Source: Mobula hypostoma
Lineage: Eukaryota
Direction of reading: 5' to 3'
Assembly (NCBI RefSeq): GCF_963921235.1
Contig: NC_086108.1
Coordinates: forward strand, 3,596,001 to 3,660,000
Length of the DNA: 64,000 nucleotides
Positions 1 to 64,000 of the stretch are shown piece by piece. The notes under the pieces are model-generated. The model did not search any database. It saw only the letters and a list, made by a program, of their open reading frames with translations, and was not told where the DNA came from. How positions within the stretch are numbered: position 1 is the stretch's first letter; the number at the start of each line of letters is the position of its first letter. A program made the position numbers and the translations under genes.

Positions 1-455
1 CACTTCGCCCTCACATCCCCCTTGAACCTACCCCTCTCACCTTCAATGCATGCCCTCTGGTATTAGACATTTCTACCCTGGGAAACAGATACTCTCTGTC
101 CACTCAATCTGCTCTCATAATCTTATAAACCTCTGTCAGATCTCCCCTCAGCCTCCAGCACTCCAGAGAAAACAACCCAAGTTTATCCAGCCTCTCTGAA
201 CCAGACAGCATCCTGGTAAACCTCTTCTGCACCCTCCCCAAAGCTTCAACATCCTTCAATAGTGGGGAGACTTGGTAAATGCTGAAGCAAAGTAGTCGAT
301 AAGTACCTCAGCCACATTCTCTGCTCCCCCATTATCCTTGAGTGATCCCACCCTCTCCCTAGTTAGCATCTTGCTCTTGATATATGTATAGAACGCCTTG
401 GGATTCACCTTAATCCCACGTGCCAAGGACTTTTCACGGCCCATCCTGGCTTTCC
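1..455 (-). mobile_element. Degenerate CR1 LINE ORF2 fragments
   Basis: Minus ORF 256-444 (KVNPKAFYTYIKSK...VLIDYFASAFTK) resembles the intact CR1 ORF2 pre-RT region (KSFYRYVKRK...NNYFGSVFTK). Bases 1-250 resemble the CR1 3' region at 4805-5070 in reverse. Confidence 0.8.
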
Positions 456-994
456 TAATTCTATTTTTTGTTATTATTATTATTATTTGTTCTTGTATTT
501 ACGCAAATTGTCTTCTTTAGCACATTGGTTGTTAGTCAGTCTTTGTGTGTAGTTTTTCATTGCTTCTATATATTTCTTTTTTCTACTGTGAATGCCCGCA
601 AGAAAATGAATCTCAGGGCAGTATATTATGACATACGTTGATAGATTTACTATGAACTTTGTTACAAAGAAGCAAGGTGACAGCAGAGATTCAATCCCTT
701 TCCCTCGTGAGCAGGGGGTGAGGGTAGGATTGGGGTTGTGGACAGGGAATGAGCTGGAGTTGTCTGTGTAGCTGCGGGATAAATCCCCAGCAATTTGCAC
801 CATGTGTGCGGCCAGGAGTGGTGGGTTGTCACTAATCCGACCTCAACACCGGTCTGGGACAGCGCACGGGACCTATGCGCTGATTCTCCCGGCTGGTGCT
901 CTCACTCTCATTTCCAAGTGGCTTTTGGGACGTGGGGAGAAACTGGAGCACCTGGGGGAACCCACACGGTCACGGGGAGAATGCACGAACTTGA

Positions 995-1279
995 AAACCC
1001 AAGCCATGAGTTGTAGGGCCCTTGGAAGCGAGTCTGTAGGTTGTGGAATCAGTTCAGAGTTGTGGTGAGTGAAGTTCAGGAGCCTGATGGTCGAGGGGTA
1101 ATAACTGTTCCTGAACCTGGTGATGTGGGACCTGAGGCTCATTGTGGTGAGTGAAGTTATCCACGCTGGTTCAGGAGCCTGATGGTTGTGGGGTAATAAC
1201 TGTTCCTGAACCTGGTGGTGTGGGACCTGAGGCTCATTGTGGTGAGTGAAGTTATCCACACTGGTTCAGGAGCCTGATG
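995..1279 (-). mobile_element. 3' end of a Rex1/Babar/L2-like LINE carrying ~2 copies of the 95-bp unit, inverted relative to the array at 2549-3665
   Basis: Minus ORF 873-1259 contains SLRSHITRFRNSYYPSTIRLLN. Has the same caccacaatgagcctcagg junction as the array, followed by the native 3' UTR (ctctgaactgattccacaacc). Confidence 0.85.
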
Positions 1280-2387
1280 CTTAAATTGATTGGACTTCCC
1301 TTGCTCTTGATGATGGGCTGGCTGCCTTGACTGTGCCTCCTCTTTGCTCAGTTCTGCTGCATTGAATTGCCTCCAAGTCCAAAGGGAAGTTATAGGCTAT
1401 CAAGACTATATCCAGTGCTGGTTGTAAATTATACTTACTCATGTTTGAATTTATGCAATATCTTAAAAATTTCTTCCCACTGGCAGTTAATTTGATCAAC
1501 CATTCTAGTTAGCGAGCTCCTCAACCCCCTCTAACACTGCACCTCTCTGTAAATTCTTTAAACCACTTTTTATCGTGCTGTTTACATCATAAATACATGC
1601 AAATTTATTCCATTTCTGCACTTCTAACTTAATTTTTATACAATTTTTTATTCTGTATAATTGTTGAATGTTGTTGTATTTTGTTGGTTGTTGCTCCCTG
1701 AACAACACACCACAGCAAATTCCTAAAATGTATATGGCCGATAAAGTTGATCCTTGGTGGCCATCTTAAATAGGATGGAAAGTTGCACATCAAATTGCAC
1801 GCGAGAGGCAAGGGATGGGTCGGTTCAGCTCGCTGCTCCACAAAGTATCCTCATCTCTGTGCTGAACTGAGGCTACGGCCTGAAATTAACAGGCTATTGG
1901 ATCTACTGCAGTGATGACCGGCTTTGCAGCTCTGCACATACATTCATGAACTTCACTTGTTTGCACAAATTGTTTTTCTTCTGCACTTTGGGTGTTTGAC
2001 AGTCTGCAACTTTGTTTAATGGGTTCTGTTGGGTTTCTTTGTGTTGTGGCTGCCTGTAAGGAAATGATTCTCAGGTTGTATAATGTATACACACTTGGAT
2101 AATTAAGTGTACTTTGAACTTTGATCCTTGATCTTTTAACCTCGGAATTACTTTATATAATTCTTTATTCTTTATAATTGTTGAATGTTGATGTTCCTCA
2201 TACAGTGATTTCCCAATAAGTGCAAATGCAAATGGCAGATAAAGTTGATCCTTGATCCTTGACATGGTCCTCTTGGGATCACTGTTGTCACCAGGACCAC
2301 CTCAGGAGTGGCTTTACGCTCTTTAGACAGTTCAAAAGCATAACCCTGTCTGAACTAGTAAACATTTTAACTGCACTCTACAAAAAT

Positions 2388-3785
2388 ACAACCCAGTCCA
2401 TTGTAGTCAAAGCCCTCCCTGCCATTGAGCACATCTACGAGGAGAGCCGCCACGAGAAAGCAGCATCCATCATCAAGGACCCCACCATCCGGGCCATGCT
2501 CTCTTCTCACTGCTTACTACCTTCAGGAAGGAGGTGTGGGACCTAAGGCACCAGGTTCAGGAACAGTTATTACCCTACAACCATCAGGCTCCTGAACCAG
2601 TGTGGATAACTTCACTCACCACAATGAGCCTCAGGTCCCACACCACCAGGTTCAGGAACAGTTATTACCCCACAACCATCAGGCTCCTGAATCAGTGTGG
2701 ATAACTTCGCTCACCACGATGAGCCTCAGGTCCCACACCACCAGGTTCAGGAACAGTTATTACCCCACAACCATCAGGCTCCTGAACCAGTGTGGATAAC
2801 TTCACTCACCACGATGAGCCTCAGGTCCCACACCACCAGGTTCAGGAACAGTTATTACCCCACAACCATCAGGCTCCTGAACCAGTGTGGATAACTTCAC
2901 TCACCACGATGAGCCTCAGATCCCACACCACCAGGTTCAGGAACAGTTATTACCCCACAACCATCAGGCTCCTGAACCAGTGTGGATAACTTCACTCACC
3001 ACAATGAGCCTCAGGTCCCACACCACCAGGTTCAGGAACAGTTATTACCCCACAACCATCAGGCTCCTGAACCAGTGTGGATAACTTCACTCACCACGAT
3101 GAGCCTCAGGTCCCACACCACCAGGTTCAGGAACAGTTATTACCCCACAACCATCAGGCTCCTGAACCAGTGTGGATAACTTCACTCACCACGATGAGCC
3201 TCAGGTCCCACACCACCAGATTCAGGAACAGTTATTACCCCACAACCATCAGGCTCCTGAACCAGTGTGGATAACTTCACTCACCACAATGAGCCTCAGG
3301 TCCCACACCACCAGGTTCAGGAACAGTTATTACCCCACAACCATCAGGCTCCTGAACCAGTGTGGATAACTTCACTCACCACGATGAGCCTCAGGTCCCA
3401 CACCACCAGGTTCAGGAACAGTTATTACCCCACAACCATCAGGCTCCTGAACCAGTGTGGATAACTTCACTCACCACAATGAGCCTCAGGTCCCACACCA
3501 CCAGGTTCAGGAACAGTTATTACCCCACAACCGTCAGGCTCCTGAACCAGTGTGGATAACTTCACTCACCACAATGAGCCTCAGGTCCCACACCACCAGG
3601 TTCAGGAACAGTTATTACCCCACAACCATCAGGCTCCTGAACCAGTGTGGGTAACTTCACTCACCTCAACTCTGAACTGATTCCACAACCTACAAAATCA
3701 CTTTCAGGGACTCTACAACTTATGTTCTCAGTATTATTTATTCATTGTATTTTATTTGCACAGTTTGTCTTCTCTTTAAAAAAAG
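2388..3785 (+). mobile_element. 5'-truncated Rex1/Babar/L2-like LINE 3' end hosting the tandem array
   Basis: Encodes LPAIEHIY...KAASIIKDP...LLPSGRR and RFRNSYYPTTIRLLN, the C-terminal motif shared with many copies in the window (e.g. 17639-17872, 47441-48043). Confidence 0.8.
2549..3665 (+). repeat. Tandem array of a 95-bp unit, ~11.7 copies
   Basis: Near-identical ORFs start every 95 bp (2602, 2697, 2792 ... 3647). Unit: ccaggttcaggaacagttattaccccacaaccatcaggctcctgaaccagtgtggataacttcactcaccacaatgagcctcaggtcccacacca, with few substitutions. Confidence 0.98.
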
Positions 3786-4040
3786 TTATTGAGATACACT
3801 GTGGGGTAGGCCCTTCTGGCTTTTCGAGCTGTGCTGTCCAGCAACCCCCAATTTAATGTCAGTCCAATCACGGGACAATTTATAATGACCAACTAACCTA
3901 CCAACCAGTAAATCTTTGGACTGTGGAAGGAAAGTCATGTGGTCATGGGGATAATGTATAAACTCCTTACAGGCCTCAGTGGGAATTGAACCCAGGTCAC
4001 TGGTACTATAAAGCATTGCGCTGACCACTACAGTATGATG
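3785..4040 (-). mobile_element. tRNA-derived V-SINE-like element
   Basis: Reverse strand has a B-box-like gggttcaattcc and the ccacagtccaaagat...ggtaggttagttggtcatt core shared with 6188-6478 and 58245-58525. Confidence 0.7.
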
Positions 4041-4159
4041 CTGACTCTTTTGCATATTAGTTGGTTTTTAGCCTGTATCTATGCATAGTTTTTCATAAAT
4101 TCTATCAAATTACTTTATTTTTCACTAAAAATGAATCTCAAGTAGTATATGGTGACAGA

Positions 4160-4701
4160 TACACTCAGTGGCCACATGATTAGGTACACTTGCTTATTAA
4201 TGTAAATATCTTATCAGTCAGTCATGTGGCAGAAACTCAATGCATAAAAAGCACGCAGACATGGACAAGATGTTCAATTGTTTTCAGACCAAACATCAGA
4301 ACGGGGAATGAAATGTGATTTAAGTGACTTTGATTGTTGGTGCCCAACAGGGTGGTTTGCGTATCTCACAAACTGCTGATCTCCTGGGATTTTCACACAC
4401 AACGTTCTCTAGAGTTTACAGAGAATGGTGTGAAAAACAAAAAAATATCCAGAGCTGGCAGTTCTGTGAATCAAAATCCCTTGGTCAGAGGAGAATAGAC
4501 AACTGGTTCAAGCTGACAGGAAGGCTACAGTAACTCAAATAACCTGGCATTACAACAGTGGTGTGCAGAACAGCATCTCTGATCGCACCACATGTCGAAA
4601 CTTGAATATGATGGACTACAGCAGCAGAAGGCCACAAACATACGCTCATTGCACATTTTATTAGGTACAGGAAGTATCTCACAAAGTGGCTACCGAGTGC
4701 G
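4160..4701 (+). mobile_element. Non-autonomous Tc1/mariner DNA transposon
   Basis: Degenerate TIRs (tacactcagtggccacatgattaggtac ... gtatctcacaaagtggctaccgagtgc). Internal ORF 4324-4533 ISQTADLLGFSHTTFSRVYREW resembles a Tc1 transposase N-terminal HTH. Confidence 0.75.
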
Positions 4702-4803
4702 TGCATACTTAGATAATGAATTTACTTTAGTTCTTCTCTGGTCCTCCTGGGTTTGATCTTTGTCGCTGGGACCACCTCAGCAGTGGCCTTAAACTCCTGA
4801 GGC

Positions 4804-5298
4804 TTTGGAGAGGGTGCAGAAAAGGTGTACCAGGATGCTGTCTGGTTTAGAGGGCATGTGCTATCACGATAAACTTGGATTGTTTTCTCTGGCGTGTCGG
4901 AGGCTGAGGGGAGATCTTATAGAGATTTACAAGATTATGAGAGACATGGATAGAGTAGACAGGGAATATCTGTTTCCCAGGGTAGAAATGTCTAATACCA
5001 GAGGGCGTGCATTGAGGGTGAGAGGGGGTAGGATCAAGGGGGATGTGAGGGGTAAGTTTTTTACTCAGTGAGTGGTGGATGTCTGGAATGTGCTGCCTGG
5101 TCTGGTGGTAGAGGCAGATACATTAGGGGCTTTTAAGAGACATTTGGATAAGCACATGGATGTGAGGAAGATGGAGGGATATGGACACAGTGTAGGTAGG
5201 AGGGATTAGTGTTCGGGTGTTTTTGATTTACTTTTTAGCTGGGTCAGCACAACATTGTGGGCCGTATAGCCTGTTCCTGTACTGTACTCTATGTTCTA
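4804..5298 (+). mobile_element. CR1 LINE 3' fragment
   Basis: ERVQKRCTRML...LGLFSL..RRLRGDLIEIYKI...NTRG matches the CR1 ORF2 C-terminus and ends in a ctatgttct tail. Close relative at 51457-51895. Confidence 0.9.
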
Positions 5299-5570
5299 CG
5301 TTTCGGGATGAGGCCCCTCATCAGGACTGAAAAGGAAGGAAGAAAATACCAGAATAAAAAAAGGTGGGGGGAGTGGAAGGGTAGGTAGAAGGTGATGGGT
5401 GAAGCCCGGTGGTGGGGAAGGTTAAGGGCTGGAGAGGAAAGGAGTCGGGTAGGAGAGGAGAGTGGACCATGGGGGAAAGGGAAGGAGGAGAGAACGCAGG
5501 GGGAGGTGATAGGCAGGGGAGAAGAGATAAAAGGTCAGAATGGGGAATAGGGGAAGGGGGTGGGGTGGGG
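5299..5570 (-). mobile_element. Penelope-like pseudo-LTR fragment with a hammerhead core
   Basis: Minus strand has a pyrimidine-rich tract followed by gtcCTGATGAggggcctcatcccGAAACg. Confidence 0.7.
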
Positions 5571-6187
5571 CTGTTGAGGCCATTTTAAAAACACAACCCT
5601 GTCTGAACAAATAAACATTTTAACTGTGCTCTAGACAGATTACCCTTTGCGCTGTAAAATGCGCATTAAATGTACAGGCAATAACCAGCTGGTGATTATC
5701 ACTCACTTAATCTTCTACTGCCTGTGTAACACTGCTGGTCTATCAGTTATTCAGAGTCACCATCTGTCATTGAGGCTAAGAAATTAACCCGAAATTAATA
5801 AAATGCCCTCCGCCAGCTCTGCTGGCTGCATTGTAAGCATAATTAAATAATAATCATAATGCTTGGATCATGTCAGAATGTTTTCTAAATTGAATTATGT
5901 GTGACAATCAGCAAATGCGGCAGCTAGTGTTCACCCAGTGATAATCACCAAACAACTCCAGATGAAGAGCCATTTAATTTCTTTTTATCTGAGTGTGATC
6001 TAGAGGTCCATATGACCATAAGACATAGGAGCAGAATTAGACCATTCAGCCCATCGAGTCTGCTCCGCCGTTCCATCGTGGCTGATGCTGGATCCCACTC
6101 AAACCCGTACACTTGCCCTCTCGCAAGTGAGGTCCAACACCTCTCCTCATCCTCGGAGATTTTGGGACTAAAAATTGAGATTGCCTC

Positions 6188-6478
6188 CCGGCAGTGTAGT
6201 GGTCAGTGCGACGCTGTTACAACTTGGGGCATTCTGGGATTTGGAGTTCAATTCCGGCTCCTTCTTTAAGGCATTTGTAAGTTCTCCCCAGGATTGTGTG
6301 AGTTTCCTCAGGGTGCTCTGATTTCCTCCCAGTGTCCAAAGACGTACTGGTTGGTGGGGTAACTGGTCATTGTAAACCGTCCTGCGATTAGGCTGCAGTT
6401 AAATAGGTGGGTTGCTAGGCAACACTGCTCCTCGGGCCCAAAGGCCTTTTCCGTGCTGTATCTCTAAATAAATAAAAA
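6188..6478 (+). mobile_element. tRNA-derived V-SINE-like element
   Basis: A/B-box-like head (gtgtagtggtcag ... gagttcaattcc), V-domain-like gtttcctcagggtgctctgatttcctccc, and a (TAAA)n tail. Confidence 0.75.
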
Positions 6479-6609
6479 CAGAAATGCAGAGAACACTCAG
6501 CATTCACTGAGTTCAATTCCTTACCTTCACCCTCACTGGGTCTCACCCAGCACTTGCTTTCTTCCTCTTACCCTCCTTTCCTTAGTTCCATCTTTGAAGC
6601 TCACCCTCT

Positions 6610-7430
6610 CTAACATGCTGGTAGAGAGTTTTATTTGGGTTTTTAGCGCTGGAAATAGTTACATCCCAACACACGGGTCAGAAGCATGGTCGCATTGTTC
6701 ATTCCAGGGACCAGCTGCTTGCGCTAATGCCGGCCGGTTTAGCGAACAGAGCGGCGGGCACCCCTGCTGAAATCTGGAGGAAAACACACAGAGGATGCAG
6801 AGGGGGATCACAAAGTCGAGGGAAGAGGACCAGGCCGAGACAGAGACTTATGGAGAAGGGAAGTTCGGTGGGTAATAAAATGGACGAGTTCACGGCGCTA
6901 GCCAGGCGTCAGAGAACATTTGGGGAGAGCAGTGTTATGTGTTTCACTGGAACGGGGTTGCACGAGGACATACCCGATCAAACCTTCTCCATGGACGGCT
7001 TCCAGACCGTTCGGGCTGACCGGAAGTGCACTGAGAGCAGTAAGCGTAAAGGAGTTGGGTGCTTACTGTTCTGGTTAACAACGGATGGTGCAATCTGGGT
7101 CATATTACGATCGAGGAACGTGTTTGTAGACCGGACATTGAACTTTTTACTGTTGGACTTCGGCCACATTCCACCGAGATCCAACACTGGGCGGCACGAG
7201 AGGTCGTTCCTGCCTGTGGCCATCGAACTTGCAGCTCCTCCCGTGGAGGGTCAGACACCCTGAGCCAATAGACTGGTCCTGGACTTTTTTCCGTCTGGCA
7301 TAGTTTGCATTTTGTTGTTTGATTGTTTGTGGTTTTTGTATTGCTATATTTATGCTCAATTCTTGGTTGGTACGGCTGTAACGAAACCCAATTTCCCTTG
7401 GGATCAATAAAGTATATCTATCTACCTATC
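6610..7430 (+). mobile_element. Internally deleted Rex1/Babar-like LINE (5' endonuclease start fused to the extreme 3' end)
   Basis: ORF 6727-7263 reads SVGNKMDEF...VMCFTGTGL (APE start). At ~7170 the sequence switches to IPPRSNTGRHERSFLPVAI, the C-terminus of 13028-13627. Confidence 0.75.
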
Positions 7431-10400
7431 TATTTTCCCTTTTCCTCTTCCCCCCTTTCTCTTTCCCCTTTTTCCTCCTTTTCTTCCTCTCTCCTTTCCG
7501 CCTTCCTCCTTTCCCCTTCCTTCTTTTCCTTATTTACTGAGACACGGTGCAGAACAGGCCCTGCCTGCCCTTCGAGCCGTGTCACCCACCAACCCACGAT
7601 TTAACCCTAGCCTCATCTCAATTGACAGTGACCGCAGCACCCGGAGCAAACCCACACGGTCACGGGGAGAACATAATAATAAATAATATTGAGAGCATGA
7701 CTTGTTGACTCCTTGATAGTGAGTCCATAGGTTGTGGAAACAGTTCAGTGAGTAGGTGGGCACTCAGCCCTGGAAAGAAGAGGTGTGGGAGAGTTGAGTG
7801 CTTTGGATCATCTACTATAATGGAACAGACTAGATGGGCAGAATGGCCTGATTCTGCTCCTTTGTCTTATGGTCACTTTAACCCATAACTGACCCTCCTT
7901 CATCTCTGTGGATCAAATTTCACCCCATCCGGATACCTGTGATAGGTTCTCAGGCAGCTTTAAGCAAAGAGAAACGTCAATTGAAACACGGGTGCACAAG
8001 CTGATGCAGGACTGGCTTTAACCTCTGACCACCAAGGTGCTAAGTGTCCATTTTCCAGAGCTTCCCTGAGTGTCAAAGCTTGTTTACGTCTGCGCCTGTC
8101 AGCGTCACAGAATGGACCGATTCTGCTTGTCAATGATCTTGTCCCCCAGCCAGGTAGGGCTCAGAACCAGGTGCACAACCCGCCTTTGTTCGACTTGACA
8201 GGGAAGCTCATGGCAAACTCGACATGAGACAGAAAAGAGCATTGAGCCAAAAGCTGATGCCAAGTGCAACATGACACTGCCTGACTACAATGGCACAATT
8301 ACTGCAAGGCTTTACAAAAGCAAATGATACAATGGGAAGAACTTCCATTCAAGGAGCCCGCTTAGCATGGAAGAATTTCCCAAGCTCCTTTGTTGGAGTG
8401 TTTTCCAACAGCAGTTACAAAATCTTATAAAGGTAACGATATAAGTTCAGTCAGAGGAATGTTTTATGAGCGTGCCAAAGGAGGAGAGAGTTAACGAGGT
8501 TTAAGAACAGAATTCAAAAGCTCAGGACAGCCAATTAAGACCATGAGACCATAAGGAGTAGAAGCACAACTAGGCCATTCAGCCCATCGAGTCTGCTCCA
8601 CCATTCCATCATGGCTGATGCCGAATCCCACTCAACCCCACACACCTGCCTTCTCACCATATCCTTTGACCGATCAGGAAACTATCAACTTCTGTCTTAA
8701 ATATATGCATGGACTTGGCCTCCACAGCACTCTGTGGCAGAATATTCCACAGATTTACTACTCTCTGGTTAAAAAAAATTCCTCCTTACCTCTGTTCTAA
8801 AGGGCTGTCCCTCAGTTTTGAGGCTGTGCCCTCTAGTTCAGAATACTCCCCACCACCGGAAACATCCTCTCCACATCCACTCTATCTAGTCCTTTCGACA
8901 TTCGGTAGGTTTCAGTGAGATTCCACCCCCCAACCTCCCCCCCGGCATTCTTCTAAATTCCAGTGAGTACAGGCCCAAAGCTGTCAGATGCTCCTCATAT
9001 GTTAACCCCTTCATTCCCAGAATCATCCTCATGAACCTCCTCTTGACTCTCTCCAATGGCAACGCATCCTTTCTGAGATGTGGGGCCCAAAACTGCTGAC
9101 AATACTCCAGTGTGACCTGACTAGTTACTTATAGAGCCTCAGCATTATCTCCTTCCTTTTATATTCTGTTCCCCTTGAAATAAACACCGACATTGCATTT
9201 GCCTTCTTTACCACAGACTCAACCTGTAAATTAACCTTCTGGGAGTCTTGCACAAGGACTCCTAAGTCCCCCCATACCTCTGATGTTTGAACCTTTTTCC
9301 CATTGAGATAACAGTCTGCACTATTGTTCCCTTTACCAAATTACATTTCCCAACACTTTATTCCATCTGCCATTTTTTTGCCCATTCTTCCAATTTGTCT
9401 AAGTCCTGCTGCAATCACATTGCTTCCTCAGCACTATCTACCCTTCTACCTATCATATTATCCGCAAACTTTGCCACAAGGCCTTCAATTGCATTATCCA
9501 AATCACTGACAAACAATGTGAAAAGTAGCAGTCCCAATACTGACCCCTGAGGAACACCACTAGTCACTGGCCCCAACCAGAAAAGGCCTCTTTTATTCCC
9601 ACTCGCTGCCTCCTGCCTGTCAGCCATTCCTCTATCCTGTATCCCTTCTTTAATGCCACAGGATTTTATCTTGTTAAACAGCCTCACCTTATCAAATGTC
9701 TTTTGAAAATCCAAGTAAATGACATCCACTGTCTGCCCTTTGTCCACCCGGCTTGTTACTTCCTTGAAGAACTCTAATAGATTTGTCAGGCAAGATTTCC
9801 CTTTACAGAAACCATGCTGACTTTGACTTATTTTATCATTAATCTCCAAATACCCCAAAACCCCATCCTTAGTAATAGACTCCAACACTTTTTCAACCAC
9901 TGAGGTTAGGCTAACTGGCCTATAATTTCCTTTCTTTTGCCTTCCTCCCTTCTTAAAGAGTGGAGTGACATTTGCAATCTTCCAGTCCTCCAAGACAGTG
10001 CCAGAATCAAGTGATTCTTCAAAGATCATACACAATGCATCCGTTATCTCTTCAGCAAACTCTCTCAGGACTCTGGGATGTAGTCCATCTGGCCCTGGTG
10101 ACTTTCCCACCTTAAGACCTTTCAGTTTGCCCAGCTCTTTTTCCTTTGTAATAGCAATGGCACTCACTCCTGCTCCCTGACACTCACAGACCTCTGGCAC
10201 ACTGCTAGTGTCTTCCACAGTGAAGACAGATGCAAAGTCCCCATCAAGTTCATCCGCCATTTCTTTGTCCCCAATTACTACCTCACCAGCATCATTTTCC
10301 AGTGGTCCAATATCATCCCTCACTTCCCTTTTTACTCTTTATATAACTGAAAAAAGCTTTTAGTATCCTGCTTTATATTATTGACTAGATTGCCCTCATA

Positions 10401-10651
10401 GTTCATCTTTTCCCTTCTTATAGCATTTTTAGTTGCCTTTTGTTGGATTTTAAAAGCTTCCCAATCATCCAACTTCCCACTCACTTTTGCTACCTTATAT
10501 GTCCTTTCCTTGGCTTTTATGCAGTCCTTAACTTCCCTTGTCAGCCATGGTTGTCTACCCCTACCATTTGAGAACAACTTCCTCTGTAGGACTGTAACAC
10601 TCACACACGCTGGAGGAACTCAGCAGGTCGGGCAGCATCCGTGGAAAAGAT

Positions 10652-10689
10652 CGGTCGACGTTTCGGGCTGGAACCCTTCGTCAGGACTG
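10652..10689 (-). ncRNA. Minimal type I hammerhead ribozyme of a Penelope pseudo-LTR
   Basis: Minus strand cagtc-CTGACGA-a-ggg(ttccag)ccc-GAAAC-GTC-gaccg: intact core, stem I (gtc/gac), stem II, and palindromic ACGT in place of stem III. Confidence 0.75.
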
Positions 10690-10953
10690 CAGAGGGAGGG
10701 GGCAGAGGCCCTATAAAGAAGGTGGGGGGAGGGTGGGAAGGAGAAGGCTGGAAGGTTCCAGATGAAGAACCAGTAAGGAGAAAGATAAAGGGGTGGGGGA
10801 GTGGAGGCAGGGAGGTGATAGGCAGGAAAGGTTTAGAAAGAACAGGGGAAAACACTATGGGTAGTAGAAGGAGGCGGAACCATGAGGGACGTGGTAGGCA
10901 GCTGGGGGAGGGGGCAGAGTGACATAGGGATGGGGGAAGGGAGGGGGAGGGAA

Positions 10954-11280
10954 TTACTGGAAGTTGGAGAACTCGATGCTCATACCAAGGGGCTGGAGAC
11001 TACCTAGACGGTATATGAGGTGTTGCTCCTCCAACCTGAGTTTAGCCTCATCATGGCAGTAGAGGAGGCGATGTATGGACATATCCGAATGGGAATGGGA
11101 AGCAGAGTTGAAGTGGGTGGCTACCGGGAGATCCTGTCTGTTGTGGTGGACGGAGCGGAGGTGCTCGACGAAGCCGTTCCCCAATCTGCGTCGGGTTTCA
11201 CCGATGTAGAGGAGGCCGCACGGGGAGCACCGAATGCAATAGATGACCCCAACAGTCTCACAAGTGAAGTGTTGTCTCAC
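10954..11280 (-). pseudogene. Penelope-type GIY-YIG endonuclease fragment
   Basis: FTC...GVIYCIRCSPCGLLYIGETRRRL..F.EH: GIY-YIG motif with the CxxC insertion typical of Penelope-like elements. The RT domain is missing. Confidence 0.9.
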
Positions 11281-12505
11281 CTGGAAGGACTGTTTGGCGC
11301 CCCGAATGGTGGCAAGAGAGGAAGTGTAGGGACAGGTGTAGCATTACGTTGAGCACTTCCGCTCCACCCGCCACAACAGACAGGATCTCCCGGTTGCCAC
11401 CCATTTCAACTCTGCTTCCCACTCCTATTCAGATATGTCCATACATGGCCTCCTCTACTGCCATGATGAGGCTAAACTCAGGTTGGAGGAGCAACACCTC
11501 GTATACCGTCTAGGTAGTCTCCAGCCCCTTGGTATGAACATCGAGTTCTCCAACTTCCAGTAATTCCCTCCCCCTCCCTTCCCCTATCCCTATGTCACTC
11601 TGCCCCCTCCCCCAGCTGCCTATCACCTCCCTCATGGTTCCGCCTCCTTCTACTACCCATTGTGTTTTCTCCTATTCCTTCTTCACCTTTCCTGCCTATC
11701 ACCTCCCTGCCTCCCTTCCCCCACCCCTTTATCTTTCCCCTTACTGGTTTTTCACCTGGAACCTACCAGCCTTCTCCTTCCCACCCTCTCCCCACCTTCT
11801 TTATAGGGCCTCTGCCCCTTCCCTCTACAGTCCTGATGAAGGGTTCCGGCCCAAAATGTTGACTGATCATTTCCACGGATGCTGCCCGACCTGCTGAGTT
11901 CCTCCAGCGGGTGGTGGGTGTTGCTTTGACCCCAGCATCTGCAGAGTATTTTGTGTTTCTATCTATACTGTGCCTTGTAGACTATTCCCAGAAACATTTA
12001 CCATCTCTGCTCTGCCATCATCCCCACCAGTATCCTCCTCCAATGCACCTGAGCAAGGTCCTTTCTCATGCCTCTGTAATTCCCTTTATTCCATTGTGAT
12101 ACTGATACACGTGATTTATGCCTCCCCCTCTCAAACTGCAGTAAGAAGTCAATCATATTATGATCACTGTCTCCTAAGGGTTCCTTTACGTTAAGCTCCC
12201 TAATAAGATTTGGGTTATTACACAACACCCAATCTGAGATGGCCTTTTCCCAAGTAGGCTCAACCACAAGCTGCTCTAAAAAGCCATCTCGTAGGCATTC
12301 AACAAATTCCCTCTCCTGCTATCCTACACCAACTGATTTTCCCAATCCCCTTGCATATTGAAGTCCCCCATTACAATTGTGTCATTAGCTTTTGCAATCT
12401 CAACCCCACATCGCGGCTACTATTTCGAGGCCTATATATGATTCACCTGATGGGTTTTTTTACCTTTGCAATTTCTTAACTCCACCTACAAAGGTTCAAC
12501 ATTCT

Positions 12506-12750
12506 CTCAAACAACAGGAAATCTGCAGACACTGGAAATTCAAGCAACACACATCAAAGTTGCTGGTGAATGCAGCAGGCCAGGCAGCATCTCTAGGAAG
12601 AAGTACAGCCGATGTTTCGGACCGAGACCCTTCGTCAGGACTCATGCGTCATGCGTCAGGACCCTTTGTCCTGACGAAGGGTCTTGGCCCGAAATGTCGT
12701 CTGTACCTCTTCCTAGAGATGCTGCCTGGCCTGCTGCGTTCACCAGCAAC
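12506..12750. mobile_element. Short palindromic Penelope pseudo-LTR insertion with two hammerhead cores and an 11-bp target duplication
   Basis: Inverted arms around ~12645-12667. ttcaacattct occurs at both 12495-12505 and 12751-12761. Confidence 0.8.
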
Positions 12751-12869
12751 TTCAACATTCTTTGACCCTATTTCACCTTTTTCTAAAGATGTAATTTCAT
12801 CTCTTACCAACAGAGCCACACCAGTGCCTATGCCTTCCTGCCTGTCCTTTCGATACAAAGTATATCTCT

Positions 12870-14380
12870 GTCATAGTCATAGTCATAGTCATACTTTATT
12901 GATCCCGGGGGAAATTGGTTTTTGTTACAGTTGCACCATAAATAATTAAATAGTAATAGAACCATAAATAGTTAAATAGTAATATGTAAATTATGCCAGG
13001 AAATTATGAAATAAGTCCAGGACCAGCCTATTGGCTCAGGGTGTCTGACCCTCCAAGGGAGGAGTTGTAAAGTTTGATGGCCACAGGCAGGAATGACTTC
13101 CTATGACGCTCTGTGTTGCATCTCGGTGGAATGAGTCTCTGGCTGAATGTACTCCTGTGCCCACCCAGTACATTATGTAGTGGATAGGAGACATTGTCCA
13201 AGATGGCATGCAACTTGGACAGCATCCTCTTTTCAGACACCACCGTCAGAGAGTCCAGTTCCATCCCCACAACATCACTGGCCTTACGGATGAGTTTGTT
13301 GATTCTGTTGGTGTCTGCTACCCTCAGCCTGCTGCCCCAGCACACAACAGCAAACAAGATAGCACTGGCCACCACAGACTCGTAGAACATCCTCAGCATC
13401 GTCCGGCAGATGTTAAAGGACCTCAGTCTCCTCAGGAAATAGAGATGGCTCTGACCCTTCTTGTAGACAGCCTCAGTGTTCTTTGACCAGTCCAGTTTAT
13501 TGTCAATTCGTATCCCCAGGTATTTGTAATCCTCCACCATGTCCACACTGACCCCCTGGATGGAAACAGGGGTCACCGGTACCTTAGCTCTCCTCAGGTC
13601 TACCACCAGCTCCTTAGTCTTTTTCACATTAAACTGCAGATAATTCTGCTCACATCATGTGACTACCGTAGGCCTGAACTCAGCCTCGTCTCCCTTGCTG
13701 ATGCATCCCACTATGACAGAGTCATCCGAAAACTTCTGAAGATGACAAGACTCTGTGCAGTAGTTGAAGTCCGAGGTGTAAGTGGTGAAGAGAAAGGGAG
13801 ACAAGCCAGTCCCCTGTGGAGCCCCAGTGCTGCTGATCACTCTGTCGGACACACAGTGTTGCAAGCACACGTACTGTGGTCTGCCAGTCAGGTAATCAAG
13901 AATCCATGATACCAGGGAAGCATCCACCTGCATCGCTGTCAGCTTCTCCCCCAGCAGAGCAGGGCGGATGGTGTTGAACGCACTGGAGAAATCAAAAAAC
14001 ATGACCCTCACAGTGCTCGCTGGCTTGTCCAGGTGGGCGTAGACATGGTTCAGCAGGTAGACGATGGCATCCTCAACTCCTAGTCGGGGCTGGTAGGCGA
14101 ACTGGAGGTGATCTAAGTGTGGCCTGACCATAGGCCGGAGCAGCTCCAGAACAAGTCTCTCCAGGGTCTTCATGATGTGGGAGGTCAATGCCACCGGTCT
14201 GTAGTCATTGAGGCCGCTGGGGCGCGGCGTCTTCGGCACAGGGACGAGGCAGGATGTCTTCCACAGCACAGGAACCCTCCGGAACCTCAGGTTCAGGTTG
14301 AATACATGGCGAAGTACTCCACATAGATGAGGGGCACAGGCTTTGAGCACCCTGGTGCTGAAACCATCCAGTCCTGCAGC
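12870..14380 (-). mobile_element. 5'-truncated Rex1/Babar-like LINE (RT), inserted in the CR1
   Basis: ORFs 13655-14470 (NDYRPVALTS, FFDFSSAFNTI, GAPQG, KFSDD) and 13028-13627, with a 3' tail of AATAAA plus (GACTAT)n at ~12870-12900. Confidence 0.9.
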
Positions 14381-15442
14381 CTTTGATATATATCCCTTGA
14401 TATTAAGCTCCCAACTATTGGCCTTCTTTTTGCCATGACTCAGTGATGCCTGCAACGTCATTCCGACCAATCTCTAATTGTGCCACAAGTTTGTCCACCT
14501 CATTCCAAATGCTACACGCATTTAAATACAGCACCTTCAGTCCTGCATTGTTTGCCCTTTTGAATTTTGTCTCTGTGGTACAATTTAACTCTTCGCTCTG
14601 TCTGCAATTGTACCCAATCATTGGCTTGTCCTTCCTTACATTCATGTTACACCCATCATCTACTTGTAAACCTGCTGGCTCATCCTCAGCTCTATCATCC
14701 TGATTCCCATCCCCCTGACATATTAGTTTAAACCACTCCCAACAGCTCCAGTAAATCTGCCCGCAAGGATATTGGTCCCCCTCATGTTCAAGTGTAACCC
14801 GTCCCTTTTGTACAAGTCACACCTGCCCCAGAAGAGGCCCCAGTGATCCAGAAATCTGAATCCCTCCCCTGCTCCAATTCTTCAGACACGCATTTATCTG
14901 CCATCTCAATCTATTCCTCCTCACTGTCGCATGGCACAGGCAGTAATCCAAGATTACTACCTTTGAGCTCCTGCTTCTCAGCTTCCTGGGGGGCAAACTA
15001 CCATCCGTGTTTGCTTCTTGCACCCACAGAATCGCCTGTCTGCCCCCCTGACTACAGAGTCTCCTATAGCTACTGCCATCCTCTTCCATTCCCTACCCTT
15101 CTGAGCCGCAGGGCCAGACTCAGTGCCAGAGGCACGGCTGCTGTTGCTTCCCCCAGGTAGGTCATCCTCCCCACCACCACCAGTACTCAAAATGGAGTAC
15201 ACATTGTGGTGGGGGATGGCCGCAGGGCTGCTCACTGTCGTTAATGTGCAGTGAACTCAGTGCAGTGCAAGGCAGCAGAGAAGCCATGACACACAGGCTC
15301 TGTCTACCCACAGATAGGCTGGGCGTAAGAATCAGAATCAGGTTTAATATCACCGGCATATGTCATGAAATGTATTGTCTGTGGTAACAGTACAATGCAA
15401 TACATGGTAATAGAAAAAATGTGAATGACAGTAAGTACAGAA

Positions 15443-15474
15443 AACACACAGACACAGACACACACACACACACG

Positions 15475-15522
<48 letters not shown>

Positions 15523-15571
15523 CACACACACACACACACACGCACACACACACGCACACATAGACACACAG

Positions 15572-15604
<33 letters not shown>

Positions 15605-16013
15605 CGTGCACACACACACACCCACACATAGACACGCAGACACACACACACACACACGCACACACGCGCGCACGCATAGAGACACACATACACACGCACG
15701 CACACACACACACACACACACACATAGACACACAGACACAGACACACAGACAGACACAGACACATACACACAGACAGACACACACACACACACACACACA
15801 TAGACATACAGACACACACAGACACAGACATACAGACACAGAGACACACACACATACACAGACACACACACACACACATGCGCGTGTACACACACAGACA
15901 CACACACAAACACGCTTGCACACATGCATGCAGACACAGAGACACAGACACAAACACACACACAGCACACACACAGATACAGACACACAGACACACACAC
16001 GTGCACACACACA
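15443..16013. repeat. Imperfect (CA)n microsatellite
   Basis: ~570 bp of CA/CAGA repeats, read directly. Confidence 0.97.
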
Positions 16014-16015
16014 TA

Positions 16016-17325
16016 CTTCTTCTTCTCCTTCGGTTGTCCATCGGAATCCGATGACGTCGTCCACTCCTTTAACAGTGAGATCTTTGATGACTATACAGTC
16101 CTATCCTGGACCCACAAGCTCTGTTACAGGTGGGACATGTATATGTGATCGTGGTGGCAACCATGGCTGCATTTCTCCCGGCTCTCTTCTGCTGTCTTCT
16201 GGTTGTTCTTTCCATCTCCAGAATACGAACCCCGTCCCTACACAGCTGTCACCAAGTGGTACGGTCAGCAGCAACATCCTGGGGTCCTCGAGTCTGATCC
16301 TGCACTTCCTTAAAGCATTCTTCATCTGATCCTTACAGCGCTTCTTCTGCCCTCCAGCTGAGTGTCGACCATGATGTAGCTGGCCGTATAACACTCTGCG
16401 GGGTAGCCGACATGGGGGCATCCTTATCACGTGCCCCAGCCACTGCAGCTGGCGCTGGGTGATCATGGCCTCAATACTCCTGCAGTTGGTCTTTACAAGT
16501 ATCTCAGTGTGAGGCACCCGCTCACCCCAGGTAATTCCCAGGATGTGCTGGAGGCAGTTTATGTGGAAGTGCTCCAAGAACTTGATGTGACGGCTGTAGG
16601 TTACCCGAGCTTCACAGCTATAAAGGAGGGTGCTGACACAGACCGCTTGGTATACGGCGACCTTTGTGGAGGGACGAAGGCTCCTGTTCTGAAAGACTCT
16701 ACGCCGAAGTCTCCCAAAGGCAGCTGATACCTGTTTAATGCGGCTCTGGATGTCGTTGTCAACGCCGCTATCCTCAGAGAGAATGCGCCCCAGATATTGG
16801 AAAGATGGCACTACTGACAGCTTTTCATCACCAACAGTGAAGGCAGGTAGAGTGGGTGGAACACTGGTACTCCATTGGCAAACCACTTCTGTCTTGGTGG
16901 TATTGACAGTCAACCCCATCCTGCTGTACGCTCTCACCACCACGGCAAGGACAGTCTGAAGATCCTCCAGAGTATGGGCCACAAGAGCACAGTCGTCTGC
17001 ATACTGCAGCTCCAGGACCCACTCTCTACAGAGTTTGGTGGTTGCGTGCAGCCTCCTGATGTCAAAGAGGTTGCCATCTGATCTGACGTCCACTGCCACA
17101 CCACTGCTGTCTTCAATCTCGTTGTGGAGAAGCTTGGTATCACACAAGAGGAAGATGTTAAAGAGCACTGGCGCTAGTACACACCCCTGCCTCACCCCTG
17201 TGCGTACAAGGTAGGGCTCAGACTCTTGTCCTCCTACGGTCACCCGAGCAGTCATCCCATCATGGAGGATGTTAACAAATTTATTGGGGCAACCAAACTT
17301 GAGGAGGACATCCCATAAGAGCTTT
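16016..17325 (-). mobile_element. 5'-truncated RTE-clade LINE (RT C-terminal half)
   Basis: ORF 16101-17255: GVRQGCVLAP, LQYADD, FQYLG, AAFGRL, QWLGHVIRM, with a (GAA)n tail at ~16016-16027. Confidence 0.92.
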
Positions 17326-17329
17326 CACA

Positions 17330-17417
<88 letters not shown>

Positions 17418-17428
17418 GACACACATAT

Positions 17429-17477
<49 letters not shown>

Positions 17478-17488
17478 GACACACATAT

Positions 17489-17531
<43 letters not shown>

Positions 17532-17548
17532 TACACACACACACAAAT
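17326..17548. repeat. (CA)n microsatellite with a 60-bp internal duplication
   Basis: Sequence lines 17401-17460 and 17461-17520 are identical. Confidence 0.95.
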
Positions 17549-17549
17549 A

Positions 17550-18140
17550 TATATAAATTAGTTAAGTTAAATAAGTAGTACAAAATTGAAATTAAAAATG
17601 ATGAGGTAGTGTTCGTGGGTTCAATGTCTGTTCAGGAATCAGATGGCAGAGGGGAAGAAGCTGTTCCTGAATCGTTGAGTGTGTGTCTTCAGGCTCCTGC
17701 ACCTCCTCCCTGATGGTAACAATGAGAAGAGGGCAGGTCCTGGGTGATGGGGGTCTTTAATGACGTATGCCACATTTTTGAGGCATCGTTCCTTGAAAAT
17801 CTCCTGGATACTAAGAAGGCTCTCCAGGGTACATCGGTAGAAATTTGTGTGTGATTTTACTGACCATACCAACTTTCCTCAAACTCCTAATGAAGTATGG
17901 CCGCTGTCTTGTCTTCTCAGTAGCTGCATCCATATGTAGGGTCCAGGTTATATCCTCGGAAATATTGACCCCCTGGAACTTGAAATTGCTCACTCTCTCC
18001 ACTTCTGATTCCTCTGTGAGGACTGGTGTGCGTTCTCTCATGTTACTGTGTTGGAACTCTACAATCAGCTCTTTGGTGTTACTGACATTGAGTGCAAGGT
18101 TGGTACTGCGACACCTCTCCATCAGCTGATGTAACTCACT
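17550..18140 (-). mobile_element. Rex1/L2-like LINE 3' fragment; its 3' UTR continues at ~15328-15440 beyond the CA/RTE/CA block
   Basis: NLALNVSNTKELIVEF...; IKDPHHPGPALFSLLPSGRR...FRNSFFPSAI; (GATTCT)n tail at ~15328. Confidence 0.8.
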
Positions 18141-19309
18141 CTTGTGCGTCCTCTCTGACTCAAGGCACAGCTCAGCTTAATGGAACTGAGTGCATTAATC
18201 TCGGTGCGGTGCAAGGCAGCAGAGGAGCCCGTCTCGGGATGTTACACAGGGGGTCCGTCTACCCACAGCAGGGTGTAGACAGAGAGAGAGCATCAGCAGT
18301 TCTCCCCGGACTACTGGTCAATATTTACACCCCTTCCTTGCAAGATCATTCAGGAAGGGTTCCGGCACTGTGTGTGTGTGTGCGTGTGTGTGTGTGTTGC
18401 TCTGGGTTTCCCACATCTGCAGAATCTCTGGTGTCACTAGCCCATTGCTGTCCGTGTGATGTTACCGTACACAAAATGGCTGCCATGATTCTGAAACCAC
18501 AGCGTCAGAGGCTCATCCATAGACGCTTCATTGGCTGTGACGGCTACAGAAACACAAGTTGCCTCCCTTGACAGTGAAGGAAGTTTAAACTATAGACTAG
18601 CCTGACTCGAAGGTTCCTTTGAGATACCGGCCGATGAATACAGAGCAATTAATAAGCATTTATTACCTGCCTTGATGGATTCTTTAAGGGTTTGAAATGC
18701 AGTCTATTCATCCAGGCAGAAGGAGAACCTCTGCCCTTTTTCACTCCTTTCATGTTGGATTGGAATAAAGATAACCTGACACCACAGTGGCCTACATTTT
18801 GCGATTACAGCTCTTTATACTTCTAAAAGCAATCAACGCCTATTAATTAGTAGTTTTAACTTTCATTCTTTCTTGAGCAAAGTTCCTTTTCATTTGCCAT
18901 TTTCTTGTTGTTTGAGGAGGGCTGGTGGGGGGGGGGGGAGTGCAGGGAGGGTGGGGTGGATGGGAGAGGCATCAGTTGTGAGTTTCCAGCAGGTCAGAGG
19001 TAGGAATGTTTTGTGCTATGCTTAATTGTCCACGGCCCAGAAACCAGGATTAGGAAACTGTGGCTCCGTTCGAGTGCCCTGACCCCGGGCAACTTTCTTG
19101 TAGTCGGTGGTAAAGGCAGGAGATTCTGCAGATGCTGGAAATCCAGAGCAACACACACAAAATGCTGGAGTATGGGAGTATGGGTCTGGAGGCCGGGCCA
19201 GCGTGTTGTGTGTTTCTTTCAGTCAAGCTCCCCTCCTGGCCTAATCTGAATTTGTGAACAAGGCCCTTGTAAAGTCTCAAAGTTCAAAGTATGTACATGT
19301 CACCATACA

Positions 19310-19799
19310 CAGTACTCTGCAAAAAGTCTTAGCTACATATAAACAGCCGGGGTGTCTCAGACCTTTACACGGTACTGTAGAAATTGTGCACAAAAAAACA
19401 GGAATTTCATGACATACATGAGTGATGATAAACCTGCTTGTGACATGGTTCTCTATTGTGGACTGGGAGTGGGAAGGGAGACGGAGAAGGGAAGGGAGAG
19501 GGGAGGGAGGGGAGGGAGCAGGAAGCACCAGAGGGACATTCTGTGATGATCAATAAACCAATTGTTTGGAATCAAATGACCTTGCCTGGTGTCTCAGGAC
19601 TGGGTGTGTCTGCACCCAAAACCACCCCCCACTGCTGCCACCTGTCCCATACCCCTCCCGTGGTGCTCCACCTTGCCATTCCCAACGTCCTTTGCTGCCA
19701 TCAGATTTACAAACTCGCTCTCTGTTCCACGTTGACAAATACCGTCCTGTGTAAAAGCCTGAGCTATATATCTGTGTCTGAGACTTTTGCACAATGCTG
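19310..19799. mobile_element. Tc1/mariner-type MITE with a palindromic TIR pair at each end
   Basis: cagtactctgcaaaaagtcttag...tcagacctttacacggtactg (19310-19377) and ccgtcctgtgtaaaagcctgag...tgagacttttgcacaatgctg (~19742-19799). Interrupts a LINE 3' UTR. Confidence 0.6.
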
Positions 19800-20845
19800 C
19801 ACGACGCTGAGATTCATTTTCTTGCAGGCATTCACAATGGAACGAAGAAAAGCAATGGAGTCCGTGTAAAACTACAGACAGACAAAGAGTGACGAACAGA
19901 CAGAGTGTAAAAGAAGAGAAATTGTGCTGATACAAAAACAACACGGAGAACACGAGTTGCAGAGTCTGTGAAAGGGAGTTCACCGGTTGTGGAATCAGCT
20001 CAGAGTCGTGGTGAGCGAAGTTATCCACTTTGGTTCAAGACCCTGATGGTTGAGGGGTGATGGCTATTCCTGAAGTTGATGAGTGGAACCTGAGGCTCCT
20101 CGATGGCAGCAGCAAGAAGAGAGCATCACCTGGGCGATGGGGGACCGCGATGACGGATGCTGCTTTCTTGTGGTACTGCTTCTCCACTCAATGATTGGAG
20201 GGCTTCGCCTGCGATGCGCTGGGCCGTACCTATCACTTTCTGTCAGCTTCTCCATTCTACGGCAGTTCTGGCATTGCCTAGAATGGAAAGTCACTCCCGT
20301 CTGATCGTTCTTCTGGGCAGTGTCTTTACAAGATGGGTGACCCTCGTCATCATCAATACTCCTCAGAAATTGTCTGCCTGGTGTCAGTGGTCGCATAACC
20401 AGGACTTGTGACCTGCACCGGCTGCTCATACGACCATCCAGCACCTGCTTCCGTGGCTTCACGTGACCCTGATCGAGGGAAGTGGGGGGACTACGCAGGT
20501 GCTAATCCTTGCCCAAGGGTGAGCCACAGACTAGCAGAGCGAAGGGACAGCTTACACCTCCTCTGGTAGACACGTATTGATACACGTGGCAAATAAAGCA
20601 AGATTTTGAATATAAACTAATTTAGTCCAGCACTGTGTCGGGGTGACGGAGTGAGCCACAGTCTCTCGAAGTTCAAGTACACATCAAGTGGTGCCTCTTT
20701 CGTTGAAAGCCTGAAGAAACATTGATGCTGAATAGTTTGGAGCCTTAGGCTGCATCATGACTTACTCACTTGATCTCCTCTTTTCTCTTAACTGGGCCGA
20801 ACTGTCTGGTAAATTTATCCCACACACCTAACTCATTCCATTTGT

Positions 20846-21235
20846 AATGTAATGGCTCCGTCTGTCTGAGTAGACAATAGATGCGCCCAGTACCTGGAGC
20901 ACAGATCTGGGCGATGAATATGGAGATCTTGGGCTGCCCAGACATCAAGATCCCCCTCTCGGCCTTGCGGAAGTGGTGCAAAGGAATGCGAAGCAGTACA
21001 TTTGGCATCAGCTTGGCTGCAGGAGCTGCCGGGAGGTGACGTGAGACGCCATCCAACCGCCTTAGGGGCTCCACTCCGATTTGGGTAGGGTTTACTCCTC
21101 AGCCTTCTCTTCTCCCGAAGATACCCACAAGGCAGTGGGATCCGTGACCCTGGATAGGGGCCCATACCGGGTACTGTCAGCCGGAGCCAGCTGAGCCCGA
21201 GACTCGTGTAGGGCAGGGTCGTCACACCCTGTAGT
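20846..21235 (-). mobile_element. RTE-associated non-coding retroposon (SINE-like)
   Basis: GC-rich and ORF-less, with a short (CATTA)n tail. Shares motifs (ggagcccctaaggc, cccggcagctcctgc) with 43850-44350. Confidence 0.5.
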
Positions 21236-21247
21236 AGTGACATATGG

Positions 21248-21926
21248 GAGAAGATGGCGGCGCGACGACAGCGTGCGCGGCCTCTCCGGTGATGAATATC
21301 TTTTATCTGTCAAGTGGGGGACCGTGCACAATCCTGATTTGATGGAGACAGACGTGAGTGCACAGCGGAACATCTGGAAAACTTCTGAAATGTCTGCTTT
21401 GCTACCGATGCTACTGTGTGGTAACCGGAATCTCTGGAGCTGAAGGCCTCGAAATCCTCGGCTTTGCGTGTTTCAGCGGCCGGGGTGAGGTCGAAGGCGC
21501 TCAGCAGAGGATGGCGCTCAGGAGGCTGTATCGGAGGGGCTGGTCGGAAGCTCGGAGTTTTCGGACGGATGGACTTAGGGTCGGCTGTGGTCGGCTGCTT
21601 CCAAGGTATCGGCAAGTTGACGGTGCCTGGAGGTTTATGGCAGGGAGTTTCTCCCTTTTGCCGCCTGCTATCGGGGACTCGGGAGTCGATCGACTCGGGG
21701 ACTTTGAGATTTTTTTTACTGTGCCTATGGGCTGTTCTTCATCAAATTATGGAATTGCTTTGCACTGCTGTAACTATATGTTATAATTATGTGGTTCTGT
21801 CAGTGTTAGTCTTTGGTTTGTCCTGTTTTCTGTGATATCACTCCGGAGAAACATTGTATCATTTCTTAATGCATGTATGCATTTCTAAATGACAATAAAA
21901 GAGGACTGAGTGTTCTCATAATCTAA
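21248..21926 (+). mobile_element. ~680-bp non-coding retroposon, copy 1
   Basis: Starts gagaagatggcg and ends gacaataaaagaggactgagtgttctcataatctaa. Homologous to the copies at 23613, 31150 and 56875. Confidence 0.85.
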
Positions 21927-22789
21927 AAAAAATGGAGCCCCTACCCACTACCTTATATTCCATTTGAAAGCCACAATTATTTCACTGTAATTATGTTAAA
22001 ATAAAGATCATTAAAGATTAAACACATGCTTATCGAAGATTTTCTTGAATTCCCTAATCAATCAGCCTCTACCATCACGGTTCCACGCATCCACCACTCT
22101 CCGTGTGAAAAAACGTGCTTCTGACTTTCCCCCCGTACGTTCCTCCTGTCACCTCAGTGTGCCCCCTCGTATGAGCCATTTCTGCCCTGGGAAAGGCAGC
22201 ATCTATGGAAATGAATAACAGTTGATGTTTCGGGTCGAGATACCCTTTCTCAGGTCTGGGAAGGAAGGGGAAAATCACCGGATTAAAAAGGTGAGGGGAG
22301 GGGAAGGAGGCTAGCTGGGAGGTGATGGGTGAAGCCAGGTGGGTGGGAAAGGTAAAGGGCTGGAGAGGAAGGAATGTGATAGGAGAGGAGAGTGGACCAG
22401 AGGAGAAAGGGAGGTGGGAGGGGACCCAGCGAGAAGTTATAGGCAGGTGAGAAGAGGGAAAAGGTCAGAGTAATGAACAGAGGAAGGGAGTGGTGCAATT
22501 TGTTTACCAGAAGGAGAAATTGATATTCATGCCATCGTCAATATCCCACTCACCAACTCATTCCATTGGTTAGTGACAATTATTTCATTATAATTAAGAT
22601 TCTAATTTCATTAAAGTAACGATCATATGTACATCAAAACCTGCAGTGAAATGCATGAACGACCAGCACAATTCCAGCAGCAACATAAATGGCCCACAAC
22701 TCACTAACCCTAACCTGTACGTCTCTGGAACGTGGGTTCAAACTGGAGGAAACCCGCACAAACATGGGGAGAACCTTAGAGATGTAATC

Positions 22790-24805
22790 AAAGTTCAAAG
22801 TAAGTTTAATATCAAAGTACATACTCATCACCATATACAACCCAGAGATTCATTTTCTTGTGTCCACACTGAATAAATCTATAATAAAATTATAACCATA
22901 ATAAAATCAATGAAAGATTGCACCAACTTGAGCCATCAACCTGTGTGGAAATGATAACAAATATTGCAAATACAAAAAGAAAGAATAATAAAAATAAATA
23001 AATAAGCAATAAATGTCAAGAACGTGTGATGAAGAGTCCATAAAAATGAGTCCATAGATTGTAGGAACATCTCCAAGATAGGCAAATGAAATTACCTCTT
23101 TTAGTTCAAAAGCCTGATGGTTGAGGGTGTGAGACATGAGACTCCTGGACCTTCTTCCTGATGGCAGCAGTGAGAAGGGAGCATGTCCTGGGTGGTACAG
23201 GTCCCTGATGATGGATACTGCGTTCCTGTGACAACTCTCCATGTAGATGTGCTCAATAGTGGGACGGGCTTTACCCATGATGGACTGGGCTGTATCCACT
23301 AATTTTGTGGGGTTTTCAGTTCAAGGGCACTGGTGTTTCCATACCAACCTGTGATGCAGTCGGTCAATACACTCTCCACGACACATCTATAAAAGCTTGT
23401 CAAAGTTTTAGATGTCATGATGGATCGTCACAAACTCCTGAGGAAGTAGAGGTGCTTCTGTGCTTTCTTCATATTGGCATTTACGTGCTGGGCCCAGGAC
23501 AGGTCCTCTGAAATAAAAACACTAAGGGATTTAAAGTTGCTAAACCTCTCCACCTCTGATCTTCCGATCAGGACCGACTCATAGACTTCTGATTTCCTCC
23601 TCCTGAAGTCAACATGTGCGCAGCCCTCTGGTGAAAAATGATATCGTATCTGTTAAATAGGGGCTGTGGACAATTCTGATTTGATGGAGATGGATGTGAA
23701 AGCACAGAGGAACATCTGGAGAAATTTCTGAAACGCCAGTTCGCTGCTGTTGTTACTGCGCGGTCGGGAATCTTCCAGAGGGAAGGCCTCAAAATCCCCG
23801 GCTTTGCGGGCTGTTGGTGACCAAGATTGAGGTCGAATCATTCGGACAGAGATGGCGCTCAGTACTCGGTGTTGGAGAACTGATCGGAGGCTCGAAGTTT
23901 TTGGACAACTCAGAGTCGGACTGTGGTCAGCATGGCAGGGAGAGTTTTTCTTCCTTCTCCCGTCTGCGTGAGATGTGGGACATTTGAGAGACTTTGAACT
24001 TTTTACTGTGCTCATGAACTTCTTCATCAAGTTATGGTATTGTTGCACTGTTGTAACTATATGTGGTTTTGTTAGTTTTTTCAGTCTTGGTCTGTCCTGT
24101 GTTTTGTGATATCACACCGGAGGAAATATTGTATCATTTCTTAATGCATGCATTACTAATTGACAATAAAAGAGGACTGTGTGTCTTCATAATCTAATCA
24201 GCTCCTTAATCTTGCTGACTTTGTGTTAGAGTTTTGTGGCATCACTCAGCCAGATTTTCAATCTCCTTCCTCGATGCTGATTAATCACCACCTTTGATTT
24301 GGCCAACAGTGGTGTCATCAGCAAACTTGAATACTTCACTGAAGCTGTGCTCAGCCAAACAGTCATAGGTGTAACGTGAGTAGAGCAGGGGGCTAAGCAC
24401 ACAGCCTTGTGGTGCACCTGGGCTGATGGGGATTCTGGAGAAGATGTTGTTGCCAATCTGAACTGACCGGGGTCTGCAGGTGAGGAAATCAAAGATCCAA
24501 TTGCACAGGGAGTTGTCGAGGCCAGGGTTTTGAAGCTTATTGATTAGCTTTGAGGGGCCGATTGTATTGACTGCCAAGCTGTTGTCAGTGAAGATCTTCC
24601 TGGTGCATGCACCTTTGCTGTCCAGATGTTCCAGGATTGAGTGAAGACCCAGTGAAACAGCATCTGCCGTGGACCTGCTGCTCTGGTAGGCAAATTGGAG
24701 CGGATCTGAGTCACTACTCAGACAGGAGTTGATATGTTTCATCACCAACCTCTCAATACACTTTACCACCATGGATGTAAGTGGTACTGGGCAGTAGTCA
24801 GACAA
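22790..24805 (-). mobile_element. Degenerate Rex1/L2-like LINE with a nested retroposon
   Basis: ORF 24281-24847 ([25 protein letters not shown]) and ORF 22907-23299 (C-terminus). Confidence 0.85.
23613..24198 (+). mobile_element. Non-coding retroposon, copy 2 (slightly 5'-truncated)
   Basis: Same body and TAATC tail as copy 1. Interrupts the host LINE between ...ctgaagtcaac and agctcctt... Confidence 0.85.
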
Positions 24806-25976
24806 ACTCCTTACAGAATCCTGACTGGTGCTGTAAATCTTTGCCACGGACTGTGCTTTGTTGTTTCATTATCGTCCACACAAGTCCTGCTGTCTGTAAG
24901 GAGTTTTTCAAGTTCTCCTCCTGGCCTCGTGGGTTTCCTCTGGGTGCTCCAGTTTCCTCCCATATTCCAAAGATGTACCGGTTAGTAAGTTAACTGGTCA
25001 TTGTAACTTCTCATGTGATTGGTGGTGGTTGTCTGTCGTGTCTGACGATGACAGGGAGAGTTTTTAAAATGGAAAAGCCATTGGGGCGGTTCCACTCCCT
25101 CGACCTCAGAAGTCCGAGTTCAGTGGTATAAACAACTGTCACACACTGGGGTGTCCATGATATCTTCTGCGCTTTGTTATGCCTTTCGCTCTCCACGGAG
25201 CGTTGCAGAACGGCCTTCCTGGCTGCTGGATATCACTGTAGATCTCATCTGCCCAGTCTGCCAGAGCTGACTTCTCATGCTAGGACAGGCCTGTCCCTAC
25301 CTCACTGAGAGGTGAGGATGCCAGCCACCCTTTGCTGGTTCAGTCCACCTGTCGAAGTGATGTACCGGGGTGTGGCCAGTGTCACATGCAAACAGCTACT
25401 TGGAGTCCCGGGTGAGAGCTGAGTGCCCGGTGGGGATGAAAGGAGTCCCAGAATGGACACGACAAGCCCCTTCACCCTGGACACCCCATGTACCCCACTC
25501 CAAGGGTTAAATAGGTGGATTGGCTTGTTGGGTGGGAAGGACCTGTTCTGTGCTGTACCTCTAAATAAATAAATGATTTTCCCTTCCTGCTCCCCCCTCC
25601 CCCCACAGATGCCGCTGACTTTCCGGGTTCCTCCTGCCCGTTTCTTGTTGCACGGGACCGTATGCTTGCCAGTTATCCAGAGGGGTGAAGCCCAGCCCTA
25701 TCAACCCTGGGGGAGCTCCACACTCTGTCCCACTGAGGTACCTCCGTCAACACCACCCAGATACCAGAACCCTCCAACAAGAAGGACAAAGGTTTCTAGC
25801 ACATGGGAGAACTCACTCCCACAGGAGCACCACCAAGTCACGCAGGATGCTGACTCGTAATTCCATCTTTCACTGGAATGCCGGAATGCCATTGCCATCA
25901 CGCCCTCCCGGCATGGAGCACCTTCCCATGAATCACTGAGCTTCAAGAAGATGACTCCTTACCCGCACGAAGGTAA

Positions 25977-26755
25977 CAATAGACAATAGACAATAGGTAC
26001 AGGAGTAGGCCATTCGGCCCTTCGAGCCAGCACCGCCATTCACTGTGATCACGGCTGATCATCCATTATCAGTATCCAGTTCCTGCCTTATCCCCATAAC
26101 CTTTGATTCCACTATCTTTAAGAGCTCTATCCATCTCTTTCTTGAAAGCATCCAGAGACTTGGCCTCCACAGCCTTCTGGGGCAGAGCATTCCATATATC
26201 CACCACTCTCTGGGTGAAAAAGTTTTTCCTCAACTCCGTTCTAAATGGCCTACCACCAATTCTTAAACTGTGGCCTCTGGTTCTGGACTCACCCATCAGG
26301 GGGAACACGCTTCCTGCCTGCAGCGTGTCCAATCCCTTAATAATCTTATATGTTCCAATCAGGTCCCCTCTCAGCCTTCTAAATTCCAGAGCATACAAGC
26401 CCAGTCGCTCCAATCTTTCGACATATGACAGTCCCGCCATCCCGGGAATTAACTTTGTGAACCTACGCTGCACTCCCGCAATAGCAAGAATGTCCTTCCT
26501 CAAATTTGGAGACCAAAACTGCACACAGTACTCCAGGTGTGGTCTCACCAGGGCCCTGTACAGCTGCAGAAGGACCTCTTTGCTCCTATACTCAACTCCC
26601 CTTGTTATGAAGGCCAGCATACCATTAGCTTTCTTCACTGCCTGCTGTACCTGCATGCTTGCTTTCAGTGACTGATGAACAAGGACACCCAGATCTCGTT
26701 GTACTTCCCCTTTTCCTAACTTGACTCCATTTTGATAATAATCTGCCTTCCTGTA
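25977..26755 (-). mobile_element. Young CR1 3' fragment
   Basis: Uninterrupted 234-aa ORF closely similar to the intact ORF2 C-terminus, with a (CTATTGT)n tail. Confidence 0.95.
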
Positions 26756-26995
26756 ACGAGGGGTGTGTAACAAATCAGGCTGTAAGACATGGGAGCAGAA
26801 TTAGGCTGCACTGCCATTACATCACTGCTCGTTTATTATGCTTCTCAACCCCATTCTCCTGCCTTCGCCCCATAACCTTTGACACCCTGACCAATCAAGA
26901 ACCTATCAACCTCCAGTTTAAATACGCCCAATGACTTGGCCTTCACAGTTGTCAGTGCTTCACAATTCCACTGTTTCATCAGCCTTTGTCTAAAG

Positions 26996-27122
26996 GAGAG
27001 AGAGAGAGAGAGAGAGAGAGACAGTCAGGGAGAGACAGTGTGAGAGACAGAATGAGAGAGCAAGAAAGAGGCACAGAGAGAGAGAGAGAGACTGAGCGAG
27101 AGAGAGAGAGAGAAATAGGGAC

Positions 27123-27153
<31 letters not shown>

Positions 27154-27260
27154 AAGTGAGAGATAGTGTATGAGAAAGTGAAAGAAAGACAGCATGAGAG
27201 AGAGCGAGAAAGAGAGGCAGAGAGAGAGAAAGGGGACAGTGAGAGAGAGAGAGAAAAGAC
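26996..27260. repeat. (GA)n-rich low-complexity tract
   Basis: Read directly. Confidence 0.9.
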
Positions 27261-28214
27261 ATAAAAGGGATGAAAGGTGTTGCTTTGTGAACTATCTTGA
27301 AGATGTCACCTTCGGTAGTGTTGTTCACTGACACAGCCTTAGCCATTTCTACACTGGGAAAATACCTCTGACTGTTACCATCTTGTACACCTCTGTCAAG
27401 TCATCCTCCTTCACTCCAGAGATAAAAACACGAGCTCGTACAAAAATAATACACTCATCTTTAATCAAACAGCTTCTTACTCAATCTTTTCACATTTCTC
27501 ATACATTGACCACTGGTTATGCGACCAGTGATACCAAGCAGACAATCTCTGAAGAGTATTGATGATGGCTGGGGTGGGGAGGGATGTTACACGTCTTGTA
27601 AAGACACTGCCCAGAAAAAGGCAATGGTAAACCACTTCTGTAGGAAAAAGTTAGCCAAGAACAATCATGGTCAATGAACAATGACCAGGACATTACATGC
27701 CTCCTGCTACATACACATTTAGCTTATTGTAAAGCACTCTGGGATTATGCAGGTTGCATTTTGTCACATTACAAGATTAGATACATAAAAACCTCAAAGT
27801 TTTGAATATATTTTCACGATGTGCAGGAGAATAGAGGGAGGTTGGGTTGATAGGTGTAATCAGGCAGCCATCATACACTTGAAGAGTCTCCTTCACTGTA
27901 TGCTCATTCACTCATTATGTGCCCTGTCATACGACGTAGGCAATCATCACCTCTCTCTTTTCATTTCAAGGTGGCTGGCGTCCTGTCAGATTCCTTGATC
28001 CACAGCTGCAGCTAAACTATGGTCCTCCATGGTGTGGGTTCTCATTCTTGCTGTACGGCCTGACATTTCAATATCTCAAAGAGCGGCCTGGAAGACATGC
28101 GCATGACCCAGTTCCTCAACGATTCCACTGACTGAAGTGTCATGGGAGACAGAAACAGCGAGACGGCTGGCGGTGTGTGCTGTTATTGGAAGCAGGCCCC
28201 AGTGCTTGAGGGAT

Positions 28215-28221
28215 TCTCTCT

Positions 28222-28268
<47 letters not shown>

Positions 28269-28632
28269 CCTCTCTCTCTCTCTCTCTATCTCTCTCCCTC
28301 TCTCTCTCCCTCTCTCTCCCTCTCTCTCTCTTCCTCTCTCTCTCCCCCTCTCTCTCCCTCTCTCCCCCTCTCCCTCTCTCTCTCCCTCTCTTCCTCTCTC
28401 TCTCCCCCTCTCTCTCCCTCTCCATCTCTCTCTCTCCATCTCTCTCTCTCCCCCTCTCCCTCTCTCTCTCCCTCTCTTCCTCTCTCTCTCCCCCCCTCTC
28501 CCTCTCTCTCTCCCTCTCTCTCTCTCTCTCCCTCTCTCTCTCCCTCTCTCTCTCTCTCTCCCTCTCTCTCTCCCTCTCTCTCTCCCACTCTCTCTCTCTC
28601 TCTTCCTCTCTCTCCCCCTCTCCCCCTCTCCC

Positions 28633-28663
<31 letters not shown>

Positions 28664-30186
28664 CCCTCTCTCTCTTCCTCTCTCTCTCTCTCTCTCTCTC
28701 CCTCTCTCTCCCTCTCTCTCTCCCTCTCTCTCTTCCCCTCTCTCTCTCTCCCCCTCTCTCTCCCTCTCTCTCTCCCTCTCTCTCTCTCCCCCTCTCCCTC
28801 TCTCTCTCCCTCTCTTCCTCTCTCTCCCCCTCTCCCTCTCTCTCTCCCTCTCTCTCTCCCTCTCTCTCTCCCTCTATCTCTCTCTCCCTCTCTCTCTCCC
28901 ATTCTCTCTCTCTCCCTCTCTCTCTCCCTCTCTCTCTCCCTCTCTCTCTCTCCCTCTCTCTCTCCCTCTCTCTCTCTTTCTCTCTCTCCCCCCTCTCTCT
29001 CTCTCCCCCTCTCTCTCTCTCCCCCTCCCTCTCTCTCTCTCCCTCTCTCTCTCCCTCTCTCTCTCTCTCCCCCCCTCTCTCTCCCTCTTCCCTATCTCTC
29101 TCCCTCTCCCTCTCCCTCTCCCTCTCTCTCTCTCCCTCTCTCTCCCTCTCTCTCTCTCTCTCTCCCTCTCTCTTCCTCTCTCTCTCTCTCCCTCTCTCTC
29201 CCTCTCTCTCTCTCCCTCTCTCTCTCCCTCTCTCTCTCTCTCTCCCTCTCTCTCTCCCTGTCTCTCTCTCCCTCTCTCTCTTTCTCCTTCTCTCTCTCCC
29301 TCTCTCTCTCTCCCTCTCTCTCTCCCTCTCTCTCTCCCTCTCTCTCTCTCTCTCTCCCTCTCTCTCTCCCTCTCTCTCTTCCTCTCTCTCTCTCCCCCTC
29401 TCTCTCCCTCTCCCTCTCCCTCTCTCTCTCTCCCCTCTCCCTCTCTCTCTCCCTCTCTTCCTCTCTCTCCCCCTCTCCCTCTCTCTCTCCCTCTCTCTCT
29501 CCCTCTCTCTCTCCCTCTCTCTCTCCCTCTCTCTCTCTCTCCCTCTATCTCTCTCTCTCTCTCTCTCTCTCCCACTCTCTCTCTCCCTCTCTCTCTCTCT
29601 CCCTCTCTCTCTCTCTCCCTCTCTCTCTCCCTCTCTCTCTCTCCCTCTCTCTCCCTCTCCCTCTCCCTCTCTTTCTCTCTCTCCCCCCTCTCTCTCTCTC
29701 CCCCTCTCTCTCTCTCTCCCCCTCCCTCTCTCTCTCTCTCCCTCTCTCTCTCCCTCTCTCTCTCCCTCTCTCTCTCTCCCCCTCTCTCTCTCTCCCTCTT
29801 CCCTATCTCTCTCCCTCTCCCTCTCCCTCTCTCTCTCTCCCTCTCTCTCCCTCTCTCTCTCTCCCTCTCTCTCCCTCTCTCTCTCTCTCTCCCTCTCTCT
29901 CTCCCTCTCTCTCTTTCTCCTTCTCTCTCTCCCTCTCTCTCTCTCCCTCTCTCTCTCCCTCTCTCTCTCTCTCTCTCCCTCTCTCTCCCCCTCTCTCTCC
30001 CTCTCTCTCTCCCTCTCTCTCTCTCTCCCTCTCTCTCTCTCCCTCCCTCTCTCTCTCTCCCTCTCTCTCTCTCTCTCCCCCCTCTCTCTCTCTCCCTCTC
30101 TCTCCCTCTCCCTCTCTCTGTCTCCCTCTCTCTCTTCCTCTCTCTCTCTCTCTCTCCCTCTCTCTCCCTCTCCTCTCTCCCTCCCT

Positions 30187-30230
<44 letters not shown>
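28215..30230. repeat. ~2-kb polypyrimidine (CT/CCCT) microsatellite
   Basis: Almost only C and T on the + strand. Source of the ~700-aa S/L/P and E/R/G pseudo-ORFs. Confidence 0.98.
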
Positions 30231-30232
<2 letters not shown>

Positions 30233-31149
30233 CGATCGTGAGTAAGAGCCTGTCAGTGCTTGAGTTGGCGGACTTGGAGAAGCGACACAACAGATTGTAA
30301 CATTGAAGCTGCTGGTCCCCTGCTTTTGTTCTAGGAGTGACCTCTCTCTTTCCCTCGTAAGGGAGAGCCTGTCTGAGTACCGAACTGTTGGGTTATGGAC
30401 AGTAGTTTTTGATGGGCTCTAGATCAAAGTCTCCTTGGGGGCTTGCTATTGCTTGCACGGTGGAAGGGGGGATGCGGTCGGTGCTTTTCCTGGTGAAAGT
30501 GAGGAGAGGGGGAGGGTTGATGTTTTTGCTACTGTTTGTGCATGGTGGGAGCGGGAGCTTTGGGTTCTGACATTTCTGTCAGTCATTCTTTGGGGATTTT
30601 TCTGTTTTGTGGATGTCTGTGAAGACTAAGAATTTCAGGTTGTATACTGGAAACATTCTCTGATACTAAAGTGAACCAGTGAACCATTGCTAATTTTGGA
30701 AAAGAATTTAATCTAAGGCCTGAATAACGATAGTTAATATTTTATCAAGCTAAAACATCCTCTCTCCACAGAAACTGCCTGACTTGCTGAGTTTTCTAAA
30801 ACATTCGTTGTTCTTATCTCAGAGTTTCAGTACTTTTTGCATTTGAGCAGTCTGATCGGGGCGATTGTTGCGGACTGGAGCGCTCTGGTGAAGAACAGTC
30901 CTGCACCCTGCATTGGCTCGAGGTACGACACGACGCTGAGCTGAACTACGCTGGATACTACTGCAATTCTGCTTTGATGTTTGGTATTCTCTGTGTCGTC
31001 TGCTCGCTTTCTGGCGTTTAAGCAATTTGCTTTTTTATGTTTGATGTCTTCTTGAATGGGTTCCATGTATTTCTTTATTTTGTGGTTGTCTGCAGGAGGA
31101 TGAACCTCAGAGTTGTATTCTGTATACATACTTTGATATTAAGTATCAA

Positions 31150-31838
31150 AGGGGAGGAGAAGTTGGCAGCGTGACGCAGCGTGCGTGGCCGCTCTGAATT
31201 GATATCGTATTTGTGAACTAGGATGCCGTGCACAGTCCTGATTTGATGGAGACAGCCGTGAGGAGCACAGATGAACATCTGGAGAAACTTCTGAAATGCC
31301 TGCTTTGCTGCTGCTGCTACTGTGCGATCGAGAATCTCCGGAGGGGAAGGCCCCAAATCCCTGACTTTACCTATTGCCCGTTGCCAGGGCCGGGGTCGAA
31401 GTGCTCGGCAGAGATGGTGCTCGGTGCTCGGTGTCGGAGGGCTGGTCGGAGGCTCGAAGTTTTCGGACGGACTCAGAGTCGGACTGTGGTCGGGTGCTTC
31501 CAGGATGCTGCATCGGCAAGTTTGCGGCGCTGGAAGCTCATGGCAGGAAGAGTTTTTCTCCCTTCAACTGTCTGTGTGAGATTATGGGACTTTCTAGAAA
31601 CTTTGAGACTTTTTACCGTGCCCATGGTCTGTTCTTCATCAAATTACGGTATTGCTTTGCACTGTTGTAACTATATGTTATAATTATGTGGTTTTTGTCA
31701 GTTTTTTTAGTCTTGGTTTGTCTTGTGTTTCTGTGATATCATTCTGGAGGAACAAATTGTATCATTTCTTGATGCATGCATTACTAAATGACAATAAAAG
31801 AGGACTACGTGTCCTCATAATCTAATAATCTAATCTAA
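31150..31838 (+). mobile_element. Non-coding retroposon, copy 3
   Basis: gagaagttggcagcg...gacaataaaagaggactacgtgtcctcataatctaataatctaatctaa. Confidence 0.85.
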
Positions 31839-32029
31839 AATATACTTTGAATCTTTGAACTTGCAGTGTTGTCATTTCTGTTCTGAATTACACCTTAGAA
31901 CAGGGCAGCACAGTACAGGCCCCGCAGCCCACAATGTTGTGTCAACCTTTTAACCAACTCCAAGACCAACCTAGCCCTTCCCCCCTACATAGTCCTCCGA
32001 TTTTCTATCCTCTATGTTTCTTCAGTGAT

Positions 32030-33247
32030 GAGGAGCACAAAGGTGAGGTCAAGGGAGGCGGAGGAGTGCTTACAGGACAGCTTTGAGTTGGTGGCCTGGA
32101 CAAGGTTCAGGGTTTCATCTTTGAATCCGAATGGATACAAAAACAATGGTCACCGACTTCATTGAGATCTCTGTCAATGAGGGAGTGCCTTCAAGAACAT
32201 ACTGGACATACCCAAACCAGAAGCTGTCGGTGACCCGGGAGATTCACAGTCTGCTAAGGGCTAGATCTGTGGCATCCAAGACCAGTGATTCAGAACTATA
32301 CAAATTGGCCAGGTACGATCTATGGAGGGCTACTTTAAGAGCAAAAAGAACTCTGTTTAGAAGTTAGTGATGGAATTGGATTCACATCAGCTCTAGCAGG
32401 ATTTGCAGGCCCATTATTCCCTACAAAGCGAAACCTAACATCATGAATGACAGTGTTATTTCACTCCCGGATGACCTCAACACCTTTCGTGCACACTTTG
32501 AAAGAGAGAACAGAACTCCAACTGTGTGAATCCCTGCAGCATCTGGTGATCCTGTGACCTCAGTCTCAGAGGCCGATGTCAGAACATCTTTCGTGAGAGT
32601 GAACACTCACAAGTTGTCAGGCCCTAAAGGTGTACCTGGTAAGGCTCTGAAAATCTGTGCCAACCAGCTGGTGGGAGAGTTCAATCTCTCACTGTTGCAA
32701 TCGAAGGCTCCCACCTACTTCAGAAGGGTGACAATCATACCCGTGCCCAAGAAGAACAGGGTGAGCTGCCTCAACGACTATCGCCCAGTTGCATTCATAT
32801 CTACTGTGAAGAAGTGCTTTGGGAGGTTGGTCATGGCCAGAATCAACTCCTGCCTAAGCAAGGACCTGGACCCACTGCAATTTGCCTATCACCTCAATAG
32901 GTCTATAGCAAACTCCACTTGGCCTTGGATCAGTTGCACAGTAGCAATAGCCACATCAGACTATTATTTAGGTGTCAGGCTATTGTTTATTGATTACAAC
33001 TCAGCATTCAACACAATCACAACCTCAGTTCCAATCAACAAGCTCCAAAACCTGGGCCTTTGTACCTCCATCTGCAACTGGGTTCTCGACTTCCTCACCA
33101 GGAGACCCCAGACTGTGCAGATCAGAAATAACATCTCCTCGCTGACAATAACACCAGCACACCCCAACGATGTGTGCTTAGACCACCGCTCTGCTCTCTC
33201 TACACCCAGGATTGTGTAGCTAGGCACAGCTCAAATGTCATCTGTAA
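32030..33247 (+). mobile_element. Degenerate Rex1/L2-like LINE RT fragment
   Basis: ORF 32554-33219: CLNDYRPVAF, LDPLQFAY, LFIDYNSAFNTI. Confidence 0.88.
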
Positions 33248-33248
33248 A

Positions 33249-34007
33249 ACACACACACACTCACTCACACACACTCACACACACACACACTCACACACAC
33301 TCACACACACACACACACACTCACTCACACACACACTCACTCACACACACACTCACTCACACACACTCACACACACACACACACTCACACACACACACTC
33401 ACTCACACACACTCACACACACACACTCACTCACACACACACACTCACTCACACACACTCACACACACACACTCACACACACACACACTCACTCACACAC
33501 ACACTCACTCACACACACTCACACACACACACTCACACACACACACACTCACTCACACACACTCACACACACACACACTCACTCACACACACAATCACTC
33601 ACACACACACACACTCACTCACACACTCACACACACACACACACTCACTCACACACACTCACTCACACACACTCACTCACACACACACACTCACTCACTC
33701 ACACACACTCACACACACACTCACTCACACACACACTCACTCACACACACTCACACACACACACTGACACTCACACACACACTCACTCACACACACTCAC
33801 TCACACACACACTCACTCACACACACTCACACACACACGCACTCACTCACTCACACACTCACTCACACACACTCACACACACACACACTCACACACACAC
33901 ACACTCACACACATACACACACTCACTCACACACACACTCACTCACACACACACACACACTCACACACACACACACACTCACACACACACACTCACTCAC
34001 ACACTCA

Positions 34008-34044
<37 letters not shown>

Positions 34045-34512
34045 ACACACACACTCACACACACACTCACTCACACACACACACACTCACTCACACACTC
34101 ACTCACACACACTCACACACACACACACACTCACTCACACACACTCACACACACACACACACTCACACACACACTCACTCACACACTCACTCACACACAC
34201 ACACACACACTCACTCACACACACACTCACTCACACACTCACTCACACACACTCACACACACACTCTCACACACACACACACACAACACACCAACAAACA
34301 CATACACAGAAACACACACACACACGCACACAGACACACAAACACCACACACACACTACACACACAAAACACACACACACGCACAAACACACCTGCAAAC
34401 GCATACACAGACACACACAGACACACACACACACACACAGTACACAGAGAAGCACACCTCACACACATTCATGGACTCTACACTCATATACACACACATA
34501 CTCTGACACACA
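33249..34512. repeat. ~1.26-kb (CA)n/(CACT)n microsatellite
   Basis: Read directly. Source of the His/Thr pseudo-ORFs. Confidence 0.98.
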
Positions 34513-35602
34513 CAACCATTGATGAAGAACAGAGGATCCAGGGTTTACACTTATCGAGTCATTCGGACTTGGATAAGTATCAAGCTGGGCTGATCTGAAC
34601 TGAGTCTGACACACAGAGGAGAATCCCATCAGGATGGGTGTCTCATTCTAACAGAACAGCCCATGAATTAACCCAGTCTTGATTGTCTGCAGCTGAAGAA
34701 AGGTAGATGTTCAAGGTCATAGGGGCGTCTTTTTATGCTAAAGATTGTGTCCGTCTTTCCCTCAACCCTTGAAAAAGGAGTGAGAGAAAGAGAGGGAGAG
34801 AGTGAGAGTCAAAGAGGGAGAGGTGAAGAGAAAGAAGGATAGAGTAAGAGGGGGGGAAAGATAGAGCAAGGTGCAGAGAGAGAGGGGAAAGAGGGAGAGA
34901 GGGAGGAGGGAGTGAGAGGGGGAGTGAGAGAATGTGAGAGAGGGAGAGAGGGGAAGGAAGAGGAGGAGAGAGAGAACAAATGAGGGGGGAGAAAGAGGGA
35001 GAGGGGATTGAGGGGAAGTGATAGAATGTGAGAGAAAGGGGAGAGAAAGGGGATAGAGAGGTAGGGATAACAGAAGTGGAAAGAAGGAAAGAGAGGGAGG
35101 GAGTGTAGGAGAGAGGGAAAGAGCAAGGGACAGATGGAAAGAGGAAGAGAGGAAGGGACTGTAGAGGTCTGAGTTTTCTCCTGGAATGTGGCTGTGGGAC
35201 TGATAGGATATCTGTCATCAGTAACTACAATATAACCCACGCTGTGGCTAAAAATTCCTTAGTTTGAGTTTACAGAACCTTCATTCAGGGATAAAGGGTT
35301 GAAAGCTCAGCTCCTGATGTAGACACGTGGCTGTGTTAATACCCTAATCCTCTGGTCTACAAGCTCCTGCTTCCTTAGATCCAGCGTCCATGTGACAGGG
35401 CTCGTGCTGTGGATTGCCGGGCTGGGCAGCGCCAGGGTCCCAGCACCAGAGAACCAAGAACAAAAACCTTGACGTATCAGCTGACCTGCGGAATACTCGT
35501 TCGTTTATGTTGCTTGGCAAAGAGGGCGGATAACTTCACTCACAGCAACTTACGGACTCACTTTCAACGTCTCTACAACTCATGTTCTCAGTATAATAAG
35601 AC

Positions 35603-36330
35603 CATAGGACCATAAGATATAGGAGCAGAATTAGACTATTTGTCCCATCGAGTCTGCTCCACCATTTCGTCATGGCTGATCCATTTTCTCTATCATCCCC
35701 AAACCCCTGCCTTCTCCCTCTATGTCTTCATGGCTTGACTGATCAAGAATCTATCAACCTCTGCCTTAAATATACCCAATGACTTGGCCTCCACAGCTGC
35801 CTGTGGCGATGAATTCCACAGAGTCACCACTCTCTGACTGAAGAAATTCCTCCTCATCATCGTTCTAAAAGGACGTCTCTCTGTTCTGAAGCTGTGTCCT
35901 CTGGTCCCAGATACCCGTCCTCCCAGCGCCACATCCATTCTGTCAAGGCCTTTCAGCCTTTGATAGGTTTCAATGAGGTCACCCATCATTCTTCTGAATT
36001 CTGTGAGTACAGACCCAGAGCCATAAAATGCTCTTCAAATGACAAGTGGAAATATTTCCGTGAACTAACTTTCAATCCTCTCTGATGTCAGGACATTCTT
36101 TCTAAGGGTCTAAATGATTACTCTAAATGAGGCCTCACCAGTGCTTTATAAAGCCTCAACATTACATCCTTGCTTTTATATTCTAGTGCTCTTGAAATGA
36201 ACGTTAACATTGCATTTGCCGTCCTCACCACAGACTCAACCTGCAAATTAGTCTTTAGGGAATCCTGCACAAGGACTCCCAAGTCCCTTTGCACCTCAGA
36301 TTTTTGGAATGTTCTCTCCATTTAGAAAAT
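35603..36330 (-). mobile_element. CR1 3' fragment with an internal deletion
   Basis: EVQRDLGVLV...LYKALVRPHLE and GDLIETY...RNFFSQRVV. Confidence 0.85.
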
Positions 36331-37299
36331 AGTTTCTTCTACCATTATGTATGGATAGAAATGTATTCATTTGTCTATTTATTTATTTATTTATTTATTT
36401 ATTTGTTTGTTTGTTTATTTATCTATTTACCTCTCTACCTATTGGCTGCATCATGGCCTGGTTTGGAAACACCAATGCCTTTGAATGATATATCCTACAA
36501 AAAGTAATGAATTTGGCTCAGAATCCTCCCAACGATTGAGCACATCTACACAAAATGCTGTTGCAGGAAAGCAGCATCCATCGTCAGAGATCCTCACCAC
36601 ATGGGCCACACTCTCTTCTCACTGCCGCCATCAGGTAGAAGGTACAAGAGCCTCAGGACTTGCATCACCAGGTACAGTAACATAAGGCTCAATCATAAGG
36701 CTGTTGAAGAAATGGGGATAACTACATTCACTTGCCCTTCTATTGAGATGTTCTCATAACCGATGATCTGACTTTAAGGATTCTTTATTTCATTGTCTCA
36801 TGTTCTGTTCCTCATTACTGTCTATTTATATTTGCATTTGCACAGTTTGTTGTCTTCTGCACTCTGGTTGATCTTTCATTGATCCTGTTACAGTCACTAT
36901 TCTACAGATTTGCTGAGTATGCCCACAAGAAAATGAATCTCAGGGCTGTATATGGAGACGTATATGTACTTTGTTACTGGAACTTACTTTGGTCTTTGTT
37001 CCATTCAATGATTTATCTACTTATTTACTTATTTGCAGTTTGTCTTCCTTTGCACATCAGTTGTTGTCGTCTTTGCGAGTCATTTTTCACTGATTCTATC
37101 GTATTTCTTTCTTTTAAAGTTCAAAAAAGTCCAGAGTTCTTTGTTTTACTGTGAATGTCTACAAGAAAATTCACCTCAATGTAATTCGTGGTGACAGACG
37201 TACTTTGATAATAAATTACACTGAACTTTGGTAAGCCACAGTTGCTTATTCCCTCTTGCCAGACCTGTCGACCAGTCGGTGTTTGGGATTGATTAGCAA

Positions 37300-40200
37300 G
37301 AGCAAGTTAAAGGAAGACAGGGGCAAGTGCAGTGGCCATCGTCTGAGTGGACAGAGTGGTGATCTTGAAGCTTTAGATCTTCGAGGCTTCAGTCAAGAGA
37401 GGCTTCACTCAGAGAAAGCAAAGGGGGGAAGAAAGCTCATTTTTTTCCTTCTCCTCTTTATATCCGCTCAGCTCGGACAGTGGAGATGCCAGACAGGATA
37501 GTGAAATGCTCCTCTTGTGGGATGTGGGAAGGCAGAGAGACCTCCAGTGTCTCTGATGCTCACAACTGCGAGAAATACATCCAGCTGCAGCTTCTAACGA
37601 ACCACGTTAAGAGGTTGGAGATGGAACTGGATGAACGCTGGACCATTCGGGAGGCTGAAGGGGTGATAGGTAAGACATGCAGAGATGTAGTTACACACAA
37701 GGCGCAGGACACAGAGACAGGGTGACAGGAAGGGGAAGGGGCTAAGTAGCCAGGGTAGAGTGCCCCTGTGGCCGCCCCCTCAACAACTTTGGATACTGTC
37801 AGGTGGCATCACCTAACAGAGGAAAGTCACGTTGGTCGGGTCTCTGGCACTGAGTCTGCCTCTGAATCAGGAGGCAAGCGGGAAGAAGAGACACACTGTG
37901 GTGATAGGGGATTCATTAGTTAGGGGAATGGACAGGAGGCTCTGTGGGTGAGAACAAGATTCCCGGTTGGTATGTTGCCTCCTGGGTGCCAGGGTCTGGG
38001 ATATCTCGGATCGAGTCCTCGGCATTCTTATGTGGAAGGGTGAACAGCCAGAAGCCGTGGTCCATGTAGGTATCAATGACGTGGGTAGGATGAGTGACGA
38101 GGTTTTGCAGAGAAAGTTCAGGGAGTTAGGTGCTAAGTTAAAGGGCAGGACCTCCAGGGTTGTGATCTCAGGATTGCGACCTGTACCACGTGCTAGTGAG
38201 GCCAGATCTAGGAAGATCATACAATTTAGGCTGTAGCTAAGGATTTGGTGTTGGAGGGAGGGCATAAGAATTTTGGATCACTGGGCTCTCTTCCAGGGAA
38301 GGTGGGACCTGTACAGAAGGGACAGTTTGCACCGGAACTGGAGTGGGAAGGGTTGTTAACACTGCACGGTGGGGCTTAAACTAGAGTTGCAGGGGGATGG
38401 GAACCAGAGTGCCAGAACGGTTAATGGAGAGGTTGTGGAGGCAGATGTTGGCAAGACCTCAGACTAAGTTAGGAATCAAAAGGTCGAGCACGGTGCGACT
38501 AGTGTTCTGAGCTGCATATATTTCAATGCATGGTGCGGCAAAATCGAAAAGGGCGAATACAGGACTGACTGTGTTGTATCTGAATGTGCACTGTATACGG
38601 AATAAGGTCGATGAACTTGCAGCACAGTTGCAGATTGGCAGGTATGCTGTTATAGGCATCACTGAATCATGGCTGAAAGATTATAGCTGGGAGCTTAATG
38701 TCCGGGGATACACATTGTATCAAAAGGACAGGCGGGAAGGTAGAGGGAGCAGCGTTATGCCATGGGTAAAAAATTAAATCAAATCATTAGAAAGAAGTGA
38801 CATAGAAGGTATTGAATCATTGTGGATAGAGCTAAGGAACAGTGAGGGTAAAAAGACCCTGATGGGAGTTGTATGCAGACCCCCAAACAGCAGTAAGGAT
38901 GTGGCCTACAAATTACAATGGGAGATAAAGGATGCATGCTGAAAGGGCAATGTTACAATAGTCATGGGGGATTTCAATATGCAGGGTAGATTGGGAATAT
39001 CAGGTTGGTGCTGGATTCCAAGAGGAGGAATTTCTAGAGTGCCTGTGAAATGGTTTTTTTAGAGCAGTTCATGGTTGAGCCCACTAGGGATCAGCTGTTC
39101 TGGACTGGGTGTTGTGCAATGAGCCAGAATTGATTAGAGAGCTTAAGGTAAAAGAACCCAGAGGGGTAAGTGATCACAATATGATCCAGTTCACCCTGAA
39201 ACTTGAGGAGAAGCTAAAGTCAGATGTATCAGTATTACAGTGGAGTAACAGGAATTACAGAGGCATGAGAGAGGAGTTGGGCAGAATTGATTGGAAAAGA
39301 ACACTGGCAGGGATGACGGCAGAGCAGCAATGGCTGGAATTTCTGGAAGTAATTCGAAAAGCACAGGACATATACAGTACATCCCAAAGAGGAAGAAGTA
39401 TTCTCAAGAAAAGATGACACGCCATGGCTAACAAGAGGTCAAAGCCAACATAAAAACCAAAGAGAGGGCATAAAATAAGCAAAAACTAGTAGGAAGTTAG
39501 AGGACTGGGAAGCTTTTAAAAGCAAAAAGAAGTCAGTAAGAAGGACTTAATGACTTTTTAAAATTGTCTTCTGTTGGCTTTTAAAAGCTTCCCAATCCTC
39601 TAACTTCCTACTATTCTTTATGGAATACAAAAGTAAGCTAGCCAATAATATTAAAGAGGATATGAAAGGTTTCTTCAGATACATAAAGTGTAAAAGAGAG
39701 GCAAGAGTGGATAGTGGGCCACTGAATAGCGATGCTGGAAAGATAGTAATGGGGGACAATGAAATAGCGACAAGCTGAATAAGTATTTTGCATCAGTCTT
39801 CACCGTGGAGGACTCAAGCAGTACACTGGAAGTCCCAGGTGTCAGGGGCATAAAGTGTGTGAAGATACCATAGCTAGAGAGAAGGGTCTTGGGAAACTGA
39901 AAGGTCTGAAGGTAAATACGTCACCTGGACCAGATGGTGTACACCTCAGGGTTCTGAAAGAGGTGGCTGAAGAGATCGTGAAGGCATTAGTAATGATCTG
40001 TCAAGAATCAGTAGATTCTGGAATGGTTTCTGAAGACTGGAAAATTGTAAAGTCACTCCACTCTTCAACAAGGGAGAAAGGCAGAAAAAAGGAAACTATA
40101 GGCCAGTCAGTCCGACCTCAGTGGTTGGGAAGATGTTGGAGTCGATTATTAGGAACAAGGTCTCAGGCTACTTGGAGTCACATGATAAAATAGACTGTAG

Positions 40201-41425
40201 TCAGCATGGTTTCCTCAGGGGAAAATCTAGCCTGACAAATCTGTTGGAATTATTTGAAGAAATAACAAGCAGGATAGACAAAGGAGAATCTGTTGGTGTT
40301 GTGCACTAGGATTTTCAGAAGTCCTTTGACAAGGTGCCACACATGAAGCTGCTTATCAAGCAATGAGCCCATGGTATTACAGGAAAGATTCTAGCACGGA
40401 CAAAGCAGTGGCTGATTGGCAGAAGGCAAAGAGTGGGAATAAAGGGAGCCTTTCTGACTGACTGCCATTTCCACAAGGGTCTTTGCTGGGGCTGATTCTT
40501 TTTATGTTATATGTCAATCATTTGGATGATTGAATTGATGGCCTTGTTACAAAGTTTGCTGATAATAGGAAGATAGGTGGAGGGGCAGGTAGTTTTGAGG
40601 AAGTAGAGAGACTACAGAAGGACTTAAGACAGATTTGGAGAATGGGCAAAGGAATGACAGATGGAATATATAGTGTTGGGATGAGTGTGGTCATGCACTT
40701 TGAAATGGAAGAGTTGACTATTTTCTACAAAAAGCTGAGCTGCAAAGGGACTTGGAAGTCCTTGTGCAAGATTCTCTAAAGGTTAATTTGCAGGTTGAGT
40801 CTGTGATGAGGAAGGCAAATGCTCTGTTAACATTCATTTCAAGATGATTAGAATATAGGAGCAAGGATGTAATGTTGAGAGTTTATAAAGCACTGGTGAG
40901 GCCTCACTTAGACTATTGTGAGCAGTTTTGGGCCCGTTATCTTAGAAAGGATGTGCTGAAACTAGAGAGTGTTTGAAGGAGGTTCATGAAAATGATTCCA
41001 GGATTGAATGGTTTGTCACATGAAGAGGGTTTGACTCTGGGCCTGTGATCACTTCAGAAGAATGAGGGTTGGCCTAATTGAAACCTATTGAATAATAAAA
41101 GGCCTCCATTGAGTGGATGTCGAGAAGACGTTTCCTATCGACGTAAAACCAAAGGACACAGTGTCAGAGTAGAAGGGTGTCCTTTTAGCATGGAGATGAA
41201 GATGAATTTCCTTACCCTGAGTGTGGTGAATCAGTAAATTTCTTTGCCACAGGCAGCTGTGGAGGCCAAGTCTTCATGCATATTTAAGGCAGAGGTTGAT
41301 AGATTCTTGATTGGTCAGGGCATGAAGGGATTTGAGGAGAAGGTAGAAGACAGACTAAGACGAAAATCAGATCAACCATGATGAAATGGCCTAGTTCTGC
41401 TTCTATATCTTTGGTCTTATTCTCT
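37300..41425 (+). mobile_element. Near full-length, heavily mutated CR1 LINE
   Basis: ORF1 remnants (VKCSSCGMWE, VVHVGINDVG), APE remnants (IRNKVDEL, GITESWL), RT remnants (SPGPDG, SQHGF), and a 3' end at ~41420. Confidence 0.92.
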
Positions 41426-41431
41426 TATGAG

Positions 41432-41958
41432 ATGATGCTGAGGATGTTCTACAAGTCTGTGGTGGCCAGTGTTATCATGTTTGCTGTTGTGTGCTGGGGC
41501 AGCAGGCTGAGGGTAGCAGACACCAACAGAATCAACAAACTCATTTGTAAGGCCAGTGATGTTGTGGGGATGGAACTGGACTCTCTGACGGTGGTGTCTG
41601 AAAAGAGGATGCTGTCCAAGTTGCATGCCATCTTGGACAATGTCTCCCATCCACTACATAATGTACTGGGTGGGCACAGGAGTACATTCAGCCAGAGACT
41701 CATTCCACCGAGATGCAACACAGAGCGTCATAGGAAGTCATTCCTGCCTGTGGCCATCAAACTTTACAACTCCTCCCTTGGAGGGTCAGACACCCTGAGC
41801 CAATAGGCTGGTCCTGGACTTATTTCCTGGCATAATTTACATATTATTATTTAATTATTTATGGTTTTATATTGCTATATTTATACTCTATTCTTGGTTG
41901 GTGCAACTGTAATGAAACCCAATTTCCCTCAGGATCAATAAAGTATGACTATGACTAT
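41432..41958 (+). mobile_element. Young Rex1/Babar-like LINE 3' fragment
   Basis: Nearly identical to the 3' end of 12870-14380, with a (GACTAT)n tail. Confidence 0.92.
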
Positions 41959-42017
41959 TATCTTCAGATAGTTGGTGTCTCAAAAGAGAGTGTCACAGTT
42001 GCTTAGCGGTTAGTACA

Positions 42018-42560
42018 AACAAGAGAAAATCTGCAGATGCTGGAAATCTGAGCAACACACACAAAATGCTGGAGGAACTCACCAGGCCTAGCAGCATCGA
42101 TGGAAAAAAACACAGCTGATATTTCAGGCCGAAACCCTTTGACAGGACTGGAGAAATAAAACGGAGGAGTAGATTTGAAAGGTGGGCGGGGGGAGTGGAA
42201 AGAGAAATGCCGGGCGATGGGTGAACCTTGGAGGGTGGGGGGGGATGAAGCAAAGACCTTGGAAGTTGATTGGTGAGAGAGACAGAAGGCCACGGAAGAA
42301 ATAAAACAGTGGGGGGGGAGGAGCACCAGAGGGAGGGAATGGGCAGGCAAGGAGATGACATGAGAGAGGGACAAGGGGATAGGAAATGGCGAAGGGTAGG
42401 GACGCACTACAGGAAGTTTGAGAAACTGATGTTCATCGCATCAGATGGGAGGCTACCCAAACGGTTTATAAGGTGTCATTACTCCAACCTAAACGTGGCC
42501 TCATCATGATAGCGGAGGAGGCCATGGATGAACATATTGGAACGGGAAGCGGAATTAAAA
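42018..42560 (-). mobile_element. Penelope-like 3' fragment / pseudo-LTR
   Basis: HGLLRYHDEATFRLE remnant, plus a degenerate hammerhead core at ~42120-42149. Confidence 0.75.
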
Positions 42561-43169
42561 TGCTTTACAGTACGGGCGACCCAGTTTGATTCCCACTGCC
42601 ACCGGTAACGAACCTGCTCACGATCAGGCGGGTTTCCCCTGGTGCTCCAGATCCCTCCCACCACCCAAGGACGTATTGGTTGGAAGGTTAATTAGCGATT
42701 GCAAATTTTCCTGTGATTAGACTCATATTAAACCATGGGATTGCTGGCTGGCACAGCTCAAAGAGCCGGAAGGGTCTATTCTGCACTGTATCGCAATCAA
42801 TCAATCAATCAATAGATAGATAGATAGATGGCATCCATCAGTAAGGATTCCCATCACCCAGGACATGCCCTCTTCTCATTGCTACCATCAGGAAGGAAGT
42901 ACAGGAGCTTGAAGACACACACTCAACGATTCAGGAACAGCTTCTTCCCCTCTGCGTCAGATTTCAGTCCAGGAACCCATGGACACAACCTCATTACTCT
43001 TTCTCTCTTCTTGCACATAGACAGCATCCAATGCCAGAAATGAAGTTCGACATTTAGTTTCCAATGCTCTGCCGGAGGGCTATGTGGGAGGGGAGGTTTA
43101 GATTGATCTTGAAGGAGGTTAAAGTGTCCTGGGCCGAAGAGTCTGTACTGTGCTGTACTGTTATACGTT

Positions 43170-43822
43170 TGCAGACTGGGAGATTGTTTTGCTGAACACC
43201 TACGCTCTCTCCGCCAGGGAAAGCAGGATCTCCCAGTGGCCACACATTTTAATTCCACATCCCATTCCCATTCTGACATGTCTATCCATGGCCTCCTCTA
43301 CTGTAAAGATGAAGCCACACTCAGGTTGGAGGAACAACACTTTATATTCCGACCTGATGGCATGAACATTGACTTCTCTAACTTCCGCTAATGCCCCACC
43401 TCCCCCTCGTACCCCATCCGTTATTTATTTATATACACACATTCTTTCTCTCACTCTCCTTTTTCTCCCTCTGTCCCTCTGACTATACCCCTTGCCCATC
43501 GTCTGGGTTTACCCCCTCCTTCTTTTCCTTCTCCCTAGGCCTCCTGTCCCATGATCCTCTCATATCCCCTTTGCCAATCACCTGTCCAGCTCTTGGCTCC
43601 ATCCCTCCCCCTCCTGTCTTCTCCTATCATTTTGGATCTCCCCCTCCCCCCTCCCACTTTCAAATCTTTTACTAACTCTTCTTTCAGTTAGTCCTGACGA
43701 AGGGTCTCGGACCGAAATGTCGACTGTACCTCTTCCTAGAGATGCTGCCTGGCCTGCTGCGTTCACCAGCAACTTTGATGTGTGTTGCTTGAATTTCCAG
43801 CATCTGCAGTCCTCGTGTTTGC
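43170..43822 (+). mobile_element. Penelope-like 3' fragment with a hammerhead motif at 43689-43726
   Basis: GIY-YIG C-terminal remnant, and agtcCTGACGAagggtctcggaccGAAAtGTCgact. Confidence 0.8.
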
Positions 43823-44486
43823 GCTGTTATACGTTTGCTGTTTTTATGGCTCCTTAAGGTTGCTGAAGCTGCTGCTGGTAATGGGGATAAGCTCCCACTC
43901 CCTCTTAGATGGTCCCAATGACGTGTCCCTCAAATAGCCTCTGACAACAAAATCCAGCTCCTGGCCTTCACGTGTGGCTTATCTACTAAGCCCAGTAGAA
44001 CCATTTCTACTGACAGCAGAAGGGGGAAAGGCACCTTAAAGCCATTTGCCCACTGGAGCTGGCAGCTCATCCAGGAGAAGGAAAACTCTGATCTCAAACC
44101 TTTCTGCTGCCTTGTGGATATACCCACTCATGGGGAAGGCTTCGGGACAAATCCAGAGCTGGAGTCCTTAAGGCAGTCCCATGTTGAATTCAACGCTGAC
44201 CGGCAACTCCTGCGATGCCAGATGGGAGGAGAAGTGAGCTTGCTACGTGGGCAACAGCTCGCTCTCCATATTGTACTGCCCTGGCTTTGCATATCTAGAC
44301 AGCTGGGATGCAGCATCCATGGTCGATGCTGACCGACAGAGGCCTCACCTCTCTGTTTTAAATCACAATTGTTAATACATGTATTTTAATATTTATAGTT
44401 TTCTAACTTATATCTTAAGCAATGGAATTGTAATATTAATTAATGGATTAAGTACAGTTTCAAAACTACAATTTTCTGTTTGTGTT

Positions 44487-44959
44487 TCATGTTTGCTGTT
44501 GTGTGCTGGGGCAGCAGGCTGAGGGTAGCAGACACCAACAGAATCAACAAACTCATTCGTAAGGCCAGTGATGTTGTGGGGATGGAACTGGACTCTATGA
44601 CGGTGGTGTCTGAAAAGAGGATGCTGTCTAAGTTGCATGCCATCTTGGTCAATGTCTCCCATCCACTACATAATGTACTGGGTGGGCACAGGAGTACATT
44701 CAGCCAGAGACTCTTTCCACCGAGATGCAGCACAGAGCGTCATAGGAAGTCATTCCTGCCTGTGGCCATCAAACTTTACAACTCCTCCCTTGGAGGGTCA
44801 GACACCCTGAGCCAATAGGCTGGTCCTGGACTTATTTCCTGGCATAATTTACATATTACTATTTAACTATTTATGGTTTTATTACTATTTAATTATTTAT
44901 GGTGCAACTGTAACGAAAACCAATTTCCCCAGGGATCAATAAAGTATGACTATGACTAT
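44487..44959 (+). mobile_element. Young Rex1/Babar-like LINE 3' fragment
   Basis: FAVVCWGSRLRVADTNRINKL...GGSDTLSQ with a (GACTAT)n tail. Confidence 0.92.
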
Positions 44960-45822
44960 TATTGACCTCCAGCTTTGGAGGAAAATTAAATTTCTACAGA
45001 TGTACCGAGGAGGGCATTCTAACTGGCTGCACTATTGTCTGGTAAAGGGGTGTCGGGGAGCGGGGGTAAGTGAGGGGGACCAACTGCACAGGATTAAAAT
45101 AAGCTGCAGACACTTGTAAAATTAGTCAGCTCCATCATGGGCACTAGCCTCCATAGTATCCAGGACATCATCAAGGAGTGATGCCTCAAAGTGAGCGGCA
45201 TCCATCATTAACAACCCCTACCACCCAGGACATGCCCTCTTCTCATTGCTACCATCAGGGAGGAGGTACAGGAGCCTGAAGACACACACTCAACGATTCA
45301 GGAACAGCTTCTTCCCCTCTGCCATCCGATTTCTGAATGGACATTGAACCCATGAACACTACTTCCTTCACGACACGCTGAAGGAACTCAGCAGGTCAGG
45401 TAGCATCCGTGGAAACGATCAGTCAACATTTCGGGCCGTAACCACAGATGCTGCCCGACCTGCTGAGATCCTCCAGCGTGTTGTGAGTGTTGCTTTGACC
45501 CCAGCATCTGCAGATTATTTTGTGTTTACGGAACACTATCTCACTATTGTTTGATTTCTATTTTTGTGTTACATATTTAATTTAACTTTTATATATATAT
45601 TAATGTAATTCGCAGTTTTTATATACCATGTACTGCATTGTACTTCTGCTGCAAAGTCAACCAATTTCACAACATAAAACCTTAGACCTCTGGTTGTTGT
45701 CCCACCCAACCTCAGTGGAACAAGCCTGCTTGCCTTTACTCTGTCTATACCCCTCATAATTTTGTATACCTTTATCAAATCTCCTCTCAATCTTCTATGT
45801 TCTAAGCAATAATGTCCTAACC

Positions 45823-46588
45823 CAGTGGTCCCCAACCACCGGGCCGCAAAGCACGTGCTACCGGGCTGCGAGGAAACGATATGAGTCAGCTGCACCTTTC
45901 CTCATTCCCTGTCACGCACTGTTGAACTTGAACATAGGGTTGCCAACTGTCCCATATTTGCCAGGACATCTCGTATATTGGGCTAAATTGGTTTGTCCCA
46001 TACGGGACCACCCTTGTCCCGTATTTCCCCTGCTAATGCAAAATGTTCCTATGAAACCGTTTGTGCTGAAATGGTGTAAAGTAAAGAAGCAATTACCATT
46101 TACTTATATGGGAAAAAGTTTTGAGCATTCCCAGACCCAAAAATAACCTATCAAATCATACCAAATAACACATAAAACCTAAAATAACACCAACATATAG
46201 TAAAAGCAGGAATGATATGATAAATACACAGCCTATATAAAGTAGAAATAATGTATGTACAGTGTAGTCGGGAAGATGAAGACAAAACCGATTTGTGGAA
46301 AAAATCGGCACGTACTCACATGTGCACGTCACGCATGCGCACACAGGTGCCCACGCAAGGCTTCATGGTCATGGTAGTCTATCCTGGGGTAAACGGAAGT
46401 GTCCCAGGATTTGACTGCTACTTTTGTCCCTTATTTGGGAATGAGAAAGTTGGCAACCCTAACCGTAAAAGACATGTTGAGTGAGTTTAACCCTACTTGA
46501 ACACTCCCCCCACCCCCGGTCGGCCGGTACGCAAGAATATTGTCAATATTAAACCGGTCCGCAGTGCAAAAAAGGTTGGGGACCCCTG
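45823..46588. mobile_element. Non-autonomous hAT transposon with a second internal TIR pair, inserted in a CR1 fragment
   Basis: Outer TIRs cagtggtccccaacc / ggttggggacccctg with an 8-bp TSD tcctaacc/tcctaaac. Inner TIRs tagggttgccaac (45935) / gttggcaacccta (46461). Confidence 0.85.
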
Positions 46589-47218
46589 TCCTAAACTATT
46601 CAGTCTTTCCATGTGACTCAGGTCCTCCAGACCTGGTAACATTCTTGAAAATTTTCTCTGTACTCTTTCAACCTTATTTACATCTTTCCTGGAGGAAGGT
46701 GACCAAAACTACACAAATGGTGGTGAATCTGTGGATCGCCAGCAGGTGGTAAGAGTGGGCCCCCTCACCTCTGTCCCTCTGACCCTCAACACAGGTGCCC
46801 CCCAGGGCTGTGTCCTAGGTCCCCTCCTTTACTCCCTGTATGCCCATGACTATGTCACCACCCACAGCTCCAATCTGCTAACTTAAATTTGCAGATGATA
46901 CTACATTGATTGGCCTTATCTCAAATAATAACAAGGCGGTGTGCAGAGAAGAAATTATCACCCTGACACAGTGGTGTCAAGAACACAACCTCTCCCTCAA
47001 TGTCACAAAAACAAAGGAGCTGGTTGTGGACTACAGGAGGAATGAAGACAGGCTAACTCCTATTGACATCAGTGAATCTGGGGTTGAGAGGGTAAACAGC
47101 TTTAAGGTCCTCAGCATACACGTCACCGAGGATCTCATGTGGTCTGTACCTACCGGCTGTGTGGTGAAAAAAGCACAACAGTACCTCCTCCACCTCAGAC
47201 AGCTGAAGAAGTTTGGCA

Positions 47219-49826
47219 TACTTTATACTTCATTGTCGCCAAACAATTGATACTAGAACGTTCAATCATCATAGTGATATTTGATTCTGCGCTTCCCGCT
47301 CCCTGGATTAGAAATCGATAGTAAATATTAAAAATTTAAATTACAAATCATAAATAGAAAATAGAAGAATGGTAAGTACGGTAGTGCAAAAAAACCGAGA
47401 GGCAGGTCCGGATATTTGGAGGCTACGGCCCAGATCCGGGTCAGGATCCGTTCAGCAGTCTTATCACAGTTGGAAAGAAGCTGTTCCCAAATCTGGCCAT
47501 ACGAGTCTTCAAGCTCCTGAGCCTTCTCCCGGAGGGAAGAGGGACGAAAAGTGTGTTGGCTGGGTGGGTCGTGTCCTTGATTATCCTGGCAGCACTGCTC
47601 CGACAGCGTGCGGTGTAAAGTGAGTCCAAGGACGGAAGATTGGTTTGTGTGATGTGCTGCGCCGTGTTCACGATCTTCTGCAGCTTCTTCCGGTCTTGGA
47701 CAGGACAACTTCCATACCAGGTTGTGATGCACCCTAGAAGAATGCTTTCTATGGTGCATCTATAAAAATTCGTGAGGGTTTTAGGGGACAGACCAAATTT
47801 CTTTAGTTTTCTCAGGAAGTAAAGGTGCTGGTGGGCCTTCTTGACAGTGAACTCTGCTTGGTTGGACCAAGTCAGGTCATTTGTGATATTGACCCCGAGG
47901 AACTTAAAGCTTTTGACCTGTTCCACTTGCGCACCACCGATGTAAATGGGGTCATGCGGTCCGCTACTCCTTCTGAAGTCAACAACCAATTCCTTCATCT
48001 TGCTGACGTTGAGGGATAGGTTATTGTCTTCACACCATGCCACCAGGTACTTAATTTCCTCTCTGTACTCAAACTCATCATTACCCGAGATACAATTGTT
48101 GTGTCATCAGCAAACTTATATATTGAGTTTGATGGAAACTTGGCTACACAATCGTGGGTGTACAGTGAGTACAGCAGGGGGCTGAGTACACAGCCTTGTG
48201 GGGCACCGGTGCTCAGAGTGATTGTAGAGGAGAGCTTGTCCCCTATTTTTACAGACTGGTTCCTGTCTGTGAGGAAGTTGAAGATCCAGCTGCAGATCTG
48301 AGTTCTAAGGCCCTGGTTCCAGAGCTTAGGAATCAGTTTATTTGGAATGATGGTATTAAAGGCAAAGCTGTAGTCAATGAAAAGGAGCCTTACGTATGCG
48401 TCTTTATTCTCCAGGTGTTCTAAGGAGGAATGTAGGGCCAGAGAGATGGCATCTGCCGTTGACCTGTTGCTCCGGTAGGCGAATTGCAAAGTGTCGAGGT
48501 TGACCGGTAGGCTGTGGTTGATGTGTGCCATAACCAATCTCTCGAAGCACTTCATAGCAATTGATGTCAGAGCCACAGGTCAATAGTCATTCAGGCATGT
48601 CACCTTGCTCTTCTTCGGCACGGGGATTATCGTTGCCTTCTTAAAACACGAGGGGATCTTAGACTGAAGCAAGGAGCAGTTGAAGATGTCAGCAAACACT
48701 CCAGCTAGCTCACTTGCACAGGCCTGGAGAACCCGTCCCGGGACACCATCTGGGCCCGTCGCCTTCCTTGGATTTATCTTCAGGAAGGCCCTTCTAACGT
48801 CCTCCTCGGTGACGATGAATCTCGATGCCACCAGGTCCCGTTCATCAGGAGGGAGCGGGACACTCCTCTTCTGTTTGAATCTTGCGTAGAATACCTTAAG
48901 TTCGTCAGGAAGAGAAGCGCCACAGTTATTGATATTCCCAGCCTTTTCTTTGCGCCCAGTGATCTCATTTAGACCCTACCACAGTCTACTGGCATCCATC
49001 TGGTTAGCCTGGGCTTCCAACTTGGCTTGATATTGCCTCTTGGCGCCCTTAATGGCTTTCCGGAGTTCACGCCTGGATTCTGTGTAGCGACTGGTATCCC
49101 CGGACCTGAAAGCCGCAGCTCTAGCCTTTACAAGGGACTTGACCTCATAATTCATCCAAGGTTTCCGGTTAGGGAATACCCGGATCGTCTTGTGAGACAC
49201 ACAGTCCTCTGTGCATTTCCAGATAAAGTCCGAGACAGCTGAGGCATACTCATCGAGGTTAGCTGCCGAGTCCTTGAATACTAACCAGTCCACCGATTCA
49301 AAGCAGTCACGGAGGACCTCATCTGTTTCCTCCGTCCAACGCAACACCACTTTTGACACCGTGACCTTCTGCTTCAGTTTCTGTTTGTAAGCCGGGAGGA
49401 GGAGTACGGCCTGATGGTCTGATTTTCCGAAGTGAGGTCGTGGGACGGAACAATAGGCATCCTTGACTGCTGTGTAGCAGTGGTCAAGTATATTCAGGCC
49501 TCTAGTGGGGCAGGAGACATGTTGGTATAAATTTGGCAGTGCCTTTCTGAGGTTGGCCTGGTTAAGGTCGGTGAAACAGAATACACAGCGGTTCTGCATC
49601 TCCCTGCAGTAGGTGCGTCTCCCTTTAAGATCATCCACCTTGTTCTCTATGGCTTGCACATTAGCTAGTAGGGTGGTGGGCATAGGGACCCTGAAGCCCC
49701 TCAGCTTCAATCTGACCAGCAGCCCAGCTCTTTTCCCACGCTTCCTCGGTAAATAGTGCATCTTTCCAGGTTTCCATCGATGCAGTGTGTTGTTGTCAGC
49801 TCTTTGAGGTTGGTGGACGCGTCCCC
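47219..49826 (-). mobile_element. Long Rex1/Babar-like LINE (APE + RT) with frameshifts and deletions
   Basis: ORFs 48976-49899 (LANVQAIENKVDDL, LDHCYT, SDH), 48580-48831, 47995-48576 (KFADD) and 47441-48043, with an (AAGTAT)n tail. Confidence 0.9.
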
Positions 49827-50989
49827 TAATCCTGAGGACAACTGAGAACATCCTGACTGGCTGCATCACTGCCTGGTATGGGAACTGTACCTCCCTCAAT
49901 CACAGGACTCTGCAGAGAGTGGTGCGGACAGCCCAGCACATCTGTAGTTGTGAACTTCCCATGATTCAGGACGTTTACAAAGACATGTGTGAAGAAAGGG
50001 CCCGTAGGATCATTGGGGACCCGAGTCACCCCAGCCGCAAACTGTTCCAGCTGCTACCATCGGGGAAACGGTACCGCAGCATAAGAGCCAGGGCCAACAG
50101 GCTCCAGGACAGCTTCTTCCAGCAGGCCATCAGACTGATGAAATCACGCTGACACAATTTTATTTCTAAGCTATACTGACTGTTCTGTTGTATATCTTAC
50201 TGTACATACTATTTATTACAAATTACTATAAATTGCACATTTCACACTCAGATGGAGGCGTAAAGTAAAGATTTTTATTCAGAGCTTTCTTCATCATGTC
50301 AGTATCTTCCTCCCGGTTTTCACTACTGTCAGTCATGCAAGTCCCAGGTGGAGGTTCAGGAATACCGTCACACTCAAGCGTGGAAGGATTCCACATTACT
50401 GTTTCCTTAACAATTCCATCACAGCACCCAGGCCGTGCTCTCTTCTCACTGCTGCCATCAGGTAGAAGGTACAAGAGCCTCAGGACTCACACCGCCAGGC
50501 TCAAGGATAGTTACTACACCTCAACCATCAGGCTCTCGAATAAAAGGGCATAACTACACTCGCACCCCATCACTGAGGTTCTCCCACAACCAATGATCAC
50601 TTTAAGGACTCTTTATCTCATTATCTCATGTTCTCATTATTTATTGCTATTTATTTATATTTGCATCTGCACAGTTTGTTGTCTTCCGCACTCTGGTTGA
50701 TCTTTCATTGATCCTGTTATAGTTACTATTTCATAGATTTGCTGAGTATGCCCACAGGAAAATGAATGTCAGGGTTGTATATGGTGACGTACATGTACTC
50801 TGATAATAAAAATTGTTTTGAACTTTGACTTTTACCAGTCAAGGTCGTTACCCCTGAGCTGAACGCCCAAACCTGGAGGACCAGTGGACCACTCTTAGTC
50901 TGGCCTCTACCCTTTGACCTGTTTGGCATGGGTGACCCCACCAAGAACCAAAGCATAAAGTCCCGACTCTAGCCAGCATTCACTAGCGT

Positions 50990-51456
50990 GGTCTGTCCGC
51001 CAGAGAAAGCAGGATCTCCCAGTGGCCACACATTTTAATTCCACGTCCCATTCCCATTCTGATATGTCTGTCCACGGCCTCCTCTACTGTAAAAATGAAG
51101 CCACACTCAGGTTGGAGGAACAATATCTCATATTCCGTCTGGGTAGCCTCCAACCTGATGGCATGAACATCGACTTCTCTAACTTCCCTCCCCCATTTCT
51201 TTCTCCCTGGGCCTCCTGTCCCATGATCCTCTCATTTCCCTTTTGCCAATCACCTGTCCAGCTCTTGGCTCCATCCCTCCCCCTCCTGTCTTCTCCTATC
51301 ATTTTGGATCTCCCCTCCCCCTCCAACTTTCAAATCTCTTACTAACTCTTCCTTCAGTTAGTCCTGACAAAGGGTCCCGGCCCGAAACGTCATCTGCACC
51401 TCTTCCTAGAGATGCTGCCTGGCCTGCTGCGTTCACCAGCAACTTTGATGTGTGTT
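50990..51456 (+). mobile_element. Penelope-like 3' fragment, close relative of 43170-43822
   Basis: ATHFNSTSHSHSDMSVHGLLYC..EATLRLEEQ..LGSLQP, plus a mutated hammerhead at ~51360-51396. Confidence 0.82.
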
Positions 51457-52516
51457 ACTTAGAGGGCATGTGCTATCATGAGAGGCTGGATAAACTTGGG
51501 TTGTTTTCTCTGGCGTGTCAGAGGCTGAGGGGAGATCTGACAGAGGTTTACAAGATTATGAGAGGCATAGATCGAGTGGACAGAGAGTATCTGTTTCCCA
51601 GGGTTGACATGTCTAATACCAGAGGGTAGGCACTGAGGGTGAGAAGGGGTAGGTTCAAAAGGGATGTGAGGGGTAAGTTTTTTACTCAGAGAGTGGTACA
51701 TGCTGGTGGTGGGAGCAAATACATTCGAGGCTTTTAAGAGACATTTGGATGGGCACGTGGATGTGAGGAAGATGGAGGGATATGGACACGGTGTAGGTAG
51801 GAGGAATTAGTGTTTGGGTGTTTTTGATTTGCTTTTTAGCTGGTTTGGTACAACATTGTGGGCTGAATGGCCTCTTCCTGTGCTGTACTCTTCTTAGCAC
51901 GACCAGAGGTGGTTCTTTCACTCATATGCGGACTGTACCTTCTCTTTTTCTCGATATCACCCTGTGCATATGCTTTGTCCTTGGATTGTTTACGTTTATG
52001 TCTAATTGTTTTTACTTTGCGTTGCAGGTGTCTCATTTGGGATCATGGGGATTGTTAAACTCTCTTTGCGTTTATCACCTTCAATTAATTTAGGATAATT
52101 TAATTAGCATGCTCTTGCCGGCAAGTGCTTTCGTGGCCTTCAGCAACCGTTTGAAGCAAATGGTCCAGGGTTCAAATCCGGCCGGTTCCTTGCATGCTTG
52201 GACTCCTCGAAGAAGGAGTCTGAGAGTCTGAGTGGGAGTGCCGAGAAAGAGATTTTTGAAATTTTCGTTATTTTTTTTTCTCCAACGGCTTTCTGAGAGG
52301 CGGGACTGCGCAGGCGTGTGACGTCGGGCAGTGCAGCGCGGCAGATTTAAAAAGAACAAAGCCTCATAGAGCGGGCAGCGTAGTTTGCGGGCGGCGGAGT
52401 GAGCCGGGAGCAGAGTGAAGACTTAAGGGCTTCGGCTCAACGGGCTTAGGCGGAAGCGGGCGAGGCGAGGAAGGTTTGACATTCATTTTCTGTTGCTATT
52501 TGAGGAGAGGGGCATT

Positions 52517-53452
52517 ATGACTGTGAGGGCAGTTTGCTGTTCTCGGTGTCGGATGTGGGAGGCCCTGGAGTCTCCAAGCCTCCCGGACGTCTACATCTGC
52601 GCCAAGTGCATCGAGATGCAGCTCCTAAGGGACCGCGTTACGGAACTGGAGCTGCAGCTCGATGACCTTCGTCTGGTCAGGGAGAGCGAGGAGGTGATAG
52701 AGAGGAGTGGAAGGCAGGTGGTCACGCCGGGGCCACGGGAGGCAGACAAGTGGGTCACGGTTAGGAGAGGGAAGGGGAAAAGGCAGGTGATGAGGAGTAC
52801 CCCGGCGGCTGTGCCCCTTAACAACAGGTACTCCTGTTTGAGTACTGTTGGGGGGGACAGCTTACCCGGGGGAAGCGACAGTGGCCCTGCCTCCGGCACA
52901 GAGTCTGGCCCTGTAGCTCAGAAGGGTAGGGCAAGGAAGAGGAGGGCAGTTGTGATAGGGGACTCGATAGTAAGGGGGTCAGATAGGCGATTCTGTGGAC
53001 GCAGTCCAGAGACTCGGATGGTAGTTTGCCTCCCTGGTGCCAGGGTCCGGGATATTTCTGATCGTGTCCAAGATATCCTGGAGTGGGAGGGTGAAGAGCC
53101 AGAGGTCCTGGTACATATAGGTACCAATGACATAGGTAGGAAAAGGGATGAGGTCCTGAAAGAAGAATATAGGGAGCTAGGAAGGGAGTTGAGAAAAAGG
53201 ACCGCAAAGGTAGTAATCTCGGGATTACTGCCTGTGCCACGCGACAGTGAGAGTAGGAATGCGATGAGGTGGAGGATAAATGCGTGGCTGAGGGATTGGA
53301 GCAGGGGGCAGGGATTCAAGTTTTTGGATCATTGGGACCTCTTTTGGCGTAGGTGTGACCTGTACAAAAAGGACGGGTTACACTTAAATCCTAGGGGGAC
53401 CAATATCCTGGCAGGGAGATTAGCGGGGGCTACTGAGGTGACTTTAAACTAG
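52517..53452 (+). CDS. CR1 ORF1p: CxxC..CxxC Zn-finger-like domain, coiled coil, SGNH/GDSL esterase domain
   Basis: ATG at 52517. CSRCRMW...CAKC, LRDRVTELELQLDDL, VIGDSIVR, HIGTND, DGLH. Confidence 0.93.
   Translation: MTVRAVCCSRCRMWEALESPSLPDVYICAKCIEMQLLRDRVTELELQLDDLRLVRESEEVIERSGRQVVTPGPREADKWVTVRRGKGKRQVMRSTPAAVPLNNRYSCLSTVGGDSLPGGSDSGPASGTESGPVAQKGRARKRRAVVIGDSIVRGSDRRFCGRSPETRMVVCLPGARVRDISDRVQDILEWEGEEPEVLVHIGTNDIGRKRDEVLKEEYRELGRELRKRTAKVVISGLLPVPRDSESRNAMRWRINAWLRDWSRGQGFKFLDHWDLFWRRCDLYKKDGLHLNPRGTNILAGRLAGATEVTLN
53443..53452 (+). promoter_or_regulatory. Candidate -1 ribosomal frameshift site (U_UUA_AAC followed by UAG)
   Basis: X_XXY_YYZ heptamer in ORF1 phase directly before the ORF1 stop. 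The -1 frame is ORF2. Confidence 0.7.
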
Positions 53453-53457
53453 AATGG

Positions 53458-56457
53458 TTGGGGGGTGGGAATCAAATTAAAGCGGCTAGGTGTGAGGAGG
53501 TTAGTTCACAACAGAGGGATGGGAACCAGTGCAGAGAGACAGAGGGGTGTAAAGTGAGCGTAGAAGCAAAAAGTACAAAGGGGAAAAGTAAAAGTGGCAG
53601 GCCGACAAATCCAGGGCAAGCATTAAAAAGGGCTAAGAGAGTTGTAAAAGAGCGCCTGAAGGCTTTATGTGTCAATGCAAGGAGCATTCGTAATAAGGTG
53701 GATGAATTGAAAGTGCAGATTGTTATTAATGATTATGATATAGTTGGGATCACAGAGACATGGCTCCAGGGTGACCAGGGATGGGAGCTCAACGTTCAGG
53801 GATATTCAATATTCAGGAGGGATAGACATGAAGGAAGGGGAGGTGGGGTGGCGTTGCTGGTTAAAAAAGAGATTAACGCAATAGAAAGGAAGGACATAAG
53901 CCGGGAAGATGTGGAATCGATATGGGTAGAGCTGCGTAACACTAAGGGGCAGAAGACGCTGCTGGGAGTTGTGTACAGGCCACCTAACAGTAGTAGTGAG
54001 GTCGGAGATGGTATTAAACAGGAAATTAGAAATGTGTGCAATAAAGGAACAGCAGTTATAATGGGTGACTTCAATCTACATGTAGACTGGGTGAACCAAA
54101 TTGGTAAAGGTGCTGAGGAAGAGGATTTCTTGGAATGTATGCGGGATGGTTTTTTGAACCAACATGTCGAGGAACCGACTAGAGAGCAGGCTATTCTGGA
54201 CTGGGTTTTGAGCAATGAGGAAGGGTTAATTAGCGATCTTGTCGTGAGAGGCCCCTTGGGTAAGAGTGACCATAATATGGTGGAATTCTTCATTAACATG
54301 GAGAGTGACGTAGTTAATTCAGAAACAAAGGTTCTGAACTTAAAGAGGGGTAACTTTGAAGGTATGAGACATGAATTAGCTAAGATAGACTGGCAAATGA
54401 CACTTCAAGGATTGACGGTGGATATGCAATGGCAGGCATTTAAAGGTTGCATGGATGAACTACAACAATTGTTCATCCCAATTTGGCAAAAGAATAAATC
54501 AAGGAAGGTAGTGCACCCGTGGCTGACAAGAGAAATTAGGGATAGTATCAATTCCAAAGAAGTAGCATACAAATTAGCCAGAGAAAGTGGCTCACCTGAG
54601 GACTGGGAGAAATTCAGAGTTCAGCAGAGGAGGACAAAGGGCTTAATTAGGAAGGGGAAAAAAGATTATGAGAGAAAACTGGCAGAGAACATAAAAACGG
54701 ACTGTAAAAGCTTTTATAGATATGTAAAAAGGAAAAGACTGATAAAGACAAATGTAGGTCCCCTGCAAACAGAAACAGGTGAATTGATTATGGGGAGCAA
54801 GGACATGGCAGACCAATTGAATAATTACTTTGGTTCTGTCTTCACTAAGGAGGACATAAATAATCTTCCAGAAATAGTAAGGGACAGAGGGTCCAGTGAG
54901 ATGGAGGAACTGAGCGAAATACATGTTAGTAGGGAAGTGGTGTTAGGTAAATTGAAGGGATTGAAGGCAGATAAATCCCCAGGGCCAGATGGTCTGCATC
55001 CCAGAGTGCTTAAGGAAGTGGCCCAAGAAATAGTGGATGCATTAGTGATAATTTTTCAAAACTCGTTAGATTCTGGACTAGTTCCTGAGGATTGGAGGGT
55101 GGCTAATGTAACCCCACTTTTTAAAAAAGGAGGGAGAGAGAAACCGGGGAATTATAGGCCGGTTAGCCTAACGTCGGTGGTGGGGAAACTGCTGGAGTCA
55201 GTTATCAAGGATGTGATAACAGCACATTTGGAAAGCGGTGAAATGATCGGACAAAGTCAGCATGGATTTGTGAAAGGAAAATCATGTCTGACGAATCTCA
55301 TAGAATTTTTTGAGGATGTAACTAGTAGAGTGGATAGGGGAGAATCAGTGGATGTGGTATATTTGGATTTTCAAAAGGCTTTTGACAAGGTCCCACACAG
55401 GAGATTAGTGTGCAAACTTAAAGCACACGGTATTGGGGGTAAGGTATTGGTGTGGGTGGAGAATTGGTTAGCAGACAGGAAGCAAAGAGTGGGAATAAAC
55501 GGGACCTTTTCAGAATGGCAGGCGGTGACTAGTGGGGTACCGCAAGGCTCAGTGCTGGGACCCCAGTTGTTTACAATATATATTAATGACTTGGATGAGG
55601 GAATTAAATGCAGCATCTCCAAGTTTGCGGATGACACGAAGCTGGGTGGCAGTGTTAGCAGTGAGGAGGATGCTAAGAGGATGCAGGGTGACTTGGATAG
55701 GTTGGGTGAGTGGGCAAACTCATGGCAGATGCAATTTAATGTGGATAAATGTGAAGTTATCCACTTTGGTGGCAAAAATAGGAAAACAGATTATTATCTG
55801 AATGGTGGCCGATTAGGAAAAGGGGAGGTGCAACGAGACCTGGGTGTCATTATACACCAGTCATTGAAAGTGGGCATGCAGGTACAGCAGGCGGTGAAAA
55901 AGGCGAACGGTATGCTGGCATTTATAGCGAGAGGATTCGAGTACAGGAGCAGGGAGGTACTACTGCAGTTGTACAAGGCCTTGGTGAGACCACACCTGGA
56001 GTATTGTGTGCAGTTTTGGTCCCCTAATCTGAGGAAAGACATCCTTGCCATAGAGGGAGTACAAAGAAGGTTCACCAGATTGATTCCTGGGATGGCAGGT
56101 CTTTCATATGAAGAAAGACTGGATGAACTGGGCTTGTACTCATTGGAATTTAGAAGATTGAGGGGGGATCTGATTGAAACGTATAAGATCCTAAAGGGAT
56201 TGGACAGGCTAGATGCGGGAAGATTGTTCCCGATGTTGGGGAGGTCTAGAACGAGGGGTCACAGTTTGAGGATAGAGGGGAAGCCTTTTAGGACCGAGAT
56301 TAGGAAAAACTTCTTCACACAGAGAGTGGTGAATCTGTGGAATTCTCTGCCACAGCAAACTGTTGAGGCCAGTTCATTAGCTATGTTTAAAAGGAAGTTA
56401 GATATGGCCCTTGTGGCTACAGGGGTCACGGGGTATGGAGGGAAGGCTGGGTTCTGA
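53458..56457 (+). CDS. CR1 ORF2p: APE endonuclease + reverse transcriptase (no AUG start; see findings)
   Basis: VNARSI, GITETW, YRPP, MGDFN, LDWVL, SDH (APE); YRPVSLTS, LDFQKAFD, GVPQGSVLGP, KFADD (RT). 999 codons with no stop. Confidence 0.96.
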   Translation: MGGGNQIKAARCEEVSSQQRDGNQCRETEGCKVSVEAKSTKGKSKSGRPTNPGQALKRAKRVVKERLKALCVNARSIRNKVDELKVQIVINDYDIVGITETWLQGDQGWELNVQGYSIFRRDRHEGRGGGVALLVKKEINAIERKDISREDVESIWVELRNTKGQKTLLGVVYRPPNSSSEVGDGIKQEIRNVCNKGTAVIMGDFNLHVDWVNQIGKGAEEEDFLECMRDGFLNQHVEEPTREQAILDWVLSNEEGLISDLVVRGPLGKSDHNMVEFFINMESDVVNSETKVLNLKRGNFEGMRHELAKIDWQMTLQGLTVDMQWQAFKGCMDELQQLFIPIWQKNKSRKVVHPWLTREIRDSINSKEVAYKLARESGSPEDWEKFRVQQRRTKGLIRKGKKDYERKLAENIKTDCKSFYRYVKRKRLIKTNVGPLQTETGELIMGSKDMADQLNNYFGSVFTKEDINNLPEIVRDRGSSEMEELSEIHVSREVVLGKLKGLKADKSPGPDGLHPRVLKEVAQEIVDALVIIFQNSLDSGLVPEDWRVANVTPLFKKGGREKPGNYRPVSLTSVVGKLLESVIKDVITAHLESGEMIGQSQHGFVKGKSCLTNLIEFFEDVTSRVDRGESVDVVYLDFQKAFDKVPHRRLVCKLKAHGIGGKVLVWVENWLADRKQRVGINGTFSEWQAVTSGVPQGSVLGPQLFTIYINDLDEGIKCSISKFADDTKLGGSVSSEEDAKRMQGDLDRLGEWANSWQMQFNVDKCEVIHFGGKNRKTDYYLNGGRLGKGEVQRDLGVIIHQSLKVGMQVQQAVKKANGMLAFIARGFEYRSREVLLQLYKALVRPHLEYCVQFWSPNLRKDILAIEGVQRRFTRLIPGMAGLSYEERLDELGLYSLEFRRLRGDLIETYKILKGLDRLDAGRLFPMLGRSRTRGHSLRIEGKPFRTEIRKNFFTQRVVNLWNSLPQQTVEASSLAMFKRKLDMALVATGVTGYGGKAGF

Positions 56458-56874
56458 GTTGGATGATCAGCCATGATCATAATAAATGGCGGTGCAGGCT
56501 CGAAGGGCCGAATGGCCTACTCCTGCACCTATTTTCTATGTTTCTATGTTTCTATAATGTTAATCTCTGGAATTCCTACGTGCTCCAGTATGTATGCCAA
56601 GCCTCTTTGTTGGGTTGTTGTGCTTCTTTGTTGAGTGAAACTCAAACCAATTTCTTCTGTGTGTTGTTAAGCGATTTCAGTTCTTCAAGGTTATTGTTAA
56701 TTCATATAATAAATCTTTAGTTTCGCTTGAATCGCTGAAGACTCTGTCATTCCTACACTTGAGTTCACTAGTGATCCTCACAGTTGTGTGTTCTATCAGT
56801 CTGTGGAACTCTTTGCCACAGGCGGCTGTGGTAGCCAAGTCCTTCCGTATATCTAAGGCAGAGGTTGATAAATA

Positions 56875-57553
56875 AGAGAAGATGGCAACGCGACACAGTT
56901 CGCAGCGGCCACTCCGGTGAATAATATCTGTTATCTGTCAAGGAGGATGCCGTGCACAATTCTGATTTGATGGAGACAGACATGAGAGCATGGAGGAACA
57001 TCTGGTGAAACTTCTGAAATGCCTGCTTCGCTGCTGCTGTTACTGTGTGATCCAGAATCTCCGGAGGAGAAGGCCCCGAGTCCTCGGCTTTGCTTGTTGC
57101 TCAGCGGCTGGGACGAGGTCAAAGCGCTCCGCAGAGATGGTGCTCGGTGCTCGGTGTCGGAGGGCTGGTCGGAGGCTCGAAGTTTTCAGATGGACTCAGA
57201 GTCGGACTGTGGTCGGGTGCTTCCAGGATGCTGCATCGGCAAGTTTGTGGCGCTGGAAGCTCATGGCAGGGAGAGTTTCTCCCTTCTACCGTCTGCGTGA
57301 GATGATGGGGCTATCGGGACTTTGAGACTTTTTTTTACTGTGCCCATGGTCGGCTCTTTATCAAATTACAGTATTGCTTTGCACTGTTGTAACTGTATGT
57401 TATAATTATGTGGCTTTTGTCAGTTTTAGTCTTGGTCTGTCCTGTGTTTCTGTGATATCATACTGGAGGAACATTGTATCATTTCTTAATGCATGCATTT
57501 CTAAATGACAATAAATGAGGATTGAGTGTCCTCATAATCTAATCTAATCTAAT
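56875..57553 (+). mobile_element. Non-coding retroposon, copy 4, inserted in a CR1 3' fragment
   Basis: gagaagatggcaacg...cataatctaatctaatctaa. The host reads gcagaggttgata|ttcttgattggtcag across it. Confidence 0.85.
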
Positions 57554-58244
57554 TCTTGATTGGTCAGGGCATGAAGGGATACAGGGAGTAGGCAGGAGAT
57601 GGGAGCTGAGAGGGAAAATGGATCAGCCATGATGAAATGCAGAGCAGACTCAATGGGCCAAATGGCCTCATTCTGCTCCTATATCTTACGGTCATGGGCT
57701 TCTCATGGTTTACATTATCATTAGATAAACTTGCTAACATAGCAAAAATATGACATGCAAATCCTTAGCATATTTAAGGCTTAAAATATTCCTAATACCT
57801 GTGATGTGGGCCTCACTAAGATACAGTTACTTTGTGGCAACACTAAAGAAATATTCTGGAGTGGTTATGTAAGGTAGAAATGACCGTTTTTGTTCAGTAA
57901 ATAATTGCAGATTAAGTTCCCGGTAATCTCCCATGGGTTACGTTGGAGTGTTAATCCTTCAGTGTGTGAGCTGAATTCATTACGCTAGCCGGCGGGGATT
58001 AAAACAGGAAAACACTCTGTAAACACAAGAGATTCTGCAGATGCTGGAAATCTTGAGGAGGGCGCACTCACACAAACGCTGGAGGAACTCACCAGGTGCT
58101 GAGATGCATCGTAGGATGCGCTGGGACACTTCATTAGTAATGTAGGCTGGAGTCATCGAGTGTTTCAGGTCCTTCGGCATCCGACACCCTTGCCCAGGCA
58201 ACCCAGCCAGGGTTGATCAGGCCCTGGCTTGCATCTCAGGGCTG

Positions 58245-58525
58245 GCATGTAGCATAGTCATTAGCACAACATTTTTCAGTACAAGTGACCTGGGTTCAAT
58301 TCCCACTGCTTCCTGTAAGTTCTCCCCATGACCGCATAGGTTTCCTCCAAGTGCTCTGGTTTCCTCCCACAGTCCAAAGACGTACTGGTTGGTAGGTTAA
58401 CTGGTGACTGTAAATTGTCCTGTGGTTAGGCTGAGGTTAAGTCAGGGGTTTCTGGGAGGCACGCCTCGAAGGGCTGGAAGGGCCTGTTCTGTGCTGAATC
58501 ACAATCAATAAATAAATAAATAAAA
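58245..58525 (+). mobile_element. tRNA-derived V-SINE-like element
   Basis: gggttcaattcc B-box, ggtttcctccaagtgctctggtttcctcccac core, and a (TAAA)n tail. Confidence 0.75.
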
Positions 58526-58619
58526 ACAGATGAACAAAGAAAAAATAAATATTTGGATCGATAGAAAGATAGATAGATCAATAGAAAGATAGATAGATCG
58601 GTAAATAAGTAACAGCATT

Positions 58620-58909
58620 GGTCCACGGGTCACACCACGTGATCAATAGCCATCTGGAGGCTCACTCAGCAGCCTCTCTGACGATCCTGATGGCTCGTTC
58701 TTTGCAGCCCCCTGTAGTGCCAAGGAGAGGGTAGGTTCTGCAGAGCGAGCAGCCAACGAAACCTCCACACCCCATCTCTGTAGGCTCGTACCATGTCCTC
58801 CACCCTGTCTCTGGCACTGCTGTACCAGCTCCTGGGGTTTGCCTTTCTTATGCTTGAACACCACCTCAATCCGGTCTTCCCAAGGAACTCTCAGTTCTAC
58901 TATGACCAT
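58620..58909 (-). mobile_element. Fragment of an RLE-type non-LTR retrotransposon (Hero/NeSL/R4-like restriction-like endonuclease)
   Basis: VIVELRVPWEDRIE...K..K.QELV.QC.RQG, followed after a frameshift by an EMGCGGF-like motif. Typical RLE C-terminus. Confidence 0.7.
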
Positions 58910-59235
58910 CTACTTCGGCAGGCAGCACCTACGGAGGAAAATGAACAGCCGATGTTTCGGGCCAAGACCCTTAATCAGGTCATAGCTTTGTGTGTGTTGC
59001 CCTGGGAAAATACTCTCATTCAATTACCCTTGCACAAAAGAACAGAGCACGACATTCACAGAGGTGACCTCAGAGACAGTGCGGAAGATGCCCACAATGT
59101 TAGCCCAACTAATTAAGGTGATGACACCTAATCCTTTCTGCCAACACAATAAATTGATAAATTTATAAAATTGATAAAAGTTCACCAGCAACTTGTGTGT
59201 AAATTTATAAATTTGTTTATTTTTGTCACATGTAT

Positions 59236-59630
59236 TCATCATCATCATCATTCTGTGCCATGTTGTATGACATCATCATTGGGCTGTGTTGTATGACATC
59301 ATCATTCTGTGCCGTGATTGTTCTTGGCAATTTTTTCTACAGAATTGGTTTGCCATTGCCTTCTTCTGGGCAGTGTCTTTACAAGACGGGTGACCCCAGC
59401 CATTAATTATACTCTTCAGGGATTGATGTCAGTGGTCACATAACCAGGACTTGTGATATGTACCAGCTGCTCATACGACCATCCACCATCTGCTCCCGTA
59501 GCTTCATGTGACCCTGATCAGGGGGCTAAGCAGGTGCTACACCTTGCCCAAGGGTGACGTGCAGGCTAGCGGAGGGAAGGAGTGCCTTACACCTCCTTTG
59601 GTAGAGATGTATTTCCACCCCGCCACCCTG
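59236..59630 (-). mobile_element. RTE-tailed SINE (related copies at ~20290-20580 and ~27530-27690)
   Basis: Shared core cttctgggcagtgtctttacaagacgggtgacccc, with a (GAT)n tail on the minus strand. Confidence 0.65.
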
Positions 59631-60199
59631 ACATGAAATGGAGTAAAGGAACTTTGCTTTGTGTGACACCTGTCTGTAATATCAGTACACTGAGGTGGTA
59701 TAAGGTACAGAATACAGAATCTGGTGTTGTGGTCACGGAATGAGCCGTGCTGGTAGACAATAAGGCGCTAGCCCATAACTTGGTAGGCTGTGAGGCCATG
59801 TCCATATTATTGTAACAAACCATTCAATAGTCCAATAACGGTGGGAACCCCTCCCTCCTTCCCTTTCCTCTACTCCCCACTCCAAACTTTTATCTCTTCT
59901 CACCTGCCTATCACTTGTCCCTGGGTCCCCTCCTTCCCTTTCTCCTGTGATCCACTCTCCCCTCCTATCAGATTCTTTCCTCTCCAGCTCTTGATCAGCC
60001 ACGATGAAATGGTGGAGCACGCTCACTGGCCAAGTGGTCTATTTCTCCTCCTACATCTTATGGTCTAAAAGTAATCTCCTTTGAACTTTCCCCTCTCACC
60101 TTAAAGCTATGCCCTCAGATCACAAAGCACTCCAATGGGTGCTTTGAGAATGGCGCAGTACGTCATTGGATCTCAACTGCTGGACTTGGAGACAACTTA

Positions 60200-62285
60200 C
60201 AACTCATTGAAAGTGGCATCACAGGTAGACAGGGTCATAAAGAGAGCTTTTGGCATATTGGCTTTCATAAATCAAAGTACTGAGTACAGGAGATGGGACG
60301 TTATGTTGGAGTTGTATAAGGGGTCAGTACTGGGACCGCTGCTTTTCACATTGTTTGTCAATGATTTGGATAATGGAATTGATGGCTTTGTGGCAAAGTT
60401 TGCGGATGATACAAAGATAGGTGAAGATGTAGGTAGTGCCGAGGAAGCAATGCGATTGGAGCAGGATTTAGACAAATAGGAAGAATAGGCAAAAAAGTGG
60501 CAGATGGAATACAGTGTTGGGAAATGTATGATAATGCACTTTAGAAGTCAAACTTGACTTTGAGAAAAGGTGGGGCTCTTTTGCCCATTATTATCATTTG
60601 ACTTGAGTTAATACAGATGGTCTTTTTCTGATGCTTGGTTATATGAATTTGGTTGGCGGTTTGATATGGAAGCTTGTATGGCGCATAGCTCTGGGTTTGT
60701 GCTCCAAATGGGGTTTTCCCCCTTTTTTTTAGTTATTAGGGGTTTTCTCTGTTTTAGTTAGTAGGGGTTCTTTTTTTTTTCTTTCTTTCCTTTTTTCCAT
60801 TTAAAAAAAAGCTTTAATACTTTGTTTTTTGATTATTATTGATATACTGTTCAGCCCGGTTGATAGTTTAACTTTTACTCTACATATGGCTATGTCATCT
60901 TGATTATTTTGATGTATTTTTCTCTGTTGTTGATTTTCAACAATAATTAATAAAAAGATTTAAAAAGATAATGCACTTTGGTAAAAGGAACAATAATGAG
61001 GACTGTTATCTAAATGGAGAGAAGGTTCAAAAATCAGAGATGCTGAGGGATTTGAGAGTTCTCATGCAAGACTCCCAGAAGGTTGAATTACAGGTTGAAT
61101 CTGTGGTAAAGAAGGCAAATGCAATGTTGACATTTATAAGACACTAGTCAGGCCACACTTGAAGTATTATCAACAGTTTTGGGCCCCATATCTCAGAAAG
61201 GATGTGTTGCCATTGGAGAGAGTCCAGAGGAGGCTCACGAGGATGATTCTGGGATTGAAAGGGTTAACATATGAGGAGCATTTGACAACTTTGGGCCTGT
61301 ACTCACTGAAATTTAGAAGAATGCATGGGGATCTCATTGAAACCTATCAAATGTTGAAAGGACTAGATATGGTGGACATGGAGAGGAGGTTTCCTATGGT
61401 GGGGATATCCAGAACTACAAATGTAGAAGGCACAGCCTCAAAATTGAGGAGCAACCCTTTAGAACAGAGGTAAGGAGGAATTTTTTTAACGAGAGGGTAG
61501 TAAATCTGTGGAATGCTCTGCCACAAACTGCAGTGGAGGCCAAGTCCGTGGGTATATTTAAGGTGGAAGTTGATAGTTTCCTGATCGGTCAGGGCATCAA
61601 AGCATATGGCAAGAAGGCAGGTGTATGGGGTTGCGTGGGATCCAGGATCAGCCTTGATGGAATGGTGGAGCAGACTCAGTGGACTAATTCTGTTCTTTTG
61701 TCTTACGGTCTTATGGTCTAAGGCATTGGTGAGGTCTTATTTGGAGTATTGTGTGCAGTTTTGGTCACCTACCTGTTGGAAAGACGTAAAAAAGTTGAAA
61801 GAATAGAGAGGAAGTTAACAAGGATGTTGCCTGGTCTGGAGGACCTGAGCTATAAGGAAAGATTGAATAGGATAGGACTTTATTCCTTGGAATACAGAAG
61901 ACTGAGGGGAGATTTGATAGAGGTAAACAAAATTATGTGGGGTTTAGAGAGGGTAAATGCAAGCAGGCTTTTTCCACTGAGGTCGGACGAGATTACAACC
62001 AGAGGTCATGGGTTAAGGGTGAAAGGTGAAAAATTTTTAGGGAACATGAGGGGAAGCTTCTTCCCTCAGAAGGTCATGAGAGTGTGGAACAAGCTGCCAG
62101 CTGAAGTGGCGGATGTGAGCTCGAGTGCAATGCTTAGGAGAAGTTTGGACGGGTATATGGATGGTAGGGGTATGGACCCGGTGCAGGTCGACAGAAGTAG
62201 GCAGTTTAAATTGCTCAGCATGGAGTAAATGAGCCAGAGGGCCAGTTCCTGTGATGTACTTTTCTCTGACTCTGTGATTCTTGAT
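60200..62285 (+). mobile_element. Cluster of CR1 3' fragments from several subfamilies
   Basis: GSVLGPLLF...KFADD, QFWAPYLRKD, RRLRGDLIEV. Confidence 0.85.
60543..60966 (+). mobile_element. T-rich polyadenylated insert (L1/Tx1-like 3' UTR) with a 13-bp TSD
   Basis: gataatgcacttt at 60530-60542 and 60967-60979. The insert ends aataaaaagatttaaaaa. Confidence 0.7.
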
Positions 62286-62299
62286 GGATACGGCATGTT

Positions 62300-63960
62300 T
62301 GTAACATCATTATGGAATCCTGGTTAACCCCTTCCATACTGGACACAGCGATTCAGATTGATGGGTTCACTGTACACCGTCAGGATAGGACTGTTGAGTC
62401 CCTAAAAGCAGAGGTGGAGGTGTCTGCCTCGAGATCAACTCCTCTTGGTGCACAAATATATCAGTGTTATCCCGATTCTGCTCGGCAGAGCTGGAATATC
62501 TTGCAATTAAGTGCCGTCCATTTTACCTGCCGCGGGAGATTTCAGCGATCAGTTTGGTAGCGGTGTACATTCTACCTCAGACCAATGACAAACAGGCTTT
62601 AGATGATCTAAGTAATTGGGATCAACATGCATGAAACAGCACACACTAACACCTTCACCAGCATTTTGGGAGATTTTAACCAGGTCAGTCTGAAAAAAAT
62701 CACTAAGCAATTGTCATCAACAGGTCACTTGCAATACCGGAGGAAACAACACACTGGACCATTGTTACACGACCATCAAGAGTGCCTACTGTACTATTCC
62801 ATGCCCTCACTTCGGGAAGTCTGATCACCTGGCTGTACTTATACTCCCTGAGTATAGGCAGAGACTGAAGACTGCAGCACCAGTAGTGAGGACAAAGAAG
62901 ATATGGACAAGGGAAGCACAGGAGCCTACAGGCTTTGAATCAGTGGAATGGACTGTATTCAGGGATTCATCTTCGAACCTGGTTGAGTATGCTGTTGTTA
63001 CCGACTTCATTAAAACCTGTGTGGATGAGTGTGTGCCTACAAAGGCTTACTGTACATTCCCAAACCAAAAGCCGTGGATGAACCAGGAGGTACGTCATCT
63101 GCTGAAGGCCAGATCTGTGGCATTCAAGTCTGGCGACCCAGGCCTGTACCAGAAAACCAGGTATGATTTGCGGAGGGCTATTTCAAGTATGAAGAGACAA
63201 TTTCAAACGAGGTTGGAGGCAACGTCAGATGTACCACAACTCTGGCGGGATTTGCAAGACAAAGTGACACCCAATAGCATGAATGGCAGCGATGTTTCAC
63301 TACCAGATGAACTCGACACCTTCTATGCCCACTTTGAAAGGGAGAATATAACTACAGCCTCTGTACCTCCCTCTGCAATTTGATCCTCGACTTTCTAATC
63401 AGAAGACCACAATCTGTGTGGATTGGTGATAACACCTCCACCTCGCTGACGATCAACACTGGCACACCTCAGGGGTGTGTGCTTAGCCCACTGCTCTACT
63501 CTCTATATACATGACTGTGTGGCTAGGTATAGTTCAGATACCATCTATAAATTTGCTGACGATACAACCATTGTTGGTAGAATCTCAGGTGGTGACGGGA
63601 GGGCGTACAGGAGTGAGATATGCCAACTAGTGGAATGGTGCTGTAGCAACAACCTGGCACTCAACGTCAGTAAGACGAAAGAGCTGATTGTGGACTTCAG
63701 GAAGCGTAAGATGAAGGAACACATACCAATCCTCATAGAGGGATCAGAAGTGGAGAGACTGAGCAGATTCAAGTTCCTGGCTGTCAAGATCTCTGAGGAT
63801 CTAACCAGGTCCCAACACATTGATATAATTATACAGAAGGCAAGCCAGTGGCTATATTTCATTAGGAGTTGAAAAGAATTGATTTGATTGATTTGTCAGT
63901 TGAAACAGTCAAAAACTTCTATAGATGCACCATGGAGAGCATTCTGACAGGCTGCATCAG
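62300..63960 (+). mobile_element. Degenerate Rex1/L2-like LINE (APE + RT, internal deletion)
   Basis: [40 protein letters not shown]. Confidence 0.88.
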
Positions 63961-64000
63961 TGGGGGGGGGGTGGGGGGTGGGGGTTGGGATGGGGACTAC

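Follow-up and report, generated by a model that had tools for sequence, protein, structure and literature searches.

A full-length CR1-like LINE in Mobula hypostoma

The window analysed here is a 64,000-nucleotide stretch of the Mobula hypostoma genome (contig NC_086108.1, positions 3,596,001 to 3,660,000). Its forward strand carries a full-length CR1-like LINE copy of ~4.35 kb (52207..56558) whose ends are shared with other genomic copies. The 5′ end lies exactly at 52207 in 8 of 29 other copies, the remaining 21 being 5′-truncated at scattered points, and the matches of 39 other copies stop at window positions 56558-56569. A 5′ UTR (52207..52516) separates the common 5′ end from the ORF1 ATG. 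LTRs are absent, and instead of poly(A) the 3′ end has short tandem repeats, (TTCTATGT)n; read directly, this tail consists of about 3 copies of the octamer TTCTATGT (56534..56556), where the copies end. Out of 1,417 candidate genomic places, all 40 that were scored, the window itself included, match at 100% identity across 401 nt; the junction arrangement has therefore spread recently. We regard the element as young and apparently intact.

In vertebrates, CR1-like elements rank with the most abundant LINEs. We use the term for the CR1/L2 group with an esterase-type ORF1, and the assignment draws on the domain layout, the tail octamer and the start of ORF2, which in related metagenome loci presumably resembles that of chicken CR1. 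The tail unit TTCTATGT resembles the CR1 octamer TTCTGTGA (PMC2612034).

ORF1 (52517..53452, forward strand) encodes 311 aa followed by TAG; its frame is open from 52427, has its ATG at 52517 and continues through to 53452. Its product, ORF1p, has a CxxC-rich N-terminus and a GDSL/SGNH esterase domain (Pfam Lipase_GDSL_2, E 3.5e-16; Lipase_GDSL, E 1.8e-7), and the best named match among 73 homologues is an uncharacterized M. hypostoma protein with 98% identity. The ORF2 frame spans 53437 to 56457 without an earlier stop, with 1004 open codons counted from the slippery heptamer described below. As read after a -1 shift, ORF2 (53449..56457, forward strand) begins with CTA at 53449 and ends with TGA at 56455-57. 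It encodes an APE endonuclease domain (Exo_endo_phos, E 3.5e-12; 53713..54282, with PF03372 at residues 93-279 and PF14529 at residues 178-282 of the frame starting at 53437), followed by a reverse transcriptase domain (RVT_1, E 3.7e-34; 55132..55785, residues 566-783). In this copy the N-terminal APE motif (NARS) is found at codon 78 after the heptamer. The first in-frame Met is at nt 54061 (VIMGDFN), 207 codons past the heptamer start and inside the endonuclease domain; ORF2 of this element has no start codon of its own before the essential domains.

Anatomy of the ORF1/ORF2 junction

The end of ORF1 reads ...GTG ACT TTA AAC TAG. Within it, T_TTA_AAC (53443..53449) is a slippery heptamer in the X_XXY_YYZ phase of ORF1, directly adjoined by the stop TAG (53450..53452). 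Of the 311 phase positions in ORF1, no other holds a canonical heptamer, and TTTAAAC occurs once in the whole 4.35-kb element. ORF2 lies in the -1 frame, which is closed upstream by a TGA (53434..53436) that restricts entry into the ORF2 frame to 53437-53452 and leaves an ORF1/ORF2 overlap of 16 nt. The frame opened by an ATG at 53454 is the third one and ends after 8 codons. Beginning 6 nt past the heptamer is a G-rich tract, GGTTGGGGGGTGGG (53456..53469, with a G6-T-G3 core at 53460-53469), a candidate 3′ stimulator. An initial annotation made from the sequence alone had described this anatomy correctly in every detail, including the heptamer phase, the -1 frame, the TGA, the 16-nt overlap, the G tract, the late in-frame ATG within the APE domain and the out-of-frame ATG just past the stop, and had read it as a programmed -1 ribosomal frameshift that makes a Gag-Pol-like ORF1-ORF2 fusion.

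The two frames could instead be joined at the RNA level, with splicing, editing or polymerase slippage creating a continuous ORF in some transcripts. A G6 run does sit just past the stop, but changes in that run would fall after the end of ORF1 and are therefore unable to join the frames, and TTTAAAC itself has no long homopolymer. We found no support for such joining, and in 4 public runs, which consist of contigs of uncertain kind and are weak evidence, there was neither an indel at ≥10% within 53367-53750 nor an intron-like joint across the junction. We consider RNA-level joining extremely improbable.

Conservation of the junction across lineages

We compared the junction in 14 lineages that share <80% identity across 200 nt. 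Nine come from this genome; the other 5 were taken from metagenome contigs, and their ORF1 has 29-39% identity to that of the window. As relatives of each other, the lineages are not fully independent samples. The heptamer reads NNT_TTA_AAC in 13 lineages and G_TTA_AAC in the other (locus L083). All 14 have a stop directly after it (TAG in 8, TAA in 6), ORF2 in the -1 frame and, 7-10 nt downstream, a G-rich tract. Per position, the heptamer carries 1.95 bits of information versus 0.4-0.8 in the flanks, and flanking positions and synonymous sites are variable between lineages. Both this anatomy and its deep conservation are direct observations. By our own arithmetic (32 of 16,384 heptamers per phase position), a chance heptamer in a dead copy has an expectation of ~1% within a 16-nt overlap; however, the arrangement recurs in every one of these diverged lineages and is thus more than chance, and the junction is unchanged in at least 39 other copies. 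We regard chance as already refuted, its probability being negligible.

Additionally, the codons at the end of ORF1 indicate that the heptamer is conserved at the nucleotide level, beyond coding needs. The terminal Leu is TTA in all 14 lineages, TTA being 17% of the element's Leu codons, and a conserved Leu 14 codons upstream is encoded by CTG, CTA, CTT or TTG depending on the lineage. A different account is that the Leu-Asn (LN) tail of ORF1p is kept for a protein reason, the heptamer being a by-product and ORF2 being reached by internal entry, leaky scanning or a non-AUG start. LN is found at the C-terminus of 46 of the 49 ORF1p homologues with a true C-terminus, so that such a constraint is conceivable. 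However, six Leu and two Asn codons would be allowed and only TTA and AAC occur among the 14 representatives; 13 of the 14 have T as the last base of the codon before, even though the residue there is variously A, G, D, C, T or S; and such a constraint would explain neither why ORF2 is always in the -1 frame nor why the stop always adjoins the heptamer. Protein constraint is accordingly a highly unlikely explanation. In 48 of the 49 tails, the residue preceding LN is compatible with an NNT codon.

ORF1p tails were also surveyed in 97 representatives (50% identity, with an esterase C-terminus); LN is the ending of 50, and GN, mostly as QGN, that of 9. A QGN tail would fit G_GGA_AAC.

The linker from the heptamer to the APE motif is 39, 39, 50 and 78 codons long in the four junctions with enough sequence, and its residues differ freely between lineages, with no protein-level sign of selection there. 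In 10 of the 14 lineages the -1 frame has a stop 10-22 nt before that of ORF1. Within the stretch examined, 6 lineages carry an in-frame AUG somewhere between the heptamer and the APE domain and 8 lack one, so that the AUG is not what is conserved. The comparison of CR1 junctions, which the initial annotation had listed as a check, therefore upheld the heptamer and its phase throughout, whereas the expected absence of an AUG held in those 8 lineages only.

These start codons bear on termination-coupled reinitiation, in which ribosomes would stop at UAG/UAA and restart nearby in the -1 frame, at AUG or non-AUG codons, with the G tract tethering the 40S subunit; parallels are the UAAUG coupling of SART1 and the TURBS of caliciviruses. 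The ORF1 stop is always right at the junction, one lineage (6 copies) reads AAC UAA UGU and so has a UAAUG with its AUG in the ORF2 frame, and metagenome loci L086 and L081 carry an in-frame AUG 4 codons past the heptamer. SART1 coupling also needs a downstream RNA element (PMC3894237, PMC3708506). However, a SART1-type start codon is absent at the ORF1 stop of the window, where the -1 codon is GAA and the ATG at 53454 is out of frame with ORF2, and across lineages the codon overlapping the stop varies among GAA, AAU, GAU, AUU, ACA, GCU and GGU. The lineages that lack an AUG, including that of the window with none for 207 codons, also speak against reinitiation, which leaves the synonymous-site invariance of TTA, AAC and the preceding T unexplained. 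As the general route to ORF2 we find it improbable; it is possible as a second route where a lineage has UAAUG or an AUG close by, as a few do.

Probable expression of ORF2 by -1 frameshifting

Since the slippery signal is kept in every relative examined, ribosomal slippage is the most likely route to ORF2, and we consider it likely that programmed -1 ribosomal frameshifting makes an ORF1p-ORF2p fusion. Conservation of the junction in 14 lineages supports the Gag-Pol-like reading of the initial annotation. U_UUA_AAC ranks with the most shift-prone heptamers on mammalian ribosomes (PMC5009743). We infer slippage, its efficiency and the fate of the fusion from these sequences. A ribosome on ORF1 would meet U_UUA_AAC with Leu tRNA in the P site and Asn tRNA in the A site, and a fraction of ribosomes would slip one base back onto UUU_AAA and continue with CUA GAA UGG..., yielding a fusion of ~1,313 residues in which ...TLN is followed by LEW.... 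Non-slipping ribosomes would end at the adjacent UAG and release ORF1p. Frameshifting of this kind would set a high ORF1p:ORF2p ratio and tie the enzyme to its own encoding RNA, as with retroviral Gag/Gag-Pol. Lacking a protease, the CR1-like element would not process the fusion in the known way.

It has long been asked how the second ORF of a bicistronic LINE RNA is translated. In the reviews consulted (PMC3894237, PMC3708506), the mechanism is called unclear, and the routes discussed are reinitiation, IRES and 2A alone. Our search of openly readable full texts found no earlier description of -1 frameshifting in CR1; the deep conservation of a frameshift-type junction in CR1-like elements, as read from the sequences compared, is new.

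The G-rich tract downstream of the heptamer

All 14 lineages have a run of at least 4 G that begins 8-11 nt past the heptamer, at +11 in 11 of them. GGG makes up 26 of the 29 Gly codons in the tract, versus 34% of Gly codons elsewhere in the element. Across 16 junction sequences, folding predicted no significant secondary structure in the 100 nt after the stop (z -1.4 to +1.1), and a search for helix partners of the G tract gave none that outscored shuffled sequence in 13 of 14 lineages. The G-rich tract pointed out in the initial annotation is conserved. Since these searches, made with general rather than pseudoknot-specific programs, predict neither a stable stem-loop nor a helix partner for it, the stimulator would be unusual rather than classical.

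By G4Hunter, 15 of the 16 folded junctions peak at 1.2-2.45; the other (L143), which has lost the junction, reaches 0.8. Folding with ViennaRNA, G-quadruplexes enabled, predicted an intramolecular two-tier G-quadruplex in 5 of 16 junctions, the window included; only two G tracts are strictly conserved. We infer that the conserved G-rich tract is a probable frameshift stimulator, which might act as a G-quadruplex or as a protein-binding site.

Implications for the CR1/L2 group

A wider and more tentative reading joins these points. All esterase-type CR1/L2 LINEs, from marine invertebrates to amniotes, might deliver their reverse transcriptase as an ORF1p-ORF2p fusion through an N_NNA_AAC-stop site. 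In place of a folded RNA, the conserved G-rich tract ~10 nt downstream would be the stimulator, either by forming a natural G-quadruplex or by binding a trans-acting protein; ORF1p itself and a host protein that recognizes G tracts are possible candidates. We hold this joint reading to be possible but rather doubtful. The shift site may be UUA_AAC in most elements and GGA_AAC, AAA_AAC or GAA_AAC in other branches, because QGN, KN and EN protein tails suggest these.

If true, the whole CR1-like group would make a Gag-Pol-like fusion, a contrast with L1 in stoichiometry, cis-preference and assembly of the ribonucleoprotein particle. It would also provide a natural eukaryotic frameshift signal with a conserved 3′ G tract and no predictable helix. 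With a stimulator of this kind, frameshift efficiency and hence transposition would be adjustable.

Comparison with known systems

The closest likeness in the heptamer itself is to ORF1a/1b of coronaviruses and arteriviruses, where U_UUA_AAC is used by IBV and SARS-CoV and where, as in the CR1-like element, the downstream -1 ORF encodes the polymerase. The shift sites of these viruses have a pseudoknot 5-7 nt downstream. In contrast, the CR1-like junction has no predicted structure, a G-rich tract instead, and a 0-frame stop that abuts the heptamer. G_UUA_AAC, the variant in locus L083, is used by equine arteritis virus (PMC5009743).

Among retroelements, the proposed arrangement would resemble Gag-Pol of retroviruses and LTR elements in pairing an abundant RNA-binding first protein with a rare enzyme fusion on a single mRNA; pol is in the -1 frame in 28 of 51 surveyed animal LTR elements (PMC5009743). 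The CR1-like element differs in being non-LTR, with an ORF1p of esterase type and not Gag. In the Dictyostelium LINEs TRE5-A and TRE3-A, a -1 frameshift is stated to be required for ORF2 (PMC5911963); these are APE-type LINEs like the CR1-like element but belong to another clade and host. SART1, with its UAAUG coupling, and L1, with its unconventional termination/reinitiation, share the problem of expressing ORF2 from a bicistronic LINE RNA. In SART1, too, ORF2 follows in the -1 frame next to the end of ORF1, and a downstream RNA element plays a part. Unlike in SART1 and L1, however, a junction start codon is missing in the window's and most lineages, and all 14 lineages compared have the slippery heptamer.

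For the G tract, the -2/-1 frameshift site in PRRSV nsp2 offers a parallel, with a linear C-rich motif 11 nt downstream that is bound by nsp1beta and PCBP (PMC7939443). Both systems have a conserved, unstructured homopurine or homopyrimidine motif ~10-11 nt past the site and no predictable structure. The CR1-like motif differs in being G-rich rather than C-rich, and trans-activation there would be purely by analogy. G-quadruplexes stimulate -1 frameshifting in synthetic constructs, their natural use being "anticipated" in 2016 (PMC5009743), and frameshifting promoted by RNA G-quadruplexes at codon repeats in human genes was described in 2026 (PMC12809536).

The adjacent stop also has viral counterparts. 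UAG directly adjoins the shift site in barley yellow dwarf and red clover necrotic mosaic viruses. In pea enation mosaic virus, efficient frameshifting needs a stop near the shift site (PMC5009743); that stop lies 3 nt further on, whereas the CR1-like stop is directly adjacent.

The CR1-like element and its ORF1/ORF2 junction

The element at 52207-56558 on the forward strand of the window is a 4.35-kb CR1-like LINE with an esterase-type ORF1, the clade being assigned from its layout and tail. Using Pfam, we found a GDSL/SGNH esterase domain in ORF1 (Lipase_GDSL_2, E 3.5e-16), and APE endonuclease (E 3.5e-12) and reverse transcriptase (E 3.7e-34) domains in ORF2. Eight of 29 other copies start exactly at 52207 and the remaining 21 are 5′-truncated at scattered points; at the 3′ end, matches to 39 other copies stop at 56558-56569, just past three TTCTATGT units. 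This is a very young family with many copies. The 401 nt around the junction are 100% identical in all 40 scored places (40 of 1,417 candidates, the window included), and an esterase-domain Pfam search yields 29,326 first-look candidates in the 3.48-Gb genome. The closest named ORF1p is an uncharacterized Mobula hypostoma protein (98% identity), with other named matches in rays, sharks and a chimaera.

A stop-to-stop listing places ORF1 in an open frame at 52427-53452 (+), with an ATG at 52517, and ORF2 in an open frame at 53437-56457 (+), one base back relative to ORF1 and directly after a TGA at 53434-53436. ORF1 ends ...GTG ACT TTA AAC TAG (53438-53452), so that T_TTA_AAC (53443-53449) lies in X_XXY_YYZ phase; it is the sole in-phase canonical heptamer in ORF1 (311 phase positions checked), and TTTAAAC occurs once in the whole element. 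The first in-frame Met of ORF2 is at 54061, 207 codons past the heptamer start, and the endonuclease N-terminal motif is codon 78 of ORF2 counted from the heptamer. Direct reading places a G tract, GGTTGGGGGGTGGG, at 53456-53469 (+). An ATG at 53454 lies in the third frame, where a stop follows after 8 codons; we discarded a functional role for this short ORF, since the sister subfamily carries ATT at that position. The initial annotation had described the end of ORF1 and the phase of the heptamer, the −1 frame of ORF2 closed upstream by the TGA, its first in-frame ATG, the out-of-frame ATG with its early stop, and a G-rich tract shortly after the heptamer, and the sequence and the stop-to-stop listing bear it out on each point.

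Conservation of the junction across lineages

LINE copies decay neutrally once inserted, and therefore only differences between lineages inform on selection. Searching this genome with distant ORF1p homologues gave 40 junction snippets of 200 nt each, from which seven additional lineages were obtained. Metagenome contigs scanned with a profile contributed eight junction-bearing loci, six of them intact and two decayed; ORF1 identity to the window's copy is 29-39% at these loci. The same kind of ORF1 profile scan in collections of genome contigs and viral contigs returned bacterial-type GDSL genes only, none with LINE context. Clustering 79 junctions at 80% identity produced 18 clusters. Four representatives were left out: L143, whose junction is deleted, L082, which ends 5 nt past the stop, and the decayed L081 and L099. 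The 14 remaining lineage representatives were aligned by anchoring at the stop.

This alignment, which the initial annotation had suggested as a check on its frameshift proposal, shows TTTAAAC in 13 of 14 lineages and GTTAAAC in the other, with ORF2 always in the −1 frame. The ORF1 stop directly adjoins the heptamer in every lineage (TAG in 8, TAA in 6), and a run of at least 4 G begins 8-11 nt past the heptamer in all 14, at +11 in 11 of them. Information content across the 14 lineages is 1.95 bits per position in the heptamer, 1.67 in the stop, 1.27 at positions +10 to +22, and 0.40-0.83 in the flanks. The window's own cluster comprises 29 sequences that are 85-100% identical; 27 of them retain an intact TTTAAAC and 28 the TAG. 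A fifteenth example lies in the window itself, in a fragment of another CR1-like lineage at 14415-14816 (− strand). Its junction, near 14732, reads GGT TTA AAC TAA, 7 nt, then GGGGGATGGGAAT; translation of the −1 frame gives WFKLICQGDGN... and runs on into an APE start, and the ORF is interrupted by another insertion.

The terminal Leu codon is TTA in 14 of 14 lineages, although over the element TTA accounts for 17% of Leu codons (and AAC for 37% of Asn codons). A conserved Leu 14 codons upstream is CTG, CTA, CTT or TTG, depending on the lineage. The residue preceding Leu-Asn varies (T, S, A, G, D or C) and its codon has T as third base in 13 of 14. Downstream, the G run occupies all three codon phases and the −1-frame residues across it vary (LGGGN, RGVGS, GGEGM, QGDGN, KGEGD, AGARD); Gly codons in the G tract are GGG in 26 of 29 cases, versus 34% elsewhere in the element. 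As judged from these alignments, coding constraint does not account for the conservation of the heptamer and G tract: the fixed TTA and T third base, together with a G run in all phases with varying residues, argue that both are kept at the RNA level. Among the best 40 of 49 variant rows from contigs of four public runs (likeness at least 85%, uncertain kind), none falls at 53428-53482, and all lie at 53319-53427 or 53483-53717. This gap agrees weakly with the junction conservation and, the contigs being of uncertain kind, carries no inference on expression. No run recorded as RNA covers 53250-53750.

Entry into the ORF2 frame

A stop in the −1 frame precedes the ORF1 stop by only 10-22 nt in 10 of 14 lineages, and the ORF2 frame can therefore be entered only via the heptamer region. 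Heptamer and APE motif are 78, 50, 39 and 39 codons apart in the four junctions whose sequence is long enough. The main rival to a frameshift is reinitiation at or near the ORF1 stop. Within the examined sequence, 6 of 14 lineages have an in-frame AUG between heptamer and APE and 8 lack one, and one lineage has UAAUG at the junction; a start codon is thus not the conserved feature. The absence of AUG noted in the initial annotation holds within the examined sequence for 8 of 14 lineages, among them the window's (none for 207 codons), but fails for the other 6. Reinitiation is given a small chance; both routes may operate side by side where the junction has an AUG, as in a few lineages. Programmed −1 frameshifting at U_UUA_AAC to yield an ORF1p-ORF2p fusion is the best explanation and, on the sequence evidence, a probable one; the initial annotation had proposed this fusion, and the junction conservation in 14 lineages favors it. 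The default outcome would be termination at the stop adjoining the heptamer.

A second subfamily (L052, L055) has an ORF1p 79% identical to that of the window, whereas its ORF2 start is only ~35% identical. It retains GTTTAAACTAGAAT.GTTGGGGGGTGGGAA, and the 20 nt upstream and the downstream sequence have diverged. Its first two copies carry a −1-frame TGA 9-10 codons past the heptamer, which we considered as a refutation of the frameshift and set aside, as the codon is polymorphic among decayed copies. The mix seen in 22 copies (TGA 11, CGA 9, CAA 1, TGT 1) points to CpG-type decay of dead copies and not to a family feature. In the same 22 copies, TTTAAAC is intact in 21 and an in-frame ATG precedes the APE domain in 2.

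A conserved 3′ element without a predicted classical structure

The initial annotation had suggested folding the downstream 80 nt. Folding energies of the 100 nt past the stop are unremarkable in all 16 junction sequences (z −1.4 to +1.1), and in 13 of 14 lineages no helix partner for the G tract does better than shuffled sequence. The region downstream is rich in purines, its longest pyrimidine run being 2-7 nt. Classical stimulators were thus rejected on the MFE folds and helix-partner search, and the conserved 3′ element, as read from the alignments, is real but not classical. G4Hunter maxima (20 nt) are 1.2-2.45 in 15 of 16 junctions and 0.8 in the deleted junction L143, and ViennaRNA with G-quadruplexes enabled predicts a two-tier G4 on the G tract in 5 of 16 junctions, the window's included.

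A second GGGATGGGAACC motif lies at 53516-53527, ~60 nt past the first G tract. Its homologue in two other lineages, the L127 and L131 junction types, is their primary G tract, and their continuation resembles that of the window from ~53520; the window's lineage has therefore apparently acquired an extra ~57-60 nt separating the stop from this motif. Separately, in a contig of public run X5 (depth 140), 53473 and 53695 are linked through a single other letter, so that 221 nt of the linker between G tract and APE domain are missing. The ends of the missing stretch, AA..AT, are not intron-like; the joint is probably a deletion variant of the element family in another organism.

ORF1p tails

Among 73 ORF1p homologues, which include SH3-bearing ORF1 proteins, the last esterase block is near the end in 49, and 46 of these 49 end in Leu-Asn. 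Overall, 49 of the 73 have an LN tail, with a preceding residue compatible with an NNT codon in 48. A profile search of 1.84 billion representatives (50% identity) gave 97 proteins with an esterase C-terminus among the best 150 listed, and their tails are LN (50), GN (9, mostly QGN), KN, EN and SN (2 each) and other (32). QGN, KN or EN replaces LN at the ends of the distant esterase ORF1 proteins P0117, P0123, P0133, P0136, P0137, P0140, P0179, P0187, P0207 and others. Judging from protein only, such tails would fit G_GGA_AAC, A_AAA_AAC and G_GAA_AAC, which are other classical heptamers. With the QGN-tailed P0133 as query, this genome returned LN lineages only (~44% identity) and no G_GGA_AAC class.

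Some homologues carry misleading names. P0021, annotated as a Pseudomonas aeruginosa SGNH/GDSL hydrolase on a 4,159-bp contig, shares 59% identity with the ORF1p of this LINE and ends GLN; it is probably vertebrate DNA within a bacterial assembly. CR1 ORF1 sequence is also found inside gene models P0024, P0059 and P0060, with names such as '40S ribosomal protein S24 isoform X2' (Pristis pectinata) and 'transmembrane protein 204 isoform' (Mobula birostris), which look like annotation artefacts due to LINE insertions.

Comparison with known frameshifting systems

According to the available portions of a frameshifting review (Atkins et al. 2016, PMC5009743), U_UUA_AAC ranks with the shiftiest heptamers for mammalian ribosomes, equine arteritis virus uses G_UUA, and pea enation mosaic virus needs a stop 3 nt past the shift site for efficiency. 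The same portions state that G-quadruplexes stimulate frameshifting in synthetic constructs, their natural use being 'anticipated', and name only HeT-A, TART and L1 among non-LTR elements. PRRSV is described as relying on a linear C-rich motif, 11 nt downstream, that works via bound proteins without RNA structure (PMC7939443, in part); its spacing from the shift site is similar to that of the G tract here. For Dictyostelium TRE5-A and TRE3-A, −1 frameshifting is stated for ORF2 in the available part of PMC5911963, and the term count for frameshifting is zero in the available text of two reviews of LINE translation (PMC3894237, PMC3708506).

A full-text literature search, with the founding CR1 papers outside its reach, turned up no paper that connects CR1 or esterase LINEs to TTTAAAC or to ribosomal frameshifting. 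Haas 1997, Kajikawa 1997, and Kapitonov and Jurka 2003 are the original CR1 descriptions and may bear on priority. What would be new is the class of elements hosting a canonical heptamer, together with an unusual candidate stimulator and an abutting stop.

Other repeats in the window

The 3′ fragment of another CR1-type ORF2 (...LGLFSLACQRLRGDLTEVYKIMRGIDRV...) lies at 51400-51630 (+), ~600 nt upstream of the element. Another repeat family is represented by two copies of a conserved ORF fragment, at 50959-51345 (+) and 10954-11343 (−), reading ...LPVATHFNS.SHSHSDMS.HGLLYC...LRLEEQ.LI.RLGSLQP.GMNI.FSNF. At 15304-16329, a ~1-kb TG/CA-rich microsatellite gives rise to spurious long Cys-Val and Thr-His ORFs on both strands.
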